Shown here: one piece after another, positions 1-64,000 of the stretch | Layout of the letters: each line of letters starts with the position of its first letter | How positions within the stretch are numbered: position 1 is the first letter of the stretch | NCBI GenBank assembly: GCA_002633005.1 | Contig: NMRA01000289.1 | Span: 158,792 to 222,791, forward strand | Direction of reading: 5' to 3' | From: Phoronis australis | Taxonomy: Eukaryota > Animalia > Phoronida | DNA: 64,000 nucleotides | Notes under the pieces: model-generated | Database searches by the model: none | Told to the model about the DNA's origin: nothing | What the model saw: only the letters and a program-made list of their open reading frames with translations | Position numbers and translations under genes: made by a program

Positions 1-1626
1 ACACATTGTTAAATCACTTTTAGCCTGTTTCACATATTTTAATTCAGATATTAAATAAGACTTGGGTACAAAGGTTATTAGTTTCTACACATAAACATGA
101 AGATGAAATGTCAAGTGTGTTCTGCCTTACAAAAGTAGTTTTGTCTTGTCTTTTCTGTTACAGTTTGCTAATATTTCTATTCTGTTACAGGCAAAAAAAC
201 AACTGAAACCAACCGCCTGACCATCTATTTCACCGTTGGACGAAGTGAAAAGTAATCCTTCAGCAATAACCTGAAAGAATTGAACGTAATTCAGAAATTC
301 AGGAACTGATATGCCTGATTACGGACTCCCTCGCAATGTTGTTTCTTTCTGTGCTTTTTCAGTTTTCCATTTGTTTTTAAATACACTGATAATTGTTTAT
401 TCTCGAATCTTGTGCATAGCAGATTCTTATCCAGCTAGCTACAATTGAAAACATGCAATAAGACAAACGATGCAGTCACTGAATGTCATTTCCCCATAAT
501 CTGTACCAAATTGAAAGGTTTTTACCAATAGTATAAAGCCTTTCTTCTGAAAGGAAAATTTAATGTCACTCAGCTTTTGGCTTTCATTTCACTGGGTTCT
601 AGTTTTAATGGCCTATAGAAGCGCTTGTAAAAAAGATCCAGTTTCAACACGTGGATTTCTTTCATGTAACCTCATTCAGCCTCAATAACATCCACAATTA
701 GACCCTTGAAGGTAAACACAGCAGCATATCACTTGAATCGTTTTTTGTACCAAATATTACAACCCCCCATGCCAATCCGCCCTCGGGACCTGAATAAGTA
801 ATTTAACAAAATGACTTTAAAAATAGCTGTTCCTTTTCAAAGCCTTTGTTCGTTGTCTCCAATATTGAAAGTAGGCTTTGATAATAGATCTGCACTGGAT
901 GGGAAGATCTTGTTGGTTAGCTGCAGTCAAATGCTAAAAACCAATTTTGTCCATTCAGGGACGGTGAAGAAGCGATGCATATCTCCTCTGCACGCTACAA
1001 GCCTTCAAACCTAAAAACCAAAGGTTACGTGAAAACTGACATGATAGATTTCCATTTCAACGTGTAATAGATTTCCACAAGATATATGATACTAGGGAGT
1101 AAACAAATAGTCTAATGCAATGGATATTTATCACTCACGTACCCTTTGCCATTGGGATTGGATTGTAATCTTAACTCAAAGTTGACCTGTATCGAGTTGA
1201 CAGCATAAATATCCAGCATTGATTGATGTAACTGTCACTGATAAACTTTTAGAAATCATTTCAAACAATAGCAATGCTTTGATGTACGAAAAGATCCCGA
1301 TTACTACGTCNAAACTTTTAGAAATCATTCCAAACAATAATAATGCTTTGATGTACGAAAAGATCCCGATTGCTACGTCAAGTATCGTTTCACATATCAC
1401 AACATACAAAGATTAACCAGACTCTGGCTGGCGACTGACTGCCGCGAAGTCGACATCGGCGAGTGCCTCAGTTAACAGGCATCGGTAGAATGATCATGGA
1501 ATAATCGTTAAAATAATCACAAACCTTACCTTTGTATGAGGTCGTGCTTACTTCCTCTCATAGAAGCACCCTTAGTACACAATCTCAGATTCAGTTGGCA
1601 CGGCTGCAAGCCATTTCACCATGTAT

Positions 1627-3609
1627 TTAAAGGGCTCGCGAAATCGAGGCTTTTAATCTATCACCACTAGTACACGCACGCCCTCTAGTTATTGTAGATT
1701 TTCCGAATAGCCCCATTTGTATCGTGTATTCATAATCGCTGAGCTTGCCTATGCCAGTGAAAACATCCTTAGCTTCGTTTATAACCTGCTTAGTGGTTTT
1801 GACTCTTATAGTGTTTTTCACTTTCACTTGTGCTTCGGTGTCATGAATTTCGCTAACATCGTAGTCACCCTGGCAATCGTTGCATTTGCGGGGCTGGTGG
1901 CACATCAGCTTCACTATTTGCATTCCTTTGCAAAATTTGAGGCAGAACAGATTACTGCCAAAGTCGGACACAAAAAATTCAACATGTCGACCAATGACAT
2001 TGTTATGATAGACTTTGTCTATACGGACCTTCCCGTGGTTGGTGAATCTTTTTGCCGCCATATCCCGTGAGTTTCATGGATGACCTCTGAAGCATCTGTT
2101 TAGCTTTGTCGCCGAATATTCTCTTACACGTTGCGATGTTGAGCAGGTTAACTTGAGCGCCCGTGTCGACTTTGCCTTTCAATTTTATCTGGCCGCCTGG
2201 TACATCCAAACGTACAACGGCAAACTGCTTGTCCGGACCAATTTCATCGTTGAAAAGGACTTCTCCTTGCGGGCTTGACCTGTCCGTGCCTACCTCGGAA
2301 ACCTCATAATCTGAGTATGTGAACTCATCCTCAGAAGAAGACGCTACAACAGTCTCGTGAAGCTTTTTCTTACTTCTTTTCTGGGACCTTTTTGTTTCAC
2401 TCGTGGTGGACTTGCACAGTTGCGAGAAGTGTCCTTTACGTTTGCAGTTTCTGCACTCTGCATTATAAGCGGGGCATCTACGAGGGGGGTGTGCTCTTCC
2501 ACATCTCTGACATGTTTTCTGTTTGTCAGTTTTTAGTTTTTGCATCTCATCTGCAAGTCGGTCGTCATTCTGGGCGTCATCTAAGAGGTGTTCCTTCTTT
2601 AGTTTTTCAACTTCCTTCAGGTGGCGCGCGGCAGCTTCTTCGCTTCTTGCCGTATTCAGTATGTCGCCTGTTGTGGCAGTCTTGGGTAAGGCATACACCT
2701 TTTTGAGCGTTTTTGTGTCGTTCAGGCCATATTTCAACGCTTCAGCTTCGATGATTTTTTCGACATTACTTTCATACTCGCATTCGTGTAAGATATCACG
2801 AATTCGATCGTAGAACATGTCTACAGACTCATCGTTCTTTTGTTTAATAAATTTTATTTTCATCCTGGATGCATTCCAGGAACCCTCATGGCCATCTTTT
2901 TTGCACAGATGCCATCAAAGAATGTCCACAACGAGTCAAGTTTTTCTGATTCACCGGACGGAAACGGGTGGTTTGCGTGTTTGACGCATGCGTCGGGTCC
3001 CATTTACACGAGGACTTTGTCCACTTGATGCTTTTCCGCCAGTCCTTCATAGCAGTTCAATATCGTATTAGTAAGGGTTTTGAATCGTACATAATCATGG
3101 TATAGTTTCTTGCTGGTGAAATCTAATTGTTTTGGCATCTCCACACCGTGTAGGCGTGCCTTAGCAGAGGCCTCAATTTCATCCCTTGTAGCCATGTTAA
3201 ATGTCACTGTGTTTCGAATTATACAACAGTTCGCGTGCTAATATTCCCGTGCAGATGTATTACTATCGCGCGTGACTCATACCAGCAAGAGTGGAAAATG
3301 GTTTTTAGCGTGATTTTCAACGTCCAGTTTTACGAATAAAAACCCGGCTCTAATGACAGTCTGATAGTTTATTGTTTTATCAAAAATTTAATACTTGTCG
3401 CTCCGACGTCGAGGTCACCATGTATAGTGTTCTGTTATACCAATAAAGACATATATCCAGTATATTAATACGTTTATTATGGAGAGCACAAATACACTAC
3501 TTATCAGATCGAGCTGTAGCCATTAGAGAAAGTAGATCAAGTTCAATGTGGCTTCCAAATAACAACATTACTTAACTAACACATGACAACTGTAACACGC
3601 ACGTTTACA
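1627..3609 (-). mobile_element. Ty3/Gypsy LTR retrotransposon, 5' part (LTR, PBS, gag, protease); degenerate and 3'-truncated
   Basis: Minus ORFs 3004-3207 and 2003-2863 have two CCHC-type knuckles (CQRCGRAHPPRRC, CRNCKRKGHFSQLC) and the aspartic protease motif VDTGAQVN. The continuation 1627-2061 (DVFTGIGKL) is frameshifted. LTR 3421-3609 reads TGTA...TACA with AATAAA on the minus strand. Confidence 0.9.
3403..3420 (-). other. Primer-binding site (tRNA-Trp-like) of the Gypsy element
   Basis: Minus strand reads TGGTGACCTCGACGTCGG directly after the LTR end (..TACA); close to the tRNA-Trp PBS TGGTGACCCCGACGT. Confidence 0.75.
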
Positions 3610-6029
3610 CAAAACGAAATGTTGTCAGTTCGACAGCTAAGTTGTTTGATCCTCTAGGGCTTGTAAACCCAGTGGCTGTTCGTGCCAAACTATTCATTCA
3701 AAAACTGTGGGCTGACAAGTGTGAGTGGGATGAACCCCTGTCCAGTACATTGCATAACGAGTGGTCTGACATTGCTGGAGATCTTCAGAAGTGTTCTCAG
3801 ATATCTCTTCCCAGGGAATATTTTCCTAGTACTGATTGTGTTACTAATGTCAATGTGCATGTCTTCTGTGATGCTTGTGTCAAAGCATATGGTGCTGTAG
3901 TCTATCTACAATGTTTTGATCAGGCAACATTAATTCAGTATGTCAAAGTGTAGAGCATCACCCCTCAAGTGTAAGCGTTCATTACCACAGTTGGAGCTAC
4001 TAGCAGCTTTAATTGGCTCACGCCTACTTCAGTATACTATGTCCTCATTAGCAGATGTCATCTCAGTGGACAGTGTATTTCTTTGGTAAAACAGCCAGAT
4101 TACATTACACTGGCTACAGTCTAAGAAAAAACTGCCTGTATTTGTTCAAAACCGTGTAACTGAAATTCATGCCCTGACAACTCGTGCCAAATGGATGTAC
4201 TGTCCAACGGATAGTAACCCTGCCGATCTTTTAACCAGGGGCATTGTTTTTGAAACTTGGAACGGCTCCGACTGGCTTCCCAAGCAACAATGGCCACCCC
4301 AATCACTACATTTGGACACTAGCCCAGATGTTCTGGTCCTACCAGTAATAAATGACCCGCGTAGCAAGGCAACACCCCTCAGCCAAAATTCAACCTGGTG
4401 TCAGCCAAATCATGGACATCAACAGGTTCTCTACCCTTCGTCGATTGCGTCGTGTCACCGCATGGGTAAACAGGTTTGTCGGCCGGTGCAAAGACCCAAC
4501 CTCAGCCGTTTCCGAGACTCTAACCGCGCAAGAGCTCAATTCTGCGAAACGCTTGTGGATTTCGGCTCCACAACATGAAATCTACCACATAAACATCAAA
4601 GACGTCATACAGGCCAAAAACAAAACTACACCTGTCAAACAATTGAAGTTGTTTCTTCAAGATGGCCTATTACTCAGTTCAGGAAGAATACACAACGCCA
4701 ACCTACCCGACCACACCAAGTTTCCCATCCTGTTGCCATCCGCCCACAAGTTCACAGAATTAGTCATCAAAGATGCACACGTCAGAACCCTCCACAGTGG
4801 TGTCAACATGACCAGCACATACTTACGTCAGCACTACTGGATTCCAAGAATACGCCAACGCGTAAAGGCTGTCATCCGGCTGTGTGTACCATGTCGCAGA
4901 GTGACTGGTCAACAGTATCATCAACCAGCCGCGCCCCACTCCCAGCTGACAGCGTGCGAGATGCACAACCCTTTGAGATAACAGGTGTCGATTACACTGG
5001 CCATCTGTTCGACAAGAACCCTTCTGACAGCAACAACACAGCCTATGTATGTTTGTTTACGTGTGCAATTACTCGAGCGATACATCTGGAGTTGGTCTCT
5101 GACTTAACTGTCACATCATTTATTCAAGCCTTTCGTCGCTTTGCCAGCCGTCTCTCCTTACCACGAGTTATGATTTCTGACAATGCCACAAATTTTGTTG
5201 GTGCTCCAGCAGACGTCAATGAATTGATCAAATCTTCTCAGATTCAAGATTTCCTCGCAGATCAACACGTTACATGGAAATTCAATCCACGCCGCGCTCC
5301 ATGGTTCGGTGGTTTTTGGGAACGTCTCGTTGGAATTACCAAGACCTGCTTAAAAAAAGGTCCTCCGTCGTTCACAGGTGCCATTTGATGAACTTCGTAC
5401 GATTCTCACTGAATGTGAATGTATCCTAAATGACCGCCGCCTCACATTTGTATCCGGCTCTGACGATGAACCTGAACCGCCAGCTCACATATTATACGGA
5501 CGTAGACTCTCAGGCTTTCCCAGCCTTCTGCAACATTCAAAATGACGAACTCATTGACCCCAATTTCGACGCGACTACTGTACAATTGCAGTATACAAGG
5601 CGATCTGCTCTAATCAGTCATTTCTTTCGCCGTTGGCAACACGAATATTTAACTGCACTTCGTGAAAGACAACAACTCGTAACCCAACGTAACCATACAT
5701 GTACTTTACCCATCAACATCGGCAACGTTGTTTTGGTTCACGACGACAAGCCATGTGTCTTATGGAAAATGACTACAGTGGAGCGACTCAATTACGGGCA
5801 TGATGGATTCATTCGCTCTGCTGACATTCGTTCTCAGTCTGGCAGAACCAATCGTCCTGTGACTAGGCTCTACCCGCTCGAAACAAGTGTAGACTCCGTT
5901 TCGAATCCGCCACCTACCAACACTACAAATACCCCATCTAATTCGGCCTTACCATCGCATCCTCCAGGACCACAAAGACGGGCAGCTCTCCAAGTTCGTC
6001 ACAGTATCCGACGTTGGACCTCTGATTGA
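3609..6029 (+). pseudogene. BEL/Pao retrotransposon pol remnant (RNase H, integrase), multiple frameshifts
   Basis: Motifs TKRNVVSSTAKLFDPLG, HVFCDAC.KAYGAV, YCPTDSNPADLLTRG, H-x4-H..CxxC (AHVRTLHSG..CVPC), GVDYTG, SDNATNF, APWFGGFWERLVG and RPVTRLYPLE are typical of Pao elements. Confidence 0.93.
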
Positions 6030-6196
6030 TTCGACCACATTATTTAGTTTTTCATACGTGCTCCTTTTTCACATGTTTATAGTACCAATTTCTTAGTCTA
6101 TCATATTTCTCGTTTTAATTTTATCATTGTTCATTGTACATATATTTGAGTACTAGTTTTTTTTTAATTCCTCAACTGCATTGCGTGGGGGGAGGA

Positions 6197-6750
6197 TGTC
6201 GCAGAATGTGTTATTGTGTTTTTGGTTCATTTAGTTTAGTCAGTCTATTACATCACTTTCAGTTGTTGTTTACCACCACTTTCTTCGCATGCAGAACATG
6301 AGTAATACTTCCTATTCTCAGAACTGTTTATTTATCAGTATATTGCATCTTTATTTGTTCATTTATTTCATTGGTTAATTCGTCTTTCTCAGATCTCTAT
6401 ACATATCACTTTCACTATATTTTGAGTATCAGTAGCTTCAGTAGTATGAGTTGATTAGTAGTTTGTTCTCCACATTGAGAGTTGTTCTCATCATTAGTTG
6501 ACAGTCTTCAATATACTAGTCAAGATTCATCTCATGTGTTTCTTGCCTATACGAACCACCTCGTACACAGTCAAACCGCATTTTCCCGTGTACTCCCCCA
6601 AAAGCAAATAGCTATTAAACATTACTGCAGAAGGGAAATATTTGCTTTCTTTTCACTTGCATCAAGGCTAAAAATCATTCACAGTCCGCCATTTTCTTTC
6701 ATTGTTGTCAAGCTAACCAATGACTGCCTAGGTTACATCAGCCAGTGACA
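6197..6750 (+). mobile_element. 3' LTR of the BEL/Pao element, preceded by a polypurine tract
   Basis: GGGGGGAGGA (6187-6196) lies immediately before TGTCGC; the segment ends GTGACA at 6750 (TG..CA, short inverted termini). Confidence 0.75.
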
Positions 6751-7364
6751 AAACGCGTGCTACGGAAAGGTACCGCGTGTTCTCTAGACACGCATATGAG
6801 GAGTCCAGTGAGGATTTCGCTCGAGAATACCATGAAATGGCAGAAGAAGGCTCCTACTATATACTAATGGTGTGATCACGAGCACGAATCCATTTGAATC
6901 TCAATTGTTAAAATTTCAAATGTGGTGAATTAATGACTCAAATCTTAATTTCACAGTCATTAGTAGAATCAATAAAAGCCGTCTGAGCATGCGTGCTCAT
7001 GATTTTCCTTTCATGAATTATAAGAACAGGCATTCACGTGGGCTGTCCTGTTGAGAAACACTGCGCAGGAGTAAAGAACTGATAACGATCTAAGACTAAT
7101 GAGATAAGAGCTGTATTGTGATTGACGAGAAAAAGACGCTGTTATTGAAAACGCCTTTGCGGATAGCCAGAGGAGAATACTGGCAATCCTGGTTTTGCAA
7201 ACCATAGTTTAAAACGTGTTTAAAAGATATCATTTCTGGTTCGCTTCAGTGAAAATCTTCGAATCTCAATAGCCACGTTATTCAAACATACTTGATGTCA
7301 AATGAAAGGAAACTTCATCTCAGTTGTTATGAACAAAAATGGAAAAATATAGCAACAGAAGACA

Positions 7365-9560
7365 ACTAGAAAGATTATTGTCATGTAGACTTATACCTGT
7401 TCAGGAGAAGTAGCATTTTGAAAATTATATGACCTTTGCACCAAACGACCTCTTCCGGTGCAATATGGAATAGGATTATATAACCAATCAAAATTTATAT
7501 ACGGTCAAAAGTCATATCCTGAATTTAAAGACCGTACCTGCGCCCAATTTGGAGTTATTTAGCATCAAATTTGGTCGGAAGAAGAATAAGAAGAAGAATA
7601 AGAATAAGAATAAGAACTAGAAAGATTATTGTCACGGCGTGACAATAACGGACTCGCGTGCGTATTACTGGAATTATTATGGAAAATTACTGACCGCAAC
7701 CCGTTTACCGATATGAAAAGGAATTCTTTAAAATTGTTGGAGAAATTACATCTTAATTTTTTGATGACCTTTCCACTAATTGACCTCTTCCGGTGCATTA
7801 TGAGCCCCGATGAGGGAGTAATTGTTAACTCGATTAAAAGTGTGGTTAATGCTAATAATCACAGATGTTTTACTTTAAGCACTTCAGAATACAAGATGAA
7901 TGAAGTGGTCAAACTTTCAGAAGAAAAATGCACCTAATGNTCGCACTAAGTAAACACATACGTAATTCTGAAGTCTCTAGCTCAAAATTTCAGTTTGCAC
8001 TCAATGACCTTTGACCTATTTTTTCTGATTGGTTAGGCCTATTGCAAAGTAAAGTAGGGTATTCAATTGGCATGTTGACTTACACCAGTGTGCTGAAATT
8101 GAAAAGAAATCCTTGAAAAACGTAAGAGATATAACATTTTGAACATTACATGACCTTTGCACTAATTGACCTTACCCGGTGCATTTTAGCATCTTTAGGT
8201 TAATTATTGCAAATCCCATGGAAAATGTGGTTAACGCTGAGAATCACAGTTGTCTAACGGTTGACACATCAGAATACTCGCTGATTGAAAAGGTCAAATA
8301 TTCAGAAGAAAAATGCACCTAATGACCTCATGTTTGCACTAAATGACCTGAAAATTTAGATTCCGAATTGATTTACCTGTGGCAATCAGACCTGTTAATT
8401 TGAAGTGTCTAGCTCAAAATTTTAGTTTGCACCTAATGACCTTTGACCTATTTCACCTGATTGGATGACCCGATTACTTAGAAAAGTAATTTTTAACTTG
8501 CCATGTTGACTTATAGCTGTGCACTGAATTTGAAAAACATAGCTTTAAAACTGAAGGAGTAGCATTTGGAAAATTATATGACCTTTGCACCAAACGACCT
8601 TTTCCGGTGCAATATGGAATATGATTATATAACCAATCAAAATTTATATACTGTCAAAAGTCATATCCTGAATTTAAAGACCGTACCTGCACCCAATTTG
8701 GAGTTATTAAGCCTCAAAGTTGGTCGGAAGAAGAATAAGAAGAATAAGAACTAGAAAGATTATTGTCACGGCGTGACAATAATCGACTCTGCGCGTGCGT
8801 TTTAAAGGAATGGTTATGGTAAGTTACTGACAGCAACCAGTTTACCAATACGAAAAGGAATTCTTTAAAGTTGGAGGAGAAATTACATGTTAATATTTTG
8901 ATGACATTTCCACAAACTGACCTCTTCCGGTGCATTATGAACCCCGATGAGGGAATAATTGTAAAACCAATTTAAAAGGAAGTTAATGCTAAGAATCACA
9001 GATGTTTTACTTTAAGCACTCAAGAATACAACATGAATGAATTGGTCAAATTTTCAGTAGAAAAATGCACCTCACGACCCCATGGCTGCACCAAATGCCC
9101 CAAAAATTTAGAATTCAAAGTCAATCAAATTTAGTAAACAGATTTGTAATTTTGAAGTCTCTAGCTCAAAATTTTATTTTTGCACTCAATGGCCTTTGAC
9201 CTATTTTTTCTGATTGGTTAGTCCTATGCGTAGTTGTTCAATTGGCAAGTTGACTTACACCAGTGTGCAGAAATTGAAAAGAATTTCTTGAAAAACGTAA
9301 GAGATATAACATTTTGAACGTTACATGACCTTTGCACTAATTGACCTGAAACTTTGGATTCCGATTTGATTTACCTGTGGCAATCAGACCTGTCAATTTG
9401 AATTGTCTAGCTCAAAATTTTAGTTTGCACCTAATGACCTTTGACGTATTTCACCTGATTGGATGACCCGATTACTTAGAAAAGTAATTTCTTAAATTGT
9501 CATGTTGACTTGTACCTGTGCACCAAATTTGAAAAAGATAGCTTTAAAACTGAAGGAGGA
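7365..9560. mobile_element. Head-to-tail array of a ~1.13 kb non-autonomous Helentron/HINE (DINE-1-like) element
   Basis: Units start ACTAGAAAGA + hairpin TTATTGTCAC-GGC-GTGACAATAA (CTAG at 7366, 7617, 8751; period 1134). They contain TGACCTTTGACC internal repeats and end in (AAGAAT)n. The same family occurs at 58265-59256. Confidence 0.7.
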
Positions 9561-9561
9561 G

Positions 9562-10518
9562 TGTAATATAATGAGGCTATGCCCTCCATGTGCAATAAAT
9601 TTCACGGGATATGCTATCTCTGAGGTAGTTAAATCCAGGGATAGTGCTCTGATGTTGAAAACCCAGGAATAGAGGCAGTTATGCAATAATACAGGAATAT
9701 TGGCAGCTATGCAAGAATTTTGAGTTATAGCGAGATGGACATATATGTATCAGTTATGCTAGCTGGGGTAGTTAAATCCAGGAATAGTACTTTGATGTTG
9801 AAAACCCAGGAATAGAGGCAGTTATGCAATAATACAGGAATAGTGGCAGTTATGCAAGAATTTTGAGTTATAGCGAGATGGACATATATGTACATGCAGA
9901 GTGAGTCCATCGCGTGGTCAGTTAGTTCGTTATATTCAGCTCGTCATAGAGAGAGGGCCATATATGTACATACAGAGAGGGTTCATCCGTGATGCCACTT
10001 AGTTTAGTATAAAAAGCACTGGCTCTCGAGACCACGGCAGACTAGATCCACCTTAGATCAAAACTTCAGACTACGGGGCACGCCTCCAGAGCTGGAAGAC
10101 AACTTCAAACTTCTAAGACGAAGCCGGAGCCAGACGAACAACTTCTGTGACCAAAGAGTCAAGGGGAAAAGAACAACTGAGGTATAGACATTTATCACGG
10201 GCGTTGGTCTCAGCCTGTTAGTCAATTTGAACCGGCTAGTGATTGTTCTGGAGGGGTTTGTTCTGTTGTGACTTGTTTTGTGTTAACGTGTGCGGTAGCT
10301 ACGGGAACCAGTGGCTCTGTTGATTAGTAGTTTTCTAGTAGGGATATCTTGTCTCAATCAGTTAGTCGTCAGTCTCACAACTTATTGTAATCTTTAATTT
10401 GTAAATCACAACGCTGCAAATTAATAGACGTATTCTATTGTTAAAGTATTCGTGTTTTGTTTTACTTATTACCACGTGCGCGCCATTTATCGGCCACAAC
10501 ACGCATTGATATATCACA
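9562..10518 (+). mobile_element. Solo-LTR-like segment interrupting the third HINE copy
   Basis: Begins TGTAATATA and ends ATATCACA; TATAAAAAG near 10008; internal ~135-bp tandem duplication (about 9620-9890). No clean TSD. Confidence 0.45.
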
Positions 10519-11287
10519 CGGCCCAGCAGGCTGGTGCCGTACTGAGGGCCGGGGGCAAATGCACTATGTTATGATATGATAAACTGTTGTGCAGAAAAAT
10601 AGGCCAAATATCTACGAAATCTTAGACAGTGGCGGATCTACNAATTAATAGACGTATTCTATTGTTAAAGTATTCGTGTGTTGTTTTACTTATTACCACG
10701 TGCGCGCCATTTATCGGCAACAACACGCATTGATATACCACAAAGGAACAGAAACGTTCAAACGTGTACACGCATGCATGTCAATCCACCAATCCACAAT
10801 CGAAGAGGACACTGGATGAACAACATATTTGCATATTTGACGATCAGTTTCAATTCAAAATTTGAAAATGCCTACAGTTCTACCATGTTATAATTGCAAT
10901 TAAACCAAAATAGACGAATATCAAATCTCAATTTTCTGCTGTTTCTTGGCCGAGTTTAAGGCGTTCACACCGCACTACTTTTTGGGAGCTCTCTCACTGA
11001 TCTATACAAAACGTGTAGCTTACTTAAAGGCGAAGGCAACCTTTTTCCATGTCATTTTGAGCTAAAATAAGGTTGGTTGGTTATCCTAGACATATTTTCC
11101 ACTTAATTACAGCTTTTCGTAATTTTTTATTCATCCGCTACTGCGGAAGTGACGTTTTAGGAGGCAAGCATTTCGCGCCAATTTCTTTTCATATAGTCTG
11201 ACGGTAAGAGCTGCCGAGTCAGTCATTGTTCTACCTCGGTTGTGTTAAGTTCTGTCGTCGTTTGCTTTCATTTACTAGTCAGTCAAC

Positions 11288-11815
11288 ATGCCACACTGTT
11301 GCTGCGTACCGGAATGTACTAGTTATCGGCTCACGCGCGCTTTGGGAGTACCTTTGCATCGCTTTCCGATGGATGGCACACTTCGCCGTACTTGGCTCGT
11401 TCATGTGAAGAACGCAGCGTTACCCGTCCACGGAACGTACAAAGCAGTGGAGAATTACCGTGTGTGTGGCAAGCACTTTCTGCCCTCCGGTTACGAAAGG
11501 GATTTGTACGCTGAACTGATGAAGGTCCCTGCGAAACAACGCCTGAAGAAGGATGACATTCCGTCTGTGTTGATTCCCGGCAGTGCCCCGTCACCACCCC
11601 CGAGAAGTGCGTTTTTGAGGCGAGAAGCTTTGCGAGCTGTGGCCAGGACAGTGACTGGAGCCAGTGGAGGCACTTCATCTACTGTCACCCTTGCCTCCGA
11701 ACGTACCCCAGAGCGTGCAATTCCTGGAACCAGTTGTGATTCGCCCTGTGCTGTTTTCTCCAGCCCAGAGCCTCTAAGCAGCCCTGCAGCAATATTGAGT
11801 ATTGGGAGTACGTGA
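11288..11815 (+). CDS. THAP zinc-finger domain ORF (N-terminus of Kolobok transposase, truncated)
   Basis: MPHCCCVPEC..LHRFP..W..VCGKHF..LKKDDIPS matches the THAP C2CH consensus. An out-of-frame remnant DKFIV..LFRRCQVCG..G.QVTI*WEC follows at about 11889-12010. Confidence 0.8.
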   Translation: MPHCCCVPECTSYRLTRALGVPLHRFPMDGTLRRTWLVHVKNAALPVHGTYKAVENYRVCGKHFLPSGYERDLYAELMKVPAKQRLKKDDIPSVLIPGSAPSPPPRSAFLRREALRAVARTVTGASGGTSSTVTLASERTPERAIPGTSCDSPCAVFSSPEPLSSPAAILSIGST

Positions 11816-12102
11816 TTACAGGACCAGTTCGACACCCAGTGGAGAGGACAGTTTGTCATTCAGTGAACAGAGCAGTGTGCCAAACTTTGATAAGTTTATT
11901 GTGGACTTGTCTATTTAGAAGGTGCCAGGTGTGTGGCGAGTCAGTCACACGACACGATGTAAGCAGTATGGGTGCTCAGGTCACCATCTAGTGGGAGTGT
12001 GTCGCGGGAGACTCTGGCAACTGAGTGCGGGACAGTTGTTCCTCTGTCCGTGGTATGCCAGAGATCCACTTAACCATGTCCAGTAGTGGCTTGGCCTCGT
12101 CG

Positions 12103-12191
12103 AACTCCTAACAGCACAAGCATTCCATTGAGGTAGGCATAACAACGCACACAGTGCATTTGCACCGAGACGTGTCACCACGTCTGTCCTC
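12103..12191 (-). pseudogene. KolX / P2X7-ballast-like Cys-rich domain remnant
   Basis: Manual minus-strand translation EDRRGDTSRCKCTVCVVMPTSMECLCC*EF fits the WCxCxxCxxMPTxxExxCCxE pattern; in-frame stop. Confidence 0.7.
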
Positions 12192-13199
12192 AGTAGCCGC
12201 CTCGTTTCTCTCAACAGCTTCCTATGCCTGTGCGTACTCTGCCTCGTTACACTCAGGCTCAAACATGTACCCACCCACTGAATGTACGTGAAAAAATTCC
12301 TCGTCATCACTGCTGTGAACAAGGTCTCCATCACTCACACTACTGTCACTGTGACGGGTCACCGACTCCAGCCATTTACAGCTTACAACACACTAAACAT
12401 TCCCTAAATCCAACGTAGTCGAGTTCTCTACTAACCTATCTTGCAGCAGAATACTCGCCGATGGAAAGTGGTGGCGACAATTGTTGAAAAACAGCACAAA
12501 ACAAAAGTAGAATAGAACAGATTCACACGGTAAAGTCAACGCGAAACCAAGTGGCGGGAAACGCTTGCCTCCTACAACGTCACTTCCGCAGTAGCGGACG
12601 AGTAATTAATAAATTTACGAAAAGCTGTAATTAAGTGGAAAATATGTCTAGGATAACCAACCAACCTTATTTTAGCTCAAAATGACATGGAAAAAGGTTG
12701 CCTTCGCCTTTAAGTCGTAGGTCTAGACTTTTATGCTTAGGTATAGACATATACATCTGGACTCACTTGTTATCCACGGTGAATATTTTGCAACTGGTTT
12801 CATGCGGTAACCTCCTGGATTGATCTAGTTCAATTTTTTACCTTGTTTATAACCATCTGGCTGATACTCCCCACCACTGAAATTGTCTGGCAATGACAAA
12901 TTTTGATACAGTGGATTACGGAGTAGGTATCCAAGGCAGTTTGAAGTGGTTACCAGAAAAGTTGATCTAGCTCAATCTTTGAGTGTCATTCTTTTGGCTA
13001 CCCTGACCACACCCACCAGAGCGAACCTGCCAGACGGCCATTTCCAAACATCAGGATACCCACAGAGCACTGTGGCACCAAAGAAAATTGGTTACCTTTT
13101 CATGCCCAAAAAAGCTCTGGTATCTAGTAAACGTAAAAAACTAAAATTGTCATTAGGGGGCACATGGGTGGTCGGATCCATCTCAAAGTTCGTTCATGC

Positions 13200-13333
13200 C
13201 GTCCCATAAACGGAAGGAACACGACTGTGCAAAATTTCAAGGCATTTTAGAGATAAGGCAGAGGACGCCAGACGGATGGACGGAGATGACAGCAAAATGC
13301 GTCCACATAATAAATATGTGGGCGCATAATTAA
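13200..13333. mobile_element. End of a second HINE/DINE-like family
   Basis: GTGCAAAATTTCA motif, GACGGATGGACGGA microsatellite, terminal hairpin ATGCGTCCACATA-ATAAA-TATGTGGGCGCAT followed by AATTAA. Confidence 0.45.
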
Positions 13334-13407
13334 ATCAACAAAAATTAATACCATGTTGAACTCTTCTAAAGGAATATGAAGCAATTTTCTGTTTGAGAAA
13401 TATATAC

Positions 13408-13548
13408 CTGTTCAGATAATTTCTGGAACTTATTAAGAATCATGGCTGAGTAAGAAGAGGTCTGTACACCATTTTTGGCATCGATTACTGCACTATTTTC
13501 CTTCTTGTCAACCTTTCTATTAAATTCACTGCCCCATACATTTTCCAC
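13408..13548 (-). CDS. RECQL4: RECQL4 coding exon 4 (further exons not identified; gene probably continues to lower coordinates)
   Basis: ttgcag|VENVWGSEFNRKV...KLSEQ|gtatat, 141 nt; WG-x3-N matches RECQ4 (human CWGPHLNR). Confidence 0.75.
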
Positions 13549-13748
13549 CTGCAACAGATACCAATGCATACATGTCAATCGCAGCAATAAAACATACTTG
13601 CGCTACCTGAATACCACAAAATGTCTGATAAAAGAGACATGAATTGAGGAAAAAACTTACCGCAGTTCACAATGCTGAACCAATGCACATCAATAAAAGA
13701 AAAATAGCACTACTTCAATCGTATGAGCCCAAAAAAATGATAACTTAC

Positions 13749-13801
13749 CTGCATGTTATTATTTCCTTGAGTTTTCAGATGGTAGTAGCGTTTATACTCA
13801 T
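13749..13801 (-). CDS. RECQL4: RECQL4 coding exon 3
   Basis: ttttag|..(D)EYKRYYHLKTQGNNNMQ|gtaagt, phase 1 to 0; corresponds to the human LYREYRTLK segment. Confidence 0.82.
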
Positions 13802-14349
13802 CTAAAAAGTTAACATAAATATATGTTAAACTACACATATTTTCATGTTATTTGCCGAAGTTGTTGAACCAAATAAATATTTTTACGAGACTGAAGGCCT
13901 GATAAAATACTTCCTTGGCACAGAAACAGAGATTAGCAACATTCACCAAAATATATATATATATATATATATATAACACGGATCTAAGTTTTAATCCATA
14001 TCTTTCCACCAATTCCTGTGTAAAAATGTCACACGACTATACCTTTTAGATTATTGCACTGGTCCACAACAGTTATTGAAAGGGCGTATCAAGACATATG
14101 TTGTATAAAAAAAGAGTTCAAAACACCACCACAATTTTTAAAAAGACTGAAACTTCATTTCAAAAGGAACATAAATTAATGTCACCATCAAAATTTATTA
14201 AATTTCCGCCACTTTATTCATAGACTACTTGTAATCATTTCAACAGATTTTAACACGTGCTACACGTTTAAAGCTCTGCAAAGTTACAAAGGAAAGTTTA
14301 AGTATCACCACCAAGAAATTTTCAGCAATTGGATGCAAATTCCACAAAC

Positions 14350-14380
14350 CTTTAATTTCCAAACACTTGTCAATATCCTC
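14350..14380 (-). CDS. RECQL4: RECQL4 coding exon 2 (31-nt micro-exon)
   Basis: ctttttag|GAGGATATTGACAAGTGTTTGGAAATTAAAG|gtttgt = EDIDKCLEIK, phase 0 to 1; links exons 1 and 3 in frame. Confidence 0.82.
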
Positions 14381-15993
14381 CTAAAAAGACATAGAAACAC
14401 AAGAATAAAATATGAAAAGTGTGAAAAAAGGACTCATCGTTCAAGTCACACACAATGCTAATTGGGTCAAGCAAGGCTGAAGTCTTCATACTGGAATACA
14501 TCAAGTTAGGGCAGTGAGTCTTCTCATTGAAGCAATCATTGGACTCCATTCAGTCATGTGTAATTACCTTGTTTAACACGATATTCCATATATCAACATG
14601 ACATTCTAAAACTCTTCATTCGCACAAACACTCACTGAAAACCAGCCAGTTTCTAATGTTATAATCAAATGAACAGAACCACAAGAACTCACCTATCAAT
14701 GAATTCTATACGCAGACTAAAGTAAAGAATTTATAGAAAAGGGCTTGGGTCACAAACATTTGTCTGATGAGTCAACGACCGGTAATCCAACAGTATACAG
14801 CCAGACAAGCAACAGTATGCTATGAGGCTTTAGCTCAGTCCTCACTTGGGTCACAAATCCAGGACAACTAGAAAATCACATGCTTAGGGGTATATTTTAA
14901 ATGGTTGAACCTACAATAAAGCAATTCTCTATTATTATCAGTAAAATTGATGAAAATCAAAACAAGTAGATGTACAGGATTTTTTAAAGGGAATGCTCAA
15001 AAGCCTGCATTTAAGTAAGTCAAATCTACAGTTGGTTGAGCGATCTGCTGCCTGTCTGCTAAAATGAACACACTAGTCGGCTATATTTCCGACCAGTTAA
15101 TCAGTTGCCGACTCGTTTCAGACCAGTCAGACAAAAATTCATGACCAGTGTTGTGTGGTACTGCACAGCAAACTTCACAGTGAGCTTGTTACGCAGAGAT
15201 TTTATGAAGGATGAACATGTCATTTATTTAACATTTATATCACTTAAGGTATGATACACATACAGTACCACTTGGGTTAGCTACATATGTATGTACATGA
15301 GAATAATATTGTATTAGAAGTATTATGAAGCATATAGTGGCTGTTGTGAAATTAATTAAAGGTGTCACGTGACTTTAGTGAGACAATTTAATAGAAACGT
15401 TAAGTTCAAAAGAAATAATATTTAATGAAGCTCCAACATTCAAAAAACGAACGTTTACACATAATTAGTTTCGTCACTGGGTTAACCACTCTCCACGTGG
15501 CACCCCAAACTACTACTACTGAGTCAGGAGTCCATCGTATTTCACAGTCCATGCACAGCCTTTTGCGGTCAGCATTCAACCCCATCATCTTTGTCCGCAG
15601 AATGTCTCAAGTCTACTGCAGACACACACGTTCCACTTTCTGTGAACACCTTCTAACACGTCTACACTGTGTAACAGCTGGCTCTCGACTGCCGCACCCA
15701 AGTCGAACATTTGAATGCGCCCGGCCAACACAGAAGTTCATTTGCATATAAATGTCCCGACAAGTATCGCTGAACACTGATGCCGGCAACGTAACGGACT
15801 AGGTTCACAATTATCTATTTTTTGCAAAAGGTATTAGTTGTTTACTGAAATTTATTGCCTCCTATGAGTGCATAAGAAATGTATCCGCATGTTAATCTCT
15901 GACCATGTGTTTATGTTATGCTAGCAGAGTTATGTAACTTATTGACAGGAATTGGTCAACTTTGGGGTGAGCCAGTTCTGGCAACAAAGTCTA

Positions 15994-17580
15994 CACCCTA
16001 TTTCATAAAGGTAGTTTAACAAAACTAGGTTTAAGACTTAAACCTGGTCTTCCCAAACCTGGTGTAATTTTAGACCTAACTTGCATTTCACCAATGAGGT
16101 TTAAAAGTCTGAAAGCCTGGTTTTGTTAGACCAGGGAGAAGGTGTAGCAAAACCAGATTCAATGTATCCAAGTAACCCTACTGTGTTGATCTGGATTAAC
16201 CCAACAAAGAAACTATTGAAGTGCTTCAATGAAACCTTGGTCATGTAGGTATACAATGGCACACTGGAGTAGAAGCAGTGCAGACATCTGCAAAAACGGT
16301 CTAAAAGCTTTTCTCATGAAAAGAAAAATGTAATGTTTGTGCCCAACTCCCGTACGCATATTAAAGTACATGGCTTTGCTTACAATTAGCCACAATATAA
16401 TTAATGCCCAAATTTATGTCCATGTCATATTAGTGTTTATTTTTGCAGCCGAAGTGGGGGGCAGGACCCCTGTCCGGCAACAATAAATTGGGGACCAATG
16501 GAAATTGGTGACCAATGGAGGTGGAACTCAAGTCAGAAGAACCAGAAGATGCCGTCTTTAGTGCATACAGCTATGATACCTTGTTCGACCAGTTGAATTC
16601 TGAGGAATCTGAAGGACACTCTACAACACGAACTGATCTACGCATAGGCGGATCCAAGGGAGTTTGGGTCCCCCTTTTGCCCTTGATTTTAGTGATATCA
16701 AATCTATAATTTTCACATTTTTGACTTGGTCCCTTTTTAAAAAATCCTTGATCCGACCCCCCCCCTTTAACATTTGTTCTTGTGTCGTAACACTGAACAT
16801 TGAAAATAGTCCATACTCGCTCTAAAACTACGTCATAAATGCACACCACGGCATCATTCAGCTATAACACGCAATCAGGCTTTTATGCAGCGGAGGCCTT
16901 AGCACTAATGTGGAAGCCCTACAAAGGAAGCCCAATGTATCATTTGGAGGCCCACTATCAATAGGAACCTTTCAAGTTTGGATACACACATTGTAATGAT
17001 CACTAGGAAGCCTATGAAGACTCACAGTGGTGGCTCTTTTTTCAAAGCAGGAAGAAATATACAATGTATATAGTTATACAAAGTATATACAATGTTGCTA
17101 TGCTTACACTTGGTTGATAGCATTGTAAAAGTCTTGGTCTCCACAGTTGCTCACTACAGAAGGCTGTTTTGTAAACTTAGATGTAAAAACCTTGGTCTAT
17201 GCATTTTTTGTAAAAAATCTGCATGTTCGGGGGGGATTGCTGGGGGTGGTTGGTTATGCGTCGGAATCATGGACGCCCTGGAATATTTTGGACACCTTAT
17301 TTTCGAAGTCCTGGATTAAGGCCGGCGCGCAAGTCTGACATATTTAACAGTATTAAACCTGGATCTGACCAAGTCTAAGGTTAAACACTTAATACAGATC
17401 TAAGGAATATAGACCTCATTGATGATTACTGACTCAGACCAGATCTAAACTGGAGTTAACCCAGGTTTTACTAGACCACACGTCTAAAACCACCTTGATG
17501 AAATGCAGATTATCTTTAAACTCGGTCTAAGTCCAGTTTAAACCAGGTTTAACTTTAAAGCACCTTTATGAAATCGGCTG
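15994..17580. mobile_element. Non-autonomous TIR element (PIF/Harbinger-like) with subterminal AAACCTGG/GGTCTAA repeats
   Basis: Termini CACCCTATTTCATAAAGGT / ACCTTTATGAAATCGGCTG are inverted; flanks are CTA/CAA; a small GGCGGATCC-type MITE is nested at about 16643-16766. Confidence 0.6.
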
Positions 17581-17680
17581 CAATAGTCTTGTTATTATTA
17601 ATCAGAAATTACTTAAAAGTTTGTCTGTCCTTGACCACATTTGGTGAAAGCTTAGGCTGATAGTTGGAATCCTATGACAT

Positions 17681-18620
17681 TGTTCCGAGAGGTGTTTTGG
17701 AACTATAAGTAGCATTTGGAGGAAGTTTGTGGTTTTAATGTTTTGATCTAATTCGCCCACCTTTTTTCTGTTTGAGTATAAGTATACTGTTAGCTACTCA
17801 AGCAGGCATATTTTTTGACGAGAGGCAATCAGATTGCTATAGAGGTATCAGATAATTCCTGGAGAGAGGCAACCAGCTTGTTAAAGAGATATCAGATTGT
17901 CAGAATATAGTCTGACAGTGTTATTAGTTGTATTGTTTTGTTTTGTTATTCAGTTTGATTGGCATGACCCCTGAGTTAAGTACAATGATGATTTAATTTG
18001 TTTACTGCAGAATATTATGGAACTTTCTAGTAGACTGAGTTCAGTAGTGATGATGTAATTTATTTACTGCAGTATAGTGTGGAACATCTAGAAGACTCTG
18101 GCATGACAGTGATTAATGCAGTCTGGAAAATTCTAGAGACTAGTACATGTTTGTAGAATGGTTGGGTAGATTCAGGAAAGTTCTAGAATGTGCTTGAATT
18201 GATGAAAAATTCCAGAACAATGCATTAGGCTATAAATACACTAGCATGGGTTTGTGTTTGGGAGATCAAGTCAGTTTAAGAAAGTTAATCAGAATTACAG
18301 TTGAGTTGCAGTGAACAGAATTAGCAGTTACTGTGATAGTCAATAGAGAGCAAGCTATAGAGACAGCAGGTTCATGAATCAACGAGTGTAGCAGTTGCTG
18401 AACGTGTCTCAGAAGTTCATCACAAGCCAAGGCTTCGCAGCACTGGCTGGAGCATAAAAGACATTATGCCGGACGTTTTGTTTGAGTAGGCTTGTGAACG
18501 TACGGTCAAGAATAATAAAGGATTAACTCGAACCAGTCTTCAGTCAATCGTGGCACCGAAAGCTATTAGCACCGGTCTGTAACAACCTGAGCCCACCCAC
18601 ACACGGGGAAAAACGTGACA
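17681..18620 (+). mobile_element. Solo-LTR-like segment
   Basis: TGTTCCG...CGTGACA ends, TTCTAGAA-type internal repeats, TATAAATA near 18231, AATAAA near 18514. Boundaries uncertain. Confidence 0.45.
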
Positions 18621-18669
18621 TAAATATTCTTGAAGAGATGCTACTGGTTTGCTGAAAAATATCACAAGT

Positions 18670-18812
18670 TATAGAAATTGGATGGACTGAATTTCAATCC
18701 GATACATTGTAGCAGAAATTCCATGGACTGAATTCCAAAGGGATACATTGTATTTAGAATTGGATGGAATGAATTCATTTTAACATATATGATGTCCATG
18801 GACTGAACTTCA
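18670..18812. repeat. ~41-bp minisatellite, 3-4 degenerate copies
   Basis: Repeated ATGGACTGAATT..GATACATTGTA units. Confidence 0.6.
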
Positions 18813-19295
18813 TGATCGTTACGAAGCACTTCATCGAGTGAAGACTGCTTGGCAAACTGGATCGACTGATCAAGAGAAGAGGAAACTCCTCACAAGTGTA
18901 ATACTGGATCCAAGGCCGATGCCAGGAACAAGAAAACGTGGTCACAGACTAGTTAAATAATTCTTCTTTGTAAATCTTTATGATCGTTCATTTAGGGAAA
19001 TTCAAACATTTAGTCAATATACTAATTACTATATCCAAATCAAACTGTGTTGTTTCAACTGCCTTCCGGCAAGATATTCACCACGTGACACAGATATCCA
19101 CTGAACTCCTACATTCCTGCTGCTACTAATATCTGCGACATATGCTATCAGCCAATCAGACATTTCCGACTTTACCTAACTTGGTAAAATCTCAGTTCAG
19201 ATGGATTCAATTATAAATTCAAGTCGTATTGTACTATACCAAGCTTTCTAATGATCAATTCAAAGTCAAAGAACACATGTAACTAGAAAATTCAC

Positions 19296-19379
19296 CTTGT
19301 TAGGACGTCTGCCATGCTCCTTTGAAAACTTTGTTTCAAATGACTTGAGACGAGCTTTAACTGCCTTCAGCTCCTCCAT
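19296..19379 (-). CDS. RECQL4: RecQ helicase 4, first coding exon (Sld2-like N-terminus)
   Basis: MEELKAVKARLKSFETKFSKEHGRRPNK|gtgaa, 84 nt, phase 0; resembles human [28 protein letters not shown]. An acceptor (tttccag) at 19415-16 implies an upstream UTR exon. Confidence 0.88.
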
Positions 19380-21539
19380 TTTGACTCACATCAGCATCTT
19401 TTCATGGGTTACCTCTGGAAACATTTCAATTGAATTATAAAACCTAATAATTAAACCACACTTTGGCCAAATCATAGAAAGAAATTTATAAATACCAGCG
19501 CAACTACATAGATTTTCATGTTCAACGTTTCGGTTTAATCGCTAAAGCATTATCAAGACAATCAACCAACATACACTCAATAGTGAAAAACACTATTATA
19601 AGCTAACTGAAGAAACAATGAGTATACTCAAACATAGCCAGCCAGCTAGCTGTATGAAGACTATCGTCAAAATATATATTTAGTATACAGATTTGTACCA
19701 AGGCTAACTCAAACACAGCAAACTACCATAGATTCAAGGCAACAGAGCTCTGCTGCTTACAGAACGAATGAACAGCTTTTTTATCCTGAATGACCAAAGA
19801 CTCATATAGAGCTTATCTCTGTTATGACTTATGTCTACTGAATTGGCAACATGCTGATGAAAATGAAAATCAGACAATGCCTGAAAACACTGCTAAAGTG
19901 CTACCAAGGAGTGTACTAGTACAGGAGAGTTCACTCCGCCATTTTACAATTCGCCGCAATGGTTACCGGTCGAAACACTAGCGCCCCAAGCGGTGAATAA
20001 TCAACACTTAGGAGCACAGTGCGAACAATGTAAACACTGATAAATTCATACTTTAATGACATTCAACGGGCAATAAAATTACTGTGTGATTGAAAATGGT
20101 TAGAATACATAAACTAACATCCACTTACAATAGAATGAGAAAAAAATGTGTATTTTAATCAATATTAAAGTGTATTTGTTTTTATTCTCTTGAAGCTCCC
20201 TTCAAAATCCATCATTGTTTTGTTTAATGTTTGAGTTCTTAACATGGCAGTTATCGTTCCTTATAACAGTTCATACCTCCATGGACTACATAATTTGAAT
20301 GATTGCTCCTGGGGGTTCAGAGGTGAATTCCCCCCAGGTGCCAGCTAAGGGGGTACCAGGCAAAAACCAGGTGGGCGCCAAATGGGTGTTGACCCCCTCC
20401 CAGGGGGGTTACATGGGAGGATTGCTAAACAGGTAAAAACCAATGGGTATGTATGCCACATGGGTGTTGAGCCCCTCCCATCGTCACACATTTTGGATGC
20501 TCCCCTGACCATTGACAAACATGTTGCTCCCAGCTCACTGCTGGTTTCATCTCCACCCATGTTCCCTATTCAATGCACCAGGCTACTAGCAATGCAGACA
20601 ATTGTTTTGTGCAGTGGGTGTAACACAAGTGAGAAGAAGAAAGCAAGGCAATTCATCATTACCACAAAATTGTAATACAATTTTAGAGCATTCCATTATT
20701 TCTTAGACATGCCAGTATAGGGCTCAATCCCACTCTCCCACTCACCAACAGTTACAAGTCACTTGCTAATCTATAGAATAGCTCACAACTTACAAAGTGA
20801 AGTAATATTGAGTATATCATCACTCATAACTAGTCAAAGTTCAAAATGTCATGACAAAAAATTAAGAGGTACTGAACAGCAATCAAAATATTCACTACCC
20901 ACATAGCTTCATACAAAACTGAATTAACTTGAAAAGACTTGGATGATAAAACCAAAATTTTATTTTATATGCCCACTGTTCAATAACAGTAAATATTTCA
21001 GATAAGTTAAAGCCAGACCACAAGATCATATCTGATACCTAGCCACAACTGGAGCTTAAGTTAATCACAGTCTCCAAAAACGTACAAAATAGGCAACACA
21101 TACACCAACCAATACAACAAGAAAATCTGACCAATCTTGTCACTCTCTATTAATTCACTAGTAAAAACAGCACTTTTCGCCACAGAAATGCGTTACAAAT
21201 AAAGCTGAAAACTAATTTACTCACAGAGGTGTTTGTCATAGAGAAGCCAAATGATATGGATAGCTTGGGTTTAACAAAATTTCAGCCCACCATTCAGACC
21301 CTGAATGATCCATCAGTTTCACTTTGGCTCTCTCCAAATCACAGGCTAACCATACATAAAATGCTTCAGTCTGATCAACCTTAGTAAAATACGAAAACCA
21401 GATTTTGACTAATTGTCCTTTCTTCACGTGATGTTCCAGTACTTGCTTTGAGAGACGATAATCAGAAATGCAAAAAAGCCTATTCCAGAGCTGTAATATA
21501 ATTTCCGGAGAACTTTTTGACCCTGACATCTTCATTTTT

Positions 21540-24088
21540 GGTAGATTCGGGACATCTAATATTTTTCGTGCACTGCAGTCAATACCAGCTTGTTCTTCAT
21601 TCATGAACATGGACTCCTCGAAGTGATGAGAGCATAACCTGCAGTTCTTGGACAAATAGGCAGCACCTCTATTCATAAGGTCAGCTCCCAGCACTTGCAC
21701 CTGAACAGAAGTCAATGACTGAAAGACTCAGGAACAAATCTCATACTCACAGTTCACAGAAAACTGGTAGCCTACACTAAAGTACACTACACAACAGAAT
21801 TCCTGTCGTAATGTGATTGTGAGAGACAAAAGCGTTTTGGTGTCAAATGAAAAAACTCGGGACTCAAATGTCGATCCACGGATATTTTAACAGGGCCGCG
21901 CCCCCGCATCATTGATGCATAGAATTAAAAGGGAACTGTATTTTATTCTGAATAAATTCTGGATAGTTTTCTATGAATTGTTGATTAATTTCACAAATAA
22001 TTCAACACCAAAAATTAAACTTATGTTCTCTAACGAAGCTCAAAAAATTACCGGCTTGGAGCGCTGCTTAGTCTCGTGACGTATTTGGCGGGGGCAAAGT
22101 CACTGTCCTGTGTTAGCGTGCAATCAAGTAGCGTTTTTTATATTGTCGGAATAAGAAATTTTAGTGTGAAATTTCGGGTCACAAGGGATACCTGTTTGAG
22201 CCAAGGCAACACAAAGTGATACCTAGTCATCGTCATCGTCAGACGAAAATTTGCCGGTGTAACTGGTGTCAGTGACTGTGCCGAGGGCAATGTGGACTCT
22301 AGCCATCCAGTCAGCCAGTTGTCAGCCAATACTCCGGCAGCTCTGTAAACTTGAAGGGTTGGTAAGTTACCGACTGTACCTGTATGAAGACTATCGTACC
22401 ACTATGTGTTGAGCTCCGTTAACCCCGAAATTTCAGACAGCCGTTGACTACCCGGGTATAGTTGACTCAGTTATGCTCGTCACCTCGTCGTAAAACTTAG
22501 GCTACATCAACATATAAAGCTAACGGACCGGCGGGGGCGCATGCAAAATCTGATATAGTCACCCGACACTTCCATTGTTCGTTGCAGCCGTTTAAGTTGA
22601 AAACAATCAAATAAAAGTCCTTTGGTAGCATAATTTGCCGCCTTTTCAACAAAGAAGTGTGTTGTCCGTTTCAAGAACAGTACGCTCGTGACTGACACGG
22701 CGCACGCGCCATTTCATAAAAATTTGAGACGTCTTTCGGGACATCATAACAGCTTCGCAGCACCAAGGTTGTTCTAAAATTCGGTTTGCTGGTGTAAAAA
22801 TACTAAAAACTTGAAACAAAATGAAACAAGCTCCGATAATTTGTTATAACAACTACGCAATCTAGGTACCGTCAGCGACGAACTCATGATAAAAGAATCA
22901 GGGGGAAAAGAAAGTGGTAAAGGTCAGGTGATGTAATCGCAAAAAGCCGACTCAAGAAAACACATCACAGTTTTACTAGCACCAGCCGATGAACGATCGC
23001 TAACATTTCCAACACCGGTAAATACAGAAGTTAGTTTACTCTAGGAACCTGTTTCCTAGGTTTACTCAAGGATGACTTAGTTTTAATGACATTTATTTGA
23101 GTCAGATTTTATTTGCACAGTTTTTACCCATATCGGCTTAAACCTGTAGGCCTATATCTAGCATACACTGAGCTTTGGGCCAAGGCTTGGGTAACCCGGC
23201 GATGGTATGCGATGACCATCTCTTTAGAAGACGCCTTTTTCGAAGAGTTTGAGCGACCAGGTGCCATACAAAAACGCATAGCGAACCTTTTACAGCACTG
23301 TGGCAAACAATAAAAAAATAAAGACGATTGATACAATGACAAATTACGATGTAAACTCTTCAAATATGACATAAGCAATGAATGTGCAAAGCAGCCGATA
23401 CCCCGCCGTTCACGTCACTGACACATCAGCCAATCAGCGATCGCTTTCAGAATTCAGTGTTTTGACCATGAATACGAATTGGCTTTTGTTTGGCACGCAA
23501 GTCAGGCAAATGTGAGTTTTATTTGTATGTTAGAACCGATTAACTGCAACATTATTTTGACTACAGTCCCCTTTTAAGTTTTCAATGGCGCACTGCTTAC
23601 GGTAACTTAATTGGTCCAACTGGCACATTAAAATTATGTTGATTTTTTCACCTTTTCACCGAGACCACAGATTATCTAACTTGACTCATGACAGACTAGT
23701 GGCCCTGTGGCTGTGATTGTGCCATGGCCGTATCACCCCATGGCCATGGGCATGGGTATGTTTTCCTAAAATTATATGCAATCGTACGGGTGACATTTTG
23801 ATTTGGAATTCATGGACTGCAAGTATCCAAAAAGCTGACGATCACATCGTACGTTCATCATAGTCCTTCCGCCTAGCCTACACTGCAAACAGTGGCAACA
23901 GGACTGCGATCGACTTGTCTAACAACCATGAACAGAACACACAAAATGAAAGACAATGTATCACATTATTGAATAACAGATAATCCTTACCTTTATGGAT
24001 CCTTAGGAAACCCAAAAAATGACACGTCTGGGGTTTTCGTGGGCGAATTCATGCAATTCATTGCACTACGAAATGCGTCCTTCCCCAT
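21540..24088 (-). pseudogene. Spliced THAP domain of the P-element transposase (exon 24088-23991, exon from 21700)
   Basis: MGKDAFRSAMNCMN..VSFFGFPKDP*R|CKCW..[frameshift]..LSKNCRLCSHHFEESMF..DVPNLP, with gtaag donor and ttcag acceptor; first Cys lost and a premature stop. Confidence 0.75.
21929..23573. mobile_element. TTAA-flanked non-autonomous TIR element (Kolobok-like) nested in the P-element intron
   Basis: TTAA|AAGGGAACTGTA ... TACAGTCCCCTT|TTAA; internal GYLFEP codons near 22185. Confidence 0.65.
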
Positions 24089-24599
24089 TGTTTTGGCACT
24101 TCCTGGTTGACAGTTGCTTAGTCACCACTTGGTGGCGCTAGCTTTAACAGCGAACTCACAAGTGAACTCTCCTATACTACTACACTCCTTGGTGCTACCC
24201 TAATGATAATCTATCACTATCACCTAGCTAACTAATCTCCTCTGAGTGAGACCAACGTAAAATCATTACTTCTTCTTCTTCTTGGTTTAAGTGACCACAC
24301 TCACACATTAGAACTAATACTATTATTAGCTACATTACGCTGTGTCGTCCACAGGCACCTGCAGATCGAATTGCCTATAGCCTCTACATCGCCTCTGCTT
24401 CGGGCCAACAGAGGCGATGGTCATTGCCTAGGTAAAACAAAGCCAAAAGCAAAACTGACAAAAGGCGCGACTTGACCCCTGCTCTGTATGCTTAAGTTTA
24501 TCCTCCCCTCCTGAGTCAGGGGACAGTGGCTGTGCGATGAAAAAAAAAACAATTGTTTTGAAACTCGTGCCACTGGTACCAAATGCAGAAAATAGGAAA

Positions 24600-24783
24600 T
24601 GAATAGGAGTTCCAACCTGTCTCAACTTTGTCATTCCCGCCATTCTTGTGTTGCGGAAGTGCTAAACTGTTAGTGCTATCTGGCGAGATTACAAGTTCTC
24701 GCACAGCAGCGCCACCTTTGTAGGTCAAAGTGCGACGTCGGAAGATAAGCTACGACGAGTCGAGTGTGTCGGTACGTGTAAGT
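24600..24783. promoter_or_regulatory. Putative bidirectional promoter (RECQL4 / dehalogenase-like gene)
   Basis: CpG-enriched segment outside recognised transposons; E2F-like TTCCCGCC (24634-24641), ETS-like GCGGAAGTG (24653-24661), candidate donors on both strands (plus gtaagt at 24778; minus CAG|gttgga near 24616). Confidence 0.35.
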
Positions 24784-25346
24784 AATATTTTATTCTATAG
24801 AATAAGTGTCACCGGTTACCCACAATCGAGTATCGAGTGCGTTTTCATCTGTTTGCCACAGCGTACAAATTTTTAGTGTACACTGGCTTGCCTAACCGCT
24901 GAACGAAGGCGGCGTCCGAGGTCTTGGTCCACGGCTGCGACTGGCCAAGCGACGGGGCAGAAACGTCAGTTGCATTATGAAAATCTGCATCGTCATTGCA
25001 GTTCACTGATAACAAGTTCATTATTCATTTCTGTTAGTTCCTAATATCGAGACGGTTTATATCTTAAAGATAGCTGCACTCATTCAGCTCCTCTATCTCT
25101 CACGGTAGAGGTCGGGTCACGATCGGGACCTATAAGTACATGTAGGCCATTTTCACGAAAGACGTCGCTCTAGTCGCTTAGCGACACGCAGTGTTGGCTT
25201 ACGTAGTAAATGCATGTAGGCTGATGACTGGTGTACTGCCATCACGTGAATCTTTGCCGGCCGGAGCTGGGTCTCAAGGCGTCTGTAGCATTTTTTACCG
25301 ATTATCAAGATCGGGGTCTAAATTTAATGTCTATCATGAAACAAGA

Positions 25347-28300
25347 AATTTTAAGTATCAGTCCACGGATCCACCGACCACAGTACAGCCAACAAGCGGC
25401 AAGGTGGGGGGTCAACCATTCAGATCCATGTTTAGTCTGATAAATCACATTAGGGATGAGAGAAAATGGGTGAAGTATGACACCACAAAGTTTGGTGGTT
25501 TAGGAGATACAAGGGAAGTGTTCTGGGGGGCAAAATGAGGCAATTTCTTGGTGTGGAATGAGTCATTTTTGACCAAATTTTCTACTCCAGTTTCTGCTTC
25601 AAACAGAATCGTTTCTGAACAATTTTGATATCACATGATAGGTTCATGACCAATGTCAGTAAAAACGGCACCGACACTGCAATATCGGTTACCATGGTAA
25701 CACTGGAACTGTTTCCGTGGAGGTACATTTCCGTCTTGTGAAAAACCAGCAGTAAGCTGTACCCTTATAGCGAAGCTGCCCCCGCGAGAAAACTAAAAAT
25801 AATAACATGGACATGTAGAAGACTCCATGCCCTTGAAATTAATACAATAAAAACTTTGTCAGCCCTTCAGGCAGGCTTGGTAATAGGTGTCTGAATTTCA
25901 CTATTTTCAGACCGCGTATGTGTATTTGTCATGTTAAACCAGTCACTAGTTGTGCGCCGTTTCTACGCATTAATATGCCGTGGTATAATACAACAATTAA
26001 AACAATTGGTTTGCTTAAATGTTTTTAATTAATTTTAAGGACACTAGCATTTCCCAATAAAATATGAAATTATACTAAATTTGTTCATCCAATTCGTCTG
26101 AATACCAAACTAAAGCTTACAATGCGTTAGTTGAATGATGGCTGACCTAAAGTGCGGGTTTGCGAATTTATCTATTTATCTGGCACTGCCAGTCGCATCG
26201 AATGTGGTATTTCTACAAATTGCGGGGAGAAACAACTTTGGAAACTCTAGGGAAATACACAAGGTATAGAGCGAGACATTTGAGCACCTTATAAGAGTAC
26301 GTGGAGCTGATGTGGAGGTGGAACGTGTCCTCCTGAGTAGTCTGTCTCAGTGTCTGCCTCGGAGGCACTGTGTGCAGCAGGAGCTACATAATCTACCGTA
26401 TTAGGTTCACTTGCCCGAATCATCGTTACAACACTCGAGATATATTGGCGTCGCCAAAGACACTTAGAACATTCACTGCACACTAGAGGAGAAATCTGAT
26501 AGAGGTCTGAAAAATTACCAAAGACGTTTAAAGCCAAGGTTCAACGTCCTGCTTCGTGTGAGCTCAGGTAGGAATCACTAAACTCCAGGGTCTGACCCTG
26601 AGGAATATTTTTAGAAGCCCGTCATTCATGCAAAAATACTTTTATTGACACAAAGTGATTGCTTATAGCTTTGGCCTTATTGCTTAATCATATCTTATCC
26701 AAATGTGTTGATGTTTATGCAACTACATGTATACAATGGCATAGAAAATAAGGTTGTCATCATAACTTTTCATAACAACCACCAAATGTGTAACATGACT
26801 TCTGCCCATGAAATACTTTTAGAGACTAGGGAGTATGTTTTGTCTACCAATGATTTTCTGCGATTGTGAAGTTAATTAAACATGCTAAAGCCGTCAAAAA
26901 TATTGGTCCCTTCACTTATTTTAGCTTGGTATTCATATTTTGTGAGCCGAAATGGCCACATTAAATTTAATATGTTTAATTTTTCATTAATACAATTTTA
27001 GGAATCGGGAAAGGCTTATGCTGAAGAAGTGGCTTCTGCTGAAGTTGGAGACTTGCCGATTATTAGTAAAGGTTGGGTATGGAAAATTTCACAACCAGCG
27101 AGAAGATACCCTTCTGGACAACTAAGTGAGGGGGCTAGAGAGAGGCCGAAAAGTCTACTCCCAGAAGATATGTAAAAGAGAATTTGTAGCTTGAGGAACG
27201 AGTTGGGGAAAAAGCATTTGCCAAAGATTACTGGCTTATACCACAACAGGTCCAAAGTAATTTGTTGAGATAGGCCACTCTCAACAAATGTGGGGAAACT
27301 GGGACAGAGGAAGTGGAGTATGCATAGAAAGAGGCAATCTGCGATTGTCAAGGATGTAGCATTGTAAAAATTCAATGGGAGGAAACAGTACAGTGGCTGG
27401 ACCTGTAAATACTCTGGCTGATCTGCTAAATCCAGTGGGGGCATTATTGTATCAGCACAGCTGTGTAGGGAAGTAGGCCTGTGTGTTGTCGCAAGCTTTG
27501 TTTGCACCAGAACTGCTTGTGTGAACAGCACAAGTCTAAAATTTACCTAGTCTAAGACTGAGTTTTTGTCCAGGCACGGATTATGATCCTGGGCCACATG
27601 GTAATGGTACATTGTTCATTTTGTTTAGCCACTGGATTTTTTGGTCTGACAGGATTACTCAGTGTCGCCATCACATTTAGATGATTTCTGACCTCTGTAC
27701 TATTTCTTTTCCTTGAAGATGCGTAATTGATCTGAATTTATGTTTCCGCATTTTATTTACCATTGTAGATTTTTGTTTGTAAATGGGTATATATTACTGA
27801 AATTTGAGACCCTGTTGCAGTTAGGCTGGTTTTGTTAACTTATCTTTCTGCCTGGGTTGTAAACCCATATTCTGTCCAGGAGGTAATAAGTTTTGATTTA
27901 GACCATTTACCTCTATAAACTTTGCTCAGTTTGTTCCTTATCCAGATGGGAAGTGATTTCTGGAATTGTAGCGAATTGACAGTTTGCTATTCCTTGAGAC
28001 CATGCTGTGTGTATAAAATCGCACACTATTAGTCTGGTCTTTAGCAATTGCATATTGCCAGATCTTTCAAAGTTCTGAAATTGCTCAAAAGTGACCTGGA
28101 AGTAATACCTATTTCGTGATGGTAAAATATCTAAATCAAAAGTTGTTTTATGTGATTTTAGGCGAGTTTATGTCCACTTCAAATGATTTTTTGTTGCAGT
28201 ACTGAAAAGTATTGGCACATTAGCTCTGGTGGCTCCTTGTTTTTTTGGCGAATTGACCATTTTATGGTTCCCATGGGTAATTTTGTTACTGGTCTAGTAT

Positions 28301-30398
28301 GTATGTACAACTGTAATCGTAGGGCAATTGTAATGCAAACCATGTTGCAAAAGTATTTTTTCATGACCATTTCATTGTAAAATGCTGCCTAATTGGAACC
28401 GACAAGCCAATTTTTCATTTTGTGGTGGTTAGTTTTGATAAGAACATTGATGTGGTAAATACAGCTACCTCAAGTTTGTGAAGAAGAGATTTCCAGTGTT
28501 GTCAGCGATATTGCGAAATCACTTTTTCGCAGTGAGACTACATCACCTTAAATGTAATTCCCTGACTTTATGAGCTTTGTGTGGTTGACTCTGTCCTGTA
28601 GCAATTAGAGTGTTGAAAAGATCTAGAAGGCAATTTTTTATTAGAGTCATAACATTTGCACTTTTGACTGTACAGTTATCTTTGCATTGTATTACGAAAA
28701 CATATTTTGTAGTACACAAGTCTCTGGTTGGTATTTTATATTTTTTCACAAGGAATATTTTCAACTTAGATGAGTTGTCTGTGAGGTAGGCAATTTTCAA
28801 ATAAGATAATGAATAAAATTGTCAAACATTGTTTTATTTTTTAGATGTGTGATCTTCCAATAAGTGATTACTTTTAAAAAACCTGTGCAGAATTTGATTT
28901 TTACTCTTCATTTGAAGGAGAATAAATCCATAAACCTGCATTGTCTAGAAATTTTACTCAAACTACATATTACAGGGTTGGGGATTGGAATCTTAATACA
29001 ACAGAGTCTGAACCCGTACCATGAGCAATACAACACAATACACGGATATAAAAATTTGGTGTTTAGGTTCCACGGAAAGGATTCGTGTGCGCGGTAATAG
29101 TTACTAAGGTGCGTGGTCATTGTTTGTGGATACTTTGGGATTCCTCTTCTGTGGTCATCCACGGGAAACCTGGTCGCATAGAGAACAATAGATTAGTATC
29201 TTCATTGTTTCCGTTGTTATAATAAAGATATAATGACGAGCACTTATCGGCAACGGTCTCAGTGATGTACGCAAGGTTCTATATCCATGCGACCTGTGTT
29301 GTTACATCCAACAATGACACAACAAAGGAAAACAATGATAGGACCGATGGGCGAAAAACATGCGACGAGTTGCCATGGACAGTGGTGGAGTTTGTCTTGT
29401 CATTCGAATGTTTTTACAGAACTGCAAACCCGGTATTTCGTCAGGAAAATTTCTGCGGTCTTTTGTTTTAAGTCGTGGGAAAAATTGCGGTCATGCAACA
29501 AAACTTATCCTTCATTTGATATTACAATGCATTGCATGAACATTTGATCAACAGAAAATCTGACTTGAATATGTGTGAAGAAATACCCATGAGGAAATTG
29601 CAAAGTAAAACAACTGTAAATCAAAATAACCTACATTTGTCGAGTTCATGTCTAACCCTGTTCACTGTGGAGGACATAATCGGCTTTTTACAAAATGGAG
29701 CCATGTATGGTATTTAGGGGTACTATAGCCCTAAGTGATCAGTAGTAAAACGTTCAAAACATTCAGGAGGAACTAACTTGTTGCAAAATATCGAAAAACA
29801 TGAAGGACAATCGGATTTTACGGTGCTCACGCATCGATCTCAGATGTATGAAAATTTCTCATTTTAGTACATTTGAGGTGCCAAAATATATAACTAATAA
29901 ACTGGCTGACAAAGTTTTTATTTTATGAAATGAAAGTAACATGTTTTGTCAACATTTTGGCTAAGTTTCATTCTCTTAGCAGTGGGGGCAGATTTGGTAC
30001 AGCAGTGTACTGAACACAACCTCAAAATGGCATAACGGGGGGCAGTGTAGTAAAACTACTAAATGAGGGTGATAAATCGGAATCGTGTTTCAAGACATCT
30101 GTGTAACAATCTACAGGCACCACTAAACAATGCCAAGTGAATAATAAATCAATAGCTTTCATTCAAGGAAAAATATGAACAGTTAAAACTGGACAGTTTT
30201 TATACCGTGAAAACATGGCTGCGAAGCCGTAAAATGTGTTTGAGCCTATAACTTTAGAAAAACGCAATATTTTGAGGAAATATTTTACCACTGTTTATAG
30301 ATCCTATAGGACTACCTATGTGCCAAATTTGGTGAAAATCGGCTGACCCCCAGCTTGCCGCTCATGGCTGGTGCTCTCGTGGACTAATACTTAAAATT
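25347..30398. mobile_element. ~5-kb TIR DNA element (Academ-like TAGTCCACG core termini), decayed interior
   Basis: Left AATTTTAAGTATCAGTCCACG..CAGCCA..AGCGGCAAGGTGGGGGGTCA is the reverse complement of right TGACCCCCAGCTTGCCGCT..TGGCTG..CGTGGACTAATACTTAAAATT. Confidence 0.6.
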
Positions 30399-31295
30399 AC
30401 CGTGGCAAAATTCGGCGGAAATAGCGCCGCCACAGGATTCACCGGCTCGTCAACTAGCCCATTGACCGCCTGTCTTATAAGCTGAGAACCCAACGATGGT
30501 GTATTTATTCTTCGACATGTCAATTCAACTACGTCAAAACAAACTTAGGACCCTATTTGACAAGTCTCAAAACTAGTAGTACTGGTATTCAGCATATCAA
30601 CTGAGAAATTTGAGTCCTATTACTTTGCTAAACACTGTGTATCAGTTAGTAGCTGGATCTGTATAGCAAATATGCTTAAAAGGTTTCACAGAAGGTTATG
30701 TCAAATAATCAAAATCGTTTTATAAAACTTATGAACTATACTGAAAGCCAAAACATTCCATGGCAGACTCCTTCTGCAAATTGATTTTAAAAATGCTTTT
30801 GATAGACTATAATGGAATTTCATGTCCGAACGTTCTTTCGGAATTTTAGCAGATGTGTTCCTATGTATATGGCAACAGATGACTACAAGTTTCAGACCAG
30901 TGCAATTATAGCTGTGCTCCTTAGTATCAATTTTATTGTTTACATTTGCCTCTCATTGAGTTTCTTTTATCTTTGTAGTTCTTTGATGGATTTTCATAAA
31001 AATGGCAAATAATTCTGAGACCACATCTTCCCATTTTTGGATAGGTTTAAGGTATTCTGAGCCATCCAATGGACGCCCAAAAAAGAACACCGTTTGCGGT
31101 GCTGTCGCGTGGGCATTTCAACGCTCCGCGTTGCTGTTATACGAGGCATTACATCAGTGTACTGTACAAAAGTGAAAAGAATATCTTAATTTGAAACCAC
31201 ATTTTATTATTGAAACGTTGGACACCACTGAGTCTATTTTTAATGAGTAAAGTTTTCACTCATTGATACGGTTGTACTTCGGGAGCATGTTTTCG

Positions 31296-31766
31296 GTTAT
31301 AGAGAATTTGTTAAATGCACGACACTTTTCATTGTTCACAGTCTTTATTCCGTTACGTTCGTACTTTCGGAACAAAGCTCTACTCAACTGAACATAATTC
31401 CAGTAACTGACCTAGCGACGTAATTAAAAGACACACGATATTTCGAAACATACTTGTTTCATTCTCAAGTGAAGATAAAATGACGCAGTAATGCCACCAC
31501 TGAGTATAAGCTGATGACACACACAGTGAAATAATGGAAAGAATGACTAATGAAGGGGGGTTAAAGGAAAGTCACGCGAACAAGTGTAACGTGTATTTCA
31601 CACCCGCCGTGTCTCACTGTGTTTATCTTCATTTGAGAATGAAACAAGGTCAGTTACTGTATCTATGTTCAGTTGAGAGTAGAGTTTTGTTCCGAAAGTA
31701 CGAACGTAACGGAATAAAGACTGTGAACAATGAAAAGTGTCGTGTATTTAACAAATTCTGTATAAC
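31296..31766. mobile_element. Fold-back MITE with ~140-bp inverted arms
   Basis: 31296-31478 is the reverse complement of 31622-31766, apart from a ~40-bp indel. Confidence 0.8.
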
Positions 31767-32346
31767 TCATTGATACATGTACATGTACTCAATAACTCGT
31801 CTCGGTCAATTGCAAGGGTAAACGGTGTATGCATGTGCTGTACTTACATTAATGCTATTGTGCCTGTGTATTTTTTGTTTGACGAATAAAAGGTCGGCAA
31901 AGTTTTGACTTAGAAAACTATTGTTGGTGAGACATCTTGAGATGAGAGTTTTACATGTATCTCATATCTTATACTCAGGTATCTTATCTCCAGACTCCAA
32001 TCGATTTTGGCTACTGTGTACCTTGACCTCGTTTTTCAATATTTTAGCGAGCCTTTTGAGAGTTCGGCTTAAGAATTTTTGATTCGCGCTATGTCTAGAA
32101 GGAAGGTTTACACTATGTTCATATTTGAAACCTTTCCTTGTATTCAAGGTCACATCGAGAATAATTGAAGGTACATCGCACCACGAAAGTTCGCTTTTAA
32201 AGCAAAACTATTGTCTTTACACAAAGAATTTAAAACGACACAAAATTACCCCCTTTAAAGTGCATGCATCTAGAAGCGGCTAATTTTAAAGTTCGTGCTT
32301 CTGTTCTAGCCTAAATCAAATGTATTCTTGTAATTCTTTTCAGAAA

Positions 32347-33351
32347 ATGGCGAAGTCTGTCGAAAGGTTGGCACACTTGATGAGTCACTTGGCTCGTGCT
32401 GAAACCACTCCTTCCATTAGCATGAAAAGCACATACATTCCTAAACGTCTTGCATCTTCGGAAGCAGAAGCCGTGCTGCAGACTCGAAAATCGATCGGTG
32501 TCCTAGGTTCTAAAATTAGTTACTTGGACACTGGCTATGATACAGACGAACGGGTAGTAATTTTTGTTCACGGCAACCCAACAAGCTCCTATCTTTGGCG
32601 AAACGTCATACCCCATGTCCAGAGCGTCGCGCGATGCATCGCGCCTGATCTCATTGGTATGGGAATGTCGGATAAGGAACCCAACCACGTGTACACATTT
32701 GCAAGTCACTACAAATACTTCTCTGCCTGGATGGATAGTATCAAACTTCCGGAGAAGGTTGTATTTGTCTTGCACGATTGGGGTGGTGGACTAGGATTCC
32801 ATTGGTGCAATCAACACCGAGAAAGAGTAAAAGCGCTTGCGTACACGGAGACGCTTGTTAGGTCCATTCCTAGCTGGGATAACTTTCCTGAAGTGGCTCG
32901 AAATATCTTTCAAGCTATTCGGTCCAGCGCAGGCGAAGATATTGTGCTGAACAAGAACATGTTCGTGGAGAGGCTGCTTCCTGGAGCTATACAGAGAGAA
33001 CTAACTCTGGAAGAGATGGACAACTATCGTCGACCGTTCAAGGAGCCTGGGGAATCGAGACGTCCCACACTTACTTTCCCACGAGAGATTCCGGTAGTCT
33101 CGGATGGACCGCAGTACGTTGTAGATTTAGTAAATGATTATAACAAGTGGCTGAAATCCGATGATTCTATTCCGAAGTTGTTCATCGACGCGGATCCGGG
33201 ATTCTTTAGTCCAGGCATCCGCCGTGAAGTGAAGAGTTGGCCAAACCAACGCATTGTCGTGGTAAAGGGCTTACACTTCGTCCAAGAAGATTCACCCCAC
33301 CAAATTGGACAAGCCGTGGCTAATCTTGTCAAAGAGGTATATCGAATTTAG
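32347..33351 (+). CDS. Renilla-luciferase-like / haloalkane dehalogenase (HLD-II alpha/beta hydrolase), 334 aa, uninterrupted CDS
   Basis: HGNPTSSYLWRN, APDLIGMG.S, nucleophile HDWG, acid YTE, RRPTLTFPREIP and GLHFVQEDSP (catalytic His) are all intact. The acceptor ttcttttcag at 32343 makes ATG 32347 the likely start. Confidence 0.93.
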   Translation: MAKSVERLAHLMSHLARAETTPSISMKSTYIPKRLASSEAEAVLQTRKSIGVLGSKISYLDTGYDTDERVVIFVHGNPTSSYLWRNVIPHVQSVARCIAPDLIGMGMSDKEPNHVYTFASHYKYFSAWMDSIKLPEKVVFVLHDWGGGLGFHWCNQHRERVKALAYTETLVRSIPSWDNFPEVARNIFQAIRSSAGEDIVLNKNMFVERLLPGAIQRELTLEEMDNYRRPFKEPGESRRPTLTFPREIPVVSDGPQYVVDLVNDYNKWLKSDDSIPKLFIDADPGFFSPGIRREVKSWPNQRIVVVKGLHFVQEDSPHQIGQAVANLVKEVYRI

Positions 33352-33939
33352 GAAAAAAGATGAAGTTAACGTTTCTTCTTCATACCTACTGTGATTAATT
33401 TCCGAAGTAAAAACAAATCACGCATGCAGTGAATTTTTGTAGGCCTTAGTTTTTCAACCAAGTGCTTTTCATTAGTTACCAAATGTTTTCTTTACCTTAG
33501 TCAGAACTCGAAAACGACATTTCTAATGCAAATGGAATTACGACCATGATTTTCAGTCTGAGGCAAACGTGCATTGCTTCTAAAGGAAATCGAATATTTT
33601 CCCTTTATGGAAGCTGGATTCTGCAGCTGACTTTTAAAGATCGAGATCTGGTGTCACGCCTTGACAATTTTGTTTTCACTGTTGGTTAGCTCTTGTGCAT
33701 GTCCCCTATGGAGAAGAAGTTGACTTAAACGAAATCGTCAACTGTTTGGCTTGATCAAGCCGTGACAGTTAGACGTTGGCAGCGTTAGGTTTTCATGAAA
33801 ACACGCTCTCATTTGAGACAGAATCAGAAGCTGGATTAATAGTTCGAAACGTGTGTGAGTAGGATACATCCGTTCATTATGACTGCATCTGATACATGTA
33901 GCACTAATGCGACCTTTGATATCAACAACGTATTGACAT

Positions 33940-34460
33940 TGCAGCGTTCTGTCGTTCAGTAACTTTTCCAGACGTGAGGGGTGCTGAACGTTGGATAACA
34001 TCTGGCTCTTTTATTAACTGCCCAGCTCAGTCTTTTGTCCCGTATGATAACAAGCAGGCCAATTATCTCCCAGGCTTCAAAGGAAACGAGTGCGTTGGTA
34101 ATCCGTTTGGACAGAATAGATTGCCTTAACTTCTGTTGTAGTTGGACGATTTTTGGTGATTCAAAAACGGAAAATGATCAGCATTTGACGAGGAATTCGG
34201 AAATGCTATTTGAGTTAAGCTCAAATATGTTATAACTTAACTTCCATTTTTATCATCCCAGCCCAGTCGGGCTAGGTAGGACCTGATCGGAGATTAGAGC
34301 AATTATCGAACAAAAGAGCAGAGGCCCTCCAACCATAAATGCCAGAATGGAGTTAATCAGTCGTGAAAGATATTGTCTACGGGGGTAAACTTCCCAACTT
34401 CTTGTTGGGCTATAGAATCGAACAAGTTGGGAGCAACGGGATGTCGCCGTCATGTAGTGT
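33940..34460. repeat. Dispersed repeat; paralog at 58120-58264 + 59257-59385
   Basis: Direct sequence identity, e.g. CTGTCGTTCAGTAACTTTTCCAGACGTGAGGGGTGCT and GGGGGTAAACTTCCCAACTT. Confidence 0.85.
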
Positions 34461-34739
34461 ATTCATATTATGTCTGACGCTCTCTTTGGCCATCTCTGAA
34501 ATTCGACCCCTCCCCTAGAGACCCTGAGCATGACCGATGTCATATTCTGAGCAATGTTGCACAGCAGTTGAACTGCAAACACATTTTTAATGAAAATTTT
34601 TCGTTTCAACACCAAAATTGCCATGTCAGAAGCACTGAATGCTGTACGAAGTCAGTGGTGACTCATTCCTTACTAACTGTCCCATTAAAAATTATTAAGC
34701 AAACCTAGAACGGCTGCACGAAGCTTTCAATCATTCGCC

Positions 34740-34898
34740 CAGTGGGGGATTTAGATGGGGTCCAAGGGGTCCATGCACCCCCTGAAACTCCTAGATTCCA
34801 TTTGGCAATTTGGGGTGCGAATGTCTGACGGGCAAAATCCTGGCTAATACTCTGCCCTACCCCCCCCCCCCCAGCTAAAAATCATGGATACGCCCCTG
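34740..34898. mobile_element. Short hAT-type MITE
   Basis: CAGTGGGGGAT...ATACGCCCCTG termini; 8-bp flanks CATTCGCC / CATGCGCC (1 mismatch). Confidence 0.65.
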
Positions 34899-35595
34899 CA
34901 TGCGCCGGGGTGCAGGAAAGTGGGAGCGAAAATTGTTATCCAGCGATTGCTAATCGACTGTAGACGGAGCAGCATGAAATTTCCCGTGCACGACGCAACC
35001 TCGGTCGGGCTCACGCGATGTGCGACCTAGTTATCATGTTTGCTTTGTAACCAACTCTGCTTTGGCTCCGTCTCATTCGGCTGCTGCCGTTCACTATCTA
35101 CACTACTTTGAACGCGCGATATCCGGCGGGCAGGTATGGCTGTATTGTGTATGGGGGCCTAAACAAAAAGGTATCTGAACAAAAATATTTCTCATCGCAT
35201 AATGGATAAAACCCAGACACACGTCGTCGGGAGATGTTAGCCACAACGACATTTGCAAAGGATAAGCGTTTCAAAAAAAAAAAGTTTCGTAAACACGCAA
35301 GTTGATGTCAGGCGTGCATGTTCACTGACACAGTCGGAAGTCGAACAGCACGGTCTAATTGAAAACAAACGAAACCAGGCGTGCGCTCAGTAACGCTAAG
35401 ACCTACGCTAGGACCTATCTTAAATCTAGCCAAAGTCATGTCTTCCCATTGAAAACCAATTTAATTTGTCTTTTTTACGCGTTAATCGGTCTCACCTCTT
35501 ACACGGTCGACCTCACCTTGCCGAGAGGTGTCGCGTTAACCCGTGAGGAAGGTGAGAAACGACACGGCGACGTCGGTTTTTCCTCTGCAGAGTGA

Positions 35596-35945
35596 ATGCC
35601 GCTTAATTGCGGGGCATCGTTCCCGCTTGTACGAACAACGAAGATGCGAAAAAAGCGGGTATATCGTTTTTTCGACTTCCTCGGGAGCCCGAAATGCTTA
35701 GGATGTGGCTCGCGGCAGTGAAGAGTAAAAGGTACGCTGTTAATAGCAAGTATGAGGCCGTGAAACATCTGTGTGTCTGTTGCCGGCATTTCGTCGACAG
35801 TGAGTTCTCTGACGAATTCCGGCTTACCTGAGAACTATCCATACGTTCCGTTGCCTGTGCATGTTCACGGCGCCTCCCTAGTATTTCTTGATCAGTGTAT
35901 TACGGTTCGAACTGATATCTTGTGAAACCTGCCATCCGACCCGTG
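35596..35945 (+). pseudogene. THAP-domain remnant of a DNA transposon
   Basis: IVPACTN..GISFFRLPREPE..WLAAVK..VCCRHFVDSEF, frameshifted at the start, stop at 35831. About 220 bp upstream (35375-35430) is an end related to the MITE at 54069-54218. Confidence 0.75.
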
Positions 35946-37739
35946 AAGTCTTCGTCGGATGAGCTCTTGACTAAGTTGGGATTGGCGCTGTAGACGTTTA
36001 CTATTCTGCGTTGTCTTTCAAAAGTAATTACTCTCATCCTAACCAATGTTTATAAGAAACTGAAACAAAGTCTGTCTCATTAAAATTTGTGTTGCCTTGG
36101 AGTGCTCTCGTTAGTGCAAACGTTTTGAGAAGCCAGCATAATGAATAAACCACTGCGTTACCGGCTTTTGATGCCGGCACAACAAAGGTAATTGACCGGG
36201 CACCGAGGCCATGTGAGCGCATGGTAATTCAGTGTTGGCTGACAGAAAGCTGTTGTGAAACAATTATTCGATTTTATATCAGGGCCGTAGGAAGCGGGGG
36301 GGNGGGGGTCGGGGATGCACGCCCCCCAAAAAAATTTTTCGGGCGTCAGGGTTAAACCGTGGCAACCGACGCGTGGGGCGGGGACAGTCGAGAAAAGAAA
36401 GACTTCTAAATGCGGTTAAGAGAGAAAACTCAAGAGGACATTTTTCAACTCTGTATCAGTGCATGGTTTACATTTTGAGGACCCTGGCCATGACGTTGTT
36501 GGGGTCTACGCTTTCACAGCTCAGGTCGTCTAAACGCACTTGGAAACGTGAACGTAATCATTAATGCACACATTTCGAAAAATCGAGAATATTTGTTAAG
36601 CGAAGCTCTCGCGGAGCGTATTAATTTACTGGATTTTTAAATTCAGTAAGTCAATTTTGGGACTGCAAAACCATATTTTTCCAGACGCCCCTCTCTGGCA
36701 AAGGATAACGGAGACGACTGCCGCTTTTTCTCGAATTGTATATCACTTCAGCAAAATTGATGACCTGACAGATATCATCAATTGCTGCACATTTCTTGAT
36801 TTTTGAAAATATAGATATTTTCACAAAGAGGGGCCATTGATGATATTCAAGTGACCACAGTTTTTATATTTCTATTGACAAATGCTTAAGGATAAGCTCA
36901 CGGAAAGAGGACCCTATGTTGGATTCGATTACGTCTATTTTCCTGTTTTTTGTGACATCGTGCAACCAACTTTCATGTTGAAGAAGGTCACTTCCTGCAC
37001 CGTCGTCTGACCACACGACAGTGGAATGAACTGTCACTCTTTCCAAGCTTAATGATGTTTAGATTTTCATTATTAAGGTGTGCCATTTCAGACGGGACCC
37101 TCTCTTGGTGGAGCAGTTCAGAGAAATGTCCTTTGTCCCTCTTTACATGTAAATCCGACACTGCCAAGTATTCACAAGGGAAGTTGTGATTCGAAATTCA
37201 TCAAAAAAATGCAAAACATTCATGCACATCAGAGCAGTATCAAGACATTCGAACCAAACAACCGAAGAAAGTTTGAAAAAATACAATAGGATTGACCGCC
37301 ATCAGGGAGTTAGAAATTTTAAAGAACGTGAATACCGTTGTTTGTTAATTACACAAAAGGACCATTTTCTGTGATTAGTTATAAAACAATGTTACTGTTC
37401 CCCATATTATCACTAGAATAGTATCTCTTTTGAAGATGGTTACTATAGGAATTCCCACATGTGGAAAACACTGCTGTCGAGCGCTGCCATTGGGGTGATC
37501 GTGTACATGTCGAACAAGTGTACCCAAATATTCGCAATAATAAACAAATTAAACAAGTATTTCAGCGTTTTTTTTTTTAGGTCAAGTTGAATTCGTGAAT
37601 CGTTATAGATACCTGGGAAAGAGCAAAAATACACCTCACTATGAATGCCCAATCCCCATATTCCCCCGGTTACCCGTCAAAAGTCTGCGACCATGCGTGC
37701 GGAAATTGCTTATAACATTCCGTTTTGATTAACAAACTC

Positions 37740-38335
37740 GTTGGTTTCTGATATACATGTTTATGTATCCACGAAAACCGACAGGTTAATATTAGGTGAT
37801 TTCTGGCTATTAGAAGCTAATCTTTTCTGAAATGATGACGATTCAGGGAATTAAATTGATGCCTGAATGTGGAAAAAAATATAATCCGATCCCCAAATAG
37901 TAAAGTGCACTTGGACGCTTTTTGCCTATCTAAAATAACTCTCAAAAACATTGATGAAATTTGGACACTTTCCAAAAAAATTTACTCAAGATTCAAATGA
38001 CAATAAATGCATTGTTTTTTGACTGCGGTTCAAGATTTGTTGTTTAAAGTCACTAACAGGGGATTAAATGAAGGTAAACGCATTGCTCATGGATTTGATT
38101 GTTGGTTTCTGATTTACATGTTTATGTATCTACGAAAAGTGGACTGATTGAGAGATGATTTTTGACAATTAGAAGCTAATCTTGTAAAAATGACAATACT
38201 TCAATGCATTTAATTGCAGGCCGACATTGGGAAAATTCGACCTATCATCAGATCCCCAAATTTAAAAGTACACTAAACGATTTCTGTCTATGTGAAATAA
38301 GTCTTAAGGAAATTGATGAATTTCGGACAACTTTT
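37740..38335. repeat. Diverged tandem duplication, period ~361 bp
   Basis: GTTGGTTTCTGAT.TACATGTTTATGTATC.ACGAAAA at 37740 and 38101, followed by collinear AGAAGCTAATCTT and GATCCCCAAAT blocks. Confidence 0.75.
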
Positions 38336-40740
38336 AAGGTTACAGACAGTAGATGAAAAACGAAGTTTAGGTACTTAAATAAATAAAATCAAAATTATTG
38401 GTCATCGACTTGGAAAGATTGTATTTGAACTTCCTCGATGTTTTTGGATTCCAGTAGTACTGCGCAATGAATTTTTGTTTTTCAAAACTGAATCGTTTGC
38501 TTGCATTTCCCGTGCATACTACACACAGGGAATTCGCGCATCCAGCCTAAAATTAAGGGGGGCTCGAATTTTTGAGGATGTGGACCTTTTACTAAAGAAA
38601 AAAACGAATGCCTGGTTCGTTCATGGCTAGGAATTGTGCATACGCCGTATCCTGCCTTTTTAGTGGACTTTTGTCTCGTTTTTTCTCGGATATTTTGTTT
38701 CTCTGAGGAGGACTCTTTTGCCCACATTGCCATCGAGCCCCCCGAGCCCCCCCTCCCCCCAAGTGCGCACATGCACGGAGGACGTCAGGAAAGGCACATC
38801 CATGTTAAAAATAAGATGTAACCATGCAATAGTCAGATCTGCTTAGAATCTCAGTTACCCACGGGAACTGAATTTGAACCCCAGACGTTGAAGTCTGTAT
38901 CATTTTCCCCAGCAACCAGAAACTGGACTACCGCCTGAGTTTCATCAAGGGATTCTGAAACGGCCATCAAGGCACCTCTGGACCTCACCTTTTCAAAAAT
39001 TACTTCAAAGAATCCCCATAATTGATGATAATAAAAGGAACCTTGACCTTCGATCCAGCTATACATTTAGTTACTTCAGGCAGCTCCCAGCTACCCGTCA
39101 GTGCGCTCGGGGCCTAGACGCATTCTTACTCTGGTTATCCTGAAAATAAAAGTTAAAGAAAAAGTCATAGTTCCAATGGTTTGTGAGGCCAGAACGCTAA
39201 AGTTTTGCTAGGTACTCAAATCCATAAAAAACGTAACGCTCTCGTGAGAAAATCAGAAAGGCTGGGATATAGAATCAAAGTCGTCAAATCATAAAAAATT
39301 AGCCGTTTTCAGACAGGTTTTAATAGTTGGTTTAATTAGTGGGGGCTGTTCAATGTCCCGTATAATTTTCATATTGTTTAGGAGACTGCAACTTATTCGG
39401 TGGGGCCTTTGTTTTTTGTAAATTTACAGTAGGCAAAAACCAAAATAAAATAAGAGAAGTTAAAAAATTAGAGAAAAACTAAAACTGTTGAACCACCTAA
39501 TTTATAGCACAAGTCACACATTTATGAGATAAGTAAAACAGGTCATCGGGTAATCACCGTTACTGTACAGGCTGTCAACTGGTATAAATAGGCACTTGGT
39601 AATTTATCTTCTCAATGGGCCTGCCGGTACCTCTATACTTGATGATTAGATACAAACGTTTTATATATGTTTTTTTCCGGGTTAAGGCAGCTCCAACTAA
39701 TCCTGGCACCATTACATAGAAAATGAAAAGCCTTACTACAACTTATACGGGTAATTATTGGTTTTTCAACAGGAAGCAACGACCGACGTACCAATCTTGC
39801 CCTCCCTTCTTCTCAGCAATGAACCCAATGATAGGAAGTACGTTTTATATAAAATTGGACTTGAATAGTTTAAACTCGGAGACCACATTTAGTTGACGCA
39901 GGATTAGAAACAGCAAAGTTGCTAATCTGCTTACAGTATTTGATTTCATCGCGAACTTCAAAATCACGTCAATGGTGGTGTGTCACTTACTATATCAATA
40001 AAAGTTTTGACAATTGTATTGATTGGGTACAGTTTACAATGGAGGCTGTCAATTAATATAAACAAGCATTTGGCAATTTATCTCCTTGATGGACCTACCT
40101 GCATCCCTACCATTGGTGATTAAGAACAAGTGTTTTGTTTCGTGAGTTTCAAAAATATTTTTGTTCCGAATATCTGACAATTAATCCATTAATGTTGTTG
40201 TTAATGTTCCCTTCCCAGTCAATAATTTCTACATTAAATTAGGTTACCTACAATGTTCCATTTATCATGAAAAGTAAACGGAGTAAAAATTGTTCTTAAA
40301 ACGGTTACAAACCCACACTGTCTAAGATGAAATTTTAATTTAGACCACTCACCGCTATAAATTTGGTCATTGAACTTGTCCCCCACCCCAGGGAGAATTG
40401 AATTATGGGTTTTATAAAGAACTGAAATTCGTTACTCCTCGAGACCATGTTCGGGGCATAAAATGACTCGCCGTGACAAGCCAACATGTACAGCCTGATC
40501 TCAAGCAATAACGAACAGTCAGTTCAAGTTCTTCCGAAGCCCCCGCCAAAATCACTTCCAATTTGACTAAGAAATTTGAGACCAGTGTCGTAAAATGACG
40601 GTAAGTGGTCTAATTCAAAATTTAAGTTTTGTGAGGCAAAGTCGGGTTCATTGTCGCTTTTGAAAGCTTTCATTCACGACTTTTGTTGGGGTGTTAGTTT
40701 TTTGTTACTCCGAAAGACCTTTACTGCAAAGGGATGTTAC

Positions 40741-41031
40741 TCAAAGGGCATCGTGCGGACGGCGTGCACTATTTTGTTCAATAATAGAGCCATCCAAATG
40801 GACAATGTAGTAAGGCTTTTTCGGATTACACGGCGATTGAACTCTCCTTTGTTGCAGAGATAAGGAAGAGCGTGACCTGATTTTGGAAATCAGGCACATT
40901 TTCGTGTCTGTCATTGGTGTCGGGAAAGCAAAGAATTTAAGATCAAGCATCCACTGGTATTTGTCCAGTTTATAAAACATTCTCACGTCGTAGTTGCAGC
41001 CCAATGTACAGTAGTAATACTTCGTTGGCAT
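40741..41031 (-). pseudogene. Possible degraded THAP-like N-terminus
   Basis: MPTKYYYCTLGCNYD..KFFAFP resembles a THAP start; the downstream C..HF is not recoverable. Confidence 0.4.
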
Positions 41032-42861
41032 TGGAAATGCAACCGAGAAAACAATTGTAAAGAATCAGACAACACAAATAACATGTGAAATTACACTGGC
41101 ATAAAAACGATGCAGCAAATATACAGCGAGATTCGGGTGTCTCTGTGTTATCTGGAATGGCCCTATTTCTTGTAACTGGCTACGCCAACATGAGTTGACA
41201 TATTGGATTTTTTCATAACTTGATTCATCGAATTAATTAAAAAAGTAAGTAAACGAGCTGATCAACAACCCTTCGGAGTGTCTTCTCATTAGAGTAACGA
41301 CCCTTAGTAATATACATGTAGACCCTTCGGAGTATAAGTTGTTATACAATTACATAACATTCCAATCCTTAGTACAAATCAGATTCAACTTCGATTATAA
41401 CGCATTAGCTATCCGTCATAGTGATTTATCGATCCGAAATCACTAATTGTCAATTTCGAACTGCCTATGCTTTATTGTGGATTTGCAATTTCTTATTGGA
41501 TCCATTCAAAAGATCAGAAATACATTTTGATAATAAATCATTTATTCCACAAACTTGCACTAGCTGGTGCGGGCTGACACAAATGAATTGTGAACTGATC
41601 GGTACACAAGTATTTATATCATTGTTGCAATTATTTCTAAATTGTTGCATAAAATAGTGATCTCTATTTTTCTTTTTGTTAATGCGTTAATCCGTCGAAC
41701 TCGCTTAGAATGTCATAAGGAGAAGGCAACTATGTTTTTGCTTTTGAAGGGAAAACTGCATTTGCGGTGACGTTTTTGTTGCCACCTCCGAATCAGCTGA
41801 ACATGCTTCTACAACTTTAACATCAGACTTAAATCGGCTATGAACACATACTGTCTCAGAAGCGAAGTTGTGATCTCTATACTGGTTCCTTATTCAGACG
41901 AGGAGTGATGTTTGAGTTCACAGAGAACTTTCAGTTTCTTGAGACCATACTTAATGCACAAATTAACAGGCTTTAATAAACCAGCTTGTAGAGTTTCATC
42001 ACCAACAACAAGGAACTGTCAATTCTTTTGAATACCTGAAATCATCTCCAATTTGTTGGATTATGGTCTAAAACAAAAGTTGATCTTGTAATGGAAAATA
42101 GGTTCATAACCGCTTTAATCATAAAACGACATTAACTCCGCGTTCCTTCGAAAAGTGCGTGTTTCATACTTAAACCATTTATGCTGTTGTTCTCAACTTG
42201 TACTTTGCTGAGATGAGAAGTGATTTTAGGTCTTGTAAACAACTCGCAAAAATAATGAGCTAGCAGGTTCTTTCCCGAAACCCAGATATCACGTCTATTT
42301 TGACTAATCAACATGTTGAGTTTCTATTTCTAAATCAAAGTTTTTTGTCAGTGAAGGCCACTTTGACTTGAGTGTTACTCCACTTCTCACAATGTCACTC
42401 GAGCAGAACAATTTGTTTTGTTTTCAGTGCACTTGGGCTTATATTTTCGTATTTCGTCAAGATTATCCAAAAAGGAACAGCATTGACCAGCAACTGAAGA
42501 AATGTTTTATGGAAATTACTGCAAATGGTGGAAATAAGGAAAATTTTGAAGTTGTCTCATTTTGGAGTTATTCACCTGACTCTAATGCTAACATAGGCTG
42601 GATGCAAGACTATTAGGTGGAAATGCGAGACTCGATTCTGTGACACGTTATTTACAGGGGCGGGGCAAGACCACTATACTTTTTGGCGCTAGACAGCTAT
42701 AGGTAAAAGTTCAAAAACATAGTTTCTGAGCAATGAGAAGGCGCTATGTTACGGTACGTGTCAACAGTGTTGACTGACATGGAAGGCGTGGCAATGGCCA
42801 ATTGGAATTCACTTGTATTAGTGACGTTTCAGCATGTTACTGTAATGAAGATTCGATTTGT

Positions 42862-42868
42862 TATAAAA
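42862..42868 (+). promoter_or_regulatory. TATA box of the secreted Cry-like gene
   Basis: TATAAAA about 65 bp upstream of the signal-peptide ATG at 42930. Confidence 0.5.
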
Positions 42869-42929
42869 TGCGGCTTGCTTGAACATTTGTCACTTGCCGT
42901 CTATTGCTGAAGTTGATAACGACGCAAAT

Positions 42930-43008
42930 ATGAAGTTAACGTGGTGTTACACGTCTCTAGCGATGTTGCTGGGATCAGCATGGTTTATCGAGGAAATACG
43001 TTCAACAG
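42930..43008 (+). CDS. Secreted Cry-like/FN2/kringle protein, exon 1 (signal peptide)
   Basis: MKLTWCYTSLAMLLGSAWFIEEIRST, then G|gtgatt, phase 1. Confidence 0.65.
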
Positions 43009-43139
43009 GTGATTAGTCTACGAAAGTTCATTTTGCTTCTTACTTAATTTGTACTTAAGATTTTCATCTGAGAAAAAGGACACACTTAGGTAAATAGAGC
43101 AATTAACAGACAAATGTTTGGCAGTGTGAGATGTTACGG

Positions 43140-43290
43140 AGAATGTACGTCGGAATGTGTACAACGTACGCCTATATGAATACGGAATGTGTACAACGTA
43201 CGTTTATATAAATACGGAATGTGTACGCCGTACGCCTATATAAATACGGAATGTGTACACCGTACACCTACATGTATATAAATACGGAAG
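43140..43290. repeat. ~32-bp minisatellite in intron 1
   Basis: About 4 copies of CGGAATGTGTACAACGTACGCCTATATAAATA. Confidence 0.85.
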
Positions 43291-44551
43291 TATCCGCCTT
43301 ACACACAACGATATTATTGTAGTTTGCTTCGACCATAATTCAGAAATTTGAATCCCAAAACTTGATCTTTCAACGAATTTTTGTTGACATTTAAAGCCGC
43401 AGGTACGTTTCCTTCTCTATACAAGTGAATTCGCCCCAAAGCTGCAACCTTTGTTGTTCTTTTTACGCCTTCGCTTGTCTGGCCCTTCCGACTATCTCCC
43501 AATCATATCCCAACTGCCGACTGATGCTATTATTTTGGCCCAGAATTTCATAGAATCATCGTCGAAACTTTACGTGACTCAAGGCTACTATTCCTTCGTT
43601 TCAATTTCTATAAGTACACGGACGTGTAATGTCGCTAAAATTTCCTTAGGTAGATACAAGTAGGCCTATACACAATCTGTATGTTCTTGTACTAAGCCCA
43701 CACCCGTATATGCGAAATAATGCGTTTTTAAAAAAATATTTTCGCTCAGGGGTTATAACAGTTGCTTCTTGCTAATGGGTATATCTTTTGAAACCTCGAT
43801 GCTGTTTTGTGTTTTGTCGATTCCTGTTACTTTTTTAAATAACACTTCATTTCAAATTGAAACCTCGCCAGCATCTACCCTTTTGCACCGGATTAGTCAG
43901 CTCAAACTAATATTTTATTTTATAAACAAGTGCTTTGCGTTTCGATCAGTTGTTCGCATGTTGGTTCATGCTCCGAAATCTGGATATAACAGTTTTATTA
44001 ACATCAAGCAGGGGCAAATACGGTATTAGTAACTTTGCTGAATTTCGTTGGTACGGCCTATTTATGCCTCCAAAAATATATTTGCCATCGCCAGGTTTCC
44101 TTCGGGAATCTGTTTTGTTTTCATGGTTGTTAAGAATCTATCGTATACCACCATCCTGCGTATCTCGGACAATCTTCTAACTGCAATTATGCCGCAACCT
44201 TCTCACGACGTCATTTTTGTATGCTGCTGGTATTTTTTATTCACTCGAGCAATAATCATGTTATTGAAACTGAAAACTTTAATATCCCGTAATGAACTGG
44301 ATAGCCATCAAATTTCGAATCGATGGTACGATTAACACAGCACTGCTTTATGAACCTTAGCAGTAGTCGTGAGCTAAGCTATGGGCACTGAGAATTGGGT
44401 TGAGACCAGTAGCCTCAAAATCTCGAGTGCTTCGCTTGTGCTTGGGTTTCGCGAGTCTCGCGTCTTTAAATGCACTCCAGTTTGCAGTCATAAAAATATC
44501 TGGCTATTAATGTTGTATTACGCATCGTAACAAGGATGTGTTCTTTAACAG

Positions 44552-44854
44552 TTGGTGATACAAGAGTGTGGGTGACTGGATTCGAGAAAGTGAAAGAATC
44601 TTGCCTGCCAATTGGAGGACTGGCCAATCCGGACGAACTTCCTTTTCCATTCGAAACCATAGACGAATGCGAAAAGGACACGTTTTCGTCAAAGTTCAAT
44701 AACAACTTACAAAGATGGGAAGGGTTTGTGCTCGACAACGGGAAGTGTTTCAAGGTATGGGCGCGGTCGGTGTCCAACCCTTTCTCATTGACATCCGAAG
44801 CAAAATGTGAACAGGAAATGAAGGAAATGAAGACGGCACTTGTCGCAGTGGAGG
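44552..44854 (+). CDS. Exon 2 (putative propeptide, 4 Cys)
   Basis: ctttaacag|(V)GDTRVWVTGF...TALVAVE G|gtagga; 303 nt open, phase 1-1. Confidence 0.7.
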
Positions 44855-45077
44855 GTAGGAAATCTAAAACCTTGTTAGTCCCTTAAAATAGTCTATAAGT
44901 CTTGTTAGATCTAGTCTGACATGATAAGTTGGCGGACTCAGAGAAATTTTGAAGTGGGATATGAGTGCAGTGCGGAATGGAATTCAAACACGTTACACGA
45001 AATTCTATTAACGCATGAAAACCAGTTCCACAGAATGTGATACAAATTAAATGAAATAACTGTCTTCTTTTTTCCAG

Positions 45078-45107
45078 GAAGAGGCAAAATGAAACGCGTT
45101 TCTACAG
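45078..45107 (+). CDS. Exon 3 (30-nt micro-exon carrying the KMKR convertase-type site)
   Basis: ctttttttccag|(G)RGKMKRVST|gtatg, phase 1-1. Confidence 0.7.
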
Positions 45108-45461
45108 GTATGCCTTCTTATTCATTATTATATATTCGCTTTCTTAACTTATGAGACTCGCAAATTTACTGGAAGCTTGTGCTAAATTGACAACGTCAAC
45201 TTCTCGGCAAGTTCTAGTTGATTGTGTAACACGAAATGAGAAACACGTTTGCTTTAGACAAAAGACTGCATAACTATAGTACCCATAACCCAATTGAAGA
45301 GATTTTGTTTTAACGTTTTAATACAAGTCGAAGTAATGAGCGACTTAATTAGTTTTTCTACTAGTCTGCACATAGTGACGCTTTCGTTGAAAAAGCGAAA
45401 CTTGATAGATGGGTATACAGATGAAGATTTCAAAATAGAGATGTTGCGTTTTATTTTGTAG

Positions 45462-45610
45462 ATGCTTTGACAGTCGGAAAATTTGCTCTTGAGTTGATGT
45501 TTACCGCGTTGACGTTTGCAGACCCGCTGTTTGTATTGTTCATACCGTTTTTAAATTACCTGTGGCCGACTTCGTCCTCTACAGACGCTTGGAAGAAAGA
45601 AAGAGCTACG
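45462..45610 (+). CDS. Exon 4 (hydrophobic helices, start of Cry domain-I-like region)
   Basis: ttttgtag|(D)ALTVGKFALELMFTALTFADPLFVLFIPFLNYLWPTSSSTDAWKKERAT|gtacga, phase 1-0. Confidence 0.75.
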
Positions 45611-46129
45611 GTACGATTATGCAACACTGGCACAGTCATTAAAATCTGATTATTTTCGTGCACGCCTCAGTAGTCAAAAAACGGTGTTAGTGTAGGCCCA
45701 TGGTAAAACTACATTACAATGGTACAGCTTTTCATGCTATATTTAAGGCTTTTGGTTGTTGTGTTCTGTGGTGAGGTTTAACGCCAAAAGATTTAAATTT
45801 CCTCCAGCTACAGATATCGAAATATTGTAACCAAATTTATGTTGCAAGTAGTTTATTTCAACTTCAATTTAGCAAAACAAAGTCAAAGGAACATGAATAT
45901 TGGCGTTCAATATCCAGCTCAAATAAGGTCTCAAATTTGTAATGAGGGGCACATCCGAGAAAAACTTCCTTTTACTTCGAGTTATATGTTGATGCTTATA
46001 GTACTTTACAACTGGCACGCAATCAATTCATCACACTTTAAACACAACAATATCCAGATGTGCAACATTAACACCTTTATTATCTCTACTGACCCTACCC
46101 AATCCCCCTTCTAAGTCACAGCTTACATT

Positions 46130-46810
46130 CTACTCCTCTACAACCTCCTCCATCTCATCATTTTCCTCTTTCCAGCTTCCCCTTCACCACTATATCCTCC
46201 TCTTCGTCCACCAAGGCGTCCTCCGTCTCCTCCACTTAGGGCCCTTCTCTTCCTCCACCAAGGCGTCTTAGTCCTCCTATACCAGGGCGTTTTCCTCTTC
46301 CTCCACCGACGCTTCCTCCTCTTCCTCGACAAAGGAGTCCTTTTTTCATCCACCGAAACGTCCTCCAATTGCTCCACGAGGGCTTTCTTCTCTAACTCCA
46401 CGTGGGCGTCATCCTCCTTCTCCACCAAAGCGACCTCCTGTTCCGCCACTAGGGCGTCCATCTCTTCGTCCATCGAGGCATCCTCCTCCTGTTCCTCCAT
46501 TAGGATGGCCTTATATCCCTTCCCCAGGGGGGCTTCCTCGTCCTCCACAGAGGTGTCCTTTTATTCATCCATCGAGGTGTTCTACTCTTCCTCCAGCCTG
46601 ACATACTTCTTTTCCTGCGCCAGTACGTCCTTCACTTCCTCCATCAGGGTGTCCTCCTCTTCCTCCACCGTGATGCCCTCCTCTTCCTCCACCGAGGCAT
46701 TCTCCTATTCCTCAGCCACCGTATCCTATTCTTGTTTGCCAACCAACACCACCGTTCCTTCCCATTCACTCCCTCTGCCCCGTCCACTACATCTCCATCT
46801 CCTCTTGTTA
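46130..46810. repeat. Pyrimidine-rich degenerate minisatellite (TCCTCTTCCTCCACC..GGCG units) in intron 4
   Basis: Low-complexity 21-24-bp periodic units; they give spurious Glu-rich and Ser-rich ORFs. Confidence 0.7.
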
Positions 46811-46854
46811 TTCTTTTAGTGTGCTTGACTTTCATTACCAGTCGTCTTTTTAAG

Positions 46855-47138
46855 GTAAGAAAGATGATTAACCAGAAAATGAATGAAGCGTACGCGACAG
46901 AGTTGGAAGAGTTTTTGAAAGATTTGAAGCGAGAAATGAATAATTACCGAAACTTGCCAGCTAAAAGTCCTCACAAGGCGACAAAACTTGTTGCCCTTGA
47001 TACGAGTTTGGGTCTAGAAGAAAGTAAATTCATGAACAGGAAGGACCCAATTTCAACACTGACGTACTACACAACTTATGTGACTACGAGGCTGGTAGTT
47101 ATAAGGGAGTTAATACAAGTTACTAAACCAATAGAGAA
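46855..47138 (+). CDS. Exon 5 (core of Cry/delta-endotoxin domain-I-like helical bundle)
   Basis: ctttttaag|VRKMINQKMNEAYATELEEFLKDLKREMNNY...KFMN..ISTLTYYTTYVTTRLVVIRELI..IE|gtaagt, phase 0-2. Confidence 0.78.
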
Positions 47139-47829
47139 GTAAGTAGCACGCTTTACATTGTGTGTTTGTTCCATTTAGTACACGAGTATAAGGACTGGAT
47201 TACTGAAAAATTGTGATGAGTTGAATTGCCCACTCAGTAAGACGGATATCCTGTAAATTTCTTATCACAAAGTCGAATTCAGTACTGTGCATGCACAAGC
47301 TCACGACCACTCAATAATATGTGCAAAATGTTCTAAGACTTGCAATAGTCTCCGTTTAGAGGACCTTTAGCGGCATCTGCCGTTAGCGGCTGAGGAAACC
47401 TAACTGGCGGCAAAAGAGCTTTTCCTTAAGAATAAGTCATTATTCGGGAGGTATATTTATAACATTGTGCCTCCAGCAAGCAGTCGTAGCAACAATATCA
47501 GTAGCAGTAACAATATTAGTAGTGATTTATTTACTTAAAACCCACAAATTCATTGGATTCGGATACATAGTCGTCAACGAAGTCACAATTAAGAGATTAT
47601 TCTATTTCCGGAAACTAGAAATAACCCTTCAATAAATTGACATTTCCGTGAATTTTGAGCAAGTTCGGGCAAATATACGTGTTATCAAGTCTCGACGCAT
47701 AACAGCTAAAGCTTACGTCTTTGTCAGTAGGCTTGGCTGATATTTGTCTCCTGCATTCCCACCCCTAGTAATGACGTCCAGATAACACTTGCTATTAGAA
47801 ATGATAGTGTCAACCCGTCTCCTTAACAG

Positions 47830-47954
47830 GCAACAGCACGTTCGAGAATTTCTCATCTTCGCTAAGCGTCACATCATATTTCTGGGCCAAATAGCCTATG
47901 ACATATTCCCGAAGTGGAGGAAATCGAAGGTGAAGTGCTGGGAACAAGTACAGC
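47830..47954 (+). CDS. Exon 6 (amphipathic helix)
   Basis: ctccttaacag|(K)QQHVREFLIFAKRHIIFLGQIAYDIFPKWRKSKVKCWEQVQ|gtaagt, phase 2-1. Confidence 0.65.
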
Positions 47955-48579
47955 GTAAGTATTTTGCTCATTGTCGATGAGAATGGTAACACCGCTGCTT
48001 GCGTACTAACATTCGCTCTTCTTCCACTTCAACCATGAACTATCAAGTGCGTCGTTACTCTGCGTCTTGCTTGTAATCTGTAACAATATGAACAACGGGA
48101 GCAAATTAAGTCACACACTGGCATTAAGTGTATAAAGCTTTTTTCCAGATTTGAGCTAATTTGAGTTTTCAGGTGAAGGCGAAAGAGATTCCTGATACAT
48201 GTAGCTGGGGTTGCTTAGTGAGAGATTTTAACCTTTGCTATGTTTTATTGTGGTGGTTGAGTGGAAGAACAGGCGTCGGCATCATTTAAGTTGTATCTTG
48301 CACCTGTTGAGCGGCCATTGTGAATTCTTAAGCGGAGTGCTTTGATGTTTGAAACATTACCACGCTCATTCAATCTTGAGTTCTTTCCGAATGAGCCATT
48401 AAATCAACTAGCAAGCAATTTTTGCTTGCGCCATTTTACAATCTGCAACTTTAAGGTTTGTTAACCCTAATAAACACTGAAACGTTTTCTTGAGTCGATG
48501 TTCTCGATGTTCTTGATGATCACGGAAGTAGCGTCATGCCACGTCAAGGAATGTTATAGGACTGATTTCATTAGTTTTT

Positions 48580-48644
48580 TTGTGTGTGTTTGTGTGTCTG
48601 TCTGTCTGTGTGTCTGTGTTTGTGCGTGTGCGTGCATGCGTGTG

Positions 48645-48694
<50 letters not shown>
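48580..48694. repeat. (TG)n microsatellite
   Basis: Directly visible. Confidence 0.97.
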
Positions 48695-48697
<3 letters not shown>

Positions 48698-49247
48698 CAC
48701 GCAAGCACGTACGCCATATGTTGTCTCAAGCAGTTGCATACTTTCCTGGCTATCGCGAATTTTCGATAATAGGCCCACGAGCGTATATACGGAAAACGTG
48801 TCAATCAATATGATGCAGTTTTGTTAAACAAAGTTAAACATTATGAAAAATGCAATGCCTGGTCAGCCTTGCTGGACTTTTGATACCCTCTAACAAGCGC
48901 CACATGTACTGCAAAATATACTAGCTTTCGTTAGCAATGTGACAGAGTGTAGACACGGATTGGTTCCCGATGACGACTTCCGGCTCACAGCCATTCGGGG
49001 TTGAATCCTTAATTAGGTCTAAGACACTCATGAGAAAAGATATTGCGATCACGTGTTTCGCCTGTAATGCATGGCCACATCTCATGGCAAACTTGCATGA
49101 TCTTGCAAAGCCTCGTCCCCAAGCCTCAAGATGGTGTTGATCGATTTAGACACTTTTAAATTGCTAAACCTTAAAAAAACTACCTGAGGGAAATTAGGTC
49201 GCAAGCTTGTCGCATAGATATTGGTAGATACATGTAGGCGCATCCAT

Positions 49248-49282
<35 letters not shown>

Positions 49283-51182
49283 TTAGTGTGATATTTAAAA
49301 TGAGGGTGGCCTCTTCAGTGAAAGCACTGCTTTCCAAGAGGGCCCTCAACAAGAAAAACAGTAATATAATACAATGAAATATACGTAACAAAGATACAAT
49401 TAAAACAGGTAAGGTTGAGAATTAAGACAATAACTAAATGACAAATAATGGTAAAAATTTAACTAAGACAGATGAAATAAATTAAGAGATGACTCTAAAC
49501 AATGAGAGTATTTACGACAATGAAAAATGACATGATTAAGACAGGCAGGGTATAGAAGGTTAAGTAAATTACAGCCACTTTTTAACATTAACTTTAAAGG
49601 TAGTTTTTGAATTGGACCGTTTAATTTCTGGGCTAAAAGAATTCCATATTATAGCAGCTGCATAGATAAAATATCTCTTGCCCGTCTCGGTTTTAATTTT
49701 TTTAGAAGAAAAGTTGCCAGCAACAGAAGAATGTGTAGAATAAACAGCCTGACTGCTATTGAATTTACTGCTGAGATATGCTGGAGCCAAGCCATTGATA
49801 CATCTGTATATAGAACAGGCAGAGAGATATTTATTTCTTTGTCTTACTTTCATAAATCCCAGCTTGGAATACAAGTCGTCAACCCTAGTGTCCCTAATTT
49901 TAGTACCCAGGATAGCCCTGGCGGCTCTATTTTGGATTACTTGGACTTTGTTTACAAGTGTGTCACTAGTGTGCTCCCAAACCGGTAAACAATAATCAAT
50001 ATGAGGCTGAATAATAGAATGGTAAAGGGTTTAAAGAGTACGGAAATTTGCATAGACGTTTAAGTAGACCGATTTTCTTTGATAATTTCTTTGTGATATG
50101 ATCTATGTGCATATTAAATTTAAGATTGGGCTCTTAAGTAAGGCCCAAGTACTTAAACTTGTCAACATTCTCGATGGGAGAACCGTTGATAGAAAGGGAT
50201 AGTTTTTGTTGTTTTAATTTCTGGTGGGTTCCAAACAGCATCGACTTGGTTTTACTAACGTTAAGAATGAGTTTATTTTGAATCAGCCAGTCATGGATAA
50301 TGGCTAGCTCATTGTTGAGAGAAGTTTCGAGATCTTTTACTGATCCAGCTGTGGACGTAATTGCAGTGTCATCAGCGTATAAAACTGGGACACTGTTGTG
50401 GAGGACAGTAGGGAGGTCGTTAACAAAAATAGTGAATAATAAAGGGCCCAAAATGGAACCCTGAGGTACCCCTGTTATTACGGTTGAGTAGTCAGAAAGT
50501 ATACCGCCGTATTTGGTGGCCTGTTTACGGTCGTATGAGTAGTATATAAACCAAAGGAGTTCGTTATCATTAACTCCATATGACTCTAGTTTCTGCAATA
50601 GGATATCATGGTCCACAGTATCAAAGGCTTTCTTAAGGTCAACAAAGACAGCACCAGTTAGCCTCCCCTGATCCATATTATTAAGGATTAACTCAGTAGC
50701 ATGAATGTTTGTAGTAAGAGTGGGATGCAAGGGGCGGAAACCAGACTGTGCTGCCGTGAGAAGGGAATTTTGCTCCAGGAACTGGTGAAGCTGCTTTTGA
50801 ACACACCTTTCAAGAACTTTGGACACTGCAGGGAGGACCGATATTGGTCTTTAATTTTCGCAACTTGACTTTTCACCATCTTTAAAAACAGAAGTAACAA
50901 CTGCCATCTTCCATTCTCTAGGAATTGTGGCCGTATTTAAACTTAAATTCATGATGTTGGTAAGGGGCTCAGCTATTTGTTGAGACGCCAGTTTTAATAG
51001 TTTGGCATCAATGCTATCGATGCCACTGACACTACTAGAGTTCAAAGTTTTTATTTGTTCTCGGACGTAGTCAACTTGAATGTCTTGAAACTTAAATGAT
51101 ATTCCCTCTTGTGTCTTGGGTGGGAGCTCAATAGTTGACATAGTGAAATTCTCAGCAAGTTTTTGGCCGATGCCAGTAAAAA
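49248..51182 (-). mobile_element. Non-LTR retrotransposon (CR1/L2 group) 3' portion with RT, antisense in an intron; 5' end runs into the N gap
   Basis: RT motifs QSGFRP, FVDLKKAFDTVDH, GVPQGSILGPLLF, LYADDT, FKYLG; several stops and frameshifts; 3' stem-loop (GAGGGCCCTCTT..AAGAGGCCACCCTC) and (TAAA)n tail at 49248-49283. Confidence 0.92.
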
Positions 51183-51601
51183 NNNNNNNNNNNNNNNNNN
51201 NNNNNNNNNNNNNNNNNNNNNNNNNNNNNNNNNNNNNNNNNNNNNNNNNNNNNNNNNNNNNNNNNNNNNNNNNNNNNNNNNNNNNNNNNNNNNNNNNNNN
51301 NNNNNNNNNNNNNNNNNNNNNNNNNNNNNNNNNNNNNNNNNNNNNNNNNNNNNNNNNNNNNNNNNNNNNNNNNNNNNNNNNNNNNNNNNNNNNNNNNNNN
51401 NNNNNNNNNNNNNNNNNNNNNNNNNNNNNNNNNNNNNNNNNNNNNNNNNNNNNNNNNNNNNNNNNNNNNNNNNNNNNNNNNNNNNNNNNNNNNNNNNNNN
51501 NNNNNNNNNNNNNNNNNNNNNNNNNNNNNNNNNNNNNNNNNNNNNNNNNNNNNNNNNNNNNNNNNNNNNNNNNNNNNNNNNNNNNNNNNNNNNNNNNNNN
51601 N
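51183..51601. other. Assembly gap (N run)
   Basis: Run of Ns. Confidence 1.
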
Positions 51602-52311
51602 TTGCAGGTGGCTGGCTGGGTGGGTGGGTGCGTAAGTGCCCGTGTGTGTTCGTGTGTTCATGTTTGTGTCTAAATGATCATCGTGGAAGTACGTATTTGC
51701 TTTTTTAATCTGCCAAGCTTTAGGACAATTTGTAGCATTTACTTAAGCTTAACCTGGTATCATGGTATTAGTCATTCTTAGACTCTGTTGTTACAGTTAT
51801 AGAAAGCTGATCGCATTTACACATGTAAGACAGCAAAGGCCTGTTCATTCAAGCCTTTACCGGATTTTTCCGGAATGTTCAATATTTACCGAATTCTCAC
51901 GAACATTGTGAAATAATCAACCGTGTTCATTGCGTAAAAAATTGCGAAAATTTCCCCAAGGGTCTCGGATAATTAAGCCTTTTGTGCAGCTGCTACATTT
52001 CATTGTGCATTTACCGCCAAAAATTGCAACATCTTGTGACACTGTAGAAACTGGCGCAATTTGGAATTTTATGCATTGGTGGGAAGAAAACGCAGCTTTA
52101 ACTATGACTACTCGTAGCATTGATTTTATGAAGCTGCCTGGATTCCTATGTTGACGTTATGTTCCCAGCCTCAACTCTTTCGTTTGAGAATTTATCATAA
52201 TTTCATTTAGAAAATCACAGTAACTGGGAAATATATCGGAATATGTTTTAATTGTCCATGTCTGTCAAAAACTTCCATAATCTCATACTGAAACACCATT
52301 ACAACCCATAG

Positions 52312-52368
52312 CTATCCAAATCAATATGATGATACAAATCACACCTGAGTGGAGAAAAGTGAACCCCT
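52312..52368 (+). CDS. Candidate exon 7 (tentative)
   Basis: cccatag|(P)IQINMMIQITPEWRKVNP|gtaagt, phase 1-1; strong donor, uncertain acceptor and frame. Confidence 0.35.
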
Positions 52369-52464
52369 GTAAGTAATTATTACCATTAAATTGATAACTT
52401 TTTTAGAAATAGGCATCATTTTTTATATTTTCTTCTCATTTTTGAATGAATTTTTAATTTTCAG

Positions 52465-52603
52465 AGTTTACAAGCCTGGTGCAAACCATTCACGGATCCC
52501 ATACTTCGACAGATGAATGCATACATAGATACTACAATGAGACAAAACATCAAGGCGTGGGCCTCAATGTTCAACAAAATGGCTACTTCTCCGTTCGTTT
52601 CTG
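52465..52603 (+). CDS. Exon 8 (helical linker; acceptor at 52464 or 52474)
   Basis: Open frame SLQAWCKPFTDPILRQMNAYIDTTMRQNIKAWASMFNKMATSPFVS G|gtact ends in phase 1, compatible with the FN2 exon. Confidence 0.55.
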
Positions 52604-52962
52604 GTACTTATTTTGTAATATCGCCTCCTCCCTGCACACATATATTGGGGCTGCTTAATAAACGATTCTCCTGGTTGTCAATTCGTTAACTTTTCTAGCA
52701 AGGAGTTTATACATTTACAGAATTTTATGATTGCATTCACGAGAACGCTTCTATCACTCATTATTTCTAACAACGTTTTCATTGACTACCCTCAATTGTC
52801 TTCGCCGTTTCCGCTGGGTCAACAGACTAAAACATTTGATTAGCTTGTAAACCAGAGGCTGCCATCGAAAACCAATCAGATGTCTTACCCCGTTGGAACC
52901 GGCGAAGTCAACGCGTTTTGATGTATGCAATATTGCTTATATGCTTTTTACTCGTGGTTTAG

Positions 52963-53118
52963 GTTTCAGCGCTGTTGATAGTAAAATGACGGTTGACGGG
53001 ATACCATGCAAGTTACCCTTCTATTATCAAGGAAAAAATGTAAAATGCACCAAAAAGGGTCATCACAGGCCTTGGTGTTACACGGATAACAAGAACTGGG
53101 GGAATTGTTTCTCAGTGG
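52963..53118 (+). CDS. Fibronectin type II domain exon 1
   Basis: tttag|..TVDGIPCKLPFYYQGKNVKCTKKGHHRPWCYTDNKNWGNC..|gtaag; FN2 pattern C-x2-PF-x-Y..C..PWC..WGxC; 156 nt, phase 1-1. Confidence 0.88.
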
Positions 53119-53559
53119 GTAAGTTTGTGGTGAAAAAATAGTCCAGTAAAAGCTGGGAACTATCACATAACGCAGGTACCGAGATTAAAAAATATCTTTA
53201 TCCAACCATGTGCATATATCAGGTTTCGCTATTACTAAAGTGGTTCATGCATAACAATACTTCGCTAAGGCATACGTTATCTCGCCAAACTCACAAAAAT
53301 ACATTTGCAGAACGCAGCCCGGATGGGTTCCATAGACATAGGACACTCGCAACAGAGCTAGTATGATCATTTGCTTCAATTGTAACGCACGAAGATATCT
53401 TGCGTGACGCTGGGTTTGTTGCGAGTTTTTTTTTTGTCTACGGAAGAAAACCCTAAGTGTTTTCCGTAGAAATAAGAATCTTGCAAAGAAGCAAAATCAC
53501 GAGCGTGCTCGGGAGCTGTCTAGCACACCCTAGCAAAATGGCGGCGAGTGAAATGATTA

Positions 53560-53984
53560 CCGGGAATTTCTGTAGATAAGCCCATGGGTGTGTATTCGGA
53601 AATGAAAATTCTCAGGCCTTTTAGCTACACCAAATAAACGCCCAGGCGTTTATTCGGAAAGGGGAGCGTGTAAACGGAAAGCCATAGTTTTGCTTGACTT
53701 ATTACTCTTTTACTTAAAATTGCGTTGATAATTTTTTGTTAATAAATGCATAGTTCTCCAACGCCTTGTTCGTTTTTATAAATGATAAAGGCGCTTCAAA
53801 ACTAGTGAATTTGTGACAACAGTTGACGCTAAGCGGACTTGTAAGAGTAAAATTTCCAAATAAACGTCCCACTGCCTGGACACTTGTAAATCAAATAAAC
53901 ACCAATTGTGGTGTATTTGGCATAATTTTCCAAATAAACGCCCATGGCGTTTCATCGGATGGACTTAGCTACGGAAAATCCCGG
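53560..53984. mobile_element. TA-flanked MITE (Tc1/mariner-type)
   Basis: TA|CCGGGAATTTCTGTAGATAAG ... CTTAGCTACGGAAAATCCCGG|TA; internal AATAAACGCCC repeats. Confidence 0.7.
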
Positions 53985-54068
53985 TAGTACATGTGTATTT
54001 AAGGTTGCAATGCGGAATTCACTGCTTCCGTTCCATAATCGACGATTTATTGTGTCTACAGAACGCAG

Positions 54069-54218
54069 GCCCGCCTCCCGTTCAGTAACGTTAGGACCTA
54101 GCTTAAAAGCAAGACTTTGCGAGATATTGCCGTGTATTTTAAATAAGAGCACGTGACCTTGACTAGCTTTTGGCTAGGTCCTAGCCTAGGTCCTAGCGTC
54201 TACTGAACGCACGCCCGG
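54069..54218. mobile_element. Small palindromic MITE (TAGGACCTAG repeats)
   Basis: CGTTCAGTAACGTTAGGACCTAGC vs GCTAGGTCCTAGCGTCTACTGAACG are inverted; a related end is at 35375. Confidence 0.55.
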
Positions 54219-54372
54219 TATTGCGACCACTGATGCGGGTTTGCAGTGGTATCAGCACAGAGAACTTAATATTAACGTGCATCAAAACAAGGACAGGGGC
54301 ACACCCCACAGGGGATTAATAATCTACCATCTGTTAGAAGCCTGTTTCTATTTTGTCTAATATACGTTTCAG

Positions 54373-54528
54373 ATTCTTTGGTCGACAAAGTCGTGACTGA
54401 GGTCGGCAAAGCGTGCAAGATCCCATTCACATATAAAAACGTAGTATACAACAAGTGCACCTCTGTCGGTTCTACCAAACCTTGGTGTTATACAACAGAC
54501 GGCAAGTGGGGATATTGCTCAGCTTTCG
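54373..54528 (+). CDS. Fibronectin type II domain exon 2 (not in ORF track)
   Basis: tttcag|(D)SLVDKVVTEVGKACKIPFTYKNVVYNKCTSVGSTKPWCYTTDGKWGYCSAF|gtaag; 156 nt, phase 1-1. Confidence 0.9.
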
Positions 54529-55276
54529 GTAAGTTTATCATTCACCTTTAACAAGAGAAATATCAAACATTTTGTTTAAGAACAGCTTTAAAAAGTCACA
54601 GGACACGTGACTTTCCAACAACTGTGCCCATCTAACTCATTACTTCAGCCAATTGTTTATGTGACTTCACACTTTTTGTACATTTTCTAAATTTATTACT
54701 CACGAACTGAATCAATTTTATTATTTTATTTATTTATTTATCACTCATCAATGCTTTGTACAATTCATTTTATATAATGTATTTTTCATACGCTTTGTGT
54801 AGTAAAAGAATAATTTTCTTTTTATTATGTTTATATCTTGAACCACAGGAAACATAATATTTTGATTCCTGCGCTTTATGAGCCTGATTTAAACACGTTG
54901 AAGAGAGTAGTCTACTGCTGCCCAAAGATTCTGCAGTTATTCATTGTACACAAATGGAAAACATGACATTCACGGATAAGGTTCTACTTCATCACCGTGG
55001 TAAATACATTCAATTCGCTGGAGCAATGTGCTCCAAAACAAGATTATATTTTTGCGAGATTTCGACACTGCCTCATTCTGGCCACACGACGGCGCTACGT
55101 AGGAATGCATATGTACGTTCTGCGAGACCCACTTGTCAATGCGATAAACATTCGCAGTTCTAGTGAGACATGACACATTCTGCAGTAGCGTGGGAGAATG
55201 TAACGACTGCTTATCTTTTTATGATAGAAGGCGGGTTTATTGCCACTGTAAAACACTTTTTGTCAACACACCTCAG

Positions 55277-55531
55277 ATCTGGATCTTTGCCTAATGCCAA
55301 CGACGTACAAAGAACAGTATTTCGGACACCGGAACAGAGGAGACAACGGCCAACTGTGCAATTCCTGGAAAAAACAGACTACATACACCAGCAGCTATTT
55401 TCCCATGGACGACAATACAGTAGAGCTTGCCAGCAACTACTGCCGCCGCCTTAAGACGAGTAATAGTAAGACTTGGTGTTACACCGGTAATTCTTGGAGC
55501 TATTGCACAATTCGTGCATGTGGACCAAAAG
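55277..55531 (+). CDS. Kringle domain exon
   Basis: cctcag|..LCL..YFG..NGQLCNSW..FP..ASNYCR..WCYT..WSYCTIRACGPK|gtgagg; six-Cys kringle pattern, 255 nt, phase 1-1. Confidence 0.88.
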
Positions 55532-56177
55532 GTGAGGAACTGCACTGATGATGAAGCGTTTTGTTGGCTGTTGTGGGTGGTCATGGACATGAGTTACCGA
55601 ATAAGCAAGTTGAAGTCTTAAAAATACCAATGAACACAAGATGGTGTTCTCGAAAACTCGGAAAACTATTTCAATTTTTGTTTGTCGCGTTTTCTTTGAA
55701 ATCTGCCCAAATCATTCAGCTGAAATCTATCAATTCTGTTACTGACAGTCACCTTATTGTGTGCGCAGTTTCAAACGCAACCTTGCCAGGCCAAGGGAAA
55801 TAGTGAACCCAGACTCATTTTTAAACCTGCGCTTCGCCGCTCATCGAAATAAAAGCACCCGCAACACCTTCACTAACCTATTCGATGATTGTTTTGGAAA
55901 AATTGCCTTGGCAATTCTGCGACAATCATCTCTTTCATGACCTTAACCGAGGTTTCTAAAAGCAATTAATGTCAGTCGACTTTTTATATATGCACAACTA
56001 AAAATATTGCATCAATGCTTCAATTTTCAAAAAAAAACCAGTCCATCAACCAATTGTTTTTAATAGAATACGTTTCTCTACACACATCACCATAGTTCTT
56101 TGTTTAAAAGGCAAATTGAATTTCATTTAAAACACTTAGACTGCAATAATTGAAATCAAAATTAATACTTCTAACTT

Positions 56178-56380
56178 TTGCACAATTCGTGCATGTGGAC
56201 CAAAAGGTGAGGAGCTGTATTGATGATGAAGAGTTTTGTGCGTCCGTGACAGACATGAGTTACCGAATATGCAAGTTGAAGACGCTGAAAATATCAATGA
56301 ACACAAGATGGTTTTCACGAAACCTCGAAAAACTATTTCGATATATGTTTGTCGCGTTTTCGCTGAAATCTATCAATTCT
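56178..56380 (+). repeat. Partial duplicate of the kringle exon 3' end and following intron (55503 to ~55735)
   Basis: TTGCACAATTCGTGCATGTGGACCAAAAGGTGAGGA is identical in both places, and about 170 bp more is collinear. Confidence 0.9.
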
Positions 56381-57321
56381 AGAAATTGGCTGAAAACTTT
56401 TCTCTAAAATATTCTCTGTGCACTTAGTTGTGATCCATTTGTTTGAAAATTTAAATTCCTGTTTATCCATAATCACTTTTGTAAAGCGCTTAATTTTAAC
56501 CGTACTGTAATTACAGCTTTAAACAATAACAATAAAGGTAACAAGATAGAAAATAGTAGAACAACTTACCTCGTTTAGTTCATCGTCGCTTAACTCGTCT
56601 GCCTGCACCTTTTTGGTTACAAGCCCGGCACACTTACTCAAAGTCGTCATTTTGGCGTAACTCGTCCTATTTACTCCATACAAATATCTTCACATCTAAT
56701 TCACATTGGGAGTATACCATTGCATGCACGCTTGTATTGTGCTCGCTTAAAGGGTTTTGCAAAGCGCCATAACTCATTCTTCATTATAAAATTTCTCCAA
56801 GTGAAATGGAATTTGGACGATAGAATCCAGACGTTGTCTTCCAAGCAATGTAGGCATTTTTCTATTTTACCGGGCCACCGTTTTGTCACCATCAGTAATA
56901 GATGCCTTATAGAACAAAATGTGTTATATTTAATGCATATACAAACTCTGACTGAAAATACAATCAGTGATGACCACTATAACCTGTTCAGTAATATTTC
57001 CTTCACAACTCAAACCACACCATACTTAACTTTGGAATAAAAACTTTCCGTTAAAATTTGATGACAAGAAACAAGAATGATTTGGGAGATATCGCCATGC
57101 AATACGTTGCCCTGGATCGTCGAAATTGCGAATTGTGCGTGAATTTTCAGCCGGAAAAGTTGTACATGTAACTTTGACCCCTCCCCCGACAGAGGCGAGT
57201 TATGCGAGGTAACCTGCACTGAAGGTTCTGAGCCTACCATAGTCAAAAACTTGAAGTTCATGGCTTAATGATTTGTAAGCCGAGTTCTAATACTGTGGTC
57301 TTTTTACTTGTATTTTTACAG

Positions 57322-57332
57322 ATTGGGAATGA
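57322..57332 (+). CDS. Candidate terminal coding exon (..DWE*)
   Basis: Strong acceptor tttttacttgtatttttacag|AT TGG GAA TGA, phase 1. Confidence 0.5.
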
Positions 57333-58264
57333 TGACAGCTCACTTAAAGACAAGTACACTCGTCTAAACTGCATTTTGGTTCCTGGTTCCTGACTACATA
57401 TCAGAAATAGTGCTCGACTATTACATTTACGAGATTTGTTTGAATGAATTGTTTAAAATCGTCTGATGGTACTTTTTGCGTGTATGATAACATTTGCAAT
57501 TTGACGCTGCTATCCATTCACTACTCGTTCACACAGAACTAAGGAGGCGAGTATCTCCTTCCAATGATGGTGAGTTTGGTTTCTGGAACATACATGCATG
57601 AACACCCACTAATTCCGATCGGCTAGGGGCATCAGATGAGATAGACGCTTTTCACGATCACTCCGGTAACAAAAGGGTTTTAACGCGTTTGTTTCTTAAA
57701 AGTATGCCCACCGAACACGATCAGTGGTGTAGTGGTAAACTTAGAGGTAAGTAAGCGCCCAAAGCTCATCGTATCGCCTAGAGCACTGAATTTTAAAGCT
57801 ACATTGAACTCCCAGAATCTCACTCACAAACATGTAGGCCTCCTTTTTGACGGTGGGTAGGCGTGACGTTAAAAAGCTAAAAGGTGGTTGGCTGTGCCTA
57901 CGTGCACCCGTTACGCCAAACTAAAGCATTGAACACGATTCACCATTGTTTCACCACCTCATTTCTAAACCCCTGCAACATTACTGGGAATCACAGAGGT
58001 ATTGCCATATGGTGTGGTGCAGGGCTACTCGGCTCTATCAGCTTCCTGTCCCACTGCATAGAACTGTAGCCATGGAAGGCCAACTCCAGCACGTGACCTA
58101 TAGGCATTCTTTTATTCATTACAGCGTCCTGTCGTTCAGTAACTTTTCCAGACGTGAGGGGTGCTAAACGTGCGATAATATCTGGCTTAACTTAACTTTC
58201 ATTTTTATCAGCCCACCCCAGTCAGGCTAGATACGATCTAATCGGAGATTAGAGCAATTATCAA

Positions 58265-59256
58265 ACTAGAAAGATTATTGCCGCGGCGTGACAATAACGG
58301 ACTCTTCGCGTGCGTATTACTGGAATTATTATGGAAAGTTACTGACAGCAACCCACTTACCAATATGAAAAGGAATTCTTTAAAATTGTAGGAGAAAGTA
58401 CACATTAATTTTTTGATGACCTTTCCACTAATTGACCTCTTCCGGTGCATTATGAGCCCCGATGAGGGAGTAATTGTTAACTCGATTAAAAGTGTGGTTA
58501 ATGCTAAAAATCACATATGTTGTACTTTAAGCACTTCAGAATACAAGATAAATGAATCGGTCAAACTTTCAGAAGAAAAAATGCACCTAATGACCCCATG
58601 GGTGCACCAAATGACCTGAAAATTTAGAATTCAAACTCACTTAGTAAACAGATATGTAATTTTGAAGTCTCTAGCTCAAAATTTTAGTTTGCATTCAATG
58701 ACCTTTGACCTATTTTTTCTGATTGGTTAGGCCTATTGCGAAGTAAAGTAGGGTATTCAATTGGCATGTTGACTTACACCAGTGTGCTGAAATTGAAAAG
58801 AATTCCTTGAAAAACGTAAGAGATATAACATTTTGAACGTTACATGACCTNGAATTTGTTGATGAATCTTTTACATGTCATTGAAAAAGGCGAAAATACA
58901 AACGCGCGAGTCATATTTCTTCAGGCAGCCCTTAGCGGCTTCACGGGCAATAAAATGTAATCGACCGAATAGATTCGTCGACCACAGATTTACCCTGTGG
59001 TTTTTCCGCTTGATCCCAGACCGCCCCGAGTTGCTCCAGCAGCCAACTCGGGGCGGTCTCTCACGAGGGTTTAGCGTTATGTTTATGTACTGACAAATGT
59101 CACATGCAGAATTTAAAGAACATACCTGCACCCATTTTGGAGTTATTAAGCCGGCTCAAAGTTGGTCGGAAGAAGAATAAGAAAAAGAATAAGAATAAGA
59201 ATAAAATTGAAGAAAACCCAGAAACAACAGTACTCTGCGCTTACACGCGCAGAGTA
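58265..59256. mobile_element. Helentron/HINE element copy with both ends (contig join at 58851)
   Basis: ACTAGAAAGATTATTG start, (AAGAAT)n, terminal hairpin TACTCTGCGC-TTACAC-GCGCAGAGTA (59231-59256); inserted in an AA of the dispersed repeat. Confidence 0.75.
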
Positions 59257-60139
59257 ACAAAAGAGCGCTGGCCCTCCAACCATCAACGCCAGAATGGAGT
59301 TAATTGGCTACGGGGGGTAAACTTCCCAACTTGTTGTTGGGCTATACAATCGAACAAGTTGGGAGCAACGGGATGTCGCTGTCATGCCTCGCTGGTCCCC
59401 TACATGTACGTGCCTAGCCAGCACGCAGGTATCACGCAGTGGCAAGCATTGGGTGATTTAACCACAGCAGTCATTGGTTAGCTCTACACCACCGTGAAAA
59501 ATGGCAGACTGTGAGCGATTTTTAGCCTTGTCATGCAAGTGGCGTCGCAGCAACTATTTCGTTTCTACAGTGCTTGAAGCACATACATGTACAGTAAACA
59601 CATATGTGCCCAATGTATTATTCATACTGTGTGAATACAGGACAGTATCGTAAACAAAAGACCTCGAATGTAAAAAGATTCAAATTTCCGGAACATAACT
59701 TTTAAGCACCGATTTGTCTGTACAACAGACCTCATTTACACTTCAGTCCATCATATCAGTCATACCAGCATAGACCATAGAGTATCTATGATGCCAGTTT
59801 GTTTGCGTAAAGCGCTGCCTGTTGAGAATTAGACTAGCCAATCAGAAACGTCGGTGTAAAAATTTTCCCGAGGAAAATTAAATGATGCCTGCGTGCTGCT
59901 TACTGACCACCTAGCGGTGCGCAGGGAACCAGCGAGTCTTATTCGAGCTAGCGACATCGAAACCAGCCTCGAAAGTTCAGTGCTCTGAGAATTTTCGGCT
60001 GTCTGCTCGATTAAGTTTTGATAGAGAGCTGTACTTATCAAATGAAGCCTACTTTCTCTGGTTCATTTCCATTTTGTCATTATTGTTTAACTAGTGAGAC
60101 TCTAGAGGTACGGTTCCATAGAATCAGCGATTCCTTGCC

Positions 60140-61620
60140 AAACGAAAAACGGAGCGGCAGAGAGACTGACGCAAGAGCGGGCACGGGGTGGCCGAACCCT
60201 AGAGGTGGAAAAAAATATCAAGGTAAACGCGGAGGTATAAGGAGAAAGATGACGACAATGCCTGGGATGGAAGGACAGGTAAGACCAAAACCCCAAGGAA
60301 GGGGTGGGAAACGGGGGTACAGGGGGTGAGACGTCGAGGAAGCCCGAAAAGGGGGACACGGGGCCCAAGGTCCATGAACGGAAAAACACGAACCCCCAAT
60401 GGGAGGGCGGAGAAAAATTGAAAAGGAGTCACGGGGAGTTGAAGATAACGCACACAGTGCAATGAATTACCAATGAGGGGGGAGGGGAAAGGACACAGGG
60501 CCCCAAAGGAGAAATGGGCACGCGTATAGAAGGCACACAGTGCCAGTGTCACAGACGCAGGAAACAAACCCCAAAGGAGAACATGAAAGGCACACAGTGC
60601 CAAAGAGGTGACACGGTCACTCGAAGGGGAGGCAAAAGGAGCCGGGTGGCAGAGATGCAACACCAGGGGCAGACAGTGGTGAGAGGTGACACGGTGACGC
60701 ATAAGTGAGGCACACAGTGCCAGGCGTCACGGACCCAACAACATGGCGGACGGGGTAAAAAGGGGGCAGGGGGAAAACTGGTGGCAAAAAGGGGGGAGGT
60801 CGAGGGAGGGAGTTAGGACGAAGGAGGTGGAAACCAAAAGTGAAACGAACGCTGACAGCCTGATTGAGGAACCCACGGGAAGTGAAGTGGACCCCATGGA
60901 TACAAGAGAGATGGGTTGGGGTGCGCCAAAGGCCCACGGTGGGTCCAAAGGGAGACGGTAGGGTGGAGGAGGAGGGAGGTGATGGCTGTGTAGAGGGAGC
61001 GACAGCGTGAATTGAACCTGCTGTGGTCGTGGAAGAGTTGAAAAATTTGACCAATAAGAACACGAGAGACGGAGGGGAAAGTGAAAGAATTAGGCAATAC
61101 ATCGTCATGGATTCCGCAAGCATACAGGGGCGATAGTATCTCCCGACAAAAGGTTACTACTTTAAAACACAGGAGATAAAATCAAACGAAACATGCATAT
61201 ATGCACATGGAGTAATAAACACTTCATACCAGAAGCCTGGAGACGATTCAGTCAAGATAAGTGGAACAACACGATGGAAATGTGTCGCGGTGAGATCGAG
61301 TTATACGTGCCGGGCACCATTTTGAGGAAGTTACGTGAAATCACGCATGTTGACGAATAAAAAGTCCAAGGGACACCAATTTTACAAATGTCATCCGAAT
61401 AGACGCGAGGGAGGAGATAGAAAATGGATCGGGGCCCGGGGGCTAGGGTGGCACCGAGAGGCCCAAGAAGTGGGTCGGGACAAGACAGGGATCAAACCCG
61501 AGGTTAAATAGGTCAAGAGACCGAGCACGGCTGAGGGCAAAATGGCCCAGCCACCGGACGTAGGGTGATCCCAGATAAAGGCCGGGAACTGGCATGACAG
61601 AGCAGAGGAAGGAAAAAAAC
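60140..61620. repeat. Strongly purine-skewed, GC-rich segment with short internal repeats; probably a decayed mobile element, unclassified
   Basis: GGCACACAGTGCCA x3 and AGAGGTGACACGGT x2; no recognisable protein motif. Confidence 0.35.
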
Positions 61621-63855
61621 ATGCTTAACGGGAACGTAGGAACTGGGATCAGTCGGTGAATGCGAAAAATTGAAAAGAGATTAGGCTCGAAGCTAAGTGC
61701 TGCTAAAGCGAAGTACTGATGGCAGGAAATTTATCTTTACTGAGAACAAAGGAGACCTATGACACGTGACAATCTTCAGCCAATGGGAGCCAGGAGCTGA
61801 CTAAACTCGTGGCAGTAACACAAACGAACCAATAGTGAGGCTGGAAATGGAATGTTCTAGTGCCTCGAGTGCAGAAGGACCGCATGCGAATCTATACAAG
61901 GGATTAATGGACCAGTCAGAAAGATGAGAAAGATGGGGGTATAAGTGTGTATCTTGTTTTTCTTATTTACCAATTTGCCGCTTTGTCTCATTGTTTTGTT
62001 CAGTCTTCCATATATTTTTGTACATGTATATTTAGCCTTACTTCTAGTTCCATTCGTTACCGCCAAGACACCAGGTGAGTTCACACACGGCAGCTGATGC
62101 AGCACTTGGGTAAACGTACCCCCCCCCTCCAGGCTTGGCGCCTGGAGTTAGGGTTGGGTATCCGGCTGTCAACCTCTGTAAGTATGCGAATCTACGCAAT
62201 ACCTCCTTTTTCCTCCCTTGTTCTTTTGGTGCGTCCCTGCGGATGGGTATGAGCTGTCTTCAACATCTCTCGTGGCGCTTTTTATTGTCCATCTTTCCAG
62301 AGATTATTATTTTATCTTTATGTTATTTGTACACTCATATTTCTGTACCTCATCAGTCATAATACATGTAAATGACCTTACACTTATATCGCCTATACAC
62401 GGTCTCCTTTGTATCTCTGGAATCGGAGCTTGCGACGCACCTATTATTTTCGGGACACATTTCGAACATAAGTAACCTTTTTAAGTGAGAGCTCAAACCA
62501 GGGGTCTGACGTAAGAGCAAGCATTTTGAATAAAAAAAACACGTTTTAATCTGTTGGTAAATGTGAGAGCTACATGAGTTAAAAGGAGAAATTATGAAGC
62601 AAAATATTAAGAAATGACATTGGGCAATGTCACCACAGAGGCTCACTTTAGCCCATAACGGTATGCTCGTATAATACATCATTTTATGGAATTCAGTTCT
62701 CACTGCCTTAAAAGTAATTCCACCTGTTTCAACCCTAAAATAGATCTTAATTATAACCCGAAACGTCACCACTGCAATTGTGCCCACGATCAAAACGACT
62801 CACTGATGAAATTTATATACATCAAATAAGATTTTTGTGCTACCTTAATTCCCAAGAATTTAATCCTATTTTCCCGCCACTATTGTACTGTGTGTGAGAA
62901 TATATATTTAACAGCCATTGTTTCGCTTTCCTTTCTATTCTTTTTTCTTGCGTTTTTGAATTAGAAAACTTATTTATTTCAAATTTAGAATGTTTTTAAT
63001 GTTTTTCTTGTTTCTGTGCTTTTTAATGTTGTCATTAGAACATCTTGCAGCATATTAACTTCTTTGCATTTTATAAAATCCCTGATATAATGATCTGCCT
63101 TCTGGGTTATTTGCATTATTACATATGACTCTATTACTTGAAATAGAATTTTTTTATTTTTGAAAGAAAATACCATTGTTGGCTGAAACGTGCGCTCATG
63201 GTGACAGTGCCCCAAAGGCATTCACTAGTTTTGTTCATTCTATTTGACCACGTCAACCTTCAAAAAGACTGTGATCCCACACACCAACTTTTGCAGTTTA
63301 AAAGTACAACAAACCTTCAACCTACTGCTGTAGACAGGCATTCAAAATCATTAAATCGAAGTAAGAAAATGCTCTGCTGCGCTCGTGACCTCTCAAAGGT
63401 TTGCACCATGTTTGAAAACGCCTTTTAAACTCTGCTAAACAAGCAAGGGCGACATTTACTAGAGGTGAATGACATGCCTGTGGGGCGTTACCGCCAATTG
63501 TTCACCACAGCTACTCAACAGCCAAAGCGAGCCCCAGGACAAAACGACGCTGGACTTCCTGCTGCAACACCTTCCCTAAGCCCCCCAAAAAACTCTCGAC
63601 ATGATAAGGAAGATTTTATATGGATGGTGTTCTATCTCCAAGGGGAGAAATTCGTTGTTAAATTGCAGTTTTACCATAAACAATTAAAGTGGGTTAGTTA
63701 TATGCATAGACGTACGTTAACTACATGTTCCAAAGAAAGCGGCAAATTTCGTAATAGATAATACGCCATCACCAATGGTCAATACTTAGAATGCAAAAAC
63801 TGTGTTCAGTAAGGAAATTCGAGAGTATTACTCTGGCTGCTAAGGGTTCTGATAA

Positions 63856-63929
63856 CATGGGCGGCGCACCATTGGGCTCGGGGGGGGGGGTGCTATAGCC
63901 CCACTTTTTTCAGCACTGCGCCGCCCATG
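63856..63929. mobile_element. 74-bp mini-MITE
   Basis: 13-bp perfect TIR CATGGGCGGCGCA / TGCGCCGCCCATG. Confidence 0.6.
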
Positions 63930-64000
63930 AATAACCACAGTTTGCTGAAAGAAATAGCCGGCACTGACGAACACGAGTAAAGTTCGAATAAAGACAACAA

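Follow-up and report, generated by a model that had tools for sequence, protein, structure and literature searches.

The 64-kb stretch of the Phoronis australis genome analyzed here (the window) contains one clear cellular gene surrounded by transposon remains, and the haloalkane dehalogenase that this gene encodes is quite probably targeted mainly to peroxisomes, through PEX7 and a nonapeptide at residues 7 to 15. A single-exon coding sequence in the ORF list (32347 to 33351, + strand) specifies a 334-amino acid (aa) HLD-II/Renilla-luciferase-like alpha/beta-hydrolase, with positions 32347 to 32391 encoding residues 1 to 15. Translation of positions 32365 to 32391 (+ strand) gives RLAHLMSHL, a peroxisomal targeting signal type 2 (PTS2)-type nonapeptide that is conserved in homologues. 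It is followed by a Ser/Thr/Pro-rich linker, predicted to be unstructured (residues 16 to 43; 32392 to 32475, + strand), that contains Met26 (MKSTY, 32422) and an R-x-x-S-S stretch (residues 34 to 38). The original prediction had read this same nonapeptide as a PTS2 with a hydrophobic central residue, which agrees with the classic consensus (R/K)(L/V/I)x5(Q/H)(L/A) and with Leu11 at X3. It had also called the signal perfect, which goes too far, as the extended consensus, R-(L/V/I/Q)-X-X-(L/V/I/H)-(L/S/G/A)-X-(H/Q)-(L/A) (PMC4585086), is missed at the sixth position (Met12), although that consensus is a compilation of common variants and no strict rule. When the protein's own 49-residue extension was shuffled 100,000 times, the classic pattern arose in 2.1% of cases and the originally used pattern in 1.1%, hence a single occurrence would be unremarkable in a genome scan and proves little. 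The case for a PTS2 therefore rests on conservation across the family. A search of the ESM Atlas with residues 1 to 45 gave no usable match, and Rfam had 0 matches within the window.

Homologues were collected in three word-index searches (best 120 matches each) as cluster representatives. One synthetic protein, five fragments lacking HGNP, and all cluster members but two were dropped, leaving 239 cores; these searches did not reach natural Renilla luciferase (RLuc) or the more remote members from animals and fungi. The animal clade was taken as the smallest clade with all named animal sequences plus the query (66 members, FastTree support 0.99), and the animal status of records outside the named taxa is given by tree position. 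Motif counts compare 63 animal-clade sequences, the query and two truncated duplicates having been removed, with 173 others; since the homologues are related by descent, the counts are not independent trials. Among the matches listed, a classic PTS2 was present in the N-terminal extension of 20/63 animal-clade sequences (mean 1.01 and maximum 6 in 1000 shuffles), the extended consensus in 8/63 (shuffle mean 0.08), and a looser pattern, picked after viewing the data, in 34/63 (shuffle mean 1.5, maximum 7). None of the 173 non-animal homologues among the matches listed carried any PTS2 pattern. N-terminal conservation, originally proposed as a check, was thus found in animals, and the expectation that bacterial dehalogenases lack the motif was borne out for the matches listed.

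Two properties that formed no part of the search patterns point the same way. X3 was L, I, V, or M in all 21 classic matches, query included, compared with a background of 21.6%, and proline was found at 0/175 of the five inner motif positions versus 49/692 in the next 20 residues. A bulky hydrophobic X3 and a proline-free helix are described properties of PTS2 (PMC4585086). Among the 35 motif-bearing sequences, position 8 was His in 31 and Gln in 4 (Asterias has Gln here), the flanking positions vary freely, and the sixth position, where the query has Met, is the most variable of the nine. The motif ends 40 to 70 residues before HGNP, and the linker between them does not align among homologues; that the nonapeptide is kept while the linker is unalignable indicates that selection acts on the nonapeptide itself. 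Of the 24 named taxa among the matches listed, 9 had a match to the classic and 15 to the looser pattern. Motif-bearing taxa span octocoral, annelid, hemichordate, echinoderm, amphioxus, and tunicate, with RVSILRSHL in Ptychodera, RVSVMFGHL in Branchiostoma, RLNVLTSHL in Apostichopus, RLLCLTGHL in Clavelina, RLLTIQSHI in Owenia, and RLLKIARHV in Dendronephthya. Work on plant PTS2 has shown that the signal can still function with M as its second residue or with F, I, or V as its last.

The loose motif was absent from 29 of the 63 animal-clade sequences, 7 of which are too short to have the extension. The other 22, which have an extension and no motif, include both crinoids, two starfish, and an octocoral subclade of six members; one subclade of octocorals differs in its N-terminus. 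Near misses have R-A, R-F, or H-K, or replace the His with Val, Leu, or Tyr. In the starfish sequences P0129 (Acanthaster) and P0133 (Patiria), the R, the L/I, X3, and the last Leu are kept while Leu or Val replaces the His, a type of change that in thiolase gives a mitochondrial signal. Truncated annotation evidently hides the motif in some species. P0003 and P0025 begin at an internal Met while fuller members of their clusters carry the motif, and the Strongylocentrotus purpuratus model XP_794218 starts at a Met matching an internal Met of a longer, motif-bearing Lytechinus protein. Database models P0008, P0139, and P0245/P0279 likewise begin at an internal Met. The fuller cluster members checked for P0143, P0140, P0231, and P0245 had no motif. 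In the closest relative among the matches listed (P0002), the called ORF is longer by 63 basic, Ser-rich residues ahead of the Met that precedes the motif, which are either an upstream presequence or gene-caller read-through. P0147, placed in the tree between the animal clade and the sequences from bacteria and perhaps from a non-animal eukaryote, has a long Arg-rich extension with no motif. The tunicate-clade protein P0023 and its cluster mate P0201 lack a PTS2 and end in SKL, a possible switch to PTS1; SKL occurred in 1/66 animal-clade sequences, no more than the background of 6/173 in non-animal sequences, and was not counted as evidence.

The gene is expressed as a spliced mRNA in which Met1 is the first in-frame start and lies upstream of the motif. 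RNA depth over the coding sequence was about 3 to 32 in sense and 0 in antisense in three runs (X2, X3, and X4, which carry the same species label and come from one study). Because a sequence resembling a splice acceptor ends three bases ahead of the ATG, there was a real risk of a coding exon farther upstream, which would have moved the motif inward. Reads with loose ends at 32344 (7, 4, and 4 in X2, X3, and X4) have tails matching 24748 to 24777 (+ strand), the 3' part of a non-coding exon 1 whose 5' end is unmapped. This is the single exact match in the window, with a chance expectation of 0. The joint between exon 1 and the coding sequence rests on these loose ends and is absent from the 15 joints listed, there being 56 others; no other first exon was found among the joints listed. 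Intron 1 (24778 to 32343, + strand; 7,566 nt, GT..AG) accordingly lies within the 5' UTR, with its main donor (GTAAGT) after 24777 and a second donor (GTACGT) after 24771 that is represented by 4 reads of X4 with loose ends at 32343. The two donors are six bases apart (24771 to 24783), both join the acceptor at 32343, and the protein is unchanged. An in-frame TAG at 24721 to 24723 (+ strand) precedes Met1 by 20 codons in the spliced mRNA, or by 18 when the second donor is used, and rules out an upstream coding exon, and no ATG was found in 24640 to 24777. The context of Met1 is strong (A at -3, G at +4). At the level of RNA, on which the start-site evidence rests, translation is hence expected to begin before the motif; a start downstream of it would have told against the original prediction. 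The 3' UTR (33352 to 33896, + strand) has continuous RNA cover to at least 33600; its end is uncertain, with 5 molecules of one run ending together at 33896. The intron, the RNA reads, and the richness of the window in transposons ruled out bacterial contamination.

Within intron 1, positions 26942 to 29100 had a plus-strand RNA depth of about 70 to 250, far above that of the gene itself, with no plus-strand ORF of at least 110 aa; this RNA is probably a multi-copy or non-coding transcript. In each run, 16 to 67 reads joined 28414 to a 23-base piece like that at 31113 to 31135. Just upstream of the acceptor, 32279 to 32323 is a 45-base multi-copy element whose matching reads have loose ends on both sides. 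A CT..AC intron on the minus strand (21699 to 23988; 12, 1, and 62 reads) suggests a minus-strand transcript that lies head to head with exon 1 and is read away from it, though the reads may stem from other copies. Downstream of that intron, the ORF at 21236 to 21727 is THAP-like by eye and had no Pfam match. THAP domains (PF05485, E about 1e-12) at 11279 to 11815 and 35607 to 35831 probably belong to DNA transposons. Broken retroelement remains with gag- and integrase-like frames by eye occupy 1627 to 6029 and 49569 to 51180 (three frames tested, no Pfam match), and a reverse transcriptase (PF00078) on the minus strand at 50134 to 50850 adjoins a run of N.

Residues 44 to 331 (32476 to 33339, + strand) form a haloalkane dehalogenase domain that scored 357 bits against NCBIfam NF002938 (cut-off 241). 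The best PDB match was the reconstructed ancestor AncHLD-RLuc (E 1e-129), with RLuc at E 2e-94 and LinB at E 3e-85. The HLD-II pentad, defined as Asp-His-Glu plus the halide-stabilizing Asn and Trp (bioRxiv 10.1101/2025.09.13.676034), is fully intact (Asn77, Asp144, Trp145, Glu168, and His310). The AlphaFold model (pTM 0.86), confident from about residue 40, has eight core strands and cap helices at 182 to 246, while residues 1 to 33 have pLDDT <50 and residues 21 to 37 are coil; in the prediction, a loose tail at the N-terminus precedes a folded domain. At the positions associated with luciferases, where RLuc numbering gives His142, Ser145, and Val146-Val147 (bioRxiv 10.1101/2025.09.13.676034), the query has Tyr166, Thr169, and Leu170-Val171. 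These residues are correlates rather than proven determinants of luciferase activity; they make the query more likely a dehalogenase, and it is probably not a working luciferase. The original label of luciferase-like dehalogenase is apt as to family, by NF002938 and the PDB matches, while the residues themselves are of the dehalogenase and not the luciferase type. Amphiura P0131 shows the DafA-type His..Val-Val pattern at numbers 34 above those in bioRxiv 10.1101/2025.09.13.676034. Haloalkane hydrolysis was reported for one of eight Amphiura proteins tested (PMC12059646), and so a full pentad does not guarantee activity.

We propose that the conserved nonapeptide is bound by PEX7 and that the folded enzyme would be carried into peroxisomes. 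The nonapeptide would fold as a short, two-turn helix with R7, L8, L11, H14, and L15 on one face (helical angles 0, 100, 40, 340, and 80 degrees), dock in the groove of PEX7, and be stabilized there by the co-receptor PEX5; the flexible linker would let the presequence be clipped after import. All of these steps are modeled on established PTS2 biology, in which a helix that presents its key residues on a single face occupies the PEX7 groove with a co-receptor, cargo is imported folded, and the presequence is usually clipped (PMC4585086). By the mechanism of the family, Asp144 would attack the carbon-halogen bond, followed by hydrolysis activated by His310 and Glu168. Most speculatively, haloalkyl compounds from the diet or the environment, for example halogenated fatty-acyl chains, would be dehalogenated inside the peroxisome so that oxidation there could complete their breakdown; it is a guess that the substrates are marine haloalkyl compounds or halogenated lipids.

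An N-terminal extension of this composition may also be recognized by mitochondria. That the signal is ambiguous, read by PEX7 and by mitochondrial import alike, with the enzyme split between the two organelles, seems rather unlikely to us. The extensions are basic and acid-poor, with no acidic residue in the first 30 positions of 19/35 motif-bearing sequences, a median net charge of +4, and an acidic residue upstream of the motif in only 9/35; residues 1 to 17 of the query have an amphipathic moment of about 0.6. On the other hand, at least one acidic residue occurs in 16/35 and two or more in 8/35, and the first 30 residues of the query, which are amphipathic with 4 basic residues, contain Glu6 and Glu19. 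After the motif, 11/35 sequences, the query among them, have an R-x-x-S-S-like stretch, a pattern of our own devising that we take to resemble a mitochondrial peptidase site; basic Ser/Thr-rich linkers, however, are also normal after PTS2. PTS2 has itself been argued to be part of ambiguous signals (PMC4585086). A purely mitochondrial presequence, whose amphipathic helix merely happens to match PTS2, appears remotely likely at best. Both kinds of signal are amphipathic helices, a single His substitution turns the thiolase PTS2 into a mitochondrial signal (PMC4585086), and the motif-less paralogues P0124, P0146, P0241, and P0244 have Arg-rich, acid-free N-termini. Presequences have no consensus (PMC4585086), whereas here the spacing R-hydrophobic-x5-H/Q-hydrophobic is fixed and His is kept as counted above; P0131 and P0132, moreover, have two or three early acidic residues.

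It is very unlikely that the motif was inherited but is idle in P. australis, with a cytosolic enzyme, whether through loss of the PTS2 pathway or because translation mostly starts at Met26. Such losses have occurred. PEX7 belongs to a broadly conserved core of peroxins and has been lost in Caenorhabditis elegans, a diatom, and a red alga (PMC8172628), and the PTS2 pathway is absent in Drosophila (PMC12339391). Met26, with A at -3, is 49 residues N-terminal to HGNP and falls near the start of several short database models. Against this, Met1 is the first ATG and in a strong context, the five key residues of the motif are intact at only about 62% identity to the nearest relative among the matches listed, and, at a depth of about 11, none of the three RNA runs had variant letters listed within the motif. 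The cytosolic isoform that had been suggested to start at Met26 thus has its Met and little else in its favor; a downstream Met is present in only 11/35 motif-bearing sequences, which speaks against a conserved Met designed to give such an isoform. Peroxisomal targeting through PEX7 is the reading that we retain for this protein.

In an IQ-TREE phylogeny (64 of the 66 clade members plus 26 of the 173 others), the animal sequences formed one branch (SH-aLRT 98) and the motif was present in all three animal subclades. The query grouped with an annelid, tunicates, and others, and no closer placement had starred support. Since the motif marks each of the three subclades and none of the bacterial relatives in the sample, the simplest reading is a single gain followed by many losses. 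This suggests that the signal was gained once, after transfer from bacteria and before the split of corals and bilaterians, and that paralogues later lost or altered it. Repeated gain would be a conceivable alternative to a single one, as the 15 changes of motif state on the tree are a count that cannot tell gain from loss. A bacterial-type enzyme retargeted to peroxisomes, as originally envisaged, is supported by the pattern of animal conservation and bacterial absence, yet it would be an old feature of the animal family and not special to this gene. Among the hypotheses (a to c) on the origin of animal HLDs in PMC5413902, a single gain favors a, in which one transfer preceded the split of cnidarians and bilaterians, over multiple transfers from bacteria. 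A shared signal absent in bacteria provides an independent character for a single transfer, although spread from animal to animal is also conceivable. Tentatively, and as something possible rather than probable, we suggest that the whole animal HLD/luciferase family stems from one bacterial gene that was given a PTS2 in the coral-bilaterian ancestor, and would then be an old branch of halogen metabolism in peroxisomes that has gone unnoticed. Renilla-type luciferases would have arisen from such a peroxisomal enzyme and shed or changed the signal on co-option, with other paralogues re-addressed by single changes (His8 to Val/Leu in the two starfish; PTS2 loss plus a C-terminal SKL in the one tunicate-clade protein).

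The metazoan HLD/LUC family, including DafA and AfLuc of Amphiura filiformis, DspA of S. purpuratus, and RLuc, falls in the same HLD-II clade and is of bacterial origin (PMC12059646 and PMC5413902). The query shares the full pentad with these proteins and lacks the His, Ser, and Val-Val associated with luciferase activity. In PDB chains of RLuc, 10 residues precede the position that 21 precede in a motif-bearing octocoral homologue, and these N-terminal stretches are unalignable; RLuc presumably has no PTS2 motif there. Bacterial HLD-II enzymes (LinB, DhaA, and DmmA; NF002938, for which the query is above the curated cut-off) share up to 58% core identity with the query but mostly lack the extension, with <55 residues before HGNP in 164/173 and the motif in 0/173 of the matches listed; the query gene also differs from theirs in its spliceosomal 5' UTR intron. 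With PTS2 cargoes, for which peroxisomal thiolase is the prototype, the query has in common a classic nonapeptide near the N-terminus, a hydrophobic X3, freedom from proline, and an unstructured linker, while differing in being a horizontally acquired alpha/beta-hydrolase, not an enzyme of core lipid pathways, and in Met at the sixth position. Firefly luciferase is peroxisomal through a C-terminal PTS1. Its origin from acyl-CoA synthetases (PMC12059646) would, if our proposal is true, make it likewise a luciferase family tracing to a peroxisomal enzyme, by analogy only, as fold, substrate, and signal type are unrelated. The idea that lumisomes are peroxisomes was unsupported, these being vesicles of 0.1 to 0.2 micrometre described with peroxisomes unmentioned in the accessible part of PMC2109472.

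A term search of PMC12059646 found no mention of a targeting signal or localization for metazoan HLD/LUC proteins, and no report of peroxisomal targeting in the haloalkane dehalogenase/luciferase family was found in the literature covered, which leaves out most subscription journals. The conserved PTS2-type signal of the animal family is real and apparently unreported, its novelty being that of a new cargo for a known import pathway and not of a new kind of system. Fewer than 30 PTS2 cargoes are listed in Table 1 of PMC4585086, and with so few a new family across several phyla would be a useful addition. Some database models and recombinant constructs may begin downstream of the signal, which should serve as a warning to those working with these proteins. 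The physiological role of animal haloalkane dehalogenases, the reason they were kept, and whether they entered by one transfer or several are left open in PMC5413902 and PMC12059646. A peroxisomal signal, if true, would be the first cellular address for the animal HLD family and would point to where its substrates lie.
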